Source: Auanema rhodensis (lineage: Eukaryota; Animalia; Nematoda). From it: DNA of 64,000 bases. The DNA lies in the NCBI GenBank assembly GCA_964057225.1, contig OZ059897.1:12276001-12340000 (forward strand). Direction: 5' to 3'. Below the pieces are notes generated by a model, which saw only the letters and a list, made by a program, of their open reading frames with translations, did not search any database and was not told the DNA's origin. Positions 1-64,000 of the stretch are shown here, in pieces. A program made the position numbers and the translations under genes. Numbering within the stretch: the stretch's first letter is position 1; the number at the start of each line of letters is the position of its first letter.

Positions 1-200
1 ATTGAACTGATTGTATTTGTGTAAATAGCAAAGGAACTATCACAATAGATGTAATCTAAAATATCAAAAGCTTAAATATTCATAATATTTATAATTAAAC
101 TCACTAAAGCAGTTACAGTGATAACTGTACCGACAATTGCTAATTTTTTATAAGCACGAACTTCATTTTCTGCTTGTATTAAATCTTCTTTGTCACCCAT
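1..200 (-). CDS. Cuticle collagen, 5' end (runs off the window start)
   Basis: Spliced translation MGDKEDLIQAENEVRAYKKLAIVGTVITVTAL|ITSIVIVPLLFTQIQSVQ is a typical nematode Col_cuticle_N type II anchor. GT-AG intron at about 56-104. Gly-X-Y repeats would lie outside the window. Confidence 0.7.
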
Positions 201-3200
201 GAAAACCTATAATATACAAATAATATTATTTTTATAAATAAATATTAATAGAATACTGTCAATATTATAACAAGAAAGAAAGAATAAAATACTTAATATA
301 TAAGATTTATCTTTACAAAGTTAAAATCTCCTACAGCCTAACGTTTAACTAAAATATGTCTTTAGTTATTTACCAACTCTTCTATTCTTATAACTATTCT
401 TTATATAGCCAGTTTCTTTTTAGCTGAGGTACTGTCGGATGACACGAGAGGGACGTAGTAGAAACTCCGCCCCGAACCGGGCATCTGAAACTGTGTTCTC
501 ATCTTATTTGCCAAAAAAACATTGCCATTTAAGGTGGTCAGTGAATCGTTTTTTTTCCGGAAACGTCATTGGAATTTTTGATTTGATGATGCAGTAATTC
601 AGTCTATACATTTCGAGTTATTTTTTTATGAATCATTATATGTTTTTCAAATATAATATTATCTATATTCTTTCAATTAGATCATATATCTAAAAGAAAA
701 TAGCATTTTCAATTATATTTCTTTTTGGGACTTTAAAATAACAAAAAAAAAGTGAAAAGTACTGAATTTCAAATAGAAATTCTTCACATTTCAGTTTCAT
801 TGCTTTAATATCAGCACCCTTTTCATTTCACTTTTCAGATCATTTCTAAGAAATTAAGTACTTTTTTTTATAATCTCCGTTAGTTTTAAAGACGTAACTT
901 TTAGAATAAACCATTAAAGGAATAAAATTTTCTAAAATTAATGAAAATGCCGTTTTTCAAGTCAAATGTACAAGAGTGCAGGTACTAGTTCAAACTTTTT
1001 TTTGAACTTAAAACTTGTCCAAACATCAAGAGGATGATCTAGGTACGTAAGATCAAACTTTTTTATATTCTCTCAAATAAATTTTATTCTTTTAATATTT
1101 TTTTATTTATTACGTTTGATGTTCAGCGAATTTCAGAACTTACAAAATGTTTTTAGCCCTATTCATATATCACTGGACTTAAAGTAAAATTGTCGTAAAA
1201 CCACTCAATTTCACTACAAAGATCAGATACAAAATAGAAAAATGAATTATAACAGGTTTTTTCAAAGGTTACAGGTCATTTTATTTGTAATTTTTTTAAT
1301 TATTTACATTTAAAAAAGCTTGTAATATTAGCAAGAGTAGCTAAAAATAAAGAAGACACACTGTTTCAGTTAAGAGTTTCCCATTCATTTTATCATTTTG
1401 AATTATTTAATCTTTTATATGTTCGATAATTTAATTTAATTTAAAATTGTTCAAAACTGAGATAAGAAGCTTTTTAGATGTAAATTGTATTTGTTCAACC
1501 TCTGACTGTTAGAACATTTGTTGAATAGAGTTCCAAGTACTACCGATCTTGAAAGGTCATTGCGTCTATCCGGAATTTTAACTTCTAGTCCTTCATTCGT
1601 ATTGTTGACCGTTCTTCTTCTACGACAAGCTATCTATCTCTGTTTCTCTCATTCGACCTCTGCTTTCTGTAGTGTATCCTCGCGAAATTCTCTCACTCGT
1701 CCGTCAACCGGCTCAATTTGCTTTTTGCTCTCCCATCTCTACTATTTCTCTGAAATTTTCTGTTGTATTTTCAAATCATTCAGCCTATAGCAAGGTTCGT
1801 CGAGACTGTTTCCAGATTGTTGCTTTTCTCCTTGTTGCAACCTCATTCATTTTCTTTTCTTGTTCAACTCTGTCGCTTTGACTTCGTTTTTCCATCTAGT
1901 TTTGCACATTTCATTGTCCACTATGTTTTAGTCTTTTTCTCCTCTTATTCTCTCACAAACTGATCTGTTTCTCTAACCATTTCCATAGTCAGGAACATCG
2001 ATTGAATAGCTTGACATATCATTATTCATCGTTGATTGTTTTTATTCCTCCAAATTTATCCACCTTGTATAGTTAAAAATCCTTTTCGATTTTTTGATTT
2101 TTAGTCGACTATACTTTTATTTTTGATTAGAACATTGTTATTTAGAATATAGAAGTTCTATCGGATAGTTCGTACTGTCCTCGTTATCTTGCCGGCCGTA
2201 GACATTCCAACGACATTTTCAACACTCTATTTAGAATAGCACAAATGTATACTGAAGAGCTCTTACATCAAGAGCTTTTTTGATATTATTAGAAATTCAT
2301 TTTTATTTTTATACTTTTTATTCTGATTGATATGACTCTCCTATTTGATTCACATACTTTAAGACTTCTTCTCTCTAATAGGCCTGTGATATTCGTACTC
2401 CCAACGCTTTGCCAAACAACGATTTTTAGCAGCTTCGTAGTCTAGTATTAAATTTTTATTATAAAACCACTTGATTATCATGCCTTTTCGTCAAAAGACC
2501 AAATTATTATTCGTTTAACTCTTATGAGAGTTGAAGTACACTTTCGAAAATGACTCTTATCAAAGATTATTTTACATTTTCAAACAATTATAGGAAATAT
2601 ATAAAATGGAATTGGTTAATTCTTTGCAAAATTTATATTAATATATATATATTTATTTAGATTTATGAATACTTATTTTATTGATAAGGTTTCTTTATAT
2701 TAAATGATATGGTCATAACATTTATATATAAATGTATATTTGGATATGGATATATCAAATCTATTTTATTTCTGTATTTTGTTCTATTTAAATGATTATA
2801 TTGACTATTTTTTTTGTCTGTCTTTCAGAGAGAAAAAACGTTCCAATTCAAGAATCAAATAAAATAAAACTTTCCTGTTTACCTTTCCAGAAATAATTGG
2901 CCTAACAATCAATAAGTTCAATCTGCTAAGCACTCCTACTGACACCTGATTGAGCGAATGACAAAAGTATGAAGTATTTCGTCTAAAAATGAATAAGCAC
3001 ATCCACCCTGGTCATGACAAAGGATGACAAAGATAACTGAAATGAGAAAAGTGAGAAGGAGACATAGAGAAGGAGAGATAGAAAGAGAGAGTAAAAGAGT
3101 GCAGCAAACTGAAAAGGAGGCGTTGAAGTGGACAAAGCTTTAACGATCGTGCAACCAAAGAATGAACTGCATCTTGTGACCGTACGGAAGCCAAGCTACA

Positions 3201-3688
3201 ACGTTTGCTTTCTTCTTCAGTTATGTTACTCAGTGATTAGTGAGTATGTTCTTCATTGATATTTTTTGTGTTTTAATTCAAAATTTACATCATTTTCTTA
3301 TCAACCTCAGATGTTGCTCAAATAGATAAAAACTTTCAAAGTGATCAAAATATAACATAGTATTAAGACATAATCGGCCATCGGTCATTGTCTCTATTTT
3401 TCCCATTTTAATTAAATATATTTGGATTTTATTTTTGATCATATTCTTAACAATATATCTTTAACAAACTATATAAAGATATGTTTGTCTAAAAATGGAT
3501 GATATTCTCATTTTATAGTTCTGAGAGTATGGCATTGTGTGGAATGTGCACATGATTGTCTGTCATGTGTAGTAAAGTTCAGACCAATTTATATTGTCCA
3601 CACGTTTTTAAGTATTTGGTTTCTAGTGTGATTACATATATAAGATTTCTGTTTAAATGTTGTGCTTAGAGAAAAGATTACTGACCAT

Positions 3689-3721
3689 TCTCTCTTTCTC
3701 TCTCTCATTTCCTCTATTTCA

Positions 3722-3781
<60 letters not shown>
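3689..3781. repeat. (CT)n microsatellite
   Basis: Long imperfect CT dinucleotide run seen directly. Confidence 0.95.
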
Positions 3782-3784
<3 letters not shown>

Positions 3785-4484
3785 TTTCATATCTCTCTAA
3801 GTTCGATTCCAAAAAGAGAAATATATATTGTAGAATCGATTATGCAAAATCAATGTTCTTTTTGCTCTAGATCTTTCATTGCACCTTTTTTCATGTAAGT
3901 ATGAATTATTTAGACTTCATCGGTATTCTTTTATATGTCTCATTTACTTTTTTAATTTTAAAGTATTTCTATTCTCTGTTCATAACTCTCTTTTTACTCT
4001 TGACGATTAGTCAATTTTTTTGTTTATGTAGCTTAATTCAATACAAAAGTTTGCAATAAACCAACGAAAATTTCACTTAAATGTTATATATATCTTTATT
4101 CTCTTTATTCTATTTCTTATATTTTCTTTATTTTGTATTCTTGATATTTATATTTTTATATTTCGCTTTTAAGTGAAGAAAAAGAGACTATAAATGAAAG
4201 AATGTAAGAGAATAAGAGAGAAAGATAAGGTAGAAAAAGAAATAGCAACCGTTGTTTCAAAGTATGTGGAAATAACGAAATGAACACGCAAACTAGTTCA
4301 CGTCAGTCTTGGCGTGTGTATGTAACAAAGCCTTCTGAAGGAGAGAACATTACGTTAAATGTATAAAAGATGTTAGAAAACTCTCTCAGTCTTGATAGAA
4401 AGAACCTCAGAACAGTGATCAGAAAGCAGAAGTAAAGAAACAAATTTTGAATGGAATACAATTTACTTAAAGAATAGAGACTGT

Positions 4485-4573
4485 GAAAGAAAAGGAAGAT
4501 TGATAGAGAGGGAAAGAAAAGGAAGATTGATAGAGAGGGAAAGAAAAGGAAGATTGATAGAGAGGGAAAGAAA
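4485..4573. repeat. 27-bp tandem repeat, about 3.3 copies
   Basis: GAAAGAAAAGGAAGATTGATAGAGAGG three times plus a partial copy. Confidence 0.95.
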
Positions 4574-4857
4574 GTAAGTGTGAGAGAGAAAATATAAAAA
4601 GGAAGGGAGGGAAAAAGAGAGAATGAGAGAGAAAAAAGAAAGGAAGAGAGGATGCAGACAAATCAGTTTCCCTTCTTTTTTCTATATGCTTGTATAACTT
4701 TGTGCTCACGGCAGCTTATAACCATGGGCAACCGAATCTCATCTCTTTTACTACTAAGCCGACATTTCTATAGAAGAATACTTTTCTCATACGCTCTTAT
4801 TTTACGATTATAATACGATTTAATAGTTTATATTTATCTTTTTTCTTTAGCAAAAAA

Positions 4858-6751
4858 ATGACATCATCCGACATAACTGATTCAGACAAACAGCTGATAG
4901 CTCAGCTCCGTGAACTGCTGAAAAAGGCAAGTAAATGTTAATATTACAAAAAAATATTTAATTTATTATATTCATATGTAATATAAGAATTATTGTTAAT
5001 TTTTCGGAATTTTTTAGGAATTAGAGCTTGTACCAGCATATTCAGATGACTTTTCTCTCATGAGATGGCTGATTGGTTGGGAAAGAAAAATCAGTGAGTT
5101 ACCGATAGAAAAAAATTGTTGAACAGAAGAAAAATATAAAAATCAATTAATTATCTGATAGATCATTGTTCATAACAACATTTTGGAAAAGATACTAAAC
5201 ATCCTTACAACATCTTATCAATATACTATAATGGTCAAATTTAATTGTTTTAGATGTAATTGTTCCCAAACTCCGATTTTCTTTGAAAGCTATACATGCT
5301 CTTGGATTAGATACATGTGATATGAGTACTTATGAAAAGATACAAGAAAAATGTGATTCATATTCAAAGCCACTTCAATCATTACCTGGTAGAATCAATG
5401 TTTCATTATATTCAGTTCAATTAATATATTCAGGATCAGTCGTTGGTATGGATAAGGAAGGAAATGTTTTATCCATTCAAATGATTGGACGATTAGATGC
5501 TCTTGGTTTGATGCAATGTGCCCAGAATAGTCATCTATATAAGATGAGAATAGCAGAAAGTGAAGGTGTTATGCAAATTATCAGGTACATATATAGTTAT
5601 AAATTAATTTATAAGTTGAATATTGTTAAAGAGCTGAAGAAAAGAAGTGTGGACATCCATTAGGCACTTCTGTTATTTTTGATCTCGAAGGAATCTCTAT
5701 GAGTCAATTTGAACTGAATGCTGTTAAAGTTGTCACAACTATGTTGAGTCAGTTACAGGTACGTGCATTTTGAAAAAAAAAATGTATATATTGGATCGTT
5801 TTATATATATACGCATCTACTTTTTTATATAATTATTTTCGTTCTAGGAGCTTTTCCCTGATGTTGTCCGCAAAATTTTCATTGTTAATGCTCCATCGTT
5901 TATTCAAGTTTGTTTTTTTATTTGTTTTATACATTCTTTTGATAGTGGCAACTCTATTCTTCGCTCACTCGTTCTGATTTTTATAGTAAAATGAAATTTT
6001 TCAGATTATTTGGGGAATGGTTTCACCATGCTTAGCAAAGCAAACTCAGCAAAAAGTTAAAATTCTAGGAAATAATTGGAAGGAAGTACTTAGGGTAACT
6101 CTATCTTTCAATTTTAGAAACTATTAATTTACACCTTTTAAGGAATCAATTGGTGAAGAAGTTTTATTTGAGCATTGGGGTGGAACTAGAAAATCAGATT
6201 CCGAGTATGGAAATGTACGATTAGGAGGAAAAGTTCCAATGGAAATGAGGTTTAAAATTTCTTTTAGATAAAAACTAATTATAAGTTTCAGGTATGATTC
6301 ATCAAATGACATTGCTGTTGAAAAATTAGATAAGCATGTTATATCTGCTAGAAGTGTATCATTCATTCCAATCATACTGACTGGTACTTTTCTAATATTA
6401 TTTCAACTTGAATTCATTTATTCTATAACAGATCACGTAGAAGGAAGAAAGTTAAAATGGTTCTGGAAGTTGGATGCCCATGATATTAATTTCTGCGTTT
6501 ATCGATCAGCTCCAGGACAGGAAAAGGTTGCCGAACATATAGATGATGATATGCTAGAACCAAAATTCAGACTCCAAACTGAATTCGTGCCAGAACAGGG
6601 AATGGTGAGATAGCAATAAATATATCCATAAAACTCCTTTTGTTATTTATAGGTTCTGGCGGAAGAGCCAGGTGTTTATAAATTTGTTTTTGATAATACT
6701 CATAGTACATTACGGTCAAAAACAATTCGTTACTGTATCACAACGTTATAA
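4858..6751 (+). CDS. SEC14-like CRAL-TRIO + GOLD domain lipid-transfer protein (multi-exon)
   Basis: Exons read MTSSDITDSDKQLIAQLRELLKK|ELELVPAYSDDFSLMRWLIGW, GMDKEGN..IGRLDALGL, FPDVVRKIFIVNAP, LFEHWGG and the GOLD motif PGVYKFVFDNTHSTLRSK. Intron 1 is GC-AG. Confidence 0.9.
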
Positions 6752-7142
6752 AACGTTTTGTATGGATTCTCAGCATTGTGCAATAAAGTTTAAATGTGAT
6801 AATTATATTTTTTTCTGTAATTAAAGCTTTGTATATTTGCATAAAATGTTTCTAAATATGATTATTGTAAAAGAAATAAGAAGCATTGTAACAAGCCATC
6901 TTAAAATCGGTTTTGTTGTTTTGGACAAATATTTCAGCTAAAATTCAGAATATTATTGATGAGAAACGTGAATTTTATTCGATAAGGGAGACACACAAGA
7001 TTATAACCCAGAATACGTAAATAATCAGAAACAATAAGCATTAATAGCAAAAAACTTCGTTAACGACTTTTTAAACTGTATCAAACAGCTTGAAGAATAA
7101 TATATTTTGTAGTCTGCTAAAGAAATTATTCATAACAAACTC

Positions 7143-7915
7143 ATGAAGCTACGAACAACTTGTGTCATCATAGCAGAATGCTTAGTACTCATTGCTCTTA
7201 TTATGGAATCTTTATCCCTTTTCAAGCTAGGTAACATATTTTATTCAAAATTTAGTTAATACCCGTTAAGATTGGTTTCTTGGTGCCAAGGTTAGGGGAA
7301 TATGCTGTGGTCAGGTTTGAATGCATCAAATTTTATGTATCTAAGTATATTTTGTAAGCAAACGGTTATTCTCATAGTAACTGAATACACTATGCTCATA
7401 CTAATCAGCGTTCAGACTGCTACAGCAATATATGGTATTTGTATCCTGTACGAGTTGATTCAAATACAAAAGCACATTAATTTTCTGCAGAAAAGTTACT
7501 CAACGTGATAAAGAATCCAAAATAATATTTCTATTTTTCCTATGTATCATGATTTGCACAGGACTTAATTCCTTTGTATTAGTATATTTTGGTTCTTCAT
7601 ACAAGGAAATACCCTTTTTACTATTGATTACCGGTGAGCAAGTTTATATTGAGTTGTATACAATGAAATACTTACAGAGCGAAAAGTAAGCAGATTTCCA
7701 AATTGGAAAAAAATTGAAACACTTATTTATTATTTTAGGTTCAGCTCTCTTCTGGTTTCCAAGCAATGATATTTTCAGCTTTAGCAAATTTATTAGCTCT
7801 CTTCTTTAGTGCTCACTTCCTTGACACTTCTACAAAAATGCCAGTTGTTGCTGGAAATAATATTAAGAACGTCACTTCCTCATGCAGGATTACAGTAGAC
7901 CCTACCTCAAGTTAA
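7143..7915 (+). CDS. Small 4-TM claudin-like membrane protein (tentative model)
   Basis: MKLRTTCVIIAECLVLIALIMESLSLFKLDWF followed by three more hydrophobic segments across short GT-AG introns. The model needs an 8-nt microexon at 7678-7685. Confidence 0.5.
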
Positions 7916-8064
7916 GGTTTAAAAGATAAAATTTTAAAAAATAAATAAGCGCATTGTTTACTACTTATTACACAATGTTAAAAGAGACAATGTAATACAC
8001 AGGGTTCACTTGAGTTTCAAACATGAATGCTACATTACCTATAAATTAAGGAAAAACGATAAGC

Positions 8065-9411
8065 TTAAACGAAATGCTTATTGCTGGCATAAAGCTGCTG
8101 GTCAACTCCTACAGCAACAGCACCAACTTGTTCACGGAGGAAGAGACGAGCTCCTCTCTTCAAATTGTTAGGACAAAGGTAATCATAAGCAGATTGCCAA
8201 GTATCGAAGGATGGAGAATATGGCAAGAAAGACACTGCCAAACCTTAAAAAAGAAAGCATTAAATAGTTATATAATTACTTGATAGAATTTACCTGATCC
8301 AGCAACAGCCATGACGTTGCTAACAACAGTGTATGGGTAAGACCAAGAGTTGACAATGAATGGAACAGCAAAATTCAAGAATTTTTGAATTTCTTGAGCT
8401 TCCTGTAATCCACAAATATTATTTATATTATATTGAGAGAAATAACCTTCTTGCTATTTTCATCATCCTGCTTATCGTACAAGCCAGAATGCTTCAAAGC
8501 TCTAGTTCCCAGATATCCCAAGGAGTGAACACCCCATACAACGATTAGATCACCAATAAGTTGTGGAATAAGTCCGCTAGAAAATATCCAACTATACACA
8601 CAATTTTTTGATTAAAAGAACACCTGAAAAGTCCTCCTGGGCCTTCCTCAACACCGATGAGTTTTAGACTGCTGAAAACATTTGTGTACTTGCACTCCTT
8701 TCCGATCAATTGAGCAACTTGGCGAACAGCAATAACTAAATATATATATATATATGTGTGATTAGCACTGTGGATAATTATTAATACCGGTGAATGGTCT
8801 GGAAACAACTGTGGCTCCAACACGGACAAAAGAAGCACGCACAGCATTACGAAGGTGAACACGGAAAGACTCATGATCTGTCATATCTTTTTCTTCAACA
8901 TCCTTAGAGACTTCTGCTCCTCCAATTTCGGGATAATGTTTGTTGATATACTGTAACAAACATATTCATTCATAGAATCATTTTATACAACACGTTTTCA
9001 ATGCTGTTAGAAGCAAAACAGTTAACCAAAAGAGCAACACAAGCTGAATCCAAGCCGGTGTAAAGAATGGAAAATCCATGTTGAGTTGCCAATTGCTTTC
9101 CTAGACATAGATTTTAAAAAAACACCAACGAATGGCTAACTGACTCACCATAAGAGAAAGCATTTGGAAGGAAATAGGCATTTCTTCCAGCAACAACAAA
9201 GAGTCTTCCTGATGAAAGAGGGAAAGGTTCATGTCCAAGTTGGATCAAAGTTTTTACACATTGAATAGGGTATGTAGCAGCGCTAATAGCAACCTTTGCA
9301 ATTACACCCTTGACGAAATCTTCCTTAAATAGCAAAATATAGAGAACAAAAAATATAGGAAATCACTTCTTTCTTGTTCATTCCCATGAAAGTATCGTTA
9401 GCTTCAGCCAT
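8065..9411 (-). CDS. mtch-1: Mitochondrial carrier homolog (MTCH2-like)
   Basis: KTLIQLGHEPFPLSSG..YFLPNAFSY, SRPFTVIAVRQVAQLIG, YPYTVVSNVMAVAGS and KRGARLFLRE are MTCH-type motifs. Confidence 0.92.
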
Positions 9412-9928
9412 GATGTAAATGAATATATCTAAAAATTAAAAAAAATAATACATATAGCAAACTGTTAAAATCTCATGTACAACCAATTTAAAGAAAAACT
9501 ATTTCTTGAAAGTTAACGGCTGCGACCGCTAAGTACCGCTTTCCGATAGCTCCGCCCCTTTTGCCGCATCGCACACAGTTTTTTAGGGCAGGGTTCAACA
9601 ACGGCAGGCTAGATATTACTAACATTCGCGGTGTTTAGTTTAGACGTAAAATGAAGAATATGGATTTAGAACAAAAGAAAATGAGCTTATTTCTGTTATT
9701 TCTTGAGTAAAGGGAATATTTTTTCATTCATACTTCAGAAACTGTGTGCTGCCAAAGCAGTAAGAGTAGCATTGCGGCTCTAGAAATAGCATATGAAAAA
9801 TTATATATATATTATATGTGGATATATTACACATGACGATGACTATCCATATATGAAACAAGTAGAGTCAAAAAAGATTTATATAAAGTTCTATACATAA
9901 AATTTGTTATTATCACAGAAAATAGTTT

Positions 9929-12137
9929 TCATACATTATAAGAGCAATTTAATATTTTCCTTAGCTGTTCATCTACTTGATAAAATTGAGAAAGGGATAC
10001 ATGTTCAACATAACCCACAAATGGATCGCTAGCTGAAGTAGCTAAAACAAAATTTCCATTACCGGGGACTACCGCATTTTTTTCCTAAAATATCAAAAAA
10101 TCGAAATAATATTATGTAATGTAACTTACAATTGACTGATATTCTTTCATTGAGTAGGATTCGTCTATGAATATTCTACCTAATATACAACAAGGAGAGA
10201 ACTCGGGAACTCTTCTTCCTAATTAATTAATTTTAAGAAATATAAAGAATAATGTAAAAGAACCTGAAAAGTGTGTTTTTATAGTAGCGTCAAGCTCGTC
10301 CACAGTGCATGAACGATTATCCGAAGCAATAAAAACAGGCCCTTTAATTTGAACGTTCTGAGAGAAGCGGAATATTCTACAATTGATAATTTGAGTTCTT
10401 GCATGAGATTAAGTTAAACATACTGGATCACACCATGAGCAACTAAGGTAGCCAACGGTTGAGATAGAACTACCACATAGCCTTTGTTATCTACTTCAAA
10501 GCTGGAGATTTCACTTTCAATTAAACCATTCACATTCACATTTCGAAGGATATGCATATTTGCAGGGAATTCTTGTCCATTAATTTTATCATACTAAAAA
10601 AAAGAGTTCAAAGAAAAAATGAGTCTAAGAAAATATACCTTTGGGACGAATCCTTCAGGGACCCATTTCGAATCTAATGCACTACTATGCATAGATTCCG
10701 CAGCTTGTCTCCTGGCATCAGATTTTTGCAAAATGTTTTGGATAACAGGATCAGTATTGATATTAATGGAATTATATTCTTTTTTCTAAAAATTTAACTC
10801 TTCATTGAATATTAATTATCTTTCTCATTACCTTCTCTTCTAAAGTTAAATTAGAAATATCCAGGTTAACTACGATATTACGTCTTTCTTTATTTCTCAT
10901 GTTTATCAGCTCATCTCTTCTTTGTTTGATACGATCACGTTCCTATAACACTAATAATCATTTGGCAATCGGGAAAAGAAGTACAAAACCTCAGCTGAAA
11001 GAAAAGCACTTTTCTCTATTGATGAATAATCACATTGAAGATCATTAACTTTCGTTTTTCTTTCACTATAATATTAAATTGTAAGTGGAATTTCTTCACT
11101 AAAATCGTACGAATCAGCATCAGCTTCAAGAAGTTTATTCGTAAACTCTGCGGCTTTAGCAAAATCGGATCCAAAAGAAGAAAGGCATAAGTCCTTAAAA
11201 CCATATATAACGAACAGTTCATCCAATAAGGAAATACCTTTCCTTCAGCATCAGTACCCATCAGCTTTTTATATAGTTCATTACTGGCACGAGATCCTCT
11301 GTCTAAAACCTATAACACCAATACTAAAATAACAAATTACTCAGATCTAGCATACTTCCCGCTCTTCACGAGTACAGACTAAAGTTCCACAGCTGAAACA
11401 GGGTCCAGATCCTTCCTGCTTGCACACTATTCTTCCACATCCCATGCAATTTCTGATCAAAGCATGAATACGCGCTTGACATTTGCATAGATGTCTACCT
11501 TAAATAATAGTTCGATGTATAAAAAATGCCTTAAATTTCATTTCAAAAGTTAATTTTGACAAAATTGGTTATTCGTTTGTGTTCAGAACTGAACTGAACT
11601 ACTTAACTAGGATCAAAGAATTTGTGTAAATGAAATAGAAACTAGGGACCTCGCAGTTTGTAAAGAGAAATCGTTGGAAATTTGCAAAAAAAAGTTAATA
11701 CAAAAGCAAAATTGATGCACTTTATCCAAAATCTCTGGTTAACATTCTTGTAGACGATAAACTATTCAAAAAGAATTTATAAAAAATAAAAAAAACCGAA
11801 AATTGATAACACGTTTTCCTAACGAAAGGTTTTCATAGCAATAACTTTCAGCCATTTTTTTCTTATAAACTTATGATTAGAAAGCAATAAATATTTATAA
11901 TATTTACGATTTTCACGCTCAGAAGCTCATCAGCATCATTCATATTCATGATTAACTTTAATGATAGGAGCACATAACAGAAGAAGTATAATATTAAATA
12001 GATGACAATTTCAAATTTTAATTTTTACCAGGTCTGAGTTGGTCAATGAGTGCCGATTCTAATTTTGCTGCCAACGCATTTCTATTGGCAGAACCTGATT
12101 TGGTTGTTCCTTGATTCTTATTCTTCCCCTTCGCCAT
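9929..12137 (-). CDS. TRIP4: Activating signal cointegrator 1 (TRIP4/ASC-1): C2HC5 zinc finger plus ASCH-like C-terminus
   Basis: Exon 1 ending LIDQLRP splices to GRHLCKCQARIHALIRNCMGCGRIVCKQEGSGPCFSCG. The C-terminal DKG-like/QPLATLVAHG/GPVFIAS segments are ASCH-like. Confidence 0.85.
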
Positions 12138-12327
12138 AAGTGAAATGTCTTAATTAGAAATAAATTTGAATATCAAGTGATATAGCAGAAAAATATTCAT
12201 ATAGAATATACTATAATGAGTAAAACTAGAACAAAAAAACATATTAATATGATTTAAGAAATCTTCTGCAACGCCGTGCAGCAGTGGCATTGAACAAGCA
12301 AACCCGAAGTCATATATACAATGGAAG

Positions 12328-15135
12328 TTAACCCATATTTTGCAAAACACTAAACGTGTGATTTCTTTCTACTTCTTCTGGAAGTTCTCTTCTTGATTCA
12401 AGAGCAAGAGTTACAGAAGCAAGGAAAGCAGGAACAGACTGCCGCTCGCCAATATATCTGAATAATACGCATAATAACCATAAGACTATCATAATTTGAA
12501 GATACCTTCTCATCTCATTTTCCCATGCATGTCCCTGCGAGTTCCAATTGGATTGTTCACCGGCATCTAGCAAATCAACTTGTTGGGATTCATAATCATA
12601 CTAAAATTAGTTTTTGTTTTTAAATTTTTTTCATTAGCTTGTTTAGTAAACCTTGAAAACGAATTGATTCTCAGATCCCTCGTACACACTATTTACATAG
12701 CAAATCCCTTCGTCAATATCTTTTACTTTAAATTGAAAACCAGAAAGTACGGTGACCATTGCTCTTAAATTGTAATCCTAAGATTTCTACAACAAAAGCA
12801 GAGCACGAAACCTATATTTTTTAGCGAATTCCGATAGGGTCGACTCGACGTGATTTTTTTCGTGTTCAGATTTAGCGAGTCTACATTTTAGAGCTTCGAC
12901 TTCTTCATCTCTGAAGCGTTTAGCGCTTTCATCGCACAAGGTATCATCCTAGTAAAAAACAACACTTTGTAATTCTATGATGAACCTACTGCTTTGCGCT
13001 TTCTTTCTTCAACGGAACGGAATGCCTCATGAGCATCTTGAAGTGGATTACGAGCCATGTGGAAAATCTTAACAATAGTATTTAACATAGTAATATTTAA
13101 TATTGTATACTTGAGTAGAATCACCAGCATCAGTCATTGTTTCGTTTCTCTGCTGTAATTGAACAATTGTTTGTTCATGAATAGAAACCAAATGTTTTGC
13201 CTTAAAAATAGCTAAAGTTGGTTGAAACGCTTTCAATTGAACTTCTTGCAACTCTTGAGAACATTTTTCTAACTTCTCTTTATTTTGATCAGCTTGGAAT
13301 GTTGATTCTTCGCAAAGGTTGCGTTGTTCTCGCAACACCCTGTAGAATAAAAGAAGTAATATTGCTGAAAAAAGAAACAAACTTTTCGTTTTGTTCAATA
13401 CGCTGCTTTTGTTGTGATACAGTTTCATTCAATAATTGGTTTTCATTATATCTAAATTTTTTTATTAGTAGAATATGAAACAAAATTAACTCACAAATTA
13501 TTATAACCTTGCCTATAATTTTCTTTTTCTACGTTCAGTTCTTCTATTTCTTTAATAGTTTCATTTAATCTGTGAAATGTAAAAAATATTAAAACTGAAT
13601 GACGATAATCGAATATACTTCAATTGAAGACTTTTCATACGATCAGCGATCACCATAGAACGCTCATGAGTAGTTCCCTCGGTTAATTCGAAAATATTAT
13701 TTGCGGCTGCAGTTTTATATGCAGATAGCTCAGCCTCAAAGCAAAATATAAATATTTAAAACCTTAATCTGGAATTACCAAACAGTCTTTTAGTTGCTCC
13801 TCTAGGGCTTTATTACGTTCTTCTAGCCCTCGCTTTTGCTCTTCAACCAATAAATATTTTTGAGCGCGACACCTTAAAATTTACATAAGTTTTTTCTAAA
13901 ATGGTATCGGGATATACGTTGCAAGTTTGAGACGTTCAGATAATTCGTTGTTAGCATTTTCCAGTCTTACAAGTTGTTCGTCCTTTTCGAAATCGACAGA
14001 AGTGTTGTAAAGAGTACTGTTGAAAATCGATGACTGCTCTAGCATACTAATTTCTGCCAATTGATAATAATAATCAAAGTCATAATAAATTCAAATACCA
14101 GGTTTAATAGGTGAAGGTGTGTCAATCATACGAGATTTTTTCGACATGAACGAATGAGGAATTGAATCTTGGGTACAATCGAAAGCAATGCTTTCTTCAA
14201 CGCAAGACTAAACAAATACTTAAAAAAATATTGGAAACCTGAGACATACTGTGGAATCTGGTTCATCCAAGCCCTGGAGAATATTATAATCTTGCACGGA
14301 CCCTTTTGTCAATTCATCAAGATCATCTAAAAAGTATCTCATAACAAGAGATAGAAGCTAAAACAAATTACCATTCTTAAACTCGGAAAACTTTAATTGA
14401 CCAGCATCCATTAGTTTTTTCTTATTCTCAGAATTCCATAAGTTATTAGTTTTTAAAATTTCTTCTGATTGCAATAATTGATCTCGAGCAGTATTGTACC
14501 AAATGAAATATTTTGAAGCAATATTGCGCCAATCGTCTCCTTGAGTAACATCTAAAATTGATGTCTGGCAACTTTGTAAAGTTGATATATCTTCTTCAAG
14601 CTCAAGTATCTGACGTTTTAAATCTGATTTATCTGCTCTTAAAGCTTCAATTTGACTAAGTAAACCCTGCAAAAAATAAAGAGATTACAACATTAAAAGC
14701 ATATCAAATACCTCGTTGCTCTCCTTGTATTCGGCACTACGGGCTTTATAATCTCTCAGCTGTCTATTTAAAACATTAATTTCATTTTCTTTTTCAGCAA
14801 GAGCGGATTTAGAAGCAGGTACTGAAATAATTATGGATAACTTACAATCATACATTGGAACGTACAAGTAGGACAGTCAAATGTGAATGTATCATCGAAA
14901 CTTAATTTCTTCTTTACCGAAGACATGGCAGGGACTCCAGGTACAACTGGTCTTCCTGCCTTTTCCGCTGCAGTGGGCGCCATTTTACGTAAATCTTCTC
15001 TTGCCTAATAAATTATATTGAAAATGAATTTTCAAATTATAAGCTTAGTCTATATACCTTCGCATTAAACATCATGGTAGCTTCTGTAACATTGTCATCT
15101 TCGTCTTCAACAACTAAATTTCGCCGAGCAAACAT
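12328..15135 (-). CDS. mdf-1: Spindle assembly checkpoint protein MAD1
   Basis: Long coiled coil, Mad2-interaction-motif-like IFHMARNPL, and an RWD C-terminus (YRAMVTVLSGFQF..VNSVY..FVFK..YIGERQSVPAFLASVTLAL) resembling MAD1 SIPAFLSSLTLEL. Confidence 0.88.
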
Positions 15136-15312
15136 TCTAAGATAAGTTAGTGAATTTAAGCAAAAAAAATCAAAATATAAAGTAATAACAGAGTAAAAAC
15201 TGGAAATATAACAAAAAAAATGAATAAACTTCACATATATAACAATGAAACAATAATTTGGATAGCCTACACTACACTTCTATAAATGATAATATGTACA
15301 ATTAACAGATTT

Positions 15313-15671
15313 CTAAATTTTAAGATTTTCTCTTATTTTTCTAGCTTCTTCGAAGGCCATTTGTTCCCTAAACAAACAATGTTTACCGACCTAATATGCT
15401 TCGGTGAATACCTCAAGAACTTTTCATATTCCTCTTTACGTTTTTGAACTAATAACTGTTCCTTGAATTTAGCTATAGCAACATCTCCTTCAGCACTGTC
15501 AGGAACTTTATAGCCCCTCATCTTAATGATGAATATCAGTAAGAACTTAAGGATAGGTGAGAAACTCACAAATTCTTTAAAAACGGAAGGTTGATTGAAT
15601 AGCCAGAACGCTCCTACAGGAAAAGCGATCATAAGAAAAAATCGAGCTGATTCGAGCTTCCATCCACCCAT
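15313..15671 (-). CDS. PET100: Cytochrome c oxidase assembly factor PET100
   Basis: MGGWKLESARFFLMIAFPVGAFWLFNQP matches the PET100 N-terminal signature. Two short introns; ends EQMAFEEARKIRENLKI*. Confidence 0.85.
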
Positions 15672-15882
15672 ATCTACCTGTGCTAAAATAATAAAGGGAT
15701 ATATACTTCACAAAATAAAAAATATTGAACAGCTCCTAACAGGGTTTAGAAGAACATGAAAATGAAAAATTGGTAAAGAATTTATCTCATACAGCAAAGA
15801 ATGAAAAAAATAAATATTTGAGAAATACCTTTGTATTTTTTCTACCCATAGCGAAAAAAACAGTTTTTAGTATTGTTAAAAA

Positions 15883-17734
15883 TTAATTATATATTTCATC
15901 ATCATCGTCAGATGAAAACATTTCCTCGTCTTCAACAAAATCCCTATCGAACTCGTCATCACTCTCCAGAATCTCGAAAAGGCGATTGAAACATGCTGCC
16001 TAGAAAAGCAAGATTTAAAATTATTTTGGAATACTATCCAGGGTTGTACTTCTCCATTTTCAGTAAAATGACTATATGGCATATTTTTGTCCAGTACTGC
16101 AGAGCAAAGCCAACAGAAGAACACGTCACATTTAATACAATGCATTTTATTACATCCTTCATTTTTCTATAAAACGTTGATTTTAATAAAGACTATACTT
16201 CAAATTATGAACCTCAATATGAACATCACAACGAGGACATTTTCTACTATTGGAATCAATCCAAACTTCACTTTTAACGTTTTCGACCGCAATCTTAAGA
16301 CGTAACTTAGAAAACTTCACATTTAACTTGCATTACCTTAAACTGCTCCATTCCACCAAAGTAATTAGCCATTTTTGCTTTTTCTTCATCGCTTCCACTC
16401 TCCAAACAACTTACTAAGGCATTTTTATCCACTGCAACTAAGAATATATACTTATTTTAAAACAATCACAAACCTAATGTGAATTTACAATTATCTATTC
16501 CATGATATACACGACGACAGAGAATACAAAATGAAAATAAACACGATGGGCATGTAGCAAGGTATTTCGTTCTCGAAAAAAAATAAATTTCACTTATATA
16601 TTGAATTTACATCATACTTTTTTGAAATATCAGCGGGTTTCTGGCATCCTTGTCTAGGGCATGGTACGACATCTTTCAATTGGCTTAAAGCACTTTCCAA
16701 TAAAATTGTTTCGTACCTTTCATATTCATCCGTAAATCAGAAATATGAAAATATTAAACGGTAACCAAAACGTACTTCGCCAATCATTTCCTTAATAATT
16801 GGACACGCTGCAAGAGCATCACAACCACTGGAAAGACAGGTTAGAGCTTTCACCTGCAAACACGGTATTAAGTTATTTATTCAATAGGAAGCTACCTGAA
16901 CAGTTGACAAACGATTTTTATAATAGCTTCGTACGCAATCTTTACAGAATATATGACCACAAGGCATGAATTTGACAAAATTAGTACCCATATCGTTTGA
17001 GCAACAACTCTTGAAATATCATAAACGAATAGAAAAAGAACATTTTAAAAACTTACTTCACAATCAAAACATTGCGTTGCAAAAATGCGACTATCAGCTA
17101 AATCACATTTATCCATAAGTTCTTTTAGCTTAGAATCGGAACATTTCTGTTAAAAAAGAAACATAAAAATTTTTAAAAACAAGTTGAGCATACGTTATCT
17201 TTCCACAGAATTAGATGATTAACATCGAAAGTTGTAGTAGTTTCCGTAATATCTTTCACGAAATCTAATACAGCCTCACAACAAAAATATAGAACAGGAA
17301 ATTGAGCATTAGACTCGCAAACTTCTTTAAGTTTTTGTTGTATACTACATATCTTTAAATAAAAAATGTTTAATAAGAAGAAGCAATAACCGAACCATTT
17401 CTTTGTTCATCCAATCACATGAAATACTAAGTTCAGGTGAAACTTCGGGATAAGATTCAGATAAATCAAAATTCAAAATCACAGGAGATAATGCGGCAAC
17501 TTGGTATATTTTCTCCCCTACAAAAAATGATGAACTATATAAACTATATATACATATTTACATATATGAATTACCTCCATCAATATTCGCTTTCAATTTG
17601 AAAGTTTTATTCAAATTTGTAATTTCCACATTAATAGAACCGGTGACTGAAGAACTATCCAGATCATAATGTACATTTTCTTTTTCATATACCGAAACCA
17701 AGCCATCAAGTTCTGCAAGCTGATCCTCATTCAT
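15883..17734 (-). CDS. RNF14: RWD + RBR (RING-IBR-RING) E3 ubiquitin ligase, RNF14/ARA54-like
   Basis: MNEDQLAELDGLVSVY and YPEVSP (RWD), CGHIFCKDC (RING1), CPSCLFSFCILC (IBR), CPRC..EKNEGCNKMHCIKCDVFFCWLC (RING2). Confidence 0.85.
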
Positions 17735-17870
17735 CTACAGAGAAAGAAATAAACGAATACAGAATATGAGGAGAAATCAAGGATTCAAGCCCTGTGATAT
17801 AAGAAAAAAATTCATTGGATTATGGGATTATTCGATTCATAATATTTAACAATGTTAATTACAAGGTGAA

Positions 17871-18420
17871 TTACTGGAACGTTTTTTTGCTATGCAGATC
17901 CTTTAATATTTCATCTAACTCGTCGTCTTCTAACTTATTTTCCAATGAAGGAATTAGAGCCTAAATACAAAACGATTCAAATGTTAAAAACATTATCAAA
18001 CTTTTGCTTCTTCTGCAGTTTCAGGGCATAAATTCGCAATCTGCGCAACTTCAAACTTATGCAACGGTTTACCGGCAAATATGGCTCTCACTGCTCGAAT
18101 TGTTTCACGATTTTTAAAGCGAGACAGTCTACGTGCGTAATTAAGTGTTTTGATAAAAACCTGAAACAAATTAATAACTCGAAAATTACACTAGGGGAAA
18201 GATACTTCGCTCATTTCTTCAATTTCATCTTTCTGTTCACTCTGTTGTCTACGATGTTCCAATAGAAGGAAAACTTCGGAGGTAAGAAGAGCATCACATC
18301 CAGCAGATTCAAATTCTTAAAAGATATGAAATGGTGATATTAATTATATGAAACTTTGCCTTTAGGGAATTTCATTTCAGTGGCATCTTCCTCCACAATT
18401 TCTTCATTTGGGGCACTCAT
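17871..18420 (-). CDS. rpb-4: RNA polymerase II subunit RPB4
   Basis: [66 protein letters not shown]. Confidence 0.97.
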
Positions 18421-19135
18421 CTATAATATGAGTATTCAAATTTTTTTAAAAATAAAAATGAAATAAATTATTGTGATGAAGCATGAGAATTATATATATA
18501 TATATACATATTAGTCTTTGTTTCTATATGAATTTTAAATTACATAATGTTGTGCAATAACAGTAAATACAGAAAGTGCGATTTTTGATAATGATAAGCA
18601 ACTGGTATTAATTAGTAAATTCCAACCTTGATTCTTCTTAACTAATTATTAATAAACCAATTTTTCCTCTTCCGATACCTCTGGCGAACGCTGAGATTCC
18701 GATGAGCCGAATTATACAGATATTTTTTAAAATTCAATCGTATTAAAGGTCTAAATGGCAAAGGAGCATATTATAATCCAACCCATAGCTCTTTAAAAAG
18801 ATGTTAAAAAGGAAATTTTGGAATATATTCGCAATGTCTAGGATTGAACATAATAACAATGCATAAACCAAATTTATACAATTTATTTTATAGAAATATG
18901 AGCGACACTCTTATTAGAACTTTGATTTCTGATTAACCCGGTTTGTGTAGTTCTTACTATTTTACGTCATTAAGTAAGCTATATCTTTCTAACATAGTTT
19001 ACACATTATTAAGAACCAAATGTGACTATATTATGAAAATCTTGAAAACATTTATAGTGCAGTCCATTAAGAAATCCATAGTCTTGGTGTTAGTATAAAG
19101 CAAATGAGCAAGAATATCATTCATCATTTCTGTTT

Positions 19136-19149
19136 GTTTCCTAGGCAAC
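19136..19149. promoter_or_regulatory. Candidate X-box (RFX/DAF-19 site)
   Basis: GTTTCCTAGGCAAC is an imperfect palindrome fitting the RFX half-site pattern, upstream of the cilia-related gene pdl-1. Confidence 0.4.
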
Positions 19150-20331
19150 AGCTTACGCTTTGCTTTTTAAGGCAGTCAGCTCGTTCGATTCTCGTCCGCC
19201 TATTTCCTCACGCTCTTCTCCGCTTGGCGCTGCCATTTGAGCATGTTAGCTTGAGCATTTAACGTTTCCGCATCAATATTGTTAGCTTGAAATGAAATCC
19301 TAGAAAAGTAATCATATTTTAATGAGAGGATCAAATGCTTCTTAATGTGATTCAGTTAAATTGAAATGCCTATGTCTAGAATTGTAATAGATTTATAAGC
19401 CTTTTTTTATTCATATAGGTTTTATCTAACATTATGATATTCTATTAAATTTTCAAGCCATTTTAGCTGTAACACTCTACTGTTCCCGTTGTATGAGCAC
19501 CTTGTTATTTAAAGAACCATTGAACGTAACATTCATCCGTGCTGCTTTGCTTGCAATACTTGGTTTTCTTTTCCCACTTCTATCCAAGCTGAGTTTACAT
19601 TGATTCATTGCCGGAATTCCGGACAGTGATGTAAGAATCCGGTTTAAGTTCGTCTGTCGACACCTCTGTTTGACCAGTTTTGAGTGACCGCAGTCCTTAT
19701 ACTGCCGGTTTCAAACTTCAATTACTCCTGACGTACGTTCTCGTTCAGCCTCTTGTTCGTTTTTTCTAAATTTAGCCTGCTATTTCTAAACCTTACATGT
19801 TGTTGTTGTTATTATTGTTTTCAACGTTTGCTGTATTAGCTATGTAAACGTTTATGGTCACGACCATTGAACCTGAAAGCTGACCCAAAACTAAGAAGAT
19901 ACGAAAGACATTGATGTATTCTATCTTCTCAGTTCTTATTTTTAAAATTGCCGCTGTCCTTCTTCTCTCGTTTCATTTTTCTTTAGGCATGTCAAGCTAA
20001 GAGTAATCATTCAGCCTATTCAGTGCTCCTCAAACTCTTCCCTTATTCCTTGCTCATACAATACGATTGATGAGAATTTTTTTAGTTCCTCAAATTCACT
20101 TAAATTTTCATTTCAAAATATACATGGATAAGTACATATAAATGTATGTATATTATTTGAATTCAAGAATTACTTATATTACCAATAAAGCCTCATATCT
20201 CCAAATGGTTATTTATGTTCTTAGTCGCTTAATATTAGCTAAATTTCCGAACATATGTCGTGAAATCATTAAATATTTAAATAGAGCTTATTTATAATTA
20301 ACATATAGATATAGATATATTTCTAGCCATC

Positions 20332-21937
<1,606 letters not shown>

Positions 21938-22354
21938 TGGCTACATGAAACAGACATCGATAACAAATATTCAACATTTTTGATCTCGTATTTAACTCTT
22001 GATTTCGCTAATTAAACCTTTTTAACTCTGCACAATATTGATATAACGTAATTTAAAATAAATATTTCGTACGTAAGCCTGCTCCAACGAACTGAGGTAC
22101 TGTAGCCTTCAAACCAAGAGCCTGATGATGAGTCATTGTGCTCTAAGGTGTTTCCATTAAAATATTGAAAATTTCTTACAATAGTGTATTAAAAATATTT
22201 GCATGGTAGCTTCACGTTGAGTTTTCTTCTGTTAAGAAAGAAGGGTCATAAGTTCTCGCTATGTTTTAGTTTGTTCTTTCTTAAATATTCTTTCGTTATT
22301 CTGTTTCATATTATTTCTCTGTTCTTAAGCGTAAATTCAAGGTTTTTACCAATT

Positions 22355-25300
22355 ATGTGGCGTTCAACTGTAGGAGTGAAGCCTCCTGTACCTGTTAAGC
22401 CAATTCAAGATGATGATGACTGGGAAACAGACCCAACTTTTGAGGTATTCTTTGTGGTGATACTACCCTCATGCTTATTTTGTTAAGAACGATCTCACAG
22501 AGAAAGAGACTCGTTGGGGTTCGAAAACCATAGAAGGCTCCGGCCATCAAGGCAGTATTAATTTAGAGCAGTTACGAAAGGATGCTGTTGATTCCGATAA
22601 AGCTAATCAGGTTAACATTTTGGTTTATTGATATATCTCAATTATTTACAAGCTTATTGAAACAAATAATGAAAAAAAGAAAAGAAAACGTTCAATATTC
22701 TTTGGGATTGGTTTACTATGACATTTAAGGAGAAAAAAATGGAAAACATGCCAAAGCCTAGTGAAGGATACGGCGGAAAGTTTGGAGTGCAAACTGATCG
22801 AATGGATAAAGCTGCTGAAACATTTGATTATAAAGGACAGGTTGCCGCTCACGCTTCTCAAAAAGATTATGCTGTTGGATTTGGAGGCAAATATGGCGTA
22901 CAAACTGATCGAAAAGATAAATCAGCTGTTGGATGGGAAGATCGAGAAGCTCTCTCCAAGCATGACAGCCAAAAAGGTAGTTTAAAAATAAGAAATCGCA
23001 ATTCATACTTGTATTGTTTTCATCATTTAAGATTATGCTGTTGGATTTGGAGGCAAATATGGCGTACAAACTGATAGAAAAGATAAGTCAGCGTCTGGTT
23101 GGGAAGATCGTGAAGCTCTTTCTAAGCATGACAGTCAGAAAGGTATTTAAAAATATGAAATCGCAATTCATACTTGTATTGTTTTCATCATTTAAGATTA
23201 TTCTATGGGATTTGGTGGAAGATATGGTGTTCAAACAGATAGAATAGATAAGTCAGCGTCTGGCTGGGACGAAAAAGCCGAATTATCCAAACATGAAAGC
23301 CAAAAAGGTTAGTATTTTTCATATATATATTCATTAGCTATTTTTTGAACGAATGTCTTATATTTTAATAGTATTATTAAAATACTGATTAATAAAACAT
23401 AGATTATTCAATCGGCTTTGGTGGTCGTTTTGGCGTTCAACATGACCGTCAAGATAAATCAGCTTATGGGTTTAATGAAAAAGTTATACTTCATACTCAT
23501 GAAAGCCAGAGAGGTTTAAAAATTTAAAGATTTGTTTCTCCTTGTGTGATGTGTTTAACAAGTGTGTCTGTAATTCTTCACTCCTCAAATAAGATTTAAT
23601 TATCTTTCCTTATGTTTTCTTTATTTACCAAATCTAAGCAATAAGATGACAATAAATGTCAACAGTGTTATTTTGAATACTACTGTTGATTTGTTGATCT
23701 TATTGCAATCAGTTATGTAATATTGATTACTCAGTGTTTGCATTTAGATGCTGCTTCCGGTTATGGAGGAAAATATGGCGTTCAGAACGACAGGCAAGAT
23801 AAGTCCGCTGTAGGGTGGGAGGAACGAGGAGAAGTGCGTCCTCATGAAAGCCAAACAGGTGTTTAATTATTAATTTTTTGCGTTTATGTTCTTTTCTTAG
23901 ATTATAAAAAAGGATTTGGAGGTAAATTCGGAGTCCAAGAAGATAGAAAAGACAAATCTGCCGTAGGATGGGAAGATAGGTCTGATCTTAATCAACATGA
24001 AAGTCAAAAAGGTAGGATATATCATTTCATTTTATTCGAATATGAATTATCGTTTAGATTACAAGAAAGGCTTTGGTGGCTCTTTTGGAGTTCAGCAAGA
24101 TCGACAAGACAAATCAGCAGTTGGGTTTGAGTACCGTGAACAGTTATCGAAACACGAAAGCCAGCAGCATAATAAAGGTAAAAATTACCTAATCATTATT
24201 ATTCCCATTTTCAAATTTGAATGACATTATTAAATTCCAGCCTTTAATCCCAAGGATAATCAGACTCGTGAGAATGATCCTAATATTTCTTCTCCCGATC
24301 CTAGTCCTAAGCAATTTGTTCCTGAAAAGGGTCGTGCTTCGAATCTTAGAGCAAGGTTTGAACAATTAACCACTGGCAATGTAAGTTCAATATAATTCTT
24401 TCAAGTATTTCATGGTCTTTTAGGACCAGGATAAGGTTGAGGCTGAACGTGATAAAAGACGTAAAGAGGATGAAGCTTTACGTCAAAAACAAGCTTTAGA
24501 AGAGGTTTTCAAAGCTTTTTGTTAAATTCCATAATTTTATTATTTAAGGAAGAAAGGCAACGGCGCATTGCTGAAACCTGGAAACATCAAGACGAAAATG
24601 GTGCAGTTGAAGAGGAGCAACCACGCGAACCTCAATTGGTTGGCAAATTGTTTTTTTCCGGGGTCTATGTTTAAAAATTTAGGTGCCTCCATCACGACGA
24701 TCAGGACCTGTTGCTGGCGCAGTACAAATTCCTGGTTTTTCAGCTCCAGTTTCATCTGTTGCGCCTGTAGAAGAGAAACCTACTAAAATTGAAGATCCTA
24801 CTCCTACACAAGCCCCAATCCCCGTATTTCCTTCTACTGCAGTACCCACTGCTGGAGCTAGTTTGTTTGCTGTGAAGAAATAATCTTTACACTTTTTTTC
24901 AGGCTTTAAGAATACAGTGCGACAACAACCTTCTACAGATGATGAAGGAGCTGATGATGCGGATTGGGAAAACGTAGATGAACCACCCGTAATTGCTAAG
25001 ATTCAACCAACGGAAATTATTGATAAATATGACACTGTTCCTACAGAGGAGGTTGTTAACTTTTGTTATTTTTTAAATTTATATTGAATTTCAGCCTATT
25101 CTACCTTCTTCGCAACCTCCAGCTCCCCAAAGCTTGCCTCCCCAATATGATTTTGTACCAGCAGATGTTCCACCTCCTGCTCCAAGCAATATAGGCGAAC
25201 GTTACGACACTGTTCCTACAGATTATGCACCACCTGAACCCGCTCCACAGGTATTTTTATTAGTACTTCAACATCAAAATAATCTATTCCAGGCCCCGCC

Positions 25301-25499
25301 TGCTCCAGCGCCAACTACACCTGCTAAAGGATTAAGCGCCATTGCATTGTATGATTATCAAAAACAGGATGATGATGAAATAAGCTTCGAACCCAATGAG
25401 ATCATTACTAATATAGAACAGATTGACGCTGGCTGGTGGAGAGGACAATGTAATGGTCAATTTGGCCTGTTCCCAGCTAATTATGTAGAACTACAATAA
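22355..25499 (+). CDS. CTTN: Cortactin (acidic N-terminal DDWET motif, 8 cortactin repeats, coiled coil, Pro-rich region, SH3)
   Basis: [24 protein letters not shown], eight [17 protein letters not shown] repeats, and a C-terminal SH3 [21 protein letters not shown]. Confidence 0.95.
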
Positions 25500-25648
25500 C
25501 TAATTAACTAAGTATCTTACATGTAATTATCACTTTTATATCTATGTTTGTCATTTGCTACTCATGTATCCGGTAAATATTTGTACTTAAATGTTTAGAA
25601 AATTAATCTACATTACAAATCTAGTTGCAAGGTTACAACATAAATTAT

Positions 25649-26253
25649 CTAGCGGTATTCTCCATAGCGTTGCTTGTGGTTTCCCCAATATTCTGGATCA
25701 GCCACAGAATCAGATGGGATACCTAATTCCTCATCAGTGAACTCATGAAGATGAGGCATGTACCAATGACCCTAAAAAATATTTTCAAATATTATAATAA
25801 ATTGATACATACAAGAATATGGCCAGAATGGTAATACATATGATAGGTGAACCAAGCCCAGATAACAGCAGAGATGAAATAAGTAAGACAACGGTCAATA
25901 TACGTTCTGCCCATAGTAGGAGTACGGTAGAAATAACTAAAATAAAAATATATATGTATGAAAAAAACTCGCTTAGTACTCAGGAATAGGTTTATCTCCC
26001 TTAGAAAGGGTACCACGATAATCTCCATCAAAAGTGTGAAGTTCTGGGTTTTCGCTAGCTCCCATTCTTCCTCCTACGGGAACATTAGGCCCGATAGCAT
26101 CTTCTCCCCATGCCATACGAGTTCTTAATTTTAAATATTACAACTTTCAAAAGATGTTGAGTACCTTAATGCTCCCAAAGTAGATCTACCTCCAATGGTT
26201 CCGCGAAGTTTAAGCTGATGAGCAGCAATAGAAAACAAACGCTGTCCCAACAT
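25649..26253 (-). CDS. NDUFB2: NADH dehydrogenase 1 beta subcomplex subunit 2 (NDUFB2/AGGG)
   Basis: Mitochondrial presequence exon MLGQRLFSIAAHQLKLRG, one TM segment, then HILGHWYMP..FTDEELGIP signature. Confidence 0.88.
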
Positions 26254-26417
26254 CTGTTACGACAAATTATTGGAATATAATAAAAGCAATTGCAATAAAT
26301 ATAGCTCAGAATAAAACTGATCCAAATAATTAAAACTACTACGTTGCTAATATTCATAGAACAACAAAATTCATAACAATGATTCAGTAACAACAAAACA
26401 ACTGTAAAAATAACAAA

Positions 26418-27823
26418 TTATAGGAAGAAACGTCTTCTGCTAGTCTCCATTTCATGTCTCTGCAATTTATTTGATTTCTACAAAATGTAATCGTAAAACA
26501 TACCTTAAGAACCCATTCAAATTCTCCCCATCTAGTATCGAAAGTTCCTTTTTGAAGCCATTTTAAACGTAATGTAAATCGTGGACCTAACTCCAATAGA
26601 GCAGCTTTAGACCCTTCTTTTTTGAATTCATATCTAAATCATAATATAAATCCTCAAAGAGAAATTAAAAATACCTATGATGTCGGAAAAACACATAATC
26701 ACGCTGATTATGGAATGAAACAACACGCCTTCCTTTGAAATTTGGATCATGTGGGAAAAGGCAAGCAAGCATGCGAGCAATTCTGATATTGCACGATATA
26801 TTAAATATGTATGTAAATGCACTTACGTATGACCTAAGCGAGTATTAAAATTATTGAGTATAACTTCTGGGAAATGGGAGGTAGATTCACCAGTTCTCTG
26901 AAAATTTTAATAAATTTATTATACGGAATTTACCGTTATTATAATCAGACCTTAATATCTTTAGTGAAAGTTAAGCTGTTTATTTTGAAATAAGCTGTGG
27001 GTCCCTCAGGCAAGTGACATAAAATTATTCCATCTGTAAATTTTAAAAAATTAATTTTTAATCTGAAAATGTAAATCGAACTTGGCACTTTATTATCTTC
27101 ATGGACAACCACCAAATCAGTATACTCTTTCGCGATAGCTTGCTTGACCACCTAAAAGCAATATCGGGAAATATATAAAAAATAAATTTATATACCCTTT
27201 TTAAAGGAACGCCTTTTCTTGAAAAAATTTCAGCGTCAGGTATGCATTTCTGCAGTTCAAAACAAAATTTCCATGTAACATTTTTTGCATAAGGTGACAT
27301 GGTGATTAGTACTTTAGGAGTAGTATCCCTATTGAAATAGGAAGAGAATTCATCGTGAGCTTCATCATGTTCAACCTGTATTGCATAATTAATTCATGTT
27401 CAATATAATTTTAACCTCATCATCTTCTTCAGCAACCATAGTTTCATCATACTCCCTGGTACTCTCAATGGTTTTTGGAACTTCTTTTTCAGGAGCTTCG
27501 TCACCAAGTTGTTCTCTCAATTTAGCTCTTTCCTTTTGTCTAGTTTTTTTATCCTGAAGTTTAAGATTGTATTAGAAAAAAAAAAGATTTACCCACCTTT
27601 TTCAAAGCTTTACGAAGTGCTTTTCCACGTTCATTTTTTTGCAAATGCATGAAGTCATCTTTACGAACTGTTGGCTGAAAATAATAATTATCTTAATAAA
27701 AATAAATTTGAAGCATACATTTGCTTTGACTGCATCGTATTTCTTCTTCAAATCTTCCTTGTCTGCTTTTGTTAAAGAACAACCTGGATCTTCTTCATTT
27801 TTGACCTTTTTCTTGGGTGGCAT
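26418..27823 (-). CDS. RPF1: Ribosome production factor 1 (Brix domain)
   Basis: [56 protein letters not shown], ending [10 protein letters not shown]. Confidence 0.93.
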
Positions 27824-28076
27824 TTTCTTCAAAAAATAGAGAATTAAAATTATAATACGAAGCACATCAAATAAAAAATATGGTCGTGTGAATTAACACG
27901 TGATAACTTTAAAACAAATCATAATAAATTAATGTATTAATAAAACGGAAATATTTATGAGAAAAAGTAGTGCATATACACGATTTTGAAAACAATCACA
28001 TTCTCTGGCAATTTTGAGCAAAACGCAAGGGAATCACAAGGTAAAAATGTACAAGATACCCGCAGCTATACTTCGT

Positions 28077-29504
28077 TTAAATAGAATCTTCGTCGTGTTC
28101 GGTATGAGATCCAGCTGTTTTAGAAGGAGGTTGCAATTTAAACACCGCCAACTCTGTTTTGGCAGCAACTCGTTTGCATCCGGAACTAGAAAATACAGGC
28201 TTGTCCGCAGGAAAATACTGAAAGTTTTGATTATTTTCTATATTAATAGCATGCGTTACCTGTAGAGAGTTTGCAACTTGATTTACAATCTGAGGATCTT
28301 TTATTAACTCTTCAGCTTTTTTAGGAAATCGAGAACGTAAAAATTGATGAATACATAAAACAACATGTCTTCTTTCCAAAGGTAAAAAAGGAACGTAATG
28401 ATCAATTAACTGGTTCTTTATAATATCTGTGCGTTTCATACCACCTGAATATTATGATGACTTGTTTATATATATATACAAATATAATATTTACCATCTT
28501 CCAAGAACGCCTTATTCATTAGCAATCGTTCAAAATCATCTAAAGCCAGTGTACTACGATCTTTCCCATTGCGATGGTGCGATAGAGTAGTAGTTGCAAT
28601 TTCATCGCCTCCTCTATTGCTAAAAAAAAAGATTACGGTGAGAATAAGTACAACTTTCACCTCAACAAAATAAAAATACTTCTTCTGAAATCTACACCTC
28701 TTACATCATCATAATAATCCATGAATGGTTTTAAAGTCTCTGAATATACATCATTATAAAAAGCATGAACAAATATAATACCAAGAAGACGATCAGGCAT
28801 TTTATCAACTTCATCAAATATGAAAATTGATCGACCACATTTTTTTCCAGCAGCTAACAGTTCATTTCTCAAGACATCCTAATATAATAACAAATATGAA
28901 AAAATAAATTGAAACATACTTGGTAATGCGAGACCCTGCTTTTGTCAGGAAAGTCGGAAGTTGCAACAAAGTTATATATAAATCCACTATCTAAACCTTT
29001 CCTAAATAAAACAATTCTAAAACAAGTACTTAAGTTTATCAAGTTACTTGTATAAGTTTTCGGCAATTATCCGAGAGACATAGTTTTTACCACAGCCTGT
29101 TGGACCCAGAAAAGCTAGCGCAAGTGCTTTAACAGGTTCGGGGTTTTTCCAGTGAGCTACTATAGAATTCCAGAGATCTATCTGAACTAAATGCTGACCA
29201 AAAACATGATCCCGTAAATCAGTTCTCATTTCTGCATAACTTAAATTATTTGTATTGATGCATCAAAAATCATACTTTCAAAATTCGGAGTTAGATAATT
29301 ATCTGTACAGCATTCATAAATCTTACATCTAATTTTATCTTGATGACTCCAAAACCCCACTCCTCCTAATACAGCTGCTATACCTACAAGATAACAATAG
29401 AAACATGATTTAACATTATTATATGTACCAGCTACTACTGAAAAAATTTCAGCGTGTACATACAAGGTGAAACAGCATATACCGAGTATAGGACGTATCA
29501 ACAT
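28077..29504 (-). CDS. Torsin family ER AAA+ ATPase
   Basis: Signal peptide, VFGQHL, Walker A GPTGCGKN, FIFDEVDKM, IDHYVPFLPLER, FSSSGCK. Confidence 0.93.
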
Positions 29505-29682
29505 TGTCCTAGAAAAAAAAGAAGGAAATATTGCACATTGAAAATTGAATAGACTAGTTATTTATGGAATAAACCCATAATTACATGCTACTGATAGATA
29601 TTAAAAAATAATAAGGCATTTTTGCTGATATACACATACAACGAGGTGATGGATTATTCGGTGACATAGTTAATAAAACGAG

Positions 29683-30153
29683 TTAATCACAAGCTAAACG
29701 TTGAGCAAGTGGTAAAAAGTCTAAAGCCCGTAGTAAAGCAGATCTTTGTCCAGGCTCCTTATCCCATTCCCAGATCATGAGATTGGATCTGTCCGATATT
29801 ATATCGTATTTAGGAGCAGATGAAACTCCTTTATTAAAATAACATGAGCACGAAGACGTAAGCTAATCAAACCTTTTTTGCGATTTTCTTTTAAGATATA
29901 TAAATTGAAACCTTCAGGCATTGGGATAACTTTACCATTTAAACCACGACCTCTCAACGAAGCTTTACAAATATCAGCATCATATTTAAAATATCTAAAA
30001 CATTATAAAGAATAAAATATTTAACTTGCGATACTAATACCCGTCAATGTCTGCAGGTCCCGTGTAATCGAATTTACAGGGTATTGAATGAAGAGAACTG
30101 TTATTTTGTTCGGAAACGGTAGCAATTTTACAGGAAATGGACTCAGAGCTCAT
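29683..30153 (-). CDS. RNASEH2C: Ribonuclease H2 subunit C
   Basis: LHSIPCKFDYTGPADIDGYF..ASLRGRGLNG..PEGF..IWEWDKEP..ALDFLPLAQRL. Confidence 0.85.
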
Positions 30154-30998
30154 CACTGAAACAAACAATTAATTAAGAAATAACGAAATAGGGAAATAAG
30201 AAACACGATAAGAAAACAAGTAATAAACCTATCAATAAATCCTAATTTTAACAATATAGTCAAATTCTCCGCTAAATTTAAGGAATTATCCCATTCCGAA
30301 CAATCTACGTTAAGCTGCTTACGAAAAGTACCAAGATTGATGCCACTAGGGAAATCGAGAGGATTTCTCCAATCTACACATAAGGTTACTACGTGCTTTT
30401 CCCCGTTGGTCTAAAATAAGTTATGCTCTTAACTTCTCAAGAACATATAACCTCTATCTCGATTTTAACTACGAAGCAATCACTATTATCATCATCCAAA
30501 CTGTATCCCAATAGTTTACAGCCTGATATTGACTCAATTTCATTAATGAATCCGATACAATCATCGATATCGTTACAATATTTCTTGTAATCTTCAACGA
30601 TTGTTGTCAGCGAACACTAATAAAGCCAGAAATTGTTAAAGAGGAAATAGGTGCAAACCTCTGAGTTATGAGCCCAGTTAACGTAAAATCCAGATTGAAA
30701 AGCACATTTGAATATTGGAGCTTCAACGGGAAATTTTTCAGAGGGTCGAAAAGAGATCCAATATTCTCCATTTCTATACTATTAAATGCATTTTCTTTTT
30801 CAGCAGTCAAAACCTCAAGTCAAAATGAACCGCTGGTGATAATGGATTTTCGATATCCAAATGATCTTGAGGTAGTGAATACACTTGTTGAAGCCATGAC
30901 CAAATAAAAGATGACAACTTAAGTTCACGCTGTTTTTTCACATTTCCTTGGTATAAATAACACCAAGCAGGGTCGGATAATGGTAAGCCAGTATGCAT
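30153..30998 (-). CDS. FANCL-like double-RWD (UBC-like) protein lacking the RING; both ends uncertain
   Basis: Spliced: GEYWISFRPSEKFPVEAPIF..VNWAHNSE|CSLTTIVEDYKKY..FINEIE..|VTLCVDWRNPLDFP..WDNSLNLAENL. This parallels recalled FANCL YPAESP/WTPQSSL/VDPRHP..P/WDPENSVLQNL. Confidence 0.6.
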
Positions 30999-31152
30999 CC
31001 ACAAAAAAGAACGGATAAGACAATAAATAATAACCAAAGATATAAAAGGTGAGTAACCTTTCCAATGATAGTTGAAAGAATAAAATAAGTTGATAATTTC
31101 AAAATTTTCAACAAAAACGAATAACAACAACGTCAACAACAGTACATAACAG

Positions 31153-32739
31153 TTATAAAATTAATTTGTTCATGTTACTAAATCCTATTCCCATAACGGT
31201 CACGAGCGCTTTTTCTTTGCTTCCCATGGCCAATTCATTCTAAATTAATTGAGGATTAAGAAGTAATATAATTATAGCTAATTACTTCAGTCTCTTTGCA
31301 TACTTTGCTCCATTCATCTATCTTAAATTGGATTTCAAAAAACTGTTTTAAATGTCTTAAACAATTTACGCTGTAAAATATATATGTATTAAACTTATAA
31401 TATAAAAAGGTATCATACCTGTACATGGAGAAAGGGCCGAACAAATACTTTGAAACATCTTTTTGACCAACAGTCATAAATGTAGATGCTAAAGCTTGCG
31501 CTGAACCATCTAATGCACCACCCTGAATGACACTTTTTGAAAAATTCAACCCCTAAAAACTAACTCGATAAATTTCTGTTAATAGTGCTTCAGCTGCCTG
31601 AATTCCAACATCTTCGGCTACAATGGGATCACCAGCTTCACCCTAAAATCATAAAAAAGCTGATATTATACAAACTTTCAAAAAACCTTTGGCCGAGAAA
31701 GAGCTTCACCATGGTAGAACACACCCTCGGTTGTCTCGGCCGTGAGGAATAATCCGTAACCTGGTGAACTTAATGAACAATACATTAACTATTTAGTATT
31801 TTGAAAAAAACTAGTACTTTCCAGCAACATCTCCCTTTCGATGATCAACAGTTATATAAACATCAGAAATATATCCACTAAGTTTTTTTTTTGCTGCATC
31901 AATCATTCGATATGCTAAGGAAGGTGTCACTTTAGTGACGTAGGCGTGTCCTCTGATTTTACAAACTTTACCAGGTTTTTCTCTCTACAAAATTTAATAA
32001 ACAAACATTAAAGTATAAAACGCCTACCTTAACAGGCCTCAATGTTTTAACAATAGGAGCTGTGAAAATTACGCTCCCCCCTCCAGCAGGCTTAAGACCA
32101 CGAGCATTAATCTAAGATCAGGCATGGTAAAAAAATAGAAGAAAATAGAAGAAGCTTTACCTTTAAATCAAGTTTCTCATCATTCAAAACAAATTTATTA
32201 TAAACAGGAAGCCAAGTTGATTTCAGTGCATCAACCGATAATTCCCCAGGAGCATTGGTTACTCCTTAGAAATAAATAATAAAAAATTAAAGGAAAAATG
32301 ACATACCTTTTAATTTAATAGTCATAGGATTCTTACAAAACGGTGAAATCATAATTAATGGTTCCAAGAAATACGATAGACACCTTTCAGAACCACAGTC
32401 CATTGTGATAACTCCACCAATAATTATACCTGGCTTGAATCTTACCATTGTTCCTAGATAACACCAGAATATTACAATATCATACGGAAACTACCTGTAG
32501 CACTAATTTCTATTCTAGTTCCATTTGTTATTTTGTCCATCAGGTTTAAAAGTTTAGTTTCAAAATCTATATCATAGACTATATAATTTCAAAATGAAAT
32601 AACTACAAATACCTTTGATTCCTGGAGCATCATCATCTTTACGTATGTTACGAATTGTTATTCTTCTACCACTAAGAACAGAATAACAAATTCTCAAACG
32701 AAAAAAATTACATCCTTGGAATATTAGTTCTTCACTCAT
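31153..32739 (-). CDS. RCL1: RNA 3'-terminal phosphate cyclase-like protein
   Basis: FQGCNFFRLR..LSGRRITIRNIRKDDDAPG, RGLKPAGGG, SPGYGLFLTAET, ending GIGFSNMNK. Confidence 0.95.
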
Positions 32740-33520
32740 CGCATTGACTTAAATAGTATAAAATTATTAACTTTAAGTTTTAAACAATATAATAAGACTG
32801 CTTCACATTCAAGAAACATTTTTAACATAAGTGTACGGTAGTTCGCTAGAGCACGCTTCCATCCTATCTGTCGGGTAGCATACTTTTCTAATGAAATAAA
32901 CGTAAAATTTTTTTTCACCTGATATTTAAAATAATTTGATAGGAAGGGAACTTTGGTGTAATTCATTATTTATCAAAATAGTTGGTATGTATTTTCTTTT
33001 CAGATTTATTGATAATTCTGTAATGAGAAGATCAATCAACCCGCTTGTTTTGTGTCAAATGTTATTTTTAATTTTGGGTGAAGTATCAATATAGCTTCAT
33101 ATTTTTCTCAGATTATCCTTCGAATGAAGCAGCTTACTATATGTTACTATTCTAAAGAATATGAAAAACGGCTCCATTAATATTAATATAAGAACGAGAA
33201 CATCTTTAGTCCTAAGTTTGTCCATCGTTAAATGATATTCGTTACACGGGGAGGTGAAATAATCGTTCGTATTATGCCCCATAGCATTCTGGACGACTGA
33301 AGAAATTCATGTTCCGAACGAAGGTGATGGGCGACCACCCCAGTGGATTGGTTTGCTGGCCATAGCCCAGTCTCCTCCCATTCGTTCTAATCGCCTCCAC
33401 CTTTCGTTTCCCTACGTTTCCCTTCGTCTTCATCAACATCTTCGTCTGCTCTCCCCTGTCTTTCTCCATATTTTATTAATCTTTTTGCTTCTATCACTTT
33501 TATTCAAGTTAAAGAGCACC

Positions 33521-35611
33521 ATGGCAAACCATGGACCCAGTTATGGATTAAGCAGAGAGTTGGAGAAAAAGGTAATTCTATTTTTTTCGTATCATTTTTA
33601 GTGTTGTAAAAAGTACTGTCATTCAATCACATAATACCATATTAAGATATTTTTATTTTAATTTAAAGAATTCTGTTGGGTTTTTTTCAAATAATATAGT
33701 AAACTTGCTTGAAATCCTGAAAAACTAAATCTAAATTTGGAATTTTTACAATGCTTTTTTCCCTTCTTTAAGTCTAAGCTTTAACTCAAATACGTGAAAC
33801 ACTGAGATTTTTTCGAAACAAACATTAACATGTATTTTGAGGTCTCTTCGTTCCCTTTTTACATCAGGCGTTTCTGAAACTTACTTCATCGATGAATCGA
33901 TTCAGATAATAAGAGAAATACTTAATATTCTTTATATTTCTTGAAATCGGATCGTATTGTTCATGATGTTAAAAAATCCAAGCAACTTGTTCTGCTTTTC
34001 TGGCAATGATAATCAGATAAAATGGAAAAAAGTTTGATATACATGCATTCCGAAACATTTTTAATCTATGAATATTCTTTATTGTTTTGAAATAAATAAG
34101 ATCAAATGGCAAAAATTCCATCTGTGAAGAAGAAGGGGAGATTTTGGATATGATGTCGCATAGTATGTGTCATATAACCAGCGACTATAATATGACGATG
34201 ATAGTCATCGTCAACTTCTTTCATATGCGGCTCGATTATACTTTCGCTACCAATTTTCATCTCTTCAATCCGTTCTTTCTCTCTTGTTTTCTCCTCCATT
34301 CTCTCTCTCTTGATTTCTCGTGATCTTCACATTCCCTCATATCTGAGTCGTCCTGGATTGGAACATCTTTCTTATTTCTATTTACGGTAGCATTCGCGTG
34401 CTTGCCAAGGCCATTTAGGACTTGTACGGAAAATTTCCTACAGTTCTGGAGAGGGGGATTAACTGAAACAAATTAGCTGGGTCATATTCGGCTGCATATT
34501 GATGGATAATCAATGGATCAAGTTTACTAAATCCGGAAAAGTTATTATTTCACATAGTAACTATGGTTTAAGATGAACGATAATGAAACATTGTTGTTGT
34601 AATTGCCGTTGACATCAAGTATTTGGGTCGGAGATGAAAATTGTTTCAAGATCTGTATTGATTCACCAAGATAATCTTAATATGGTTTCTTATTATGAAT
34701 AATGATTTGTATGACTATCAATCATGTCTGTTGTTGGTAACGAATGACATCCGGGATACGAATTTGATCTATTAGTGCAATTTCCTTTAGTTTCGATAAT
34801 TCATTTGGAGTATTTTTTCATGACGGTGATTTTTTCCAGAACAACGCTCGTTTCAATCTCGAGGAAGCAGTTGAAGTTTTGCTCTGGGTCGAACAAGTAT
34901 CTCAATTACCTTATCAAGGTGATCCAACAGCTTGTCAGTCAGCCCAAGAAGTAGCCGATTTGTTGAAGGATGGTGTACATCTTTGCAAGTATGTATTTAA
35001 TGTATTTGTTGTATATAATTGTTTTTTTACATTAGAGTTATAAATCGTCTTATGGGAGAAGGAACTCGAGTGCCATTTAATGCACGTCCTAAAATGCCGT
35101 TTCATATGGTATTTATAATAATTAAAAAATACATAAATATATATATACACATTTTTAGATGGAAAACATAAGTAACTTCTTGGAAGCTTGTAAAGCGTAC
35201 GGAGTCGCAGAAATCAGTTGTTTCCAAACTGTTGATCTATATGAAAACAAGCAATGCTATAAAGTCATCGAGTGTCTTCGTTCTTTAGCTGCTGTAGTAA
35301 GTGTTTACATATTTATTCATTGTGACCATTCTTAAAAATTTTGAATGTATACCTTAAGGCCCAAGCACGTGATGCTCCTGTCAACTTTCCACCATGGGTA
35401 GTTCGTATTTCGCAAGGAAGACCAAGACAATTTCCCGAATCAGTAATGAGAAGAGGAGAGATGGTTATTCCACTACAAGTATATTATTATCATTTAAAAA
35501 ATATAATATATTCATTTAAACTTACAGTATGGAACCAACAAGTGTGCCAGTCAGAAAGGAATGACTCCTTATGGTTTAGCCCGACAGATAAAACCAGACA
35601 CATCGTGCTGA
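33521..35611 (+). CDS. Transgelin/calponin-like protein (CH domain plus one calponin repeat)
   Basis: MANHGPSYGLSRE, LKDGVHLC, MENISNFL..FQTVDLYE, IPLQYGTNKCASQKGMTPYGLARQI. Confidence 0.93.
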
Positions 35612-36022
35612 CAGGATCAGAAGATTTCTCTTTTAAGAATATCATCAAATCTCATCTAACGAAAAAAGTTTTATTTCTGAGCAATCACTTACTTCATTAA
35701 TTGAAAAAAACTTTGTATTGTATTAAATAAAGTCTTAGCTAAATAAAAACTAATATAATTCACTGAAGTATCAATGATCGAGCGATGTGATAAACGATAC
35801 TGAAATTAAGTTGAAAATGAAACGTTACCATGTTTATCTTTGCCGCAAGGCAAAGAGTGCGAAACGGGCAGTGTTTGAGATGCAAAAAACGAAATGGAAA
35901 AAGCCAACTAAATTTCAGGCAAGTACCGGATATGAGCAAATAGTTTGGTACAACAGAAAGTACTATAAAACGAGATCTTTTTGGCAGAATTAGCATCCAA
36001 CCAAGCTTCACTCAATTTCAAC

Positions 36023-36349
36023 ATGTTCGCCAAGATGTGAGATTTTCATATTTTCAGTTAATTTTCAATAAAAATAATTTTTAGTGCTCTCTTCACTGCC
36101 TTCGCCGCTGTCCTCGTCATGAACTCCGAAGCCTATTACGTAGCAGCTCCAGCTTATGCTGCTGCTCCAGCTTATGCTGCTGCCTATCCATCCGCTTATG
36201 CCGCTGCCTATTCACCATACTACTATGGAGCTTACACCGGATATGCTGCTGCTTACCCAAGTTTCTGGGGATATGGAAGCAACAAGAACGGAGATGCCAA
36301 GGATTCCGCCAAGCCAAACATGGGAGCTTCTCTTACCAACAATCAGTAA
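36023..36349 (+). CDS. Small secreted Tyr/Ala-rich protein, copy A
   Basis: TATAAAA upstream; MFAKI|ALFTAFAAVLVMNSEA signal peptide, AYAAA repeats, tail GYGSNK..LTNNQ*. Intron 36037-36084; AATAAA downstream. Confidence 0.88.
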
Positions 36350-37300
36350 TGAACTCATTGAATACTTGTATATATCGAATACAACACGAAAATAAATGAC
36401 TTTTTTAATTTTCTGTTTCAATTTTATTAAAACTGATGTTATTACAATGGGATTTATTCAAAAGATCTTGATAATTTCACATTTATTCAAGATCTGAAAG
36501 TATTATATAAAATATATATATATATATATATATATAATATAACTTTCAGATTAAATATACGTATATATATATAGAAGAAAAAGAAAAAATACATATATTA
36601 AAACAAGTGAAAATAGAGAATAGACCAATTCTCTTTATACAATGTAATAACAAAATTAAATGAACTTTTGTGTTGTACATGTTTAGTCTTGAACAAAAGT
36701 CAAAAGTTTTACAAAAAACTATTTGTGATAAGAATTTATAAAATTTTAAACATAAACTATAACAACGTTATTAATCAAATATTTCTTCTGTTTTTTGTCG
36801 TTGATTAATTACAGATAATTATTACATTTGCAAAAATAAACTTTAATATTATATTTTCCCAACCTAATATTAATTAAGTTTAATAAAATTGTAGTTTTTG
36901 ATTTGAAAAAATAAATTCTTATCACAAATAGTTTTTTGTAAAACTTTTGACTTTTGTTCAAGACTAAACATGTACAACACAAAAGTTCATTTAATTTTGT
37001 TATTACATTGTATAAAGAGAATTGGTCTATTCTCTATTTTCACTTGTTTTAATATATGTATTTTTTCTTTTTCTTCTATATATATATACGTATATTTAAT
37101 CTGAAAGTTATATTATATATATATATATATATATATATTTTATATAATACTTTCAGATCTTGAATAAATGTGAAATTATCAAGATATTTTGAATAAATCC
37201 CATTGTAATAACATCAGTTTTAATAAAATTGAAACAGAAAATTAAAAAAGTCATTTATTTTCGTGTTGTATTCGATATATACAAGTATTCAATGAGTTCA

Positions 37301-37627
37301 TTACTGATTGTTGGTAAGAGAAGCTCCCATGTTTGGCTTGGCGGAATCCTTGGCATCTCCGTTCTTGTTGCTTCCATATCCCCAGAAACTTGGGTAAGCA
37401 GCAGCATATCCGGTGTAAGCTCCATAGTAGTATGGTGAATAGGCAGCGGCATAAGCGGATGGATAGGCAGCAGCATAAGCTGGAGCAGCAGCATAAGCTG
37501 GAGCTGCTACGTAATAGGCTTCGGAGTTCATGACGAGGACAGCGGCGAAGGCAGTGAAGAGAGCACTAAAAATTATTTTTATTGAAAATTAACTGAAAAT
37601 ATGAAAATCTCACATCTTGGCGAACAT
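37301..37627 (-). CDS. Small secreted Tyr/Ala-rich protein, copy B (identical, convergent)
   Basis: Mirror image of 36023-36349. Confidence 0.88.
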
Positions 37628-38211
37628 GTTGAAATTGAGTGAAGCTTGGTTGGATGCTAATTCTGCCAAAAAGATCTCGTTTTATAGTACTTTCTGTTGT
37701 ACCAAACTATTTGCTCATATCCGGTACTTGCCTGAAATTTAGTTGGCTTTTTCCATTTCGTTTTTTGCATCTCAAACACTGCCCGTTTCGCACTCTTTGC
37801 CTTGCGGCAAAGATAAATACAGAGATGGAAACTCGAAAGACATCCCAAATATTATAAAAAACTTTTGATAGTCTGAAGTAACGTGTCAAGTATGTTGTTT
37901 CTTAGTATATTTTATATGTTTTCTTATAGATTTCTTTAAGCTGTTATATCTCAAATATCTGTTTTCTTATATTAATACAAACATGCACATATATCGATAT
38001 TTTAAAAATTTCTTATTCAAATTATACTCACTTAAATGAAATACAAAATTTCAATGCGTCATACATACACGTAGAGATACAAAAGTTATTATTTTGACTT
38101 TCTGAAGAAAAAAAAAACTGCATCAAAGTGAGTTAGGGAAAGAACTAGATCACAGATGATGAAATCATTAATAGCTGAATTTGGAGAAGCATAAACCTTT
38201 ATGAGATATAT

Positions 38212-39979
38212 TTAGGCTGTTTGTGAGCTTCTAGGAACTAAATTCTGTTGAGATTGTTCTTTTGCAGCTTGAGAATGAATCTTTGTCATTCGACGACGAT
38301 GATGATAATAAATTGGCATAATCAAATATTTCAAGATGCTCCAGGGGAATAAATGCATCAGCAACATCTGAAAGTTATTTACTGATTTTTTTGATCTTGA
38401 ATTTGACCAATATATTTTTATATACAAGAAAGAAACGTGATCTATGTTTGAGCACAGCCGGTTATACAACTGTTGCAACATGAAATGTATTTCACATTTC
38501 AATAGCTCCTGACACATTTCAGAATTGTAAAATGTATATTGCAAACTAAAGTTAGCAATAATGATTCGTATTTATAACAACTTACTTGTATTTCATGGTT
38601 AAAGCACCCACTGGTTTTTTTGGTCAATCCAAGTGAGTTTACAGATTCCTTAGCAAAAGCTTCTGGGGTAACAACAAATAAAGATCCAGTCTTAAAGAAT
38701 TTTTGCTGTGTTTTTAGTTTTTTCTTCTTGCATGTTATACCTTGTAGTATACCATCTTTGTAGCTATCAATGCTGGAGTTAAACATTGTACGTTGATTGT
38801 TTTGTACTCACGATCAATCGCTTCACAAAGGAATGACATAACAGCCTACAAGTAGTGAAAGTCTATATTAATAACATTAGCTATCTTGAAACCTTAGAAG
38901 CGCAATAGGCTGCTAATAGTGGAATTGGACGATAACCTTGGGAAGATGAAAGTACAACGATCTGTCCACCTCCGTTACGTTCCATGGCAGGCAAAACAAG
39001 AGATAAAAACTGAAATCGTATACAGATTATGATAGAAATAATATTTATGAAAACCTCTGCTGAGCCTAAAGCATTAATTTGAAGAATTTGACGATCAGCT
39101 TGTGGGTTATCACCGTATCGTTCTAAGTTTTCCCGGCCAACTCCTACGCTGTTAACTGAAAATTTTCTTGTTATAATCAAAATTCTAAAAAAATTAATGA
39201 GGTGAAAATTTCAAAAATGAAAATTTTGAAGCTAATTTTTGTTTTCTTAATTGTTTTTTTTTTTAATTTACACACCTACAAATCCGACATCGATATCAGC
39301 AATATACGCTCTCAACTTCTCATAGTCATCAGAGCTGAAATCAAATAGGAATGTCTTCACACGGCATTGATAGGTTAATTCTGAAAAAAAATTATAATTG
39401 ACATAGCTTCATATAGTTACACACCCAGATATGCTTTAACATCAGCAAGTTTTGTTTGGCTGCGTCCAATCAGAACGAATTTTCTGAGACCTCGCTTAGC
39501 CAATTCATATGTATATGCTTTTCCAATTCCGTCAGTTCCTCCAGTAACAACTGAATTGATAGGTTTTTTTTTGTAAACAGACATTGAACTAACCTGTCCA
39601 TCTGTTTTCATACTTTGTTAAATCGGGTTCATAAAAGATTGGGGCAATGAGATATATTAAAACTGCCTTTATCAGTGCAAAGATGGTTCTAAAAATCAAA
39701 TTTATCTGTATTTTCCAAATTGATAGCTAAACTAAGTATTCATTTACATAACTATTTCTATGAGATCAAGAGAGTGATGTTCACTACTTTAAAAGAAAAT
39801 ATTGTAAATATCAATGCAATTTACCTAAAAACACGATATCCGATGTAGCAAAACGGAATAACAAGAAACATAGCTAGGTAACTAATCCAGTTAGGAGCTT
39901 GGAAATCGTTTGACACGTTCAGTCCCAACGACTGAATTAGAGTCGACGAAGGAGTAGAGGAGGAGATTATCGGTGACAT
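38212..39979 (-). CDS. Short-chain dehydrogenase/reductase, 17beta-HSD12/KAR/HSDL1-like
   Basis: N-terminal [19 protein letters not shown] and catalytic YCASK. Confidence 0.9.
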
Positions 39980-42900
39980 CCACGAGATCTACAAGAAAGA
40001 TATTGTTTGATGACACCGTTACGGTCTACTACATGTTTTGTTGTTGCTTCTTTAGATCATAACTATTGAACAAGAAAGCAGAGGTAATACAAAATTTTCT
40101 ATATAGTCTTTTGCTATAGGATTTGAAAGTATTTAAACCTAGTTCAATACTTAAGTTTTGCTTGAACCAGCTTTAAATCTTATCCCATAAAATCAAAAGA
40201 AGGGAAACAATTTAAAATATTAACTGATAAATTTGAAAAAAATCGTTATCAATGTGGAACATGAGCTGTAGAGTTCAAGGGCCTTTATATGGGCATGAAA
40301 TGAACGACTCAAACAAGTTGGCTCCAGTCGACCCGAAATTAGATCACACCTAGTACAATACAACATGGCATGGAGAAGACGTTCGACGAAATTGTTAAAG
40401 TGCATATCTTGTGATTGTGAATTACAGTCGTCTTTTAAATGGATTGAATAATAAAAATGATAAATCAGGATCAGAATAAAGGAAATGAAATTTCGGAAAA
40501 TAATAAAGGAACAAAGACGGGAATTTTTCCAAACCAATACTTTGCCGAATTACACATACACATATAGTTAAAAGGTGTTTTTATATAGGCTACTTTGTAA
40601 AATGTTTTATCATCTTTGTGATCACACACCTGAAACATATAGATAATTCAACTAATTGGTATACGTTGTCTATATATAAAATGTTTATAATGCTGCAGGT
40701 CTATACATAAGATAAATATCAATCATGTTGTGATATTTTTATAATATGATATTCTCATGCAAGACAATAACTAAATGTCAAGTATTATGTCTAAATATAT
40801 GTAACTCTTCTCTTAATTGATTTCAATGACTTTTTCTATATAAGATTTGGTTTACATAACTTTCCGGTTTTACAGAATCGTACTCTCGTCTAACTTGATT
40901 TAATAGTACAGGACCAGCAACCCGGTTTGAGAATTATATTTCTAATGAGGACAGAGATTCCTAATCATTATCCAAACCAGAGTTCAATATGTACCTGTTC
41001 AATTCCATAAATACCGGTAGATGATAATAGATTTTATTCAGCATTCAAATTACAACAATATTAAATTTTAAAACTGAAAGTTGACAGATGAATGGGCTTT
41101 AATCGACTCATTTTTTTCAAATATGTACATAGATCGACCAACATGTATCTTGTTGGAAGTGCTTTTGAAAATGATTGATAGAAAAACCAAAGAGTATATT
41201 TATGTATTAATTATGTATTTAATCAACGTTGAAAATGATAACGAAATTACTAATAGTTCAATTTGGGATTTTTTGATTTTTTTAGCTGAAAAAGTAATTA
41301 GACGATAATTTTCACGAAAAATATGATTTTTGTAATCTGATTACTGCTTACAAAACAGTTCTCGGTTTGCATACTTCCGAGACACCTTTTTCATGAAAAA
41401 GAGATTAAACCCTTTTAGCCAACACATTAACTGAACTATGCATGCAAAAATATCGTTCGAGCAATCTCCGAAAAAAAGGTAGAATACACTTTTCAAGGTA
41501 ATGACCCATATATGACACATGAATATGAGGTAAAAGGGTTCATATTCAGACAAAGTGTCTGATATATGAAGAAAACCACGAATGGAGATGGAAAAATTTT
41601 TTTTTGTATTTTTGTAGGTAGCTAGCACACAGAACAAAACCAGATGAAGATGCAGAGGAGTAGTTAGTACCATGGACATAAATTGGTATAAACTATACAT
41701 GAAAAAGAGAGAAAAATTCTTCCAAAGCAACAAATAGATTAATAAAAATGTATTCTATTAGGAAATATGTAACGATTAATTTCCAAAAGTTCAAAATACT
41801 ATTGTGAAACAAAGATTTCAGGAAGTGCTCACCTTGTCTTCTAGAATCGATAGAATAGGAAAATACTTGAAAATTTGAACAATTTAAGAAGGGCAAGGGC
41901 TGGATTCCAGAGAATTGCATATAAACAAGGAACTAATTACATTTTTTTAAAGATTTTGAGTTTAAAGCCATAACCAGTTTTCGTATATAATTAAACATTT
42001 GATCACGAAAAAAAAAGAAAAAAGTGTTTTGTTTTCCCTTTGTATTATGATAAACGAATAAAAAAAACTACAAACCACAACATCCATCGCCAACGGTTTT
42101 GATTAGACTAAATGGTTTACTTTAAGCTTCATTGTTGGATATAAAACTAGTTTAAGTTAAATTAATCTACATCTACTTGACAATGAACCAAATTGCTTGT
42201 TTCCTTTCATATCGCTTTTTAGTATGATAATCACTAATCTTCCGGTAAACAGAAAAGGAGAAGTTCAAATAAGAACCTGGAACACCAGATATAACAAGAT
42301 TATACGAATAATGGTAGGAACTAGAACAGTCTGGAAATGTTTTCTTAATAATACAGACTTAGTAAAATCCTTTTTGTTGGAGGTCATTGAAAGTGAAATA
42401 GAAAGAGTAAAGTTTTTTTTTTGCAATACTTGCTGAATAAATGAGAAAATATATTAGATTAGGTTACTATATCCTGCTCCAATCTGGCTCAAAATTAGGG
42501 AACTTAAAATTAGCATATGCCGTACGTGTAAGTAGTAGCGTTATTATCTTGGGATTCAAATTGAAAAGTTAACGCATGATAATATATTGGCATTCTTTAT
42601 CATTATTTTTCTAATATTTTTATTCTTATAATAATTGCAGAAGTTCGAATCCGATTGAAATATGGATTGCACTGCTTCTCGAATTCTGCAATAATTTTAC
42701 GAGTTTTCTCGTGAAAAGTGTAAATTTTCTTTCATATTTTCTTAGTTACTCATGCATTTCAAGGATCATCCTTTCAATGTTTGAAATTATTGATCAATAA
42801 CGCTTCGCCGAATTAATATGAGGTCAGTGCAATTTTAAAAAAAAAGTATTTCATATCCGTTTAAAAAGCTATTGTTGCAATATGGCTCTGGCTTAATACA

Positions 42901-43681
42901 AAGTTCATGAGCTCAATTTCAAATATATTGTGCTTAAAACATTTTTGTTGATTAGTATATTCCTCAGATGAAATAATGCAACATGGACGGAAATGGGCAT
43001 AATTATAGAGTTCTAATTCATGCGATTCTCCTTGACTTTAAGAAAAGTAGCAAATTGTTAGAGACGCAGTGTTGCTTGATTATGTATCAAATGAAACAAA
43101 GCAAATTGAATTCTGTCACAGACAGGAAAACGAGTGAAAGAAAGCTTGATCTGCATTTTATACACTCACACAAGGTCGAACATGTTATAAAAAGTTATAC
43201 ATTTCATAATACTCTTATCGTTCAGATGATATGTATTATATATACAATTGTGCATCCGTGATAACGTGTATACCTTGAATACAAATAGTTTTTAAAATAA
43301 AACTTTCTATTTTTCATTACGTTGTTCTATTAATAAGACAACCAGCTATGCATTAGCGAAGAAATTCTTTGATCCTTTTTCTATCTGTCTACCCAATTTT
43401 GCTACGAAAGTTTAAACATTTCAGTGGAAAAGTTATTTATTCATGTGTATTTTCCCACTTTTCTTCATGCTCAACTCACTGTTTACACTGATTCATATTG
43501 ATTTTGTTTATTGAAGGTATCTATTTGTCACTGAATGCTTTTTAATATTAAGCTTTGTTCCCAATTTTCTAATGTAGAAAAAATGTTACATCAGAATTTT
43601 ATCGATTGCCTTGTCAATTTTATGCGGTTATACTCAGTACTAATATAATACGTTTAAATTTATTTTGGTTTCAGTATAGTA

Positions 43682-46600
43682 ATGGAAGTTGACGAATCTT
43701 CGAGGGAATGTTCTCCTTTTATAGATGGTAAGTAATTGTTTTCAAAAGTTTAGTGATGATATATACCTCAAATCTTCACTTTAAAAAACAAGTTTCAACA
43801 ATATGCGGGTTTGTTACATCAATGGATGTTCTTGAGACTACGTAGCGAATCGCCATATGATTTTAAAGTTTCCTTCATCAGCGATCACATCAAGAAGGTC
43901 GTCTAATACCATTGATACTAGAACTAATAGGACTATATGAATTATTTCCAAAACTCTTTATTTTTATACTTGTACAATGCTCAAGCCATTTTTTTAAAGG
44001 TTTATTTTTAGAAAATTCTGTTGACATGCGAGACTTGGATTTAACTGACATTGAAAGAAAATATAGTGTTAGTTTTACTTACGTACATTACAAAACTATA
44101 TATTGCATTTAGCAACAACCTCATGATAGTCACAAGTTTATGAATTTTGAATGGGATAGGTCCTGTTTTTTTTCTGACGGAAAACGACAAGTATCACTTC
44201 AGTTGCGCAAGAATTTAGAGTTTCTTGATGTTTTAAGATTGATTATGTCCTCGCATATGAAAATGAAGATGTTGAGTCTCCTTCTACAGAAAGAACAACA
44301 GTATTCAGTATGCATAATGAAGACAATTGTGAGGATGTTTCAGTAAGAGGTTCTGAGTAAACACTAAATATAAATGGTTTTTAAGGATCTGAACGATGAG
44401 CATGATGGAGTTCATAATATTAATTCTTCCTCAGAGTATTCGAAAAAGCAGAATAGAAGAAAATTTTTTGAAGAAAATTTGAGGCATATGGGTTTAGAAA
44501 CAGAATATGTTGATATAGCTCCAATGGTAATTTTAGTACAGCTGATATGATATTTTAGAAAATTATTTCAGTTAGGACGTACTAGCTTTGTTTTAATTCA
44601 TGCTCCATTTCATGTTCTTGAAAAACAATCAAAGGTGATGGGAGTTAGGCTACCAATTAGAGAAATTGATGTTCATTATGTAAGTCCTGTTTTCACCTAC
44701 ATTTTTTTGAAATGTTTTTAGGATGGTGGTCCTCTGGAGGGTATATTAGATCAAGCACTGGCTTCTCTCAAAATTTTTGATTTTGATGAATCTACTCAAA
44801 AATTACTTTCTGACAGAGATTATTATACTGCCCCATATTCGAGTGAAAGAAGAAAAGAGTTAAACACATCTTGTTATTATTTGTTTAAATAATATTATTT
44901 TAGTTTTTTGAACTGGGATAAAGAAGATATTTTATTCCCAAATTCTGAAAGGTCTCGAATGGTTTATGATTTACTGACTCGAGCTAATTACGATGGACCT
45001 CACGGAAAACCGTAAGAAGTATTTAAAAAAGTCACTCTTCTTTTAATTTTTTCAGAAATGTAAAACATTTTGGTATTGAGCGATTATTGGGAAACTATAC
45101 TTTTTCGGCAGCGTATCCTCTACATCAGGTTGAGTTTGGACTTTAAGTATTCTCAAATATATCAAACCTTTTAAGGAAATGCGGCCAATCCAGGATATTC
45201 CGGCTGGTGGGGAAAGAAGTCAACGAGAAATTTTATTGAAACATTGGGCATCTTGGAAAAATATCTTCAAATATCAGCCTTTGGATTGCATAAAGTGTCT
45301 TAGGAATATCATCCCTATTTTAAATTGGTTTTTTTTAGGAGATATTTTGGAACAAAAGTGGCATTTTACTTCACTTGGTTGGGATATTACACGAGATCTT
45401 TATATCTTGCTGCTCTTGCCGGTGTAGTATGTGTTGCATATGGACTTTTTAATATATCAGAAGATGTTGTTAGGTATTTTGCATATATTTACTTTTTTAA
45501 CAGTCTTTTGTAATTTAGTAATGATATATGTGGTAACGATGGTGTTGGAGCTAATGAAATCTTATGTCCACAATGTGATAGGTACTGCGATTTTCAACGT
45601 TTGAACAATTCTTGTGTATATGCAAAGGTTTCAGTATTTTTTTGCTTTGGAAAAATATTATTATTATTAGGTTTCGTATCTGTTTGATAACGGTGCAACT
45701 GTAATTTTTGCTGCCCTTATGAGTATTTGGGCAACACTTTTCTTAGAAGGATGGAAACGGTATCATGCCGAAGTTGCCTGGAAATGGGGTTTACTAGATG
45801 TTGTCGTAGAAGAAGTAAGCTTTGAAAACCTGTACGAATAAGATAGTTTATTTTTTTAGGATACTGTTCGTCCAGAATTTCAATTCAGAGTAAAGTCAAG
45901 GCGTTTAAATCCCGTAACTCAAGAACAAGAACCGTATTTATCTACCTCTAAAAAGATTGTCAATTTTTTTGGATCTGGTGCTACAGTAGCATTTTTCGTA
46001 TGAAATCTTTTGCACTTTCTTTATTTCAGCTAGTTATTTGTAGGTTGCTTTAGTTCTTGCCGTAGTATTTGGAATGGTGATATACCGAGTCATTTGTATG
46101 AGGCTTTTGGCTTTCGTATGTTGGAAGTGTTTATTTCTGAACTCTATCTGTTTATATTTCAGATGGATCATCCTACTGTAGATTCATACGCTTTTATCAT
46201 TGTATCAACAACTGCTGCGACAATTAATTTGTGTGTTATCATGGTGATGAATATGGTAAGTTCTTTTTAGAGTTTCTTTGTAACTTTAAAAAAAACTTTT
46301 TTTAAGATTTATAATTCGATTGCTCATAAATTAACAAGATGGGAATGCCCTCGAACGCAAACTGATTTCGATAATAGTTATACGTTCAAAGTTTTCTTAT
46401 TTCAATTTGTTAATTACTACTCCTCTCTGTTTTATATAGCATTCTTCAAAGGATTGTATGTTTAAGATATTCATATGTTTTTATTTTTCAAATTGTAGAT
46501 TATCCCAATTGCCTGGAACTCGAGATAATGATGGTAATGTAAAAATCGGCGGATTAAGATTGGAGGTAATAGAGTTTTTTCCTTGTTACGAAACTTGAGC

Positions 46601-48102
46601 TTTGTTAAGGGTTGTGATGCTGCAGGATGTTTCGCTGAATTGGTCATTCAACTTGCCATCATAATGTGCGGAAAGCAATTCTTTTCAGCCATTGTTGAAT
46701 CTGTGTATCCGTGAGTAGTACTTGCTAACTTTCATAATGAATCGGAATATTTTTCAGAAGTTTTATGGCTTTATTGAGAAAATGGAAATTACGCGTTCCC
46801 GTTGTAGTTGAAACCAAGGAACAGAGAAAACAACGAATAAGAGAGGAAAAAGCACAAAAAACCATGAATATGAAGCGGTGGGAGTCAGATTATTATCTCA
46901 ATCCAACTTATGATCAATTTCTGTTTGATGAATATTTGGAAATGGGTTAGTTCTACAGTAGATGGAATCGAGCATTTTTTTTTATTATAGTGATTCAATT
47001 TGGATTCGTAACTTTATTTGTTGCTGCATTCCCTCTAGCTCCGTTCTTTGCTGTGATAAACAACATCCTTGAAATCAGAGTAGACGCCAAGAAATTCCTT
47101 TGTGTAACTCAGAGACCAATGCCTGCACAGGTATGTTAATTTCGCTTGTTTATGCTTGAATACTCCTTTTTTAGGCAAAAAACATAGGGATATGGCTCAA
47201 TATTCTGGATGTTATCAGTAAGGCTAGTGTAACAATCAATGTCAGTTTTAGATCTTTATATGCATTTATAATATATATTTAGGCTTTGGTTATTTCATTT
47301 ACATCAGATTTTGTTCCTAAAACTATGTATTACATGATGCACGGTTCTATGATAGGATATGTTGATTATTCTCTTTCTTATTTTGATTCATCTGAATATG
47401 ATTTCTCTCATTCACAATTTGATGGAATAGGACACTGCAGGTTCTATCGTGCCGTTGACATTTTTCTTCAAAAAATTACTTAGATATCGTGGCTATCGAA
47501 GAACTCCTTGTTCAATCGTTAATGGAACTCTACATCAAGGTGAACCTTGCGACGATGGTTTAGGATTGTCCTACGAATGGTGGAAAGTATTTGCCGCCAG
47601 GTTGCTGTTTGTTGTAGTTTTTGAGGTTAGCTCGCCTTTTATTTGAAACCAACAGAAACAATTCTACAGCATGTGGTTCTTTTCATCAAATTAGTTGTTG
47701 AGTATCTAATTCCTGATGTTCCTACAAGAATTTTCATTCAACAACAACGTGAACGCTATCTCTTACGACAGGCAATTCTTGGCGATTTGTCGGGTTTAAA
47801 CTCCAAGAGAGTCCACACTCCAAAAAAATTGTGAGTTTTTAATTTATCATATGGCTTAACAATATTTACTAGAAATTCGTTTGTTGATACACCAAAGGTG
47901 GCATTTCAACCGGGGTCTTTTGATGACCATGAGGTTTATCTTTCTTAGTTCAACATCTAACACAAACTCTTAATTTCAGCACGGAAATGGTGAGGTTCTT
48001 CCAGAACGAGTATTATTCAGATCGAGAGAAAGCAATTCTGTTGAATCATTCACAACTGCTTTGCAACCTAATGGTAGCACATTAACTTTACATGATAGTT
48101 AA
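43682..48102 (+). CDS. anoh-1: Anoctamin/TMEM16 family protein
   Basis: [71 protein letters not shown]. The ANO1-7-like branch suggests anoh-1. Confidence 0.88.
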
Positions 48103-51100
48103 TATAATTAACTAGTTTGTCTGTTTTATCTAATATATTAGATATATTCTATTTATCTTTTATATCGTTATGTAGAGCATTTTAAGTGTAAATGTCCATC
48201 TTGCCTTTCATACTTCAGGATTCTTATATTTATTGTTTTAATTGTTAGATACATTGACGGGTTTATATGATATTATGACAAAGTCTGAGAAATTTTACTG
48301 AATTTAATACAGATTTTTATTTTTCTCTTCTCTTCTATTGAACTACTAATTTCAAATTAATCTAAGAAATATAATATCAGAAACATCTTGCGATGAATAC
48401 AATAAGAATATTGTTCAGACTCTTCCAGCCAATAAGCTATTGATTTGCCTCTCATGACATTCAACTGTTAACTGAATCCTATGTTATAAAAAAAATAACA
48501 AAATAATAATATCTTAATGGCATTCACGAACAAAATGAAATAGTTGAATATATTACTGACAATAGCAAGTGAATGTTATGCTTCTCGTGTATCGTTGAAA
48601 CCTTAAAACTAGTCTAGATAATTAATTAAAACATTCATATATTTTTATTTTAATTTGAAAATAAGTTTAAAATGTTTTGATTAAACATCTTTACCTTTTT
48701 TCTAAAAAAAAAGAAAAAAGAATTCTGTGGGAATCGTAGTTTTTAATAAATTGCACCTTCCTATGTCTGGAGATCTTAAACTTTCAATGTCGTTCTCAAA
48801 TCTCGTCATCGCGCCATATTCTCTCTCAAATCTTATAAAATAGATTTGAAACTTGGCAAACTGTTATGAATCAAAAGATCAAAGATTGCTGATGTCATAC
48901 AAAAACTAGGTAGTTTCAGGTCATAGTACTGTATGATCTGATTTTTTTAGATTCTTATTAACCTTGCCATTCGATTGAGAAGGTGCGAATTAGTTCTTCA
49001 AAACATTTATTTAACATTATGTTTTTCCATTTAAATAGAGAGACTAACTAAAATTTAAAAAAGTTTTTGTTAAAACTCACTATTTTCTGGTTTTTTCTTG
49101 AATTCTTTAACGTACAATTTTGAAGAAAAACCCTGAAGTTGTGGTCATTTACCGTTACCTTCATAATAAATGGGTGAGTTGTCGTTTTTTTTGTTTAATA
49201 TCCAAAAAAAACTTTTCGAATGACCTTTCATAGTTTGGCACAATGTTTATGATCTGTTAACCAGAAAATTCTTAATAAAAATGTGAAAAAATTGCAATTA
49301 CAAACGTTTATTTAGAATCGTAAAATTTATGCTAGAATTGTGTAATTCTCTCCAATTTGGTCTCTTCTTATTTCGTTCCATGAGTTACAAATGTTGTCTG
49401 TTGTCGTTTTGAAACTTGGTCACTGTCTTTCTTGCCCTCCCCCCCCCAAGATACCGTACTTTATGAAATAAAAGCAACATATATTCTGTATGAACAAGCT
49501 TGAGGAACATACTTGAATTCCTAATTACAATGCACTTTCATATAAGACAATTTTGAGATAGTTGTTTCAACCAATTGAAACGTTCAACAAGCAACTGTAT
49601 GAAAGCTTTTCTTTCTTTTCTCCTTTCTTGTTCAATCAAGCTATTAGACAATTGACCTACTAGAATTTAATAGCTTAGCTAAAGTATTAGAAAACTCTGT
49701 ACGTATGTCCTTTTTGGCTGAATGAGTAATACCTTAATAAGTACTGTTTCTTCATACTCATGTCTTCGCTTAACAACTTTTGTTAGATACAAAAAACTTG
49801 TTTTTCTTATTCATTTTTGATGGGAGTACTCCATAACCCTAGCATATTTGAACTTCATTATCAGGTTAAAAGGTGAATGAGTCCATTATTAAAAATTAGT
49901 TAAATGAAAGTCAATGCAGAGAAATATAACGAGAAATCCTGTGGTAGCGGTTGTAGGCGCCATTAGACGGTCTGTTAGGTGAACACCTCTTACAATAGAT
50001 TAGTCAGTCATAAGAATGCTTTCTCTTTTTCAATTAAAGTATAGACTGTCACAAATTTCCTGAATTTCGGAATTATTTAAGTTTTTTGTGTGGTCAAATG
50101 ATCGCATGAATACACAAAAAAGCGGAGGTGTCATACAATTAATGCAACTAGTCACTTAAAAAATCCAGTTCAAACTACGGTACGGTACTTAAGCCTTCAT
50201 TTTTTCTAGAGCTGCAACATTAAAAGAAAATTTTGCTTGCCAATAAAATACTATCTTTTTACTTTTTTCAAAACATTAAATTTAACTTTTACAAAGGTTT
50301 TTCTCTCTCTCTATCTGAGTTTACTCGGTTTTTCTTTCTCTCTCTTAGGATACTCTCACTTTCTGGATATCAATCATTGTTAAGCAAAACAACAAACAGG
50401 CAGAAAGAAAAAAGCTAGTAATATCTTTTCAGCTGAACTGTTTTCATTTGGCATCCAACAGTGAAATTATTTCTTTTTTCCCAGTAAATTCTAAAGTAAT
50501 ATCCTTTCATTTGAATGCTTGCCATCTGAAACTTCGTTGAAGTCTTTTTTTTCTTCGTTATATACATATACACATATGAAAGTATTATCAAATAATTTAT
50601 TTAAATCTTTTATTTTTATACTTTTAAATTAATAGTTCTTAACTGAAGTCGTTATGTAGCCATGAAAAAGCTTTAAACATTTTTTTAAAGCATTTGTTAT
50701 CCTCTAAATTACTGGTTCTCCGAGGACAAATTAGCTGTATTGTTACGCTACCGATATGAAGTTCTTGAAAATCTAGACAAGATTTCAGTTTTTTTTCTGA
50801 AATTCATGAATATAATCTTATTAAAGCGAATATAACTTCATGTTTATTATGACGGATATTTTATCATTTATAAGAGATTCTCAGTTTTTTTCTTAATCTT
50901 GAACACAACCTATCTTGTTTTGAGATTACACATACTAAGCTTCTTGATTTTCACGTTTTTGAAATCAACTCGGAAATGAAATATCTTTAATCTGAATAGG
51001 TTCACTTTGCCATATTCTGCGATCTTCGAGGTTTCTATCATCGCTGTCTTGTTTTCGTTTTCATATGAATTACAACTGGAAATCCGTTTCTATCATGCAA

Positions 51101-53003
51101 CTGCCAAAGACGTAATGTTGCATCAAACAATATCTTCCTATTCGTATTGTATTCATATATTTGTATATAATTATCTAGATTTAAGCAATTTATTTTGAAT
51201 TTCATCCATAAAAAATTATATGAAAGAAGCATTTTAAAGAAATGTTTTTAATAGCAATTATAAGAATATACACATGTATGTATATATATATATATATATA
51301 AATATTCTTTGTCTCTTTATGTTATTATCTAAATAAGATAAAAACATATTTTACTTTACTATTGTACTATTACTTCACCAATGATCTCATAAACATCTGT
51401 GGTCTTTTTTTGTCGAAAATTCATTAAAATCCTGAAGAATTATTTGATTTTTTCAAATTTGATCTAATGATAACTATAAGTGTGCCACATTTTAACATAG
51501 TTTTCAATTACAAATCTTGTTTTAGCATTATATTTGAACAATTCTTGTAAAGTATTATCTTTGAAGATCATATATCAGTTTTTTTTTTGAAATAAGACAG
51601 TGAGAGAGATTTGATTAATCCGTAGAAAGTAAAGTGCTAATAAACTTTATAGATATAGCTAACAAGTATTATTAATAAACTGCAACGACATCTCTTATCT
51701 GTCTCATCACATCACGTTTTCATAATTTCTTCTCTATCTCGCTCTCTTGCGGGGAGGTCTCGATTTCCGTTCCATTGGCATGGTCTCATTCAAGATAGTC
51801 CTTTCTCTTTCTCTATGTTCTGAAAAAAAGAGGAAACCCTTGTGTGAAACTGAGTCCAAATATGTTCTCTATTTCTTATTCTTCCAATATAACATACAGT
51901 TTATGTTCCGTTCATTCACCTATCATTTCTTCGCGCTTCGTCAAGAGATGCTCTTTAGCTATACTGATAATTAGTGAAAGTGTGACCATCATCACCACCA
52001 TCAACATCCACTTGACTGATATAGTAAAACCTCCTTCGGTTTCTGTTCTTGGCGAGAATACTTCATTCAGTTCCCGATTTCTTTTTAGTATATTCTTTTA
52101 TAATATTTGGTTATTTCATCTTGAATATCTATGATTTGTTGTTTCTCCTCCTCTATTAACACCTTACATACTATAGAAGTTATTCAAGTAATAACTTATA
52201 CTATGAAGGACAACAGTAAAGTATATCTATATTGTTAGTGAGAAAGGAAATTGTGAGAGATATGTATATAAGCATCAAGAGTGTCATCTTAGGAGGAACG
52301 TTGGGTGTTAAATGAATGAAAAAGACAAAACCATTCCAAGAAAAAGAAATACAAGACATCTCGTTACAGTCTTGCTCTTGTTTATGATATTGTGCTTCTT
52401 ATAGCTTTTCCTTTTATGTTCTCATTCATCTTCTACGTTTTCTTTCTTCCTTACTTTCCCTGATTCATGTCCCTCTCACTTCCTATCGTTGTGCTGAACC
52501 GAAAAAGCCGGTTTAAAGTGATCACATTATAATGTCGCCTTCTTTTCTGTCTTGTAAATGAAATCCTTTGACACTTCTTTTCAAGCTTCTTCCTCCGATT
52601 CTTATCATATAATTCAAAATAAATAAACATCTTGCTTTACATCTATTTCTCCGTTGTTTCAAAATTTTTTAAACTTTACCATATGATGTTTCTTATTATT
52701 TTTTTTGTAACATTCATAATTCTGATATTATCAAAATTCATGACGATATTGTAAGGTTACCTTGTTGAGCACTTCATTACTAATTACTACTGTTTTTAAA
52801 ATTTAAAATTACTGTACTTGTGTGAATATCGCTTAAAATCGTCCAATATTTTGTTATCTTCTATCTTTTCTGATTTTTTCTTTTTTTTCAGTGAGTCGTT
52901 TGGAAATCAGTTAATGATATTCAAATTATAAATATATTTATATTATAAAATACAAAATATATTATTTCATAATTGTTTTATGTTATTTTAATTTTTGGTT
53001 AAA

Positions 53004-56000
53004 ATGACAAAACATCAAAGGAAAGATGACAGTCGGACAGTTCGAATCACCAATTCATTCTTCACTCATGTCGGCTCATTTGTTAGGTTTGTTACTCTAA
53101 ATCTTTCAAAAAAAAAATAATTTAATATCATTTTAGTGCTTACCCATGGACATGTATGATTTTGAGTACAATAATAACTATTATACTTTCTTTGAAAATT
53201 CCACTAACAGAAATGGAAAATAATATTAGTGATTTTACACCATATGAAGCACGATCTCGTAAAGAATTACAGGTAACAAACTTTTTTTGAATTAATGGCA
53301 TCATATTTTGTTTTTACTAATTTGTAGATTTATAAAAGTTTTTTTAAAAATCGCGGTGAACCAAAAACTATCTATGCTTTCTGTAGTGGAAGAAACGGAA
53401 CTAATATGCTGGGTTTACAACAATTGAATGAAACAGTTCAGGTAATTCACTTTTTTTTCAAACGAAAAAGTGTACCAAAGGTTTTATAGGTTCTTGATAA
53501 TATATCCAGGAATTTTCGTTTGAAACGCAATACCAAGATGGAAAGTTTTGAAGAATTTTGTAGCGGCTTCTGTACGCTCAATGAACCTGTTCGACATTTT
53601 TATGTAAAACATCTGTTATCCTTATCAAATTATATGTGATACTTTGAAGAGTGGAATGCAAATTTGGGACCAATATGGAAACGAAAGTCAACACTTAGAT
53701 CTTGGATATCCAGTTACTACTGTATTGGGAACAAAACTTTACATGGATCCCAACTTTTTTGGTATCAAGGTAGCTGTTGATGATCCAGAAAACGGAGTCC
53801 GTCGTATTGTTTCTGTAGCTGATGGTACATCTATCTCAGGCTCCAATGTATATTTTCAAATGAGATCACAAAAATCTTTTTTTTTTAAATTTCAGTCTCA
53901 AGTTCCAAATAATATTCGTGAATTGGATCTGATTGTATTACAATTCAGAGCTGAAGTATGCTTATATGAACAAGTTCTGTGAACTCATTCTATACTTACA
54001 GATTGGATTTGATGTTGAACCAGATGATTTAAAAATTTATGAAAGGCAAATAGTTGATTATTATCTGAAGTAAGCATTAAAATTTAAATAATTTAATCAA
54101 TAAATGTATTCTTTTCAAGAAACTTCAAATCAGATGTTATTGATGTTCATATCTTAACGGACTCATTTATAACTTCTGAAATAGTCACAGCAGGATTATC
54201 ATTGCTTCCTTTCCTTGTAATTGGATTCACTATCATGGCTGTTTTCTCATCTATTACGTTTGTCATTAGTGGAATAATGAACCGACAAATGAACAAGTTC
54301 AAGGTGAACTATTAAAATGTTTATGAGATAAAACCATTAATTTCAGGTTGTATTAGCTATAATGGCTTGTGTAGCTCCATTCATGGCTTGTGGTACAACA
54401 TTAGGTGGCATGTTCTTTGCAGGATTTCGTTTTGGATCCATTTTATGCGTTACTCCATTCCTAGTATTAGCAATTGGAGTTGATGATGCTTATCTAATGG
54501 TTAACGCATGGCAAAGAATAACAAACAACAGACGGTTAGTTCAGAATAACAGAAAATGCAAAAAATATACATTATTAGTTGAAAAAGTGCTCCTAAATAC
54601 ACAATCATTGTGTGATTTTTGAAAGTATGGATAATAGACAAATAAATTAAATTAATTCATTTGCTATATTTTTTCGTTTTTGCAATTTTTTTCAAAAATT
54701 AGACTAAATTACACTCGTTTTATATGTTTTTTTCTTTTGGAAAGCAGGATTAAATTGTTCTTTGTCTTCAAATTTACAATTGACTACTCTTTCAGATTAG
54801 TACCATATGTGGATGTTACAGCTGAGGTACGTCATCGAATTATCGAAATGTTGGTTGAAACAGGACCTTCGGTATATATTCTAAAGTTCGAATTAAAATT
54901 AAAATCAGTAATATGTTTAGGTATCAATAACAACTATTACAAATGTTCTTGCATTTGGAATAGGTGCTATGACCCCAACACCAGAGATTCAACTGTTCAG
55001 TATTGGAAATGCTTTAGCTGTCGTTATTGACTTTATTTATCAAGTATAGTATAATTTATTAAAGAAAAGAAACAAAATTAACATTTTTAAAGTTAACTAT
55101 CTATGCAGCATTAATGTCTGTAATTGGACGATATGAGATTGAGAAAGAAGTTCAAAGAAGAGAAGAACAAGCAAAAAGTATCGAATCTTCTGAAAAATCG
55201 GAAAAGAGCGATATATCAATCAAATCAAAAGAGCCATGCAATTCAAAGTAAGTTAAATCATCACAAAAATTTTAAAAAATAATTAAATTTATAGATTCTT
55301 CAATATATACTGTGAAACAATACTTAATAAGTATGTATCATCAGCTATTCTTGGCATTCTTGCTGTTTATTGGTATATCAGTGTTATGGGTGCTCTTCAA
55401 ATCAAAGCAGAATTAAGTCCTGATAAGCTGTTCTTAAAAGAGTCAAGCATTGTTGATGTAAACTTAATTAAAACTTACAAGATTACATTAAGATTTTTAG
55501 GTTTTTGAATTAAGAAAGAAACATATTATTCCATATTATGGAGTTTGTTGGATTTTAGTTGGTAATCCAGGAGATATAACCAATCCAAAACAGTAGGACC
55601 TCTTTCATTAGTTAATATCAAATATGTCTTTCTAGAAACCGTCGTCTACATCAGCTGATTGAAAATTATGAAGCGTTACCAGCATCAGTCGGAAGGTATT
55701 TATTTTATAAATTATACATTTTTATTTTCTATTTCAATGAAACCGGTTGCAATTAAATTTTTTTTCCAAAATATGACTCACATTAAATATTTCATTATAG
55801 ATATTCTACAAAGTTTTGGTTACGTGATTATGAAGAATTCCTTCATCAAAGTGAATTAATGGATAATCCAGAAGAAGAAGAAGAATTTGAACTTGAACAA
55901 GAAAATCGTTCATTAGAGCAACTTTCATTGGCTCTTGCTGAAAACGGAACGTGAGTAATTACTTTGCACTATGTTCTTTTTCTGGTTATCTGAAATGTTA

Positions 56001-57075
56001 TCTATAATGGTATTTGTTACAGATTATCTGATAGAAAAGCTATCACTCCACACATAAGGAACGAACTCAAACAGTTTTTGAATTGGCCAGAATTTTCTTT
56101 CTGGAACGGTTTTATCCAATACGACGAACGCCCAGACAAGTAAATATATATTTCATATAAAAATATCTTATGAAAAATAATTTTCAGAACCTATGTTGTA
56201 TCACGATTCTTAATTACTACTGCTTTTCGAGGACGTGAGTTACAGGAATGGTCAAATCGTGCAAAAATGCTTAATGAATGGAGAAAAGTTGCTGATAAAG
56301 TATGATTCCTTTTTTCTCTTTTCTAGTTATACAAGAAACTGTTTTAGTTCCCAGATCTAAATGTATCTGTATATGAAGATGATGCAAAATTCTTGGATCT
56401 TATCGAAACGATGGTTCCAATTGCTAGTCAATCAGCATTTTTCACATTTGTTTCCATGTTCATTGTGGCATTCTTATTCATCTCTCATCCACCAACTCTA
56501 TTTGTTGCAACCTTCAGTATATTGAGTACAAGTATAGGAGTATTTGGATTAATGTCTTGGTGGGGTGCTGATTTGGATCCAATTCTTATGTCTGCAACTG
56601 TGATGTCTATTGGATTTTCTGTTGATATTCCATCTCATATAAGCTACCATTTCCATCTAACAGGTATTTAGGAACAAATTCCTAATTATTCCTTATATGA
56701 CTAACTTATTATAAATATATTTTCAGGAAGAGAAACATCATGTGTACGTCAACGATTAGAAGATACTATATCAGCTGTGGGATTTCCTATTATGCAAGCG
56801 TCCATTTCAACAACATTATGCGTTTTAAGTCTTTTCTTTGTTGACTTACATATGTCACAGGTAATTCATATTTCCGCCTGTTATTTCTATTTTCAATTTC
56901 TTCTCTTTAGCTTTTTGCAAAATGCATGCTATTGGTTGTTGTGATAGGAATGATTCATGGACTTGTCATAATTCCTGTTATGTTCAACCTCTTGTCTGCA
57001 GTCCCTAGAAAAGTTTCTTATGCTGTAAATGGTTCACCTCGACGAGCAATATCAGTTCAAGTCAATCAAGCTTAA
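53004..57075 (+). CDS. Patched-related (PTR) sterol-sensing-domain protein
   Basis: FTPYEARS, TPFLVLAIGVDDAYL, ETGPS..ITTITN, DLDPILM..IGFSVDIPSHISYHF. Confidence 0.93.
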
Positions 57076-57677
57076 GCCTTATTGATCGTTGTATGTTTTG
57101 CAAAAACATTTTTATTTTTTTTGTTCTTTCGAATTATTTGTACTGTTTGTCATTCAAAAAATATGTAAGCACTTCTTGTCGCTGTATGTTTGATATAGGA
57201 AAACACGGGTATCATCTCATATTGCTTAATAAATTTATATTATAATTTGTGTTTTTTTTTAATTTTTAAAAAGAAAAAATGAATATTTCAAATATTTTTC
57301 AAATATTAATAATATAACGATAGACTTTATAAGATTCTATCTGAAAACAACATTGCAACTTCTACAGAACTGTTTGAATACAAGAAAACGTTATTTGGAA
57401 ATTGAAAACAAATTGAATCGTTACAAATATTTTACAAGAAGTATTTTTAAGCAAAACACAAGAAAAATAGAGATAATAAGTTCAAAATTCAGATTAATAA
57501 ATGAAATAAATGTAATAATTATCAAAATGAATATAATTTTTCATAGAAAATTTAAATAAATACGTTTATCTTTCTGATTGAAATGAAAGCTTTTTCTCTT
57601 AAAAGTTTTTTGGATAAAGAATTAATTATTATATAGTTTTATGTTGTGATGTAATGAATTCATACTACGGAGGAATT

Positions 57678-57696
57678 TGATAAGGATTCATTATCA
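57678..57696. promoter_or_regulatory. Inverted pair of TGATAA (intestinal GATA/ELT-2-type) sites
   Basis: TGATAA..TTATCA about 190 bp upstream of the vha-6 ATG. C. elegans vha-6 is intestinal. Confidence 0.45.
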
Positions 57697-57878
57697 AGCT
57701 ATAGACTATGTATTCTCAACTAGACGGCAAACCAATTCTTATCTTCCTTTTTAGTTTTAAGTTTCATTTCATTATATATTTCACTTACTTTCCATTTTCC
57801 TTCTTTTTTAATAATCTTATAATTTATTTTTTGCCTTATTTAAGGTTTTTTGTGTAATTACATCAGAAAACACTCAAA

Positions 57879-60800
57879 ATGGGCTCCATCTACCGTTCGG
57901 AGCTCATGTCTCTTTGCCAGATATTCTTGCAAACAGACTCAGCTTACCAATGTGTTGCCGAACTTGGAGAGATGGGGATAGCTCAATTCAGAGATGTACT
58001 TACCAAATTTTCAAAATTATAAATAATAATACCTATGTTCTAGTTGAATGTTGAGCTTAATTCATACCAAAAAAAGTTTGCCAATGAAGTAAAAAGATGT
58101 GATGAGATGGAGAGAAAGCTCAGTAAGTATTAGAAACTCATTTCAAAAATTTATAATTTTATTATGAAAGGATTTATCGAGGAAGAAGTAACTAAGGACA
58201 AAGTTACCATTCCTGACTCTGATGAACATATCCCAGCTCCACAACCAAGAGCTATGGTTGAGCTTGAGGTTTTCATTTTTTTGTTTTTGCTATTAATTTT
58301 AACATTTTGATAATTTCAGGCTAGTTTTGAAAAAATTGAAGAAGAGCTTCTCTCTATTAATACTAATACAAGCACTTTGAAGAAGAATCATGTTCAGCTT
58401 ATGGAAATGCGAGCTGTTTTAGACAAAGTCAAGAGATTCCTTGATGGGGTTGGCTACTTTTCCTTACTTCTTTTACTGAATTTACTAATTCAAATCAATA
58501 TTTGATTTTCAAAAGCTGGTCACTACAAGCTGAAAACGATAAGGAGTGAAAGACCATTCATTGGTCTCTTGTCTTTAAATTTAGGAGTTTTTGCTGATAA
58601 CACTCGAATAGTTTTTGCATGAAAATGAAAAGCCAGGTGTTAAAGATCAAACAAAGAACAAGTTTATAATTTCAGTAAAATTAAAAATGTTTTAAGAATA
58701 CAAAACGTGATGCTGCTCAATCCATCAGCGAAGCTGCTAAGGGAGAAGCCGGACCATTCACTATTGGTGTTCGTAATGAGGTTGACAAAGAACGTCGTGA
58801 TGAAAGCGAATTGAAGTAAACGAAGAAGAAGATGGAAAAGGAAATTATTAACAATCATTACTTCTTAGATTCATTACTGGAGTTATCCGTCGTGATCGTG
58901 TCATTGCTTTTGAAAGATTTGTATGGAGAATGTGTAGAGGAAAGGTTTTCACACGTACTATTAATATCGACGAAAGTACTGATGTATACTCTGAAGTAAG
59001 ATATTGTATATTTATAATATTATTATATAAATCATATTTATATAGGATAGTCCAGAAAAATCTGTATTCATTCTCTTCTTTTCTGGAGAGAAACTCATGT
59101 CTAGATGCAAGAAAATCTGTCAAGGGTTAGTTTAAATAGAAGCTTTTACCTGGGACATGAATGTCTAATGTTTAGATTCCATGCTACCATTTATAACTGT
59201 CCTGATAATTCTGCTGAGAGACTTACTCTTCTTGGTCAAATTAAGAATCAAGTTGTTTTAATATCCTCATTCATCTAATTATCTAAGATTGTTTAGATTA
59301 CTGACATGACAGCAGTAATCGAGGAAACTCTTGATTACAGATCAAAGATTATTCATGCTGCTGCTGTTAGCATCAAGAGATGGACAATCATGGTAATAAT
59401 CCGTGACAAACATTCAAAAGGTTACTAGAGAAATCATTTCAGTTGCTGAAACTGAAAGCTATTTTCCACACTTTGAACATGTTTTCTGTTGATGTTACTC
59501 AAAAGTGTTTGATTGCTGAATGCTGGATTCCCACCTCCGACATTCCTAACATTCGTGATGCTCTTCGTCGAGGAACCGTAAGTTCTAAAACCAAATGAAG
59601 ATATTCATTGAAGTCATTATTAACTTAATAGGAATTATCTGGTTCAAATGTTCATGCAGTTCTCAATGAAATGCAAACACATCGTAATCCACCAACCTAT
59701 TATCGTTTGAACAAATTCACTCAAGGATTCCAAAATATTATTGATGCTTATGGTATTGCTGATTACAGAGAAGTTAATCCAGGTATGTATTTTAAATTTA
59801 TTTTAGTTTAACTAATGTTTTCTTCTCAAATATTTAGCTCCATGGGCTATCATCTCTTTCCCATTCTTATTCGCTGTTATGTTTGGTGATTCTGGACATG
59901 GAGTTATTATGTTCCTTGCTGCTGCTGGATTCTTAATCTTTGAAAAGCAATTGATAAAAGCAAAAATTACTGACGAAGTAAGTAGAAAACTTAAATTGGA
60001 AACGTATATTCAAAAAAAAAAAATAAATTCATTACTACAGTATTATTAGAAATGAAACCTTTTTTTTCAGATTTTCAATACCTTCTTCGGTGGTCGTTAT
60101 GTGGTCTTCTTAATGAGTATATTCTCAATTTATACTGGATTATTGTATAATGATATCTATTCGAAATCAATTAACATCTTTGGTTCTCCATGGCAGGTCC
60201 CATACAAGTATATCTAAAGATAAAACCGATTTTAATACTTTTATCACAATCATTACAGCAATACCTTACTGTCAGGCATTGAGATTGCGGCAGCTAATGC
60301 GAAAGAAAAAGATCCTGATCTCACATGGAATCCAACAGAATCTTTCCGTCATGATTGGGTAAATAATTAATTATTTAGGAATTAAATTTTTTATTAATGT
60401 AGGGACCATATCCTTTCGGAGTTGATCCAATCTGGAACTTAGCTAAGAATAAGCTTAACTTCTTGAATCCAATGAAAATGAAAACTTCTATTCTTCTTGG
60501 TGTTGGTCAAATGGTTTTCGGTCTTATGCTTTCTCTCTGTAATCATGTGTAAGTGAATTCAGAAAGTTTTACAAAAGAATTAAAAATTGCAGAAGCCGTC
60601 GATCCTTTATTGATATTTTCTTTGTATTCATACCCCAATGTCTATTCTTGGGTTGCATCTTTGTCTATTTATGTATTCAGGTGCGTTTTTCTTTTTAAAG
60701 TTTTTCAAAAAAATTATAATTTTCAAGATTGTTCTTAAATGGATTTTCATTTATATCCCACCTAAATTCCTTTGGGGTAACTTGTATCCAGGACCTTTCT

Positions 60801-61981
60801 GTGCTCCATCTCTTTTGATTGGTTTAATTAACATGTTCATGGTTAAGAAACGTGATGTAAGTACATGTTTTTAAGCTATTAACCTCTATATATCTAATTA
60901 TTCAGCCTGGATTTGTTATGCTTAATGCTGCTAATTCTACTCAAAGTGTTACTATTGATGGAAAGAGTTATAAATATGAAATGTACGATCAATGTTTCCA
61001 ACAGCAATGGTATCCTCATCAGGTACTTTTACTATGAATCTCGTACACATACAAACTGGACTAATTCAGGCACAAATTGAAGTTGCTCTACTTCTTATTG
61101 CTTTGATCTCAGTGCCAGTCATGCTGTTTGTAAAACCTTTCTATTTCAAATGGCGTCACAGCCGTGGACTTCCAGTTGATGATGGACATGGAACAGAAGG
61201 CGAAGGTGAAGATGAGCCACATGGAAATGAGGTTTGAAGCGACGAATACAAAAGAAAATGGTTGTCTATTTCAGTTTAACTTCGGAGATTGTTTAGTCTA
61301 CCAAGCTATTCACACTATTGAGTTTGCTCTTGGATGTATCTCTCACACTGCTTCCTACCTTCGTTTGTGGGCTTTGTCCCTTGCTCACGCTCGTTAGTTT
61401 TGATTTTTTAAATAAAAAATAAATTACATATATCAATCATTCTTAAGAGTTGTCTGAAGTACTCTGGGATATGCTCTTATCTATTGGTCTGAAGATGGGA
61501 GGATGGGCAGGAGCAGCTGGAATTTTCATCCTGTTCTTCTTCTTCGCATGGCTCTCAATCGGTATTTTGATCATGATGGAAGGACTTTCAGCTTTCCTTC
61601 ACACACTTCGTTTGCATTGGTAAGCATATTACTTTCAAATATTATTGCTATTTCTCGATTTGACTGCCTTTTTCACTCTCTAACTCGTCTATTTATTGGA
61701 ATTGAAAAAAAGTTTTCGAGAGTTAATGCTCATTAGATTGAAAACTAGACTAAAGAATAGTAGAAGCAGGAGAACATAAGAACATTGACTAGCTTTGACT
61801 GACATCATCTTGTCAAATATAACTGATTCATATATATATATAATACACAGATTATCTTATCAAAAATATTTATTTTTTCAGGGTCGAGTTTAATTCTAAA
61901 TTCTATCATGGTACTGGATATTCTTTTGAGCCACTTAGTTTCCACAAACTGATCAGAATTTCTGAAGGATTCGAAGATTAA
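57879..61981 (+). CDS. vha-6: V-ATPase V0 subunit a
   Basis: [84 protein letters not shown]. The N-terminus is closest to recalled VHA-6. Confidence 0.92.
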
Positions 61982-62652
61982 GCGGTCAAATGATGTTTAT
62001 GTGAATAGATGACTTCCTTACTCTGTCGTATAGTAGAATAGGATGTATAAAGATTTTTATTCAAAACGTTCTTTTCCCTTCAAAGCACATTCTCAATAGA
62101 CTTGCTCTCAAGGTCCCTACACACAACACACGAAATGATCGTTTTCTATATACACACGTCTATATGCCGTAACATATTCTCACGCGTTTTGCCTTTCTCC
62201 ATTTAAACGTTTTTTATCGAAGAATCATATCAAGTTTTTGAAAAACTAACGAGAAACAAACATGTTGTCAACTTGTTAACATGAATAGATCTTACTAGAC
62301 ACCTTTTGAATTCCATTCTCTCTCTCTATATTTCAATACATTAGCTTTGCCTCCTCAATTTCTTCGTTTCCACCTCTTTGCTCCAATGTCTTTATATCTT
62401 TATCTGATACTCTCTTGCTTCTTTTATCTTTAACTTCATTTCATCTTTCTTTCTCTGACTTTCTCATATCTTTCTACACTTTTTCTTTTTTTTTTCGTTT
62501 TTCTCTCCTCAAGAGTAAAAGCATCAAAGCCACGCCCTTGCTCGCTGAAGGGAGAGGAAGGACTTGCTCGCTCCTATTTCGTCTTGCCTCCAGTTCTCCT
62601 CTCGAGGTCTTATTGAAAAAAAACTTTTTTCGTCTGGTCTTCTTGTGCAATT

Positions 62653-62697
62653 ATGGCGGACACCCAACCGAATGCTACCAACAAATCAGCTAACCAG
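62653..62697 (+). CDS. Probable first coding exon of an unidentified downstream gene
   Basis: MADTQPNATNKSANQ followed by a strong donor CAG|GTAATT, downstream of a GC-richer promoter-like patch. Confidence 0.45.
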
Positions 62698-64000
62698 GTA
62701 ATTCAACTTTGCTTTGAAAAGTTAAACATGAATGTTCTTTCTATACTAAAAGCATATCTGAACTTGTGGGAATTGATCGAAAACTTGAGTGAAAATGAGA
62801 AGAAATGATTGAATTTTCGAAAAAAATTATGGGAACTTCATCTATTTTTCATCGTACTATACTAAGTTTCCTATTTGACCCTATTGGTATTGCTGTTCGG
62901 AAATGAAAATACTAAGAAAATGTATGAATAGATTCCTAGCTTTTTGAATTTTTTTTTCTTTGTTATAAATCAAAAAATAAAAATAACGGAAATGTGAAAG
63001 TGTACAAATTAAAGCGAGTTCTATAACTGTTTTTTACTTATTTTTATGAAAAAAAATTCAAATAATAAGAAAATTAGAAAAGCCGGTTTTTATTTTTTTT
63101 TTTTTTTGAATAAAGAAACATCTTGATGTCTTATAGGTTATCATCTTCGTGACACCTAATGATAAAGTAGTTAAGTAGCAATTAAGCTTTTAAGAATAGA
63201 AAATTATCATTTTACTTTTATTCAATATGAAGTATAAAGATTAAAAATGATGTGCATATGCAACATTACTTCAATTTATATATGAAGCTTGAGTTGGAGC
63301 TTGAGTTACTTCAAACTTCTTGGTCACAAGCTACTTATATAATATTTCTCGTCCCCTTTCTATATTAACAAAAAAAAAGTTTTTTCTTACAATTATTCGA
63401 AACAAACTTCTGTTAAAAAAAAACTTTAACTTTAAACAACTTTAATACAGCAATAAAATATTTATAAACTTAAACTTAAAGAAAAAGAACTAAAAAAGAT
63501 GATAATATAAGACAAAAAGCTGAAAAAAACCAAATAACGAGGATTCGACTCATCTCAGCATGATATTATTTTTTTTTTGCGGAAAGCGAACAACAAAACA
63601 ACATTTAACCAATGTTTTGCCTATATTAGCTATTTGTCTAACTTAACTAGCCTGAAGGGGAATATAATTCCCAAAAGATTTTTTAGTATTTCTTCAATTT
63701 GTACTTTCCAATAAAAATATGTTAAGCATAACAAATGTCTGAAATATTTAAAAATGTGTTTGAAATCTAATACATTTAACGTATGTTACTCTATAAAAAT
63801 TCTTTTTTTCAATTCTTCTCATCTTCTTTTGTCTTCTTCTTTTTCAATTTATATTTCTACCTCTTTCTCATTTTTTCATTTCATTTTCTGCTAGTTTTCA
63901 TATGATATCACAGAAGCTATTCATGTAATTGAATATTCTGTATGGACTTTATTGAAAAAAAAAGCAAAATTAACTGAAGAAAGAACAGGAGTGAAAAATC

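Follow-up and report, generated by a model that had tools for sequence, protein, structure and literature searches.

The Fanconi protein FANCL, about 375-380 amino acids in length, carries an N-terminal ELF domain (Pfam FANCL_d1), a central domain and, at its C-terminus, a RING (FANCL_C, PF11793). The central domain, known as URD for the human protein and as DRWD for that of the fly (PF18890 and PF18891; structures 3ZQS, 3K1L, 7KZP and 6SRI), consists of two UBC/RWD lobes with a long helix between them. It binds FANCD2 and FANCI via hydrophobic patches of the C-lobe, in the human protein W212/L214 and L248/F252/L254/I265 (PMC3173227). Trp-274 is reported to be completely conserved in FANCL (Hodson et al., PMC3173227). 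UBE2T, the E2 enzyme, is bound by the RING (PMC3173227). In C. elegans FCD-2/FANCD2 and FNCI-1/FANCI act in crosslink repair. According to reviews, none of the components of the FA E3 ligase has been recognized in this nematode, in agreement with the initial annotation of the locus reported here, which had stated that a FANCL is generally reported to be lacking (PMC9097270, PMC3610817, PMC3173227). The reason is possibly sequence divergence (PMC9097270).

Two other groups of proteins share the architecture. BRE/BABAM2 (BRCC45; PF06113), the tandem-UEV subunit of BRISC and BRCA1-A, is non-catalytic; it has two UBC-like (UEV) domains and is the scaffold of a DNA-damage complex that handles ubiquitin. 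Tandem RWD domains of similar size are present in the C-terminus of KNL1, in CENP-O/P and in Ctf19/Mcm21 of the kinetochore. At the level of gene organization the closest described systems are nematode operons. In SL2-type operons the downstream genes receive a spliced leader by trans-splicing, about 100 nt past the upstream poly(A) site. In operons without intercistronic space, called 'SL1-type' in C. elegans, the end of the upstream gene adjoins the acceptor of the downstream gene.

Here we describe a nematode gene which is located directly upstream of RNASEH2C and probably encodes a stand-alone, RING-less homolog of the FANCL central domain. The gene is spliced and expressed, and its last codons are located in the first exon of RNASEH2C.

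Gene model and RNA support

The gene is on the minus strand of a 64,000-nt stretch of an Auanema rhodensis contig (OZ059897.1, positions 12,276,001 to 12,340,000), in the following called the window; all coordinates refer to it. The first exon (30814..30998) starts with the ATG at 30998 and comprises 61 codons and 2 nt, as delineated by its translation and by contig pieces. It encodes a short lead at the N-terminus and the first part of the N-lobe. Intron 1 (30774..30813) has 40 nt and GT..AG borders. Exon 2 (30659..30773) continues the N-lobe with an FPxxxP motif, KFPVEAP, which pairs with YPxxxP of FANCL in a profile alignment. It is followed by intron 2 (30617..30658; 42 nt, GT..AG) and exon 3 (30452..30616), which encodes the long inter-lobe helix with the motif FINEIE and also the strands with which the C-lobe begins. 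After intron 3 (30411..30451; 41 nt, GT..AG) exon 4 (30229..30410) completes the C-lobe with VDWRNPLDFP and an invariant Trp in SEWD, which corresponds to human Trp-274 in the alignment. The initial annotation had postulated a spliced frame with introns of about 40 nt and had quoted a set of motifs. All of the motifs were found in the translated exons, i.e. KFPVEAP, VNW...CSL, FINEIE, VDWRNPLDFP and WDNSLNLAENL, and the introns are used as modelled.

This usage was evident from RNA-like, spliced Logan contigs, 2417-2426 nt in length, which four runs of a single study contributed and which fitted the exons exactly and without a differing letter. Exon 3 is represented by the piece 30452-30616, and in all four contigs position 30452 is joined straight to 30410 (record positions 466/467), which removes intron 3. 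Between the pieces of exon 1 and exon 3 exactly 115 letters remain, the length of exon 2. Intron 2 was placed by sequence and contigs alike. The contig records count four joints without position; these equal in number the three introns and one further splice, which is described below. Thus, the FANCL-like gene is real, spliced and expressed, and its product has 219 amino acids. The RNA support consists of assembled contigs of one study, not of raw reads. Such contigs keep the dominant path only and are blind to 5' ends, spliced leaders and isoform ratios.

The contig pieces start at 30999-31002, 1-4 bases upstream of the ATG. No AG acceptor is present at these 5' ends; Auanema sp. JU1783 has AG|ATG at that place. 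Upstream, an uncovered spacer of 90 nt (31003..31092, minus strand), delimited by depth bins and contig pieces, separates the contigs from the 3' end of an RCL1-like mRNA. The RCL1-like gene ends at 31153, about 155 nt before the ATG of the FANCL-like gene, and its contigs end at about 31093.

Probable kinship with the central domain of FANCL

The exons of the window were searched singly and entered the alignments as separate rows. A phmmer search with exon 4 against 1.84 billion representatives retrieved P0001 (E=1.6e-10), a protein of 235 amino acids that is listed without a name for Auanema sp. JU1783, and P0004, a 71-aa fragment. A profile built from P0001 and the four exon rows then matched P0006, P0007 and P0009, which derive from Logan contigs, as well as P0008 of Angiostrongylus cantonensis, a partial sequence annotated as hypothetical protein. 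Thus, orthologs of about 200-230 amino acids are available from Auanema sp. JU1783, from Angiostrongylus cantonensis and from Logan transcript contigs; P0001 and P0007 were used as full-length proxies. The closest ortholog found was that from Auanema: the exons of the window are 50-58% identical to P0001 overall (exon 1, 54%; exon 2, 58%; exon 3, 53%). Three long repeat proteins (Calx-beta, fn3 and LRR), also retrieved by phmmer with exon 4, were spurious after a Pfam scan.

The single exons of the window yielded nothing useful against the PDB, only flavodoxin and antibody noise, and exon 4 had no usable match in the Atlas feature search. A word-seeded protein search with exon 4, restricted by its length window, gave no candidate either. 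The family profile A4 (218 positions) was compared with all PDB sequences, and here FANCL chains were the only matches below E=1. Profile positions 62-216 aligned with residues 142-290 of 6sri_q (E=3.5e-4), colinearly over both lobes. Separate stretches covered both lobes of 3zqs_A, the human central domain (E=8.8e-4), and 7kzp_L was matched with E=7.8e-3. Order and spacing had initially been likened to the central URD/DRWD of FANCL; the colinear profile match bears this out. An antibody heavy chain, which had matched a thin first profile at 0.0064, fell to 1.4 with the fuller family profile.

In the A4 alignment FPxxxP is placed on YPxxxP of FANCL, VDWRNPxDFP on VDPRHPTMLP and the Trp on human Trp-274; the residue numbering was checked against Hodson et al. 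(PMC3173227). In lobe 1 every family member has kept FPxxxP and in lobe 2 V-D-x-R-x-P-xxx-P, and the Trp in CxxWD is invariant. FANCL has the lobe motifs HPxxxP/YPxxxP and the invariant Trp-274 (PMC3173227); the worm family shares the lobe-1 motif as FPxxxP, xPxxxP in lobe 2, V-D-x-R-x-P-xxx-P and the Trp. The combination of exons which are 50-58% identical to the Auanema ortholog with a profile that matches FANCL only, at E=3.5e-4, lifts the resemblance beyond chance.

A comparison with the Pfam profiles of the two lobes, which the initial annotation had suggested, bore out the relationship in part. FANCL_d3 was the only family which recurred. It matched four members, exon 4 (E=0.0044; 17.6 bits), P0001 (0.024; 15.2 bits), P0004 (0.052; 14.2 bits) and P0009 (0.16; 12.6 bits), yet all scores were below the curated (gathering) cut-off of 23.7 bits which applies to FANCL_d2 and FANCL_d3, with the exons of the window scored apart. 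P0001 scored 13.2 bits with FANCL_d2, again below the cut-off.

AlphaFold models were computed for residues 1-216 of P0001 and for P0007. Their mean pLDDT was 60, with about 75-86 in the C-lobe and values below 50 in the N-lobe. The top two PDB matches in Foldseek were FANCL (E 0.027 and 0.049), and VIA-align, run exhaustively against 48,161 chains, placed FANCL first with both models. The first model superimposed on 3zqs_B with Z 8.3 over 167 residues (28-213 on 109-291), on 3k1l_A with Z 7.1 over 160 residues and on 7kzp_L with Z 7.1 over 166 residues. For the second model Z was 8.8 with 3zqs_B, over 104 residues, and 8.0 with 7kzp_L. E2/UEV proteins reached Z of about 6-7, over one lobe only. 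With both models KNL1 reached Z 6.3-6.6 and Ctf19/Mcm21 and CENP-O/P Z 5.0-6.5. KNL1 or CENP-O/P as best structural matches had been named beforehand as an outcome that would speak against FANCL; in these low-confidence models FANCL led with Z 8.3-8.8 against 5.0-6.6. The margin of FANCL over E2/UEV/BRE folds was about 1 Z unit, which is a near tie by the standard of the tool, where Z under 8 can be common. Because of these small margins the structural evidence alone is just suggestive. Structure ranking together with the exclusive FANCL matches of the profile makes homology to the FANCL central domain probable. We conclude that the protein probably is a stand-alone homolog of this domain with two UBC/RWD-type lobes and without a RING. 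The new feature would be a FANCL central domain in the form of a free-standing protein.

The strongest competing view is that of a tandem UBC/UEV/RWD protein that does not derive from FANCL, such as a shortened protein of the BRE/BABAM2 type or a kinetochore double-RWD protein, whose resemblance would reflect the superfamily fold and YPxxxP-type motifs. Indeed, Atlas language-model features ranked BRE clusters first at 0.86-0.84 (172 shared at 0.86) and placed the FANCL d2/d3 cluster at 0.80. However, in this search scores under 0.9 are leads only, all scores were of that kind and shuffled proteins reach a first match of at least 0.8 about one third of the time. The N-terminal UEV of BRE superimposed with Z 6.9 and 7.6. 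The alignments of KNL1 (Z 6.3-6.6) and Ctf19/Mcm21 (Z 5.5-6.5) extended to about 150 residues at most. UBE2M was the sole PDB match of P0001 as a single sequence (E=0.078). The small FANCL margins and the poor models also leave room for this view.

Against it stands the profile search. Up to E 10 A4 did not match any BRE, KNL1, CENP-O/P or E2 chain in the PDB, whereas three distinct FANCL sequences were matched. The Pfam BRE family (PF06113) did not match any member at E up to 1, whereas FANCL_d3 recurred. Furthermore, BRE and E2 proteins align with one lobe (91-101 residues), FANCL with both lobes and the helix (160-167 residues), and FANCL had the top Z in two independent models. BRE itself, with about 380 amino acids and with its UEV domains split by a long middle region, was thus rejected as the identity of the protein, by Pfam, by the PDB profile search and by a superposition limited to one lobe. 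In the kinetochore double-RWD proteins about 120-157 residues align; their Z of 5.0-6.6 was below that of FANCL in every search and a sequence signal was nil. On balance, an origin outside of FANCL is unlikely, and descent from the FANCL central domain is the reading we retain.

Compared with FANCL the worm protein is short, about 219 amino acids. The structural alignment begins at model residue 28, which corresponds to residue 109 of human FANCL. The lead in front of the first lobe comprises only about 27 residues, and the ELF domain (FANCL_d1) is absent. Similarly, the frame stops four codons beyond exon 4 and a C-terminal RING (FANCL_C, PF11793) does not follow; thus, a site for UBE2T is missing. 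A regular-expression scan of all six frames of the whole window found no RING signature within a single frame, a RING split between exons being invisible to such a scan. The initial annotation had noted that no RING follows the gene and had named a distant RING exon as a possible complication. No such exon is joined in the RNA contigs, and orthologs at the mRNA level are likewise without a RING. Lacking a RING, the protein cannot act on its own as an E3 ligase; this follows from the established role of the RING.

A terminal splice into RNASEH2C

The fourth joint of the contigs connects the gene with its downstream neighbor. A terminal intron of 73 nt (30156..30228, minus strand; GT..AG) is spliced out, as indicated by the depth bins and record arithmetic. 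In the bin 30070-30196 86 positions were covered, in the bin 30197-30323 95; this fits a coverage which stops at 30155 and restarts at 30229. In all four contigs the donor at the end of exon 4 (30229|30228) is cis-spliced to 30155, two bases ahead of the ATG of an RNASEH2C-like gene at 30153. This gene (29683..30153, minus strand) has the exons 30153..30041, 29994..29872 and 29827..29683, as defined by translations and contig joints. Its second exon alone matched Pfam RNase_H2_suC (E=3.1e-4; 21.5 bits, thus passing the cut-off of 20.8), so that RNASEH2C does begin immediately downstream, as initially annotated.

As a consequence of the splice from 30229 to 30155 the last four FANCL-like codons and the stop are supplied by the first RNASEH2C exon. 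This frame end (30143..30155, minus strand) consists of the last 10 coding bases and the stop, S-D-E-L-TGA, with the TGA at 30145-30143. The spliced frame has 219 codons, ends with ...GFID-S-D-E-L-stop and overlaps the RNASEH2C frame by 11 nt. If retained, the 73-nt intron would stay open in frame and add a hydrophobic tail up to a TGA at 30155-30153. As the RNA contigs splice this intron out, the hydrophobic tail, both in the read-through of the window and in the Auanema annotation, probably is a translated T-rich intron.

The genes form a compact cluster on the same strand. Beyond RNASEH2C the contig continues over a spacer of 180 nt into a torsin gene (Pfam Torsin, 3.8e-19), i.e. a single contig spans the FANCL-like gene and RNASEH2C and reaches into torsin. 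The order of the four genes that were checked, from RCL1 to torsin, matches that in Auanema sp. JU1783, which is RCL1 > FANCL-like gene > RNase_H2_suC > torsin > Brix > NADH_B2. In the Auanema contig L001 a donor, TAG|GTT, is present at the equivalent point and an acceptor is located 8 nt ahead of the RNASEH2C ATG.

A cis-spliced RNA of two genes, the FANCL-like gene and RNASEH2C, therefore exists. The arrangement resembles the 'SL1-type' operons of C. elegans in that the end of the upstream gene abuts the acceptor before the downstream ATG; with such an arrangement the processing of the two genes should compete. It differs in that the upstream gene cis-splices to that very acceptor, borrows its last four codons and stop and is not polyadenylated at that point. 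A spliced leader was not observed here; spliced-leader letters are absent from the contig ends, and contigs of this kind cannot show 5' ends. For the operon of the initial annotation the tangible features are the cis-spliced two-gene RNA, the same-strand cluster and the uncovered 90-nt spacer behind RCL1. The template for translation of RNASEH2C probably is a separate RNA which is trans-spliced at the same acceptor.

Conversely, the FANCL-like frame and RNASEH2C might constitute one functional unit. Either the main product would be the two-gene RNA, with its second frame reached by reinitiation at the overlap of stop and start, or the splice would mainly regulate RNASEH2C by competing with trans-splicing at the same acceptor. 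The junction from 30229 to 30155 in four of four contigs, the stop 11 nt inside the RNASEH2C frame and the equivalent donor and acceptor in Auanema are all compatible with such a unit. Yet the contigs show the dominant path only and carry no information on 5' ends, leaders or isoform amounts. Reinitiation is generally inefficient in eukaryotes after a frame as long as 219 codons. In addition, the strongylid relatives do not have RNASEH2C after the gene and their mRNA is monocistronic. A functional unit thus appears quite unlikely, and separate translation of RNASEH2C remains the preferred reading. The shared exon adds a small extra curiosity to the packing of nematode genes.

Conservation and possible function of the short form

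The short form is not peculiar to the window. All family members begin about 27 residues ahead of the first lobe, and P0001, P0004 and P0006-P0009 stop a few residues past the helix WD..L..NLEK that follows the invariant Trp. None contains an N-terminal ELF domain or a RING. The orthologs end at the same place as the protein of the window, and this includes the polyadenylated mRNA contig L005. Here the frame ends with ...EGPCEDEVISD* via a terminal mini-exon, followed by AATAAA and a poly(A) tail, and a RING is absent. In strongylid-like relatives the gene order is RCL1 > FANCL-like gene > Brix. The genomic contig L004 has just the mini-exon and the 3'UTR between the FANCL-like gene and the next gene, Brix, and a RING-like ORF was not found downstream of the gene in L002-L004. 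The comparison of L002 with L003 gave dN/dS of 0.12 at dS of about 1.0. Purifying selection thus acts on the gene, which is no relic. The form without RING and ELF is therefore the mature product in several species, and purifying selection has preserved it in several rhabditine nematodes.

That the gene is what remains of a decaying FANCL, as a pseudogene or non-functional leftover after loss of the RING which is transcribed owing to a busy cluster, might be suspected from the loss of both flanking domains, from a frame which ends by running into the next gene and from a C. elegans literature that does not report an FA core complex, but this is very improbable considering dN/dS, which largely refutes it, a frame that is intact and has the same ends in five or more sequences of several species, splice sites that are used precisely in the RNA contigs and an ortholog which is a normal polyadenylated mRNA.

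Orthologs, a search for which had initially been advised, were thus found in Auanema sp. JU1783, Angiostrongylus cantonensis and Logan contigs, but not in Caenorhabditis; the searches employed, with a 60-aa query and with a word-seeded profile, are both weak for this purpose. Synteny did not provide a C. elegans candidate either. RCL1 is ZK1127.5 and its neighbor presumably is ZK1127.4; this gene of the same cosmid is described as a BCCIP ortholog, so an ortholog of the FANCL-like gene cannot be named there.

How might a FANCL central domain operate on its own? The protein would act as a non-catalytic binding module. The reading which we prefer, tentatively, is that it may have kept the docking of FCD-2/FNCI-1 and may pass them to a separate RING or E2 or regulate their ubiquitylation. 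A repurposed scaffold devoid of a Fanconi role would be about equally possible. The substrate patch of human FANCL is kept in part. L248 is replaced by F and F252 by I, L or M in the family, i.e. both positions are still hydrophobic. The window and Auanema have retained L254, which is Ser in the strongylid members. I265 is part of a six-residue loop that is missing from the worm family, and the region of W212/L214 aligns poorly.

The initial annotation had gone further and suggested a split FANCL adaptor with a separate RING ligase. In such a split Fanconi ligase of rhabditine nematodes the free central domain would dock FCD-2/FNCI-1 and a separate RING protein or an E2 would catalyze. We regard this as rather unlikely. 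If true, the protein would be the first component of the long-missing FA ubiquitylation machinery of nematodes, and in this lineage its expression would be physically coupled to that of RNase H2 subunit C via the shared exon. In any case, the protein is a concrete candidate for nematode Fanconi ubiquitylation. Should it bind the ID complex, this would show how evolution can split or replace a RING E3; should it not, a domain of a ligase would have been reused as a non-catalytic module.

A description of a RING-less FANCL relative was not found in full-text literature searches. The gene had initially been called hidden. This is correct insofar as it was missed by the ORF track; orthologs from Auanema and Angiostrongylus do have database entries, as unnamed or hypothetical proteins. 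The gene thus lacked recognition, not annotation.

An exon shared by the FANCL-like gene and RNASEH2C

Exon 4 of the RING-less FANCL-like gene is cis-spliced into the downstream RNASEH2C-like gene (minus strand, 30143-30229) with removal of a 73-nt intron. The acceptor is located 2 nt upstream of the RNASEH2C ATG. Therefore, the FANCL-like gene ends inside the first exon of RNASEH2C, which contains its last four codons and stop, and the two reading frames overlap by 11 nt (AUGAGCUCUGA). The splice product is a two-gene spliced RNA, FANCL-like plus RNASEH2C. The acceptor used in this cis-splice may serve for trans-splicing, too.

The terminal intron in two Auanema species

In Auanema sp. JU1783 the region around the counterpart of this intron (L001:6770-6870) carries a donor in the matching position, CCTAG|GTTGTTACTTG vs GATAG|GTTTATTACTTG in the window, and an acceptor 8 nt upstream of the RNASEH2C ATG. 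Given these two splice sites, the shared-exon layout may be conserved between the two species and the hydrophobic C-terminus annotated for the JU1783 ortholog, P0001, looks like intron read-through. The terminal intron (window 30156-30228; L001:6777-6836) stays open in the FANCL-like frame in both species, and its retention would in either case append some 20-25 residues as a hydrophobic tail. Most likely such a tail is a by-product of the T-rich intron sequence; a tail-anchored isoform of the FANCL-like protein generated by intron retention is conceivable.

Gene order, spacers and the 5' end

The same-strand cluster (window about 28800-32600) has the order RCL1, FANCL-like, RNASEH2C, torsin, which is common to the window and Auanema sp. 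JU1783; in the latter, Brix and NADH_B2 come after torsin. In strongylid-like relatives (L002-L004) RNASEH2C and torsin do not separate FANCL-like from Brix, and the order is RCL1, FANCL-like, Brix. At 29426-29827 (minus strand), one RNA contig leads without a break past the end of the RNASEH2C frame (stop at 29683), across a 180-nt spacer and on into torsin (ATG at 29504), which fits a polycistronic RNA or overlapping UTRs. Unlike this covered spacer, the 90-nt spacer after RCL1 (31003-31092) had zero RNA-contig coverage.

The FANCL-like RNA contigs start 1-4 nt upstream of the ATG. There (30999-31010, minus strand) the window reads ...TTTTTTGTGG|ATG, without an AG acceptor before the ATG, and the contig ends carried no spliced-leader letters. 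The corresponding JU1783 sequence is ...TTTTTTGTGAG|ATG.

Elsewhere in the window, two minus-strand matches to the Rfam C/D-box snoRNA SNORD31 (20683-20751 and 20975-21043) narrowly exceeded the gathering score of 40, with 41.9 and 41.1 bits.
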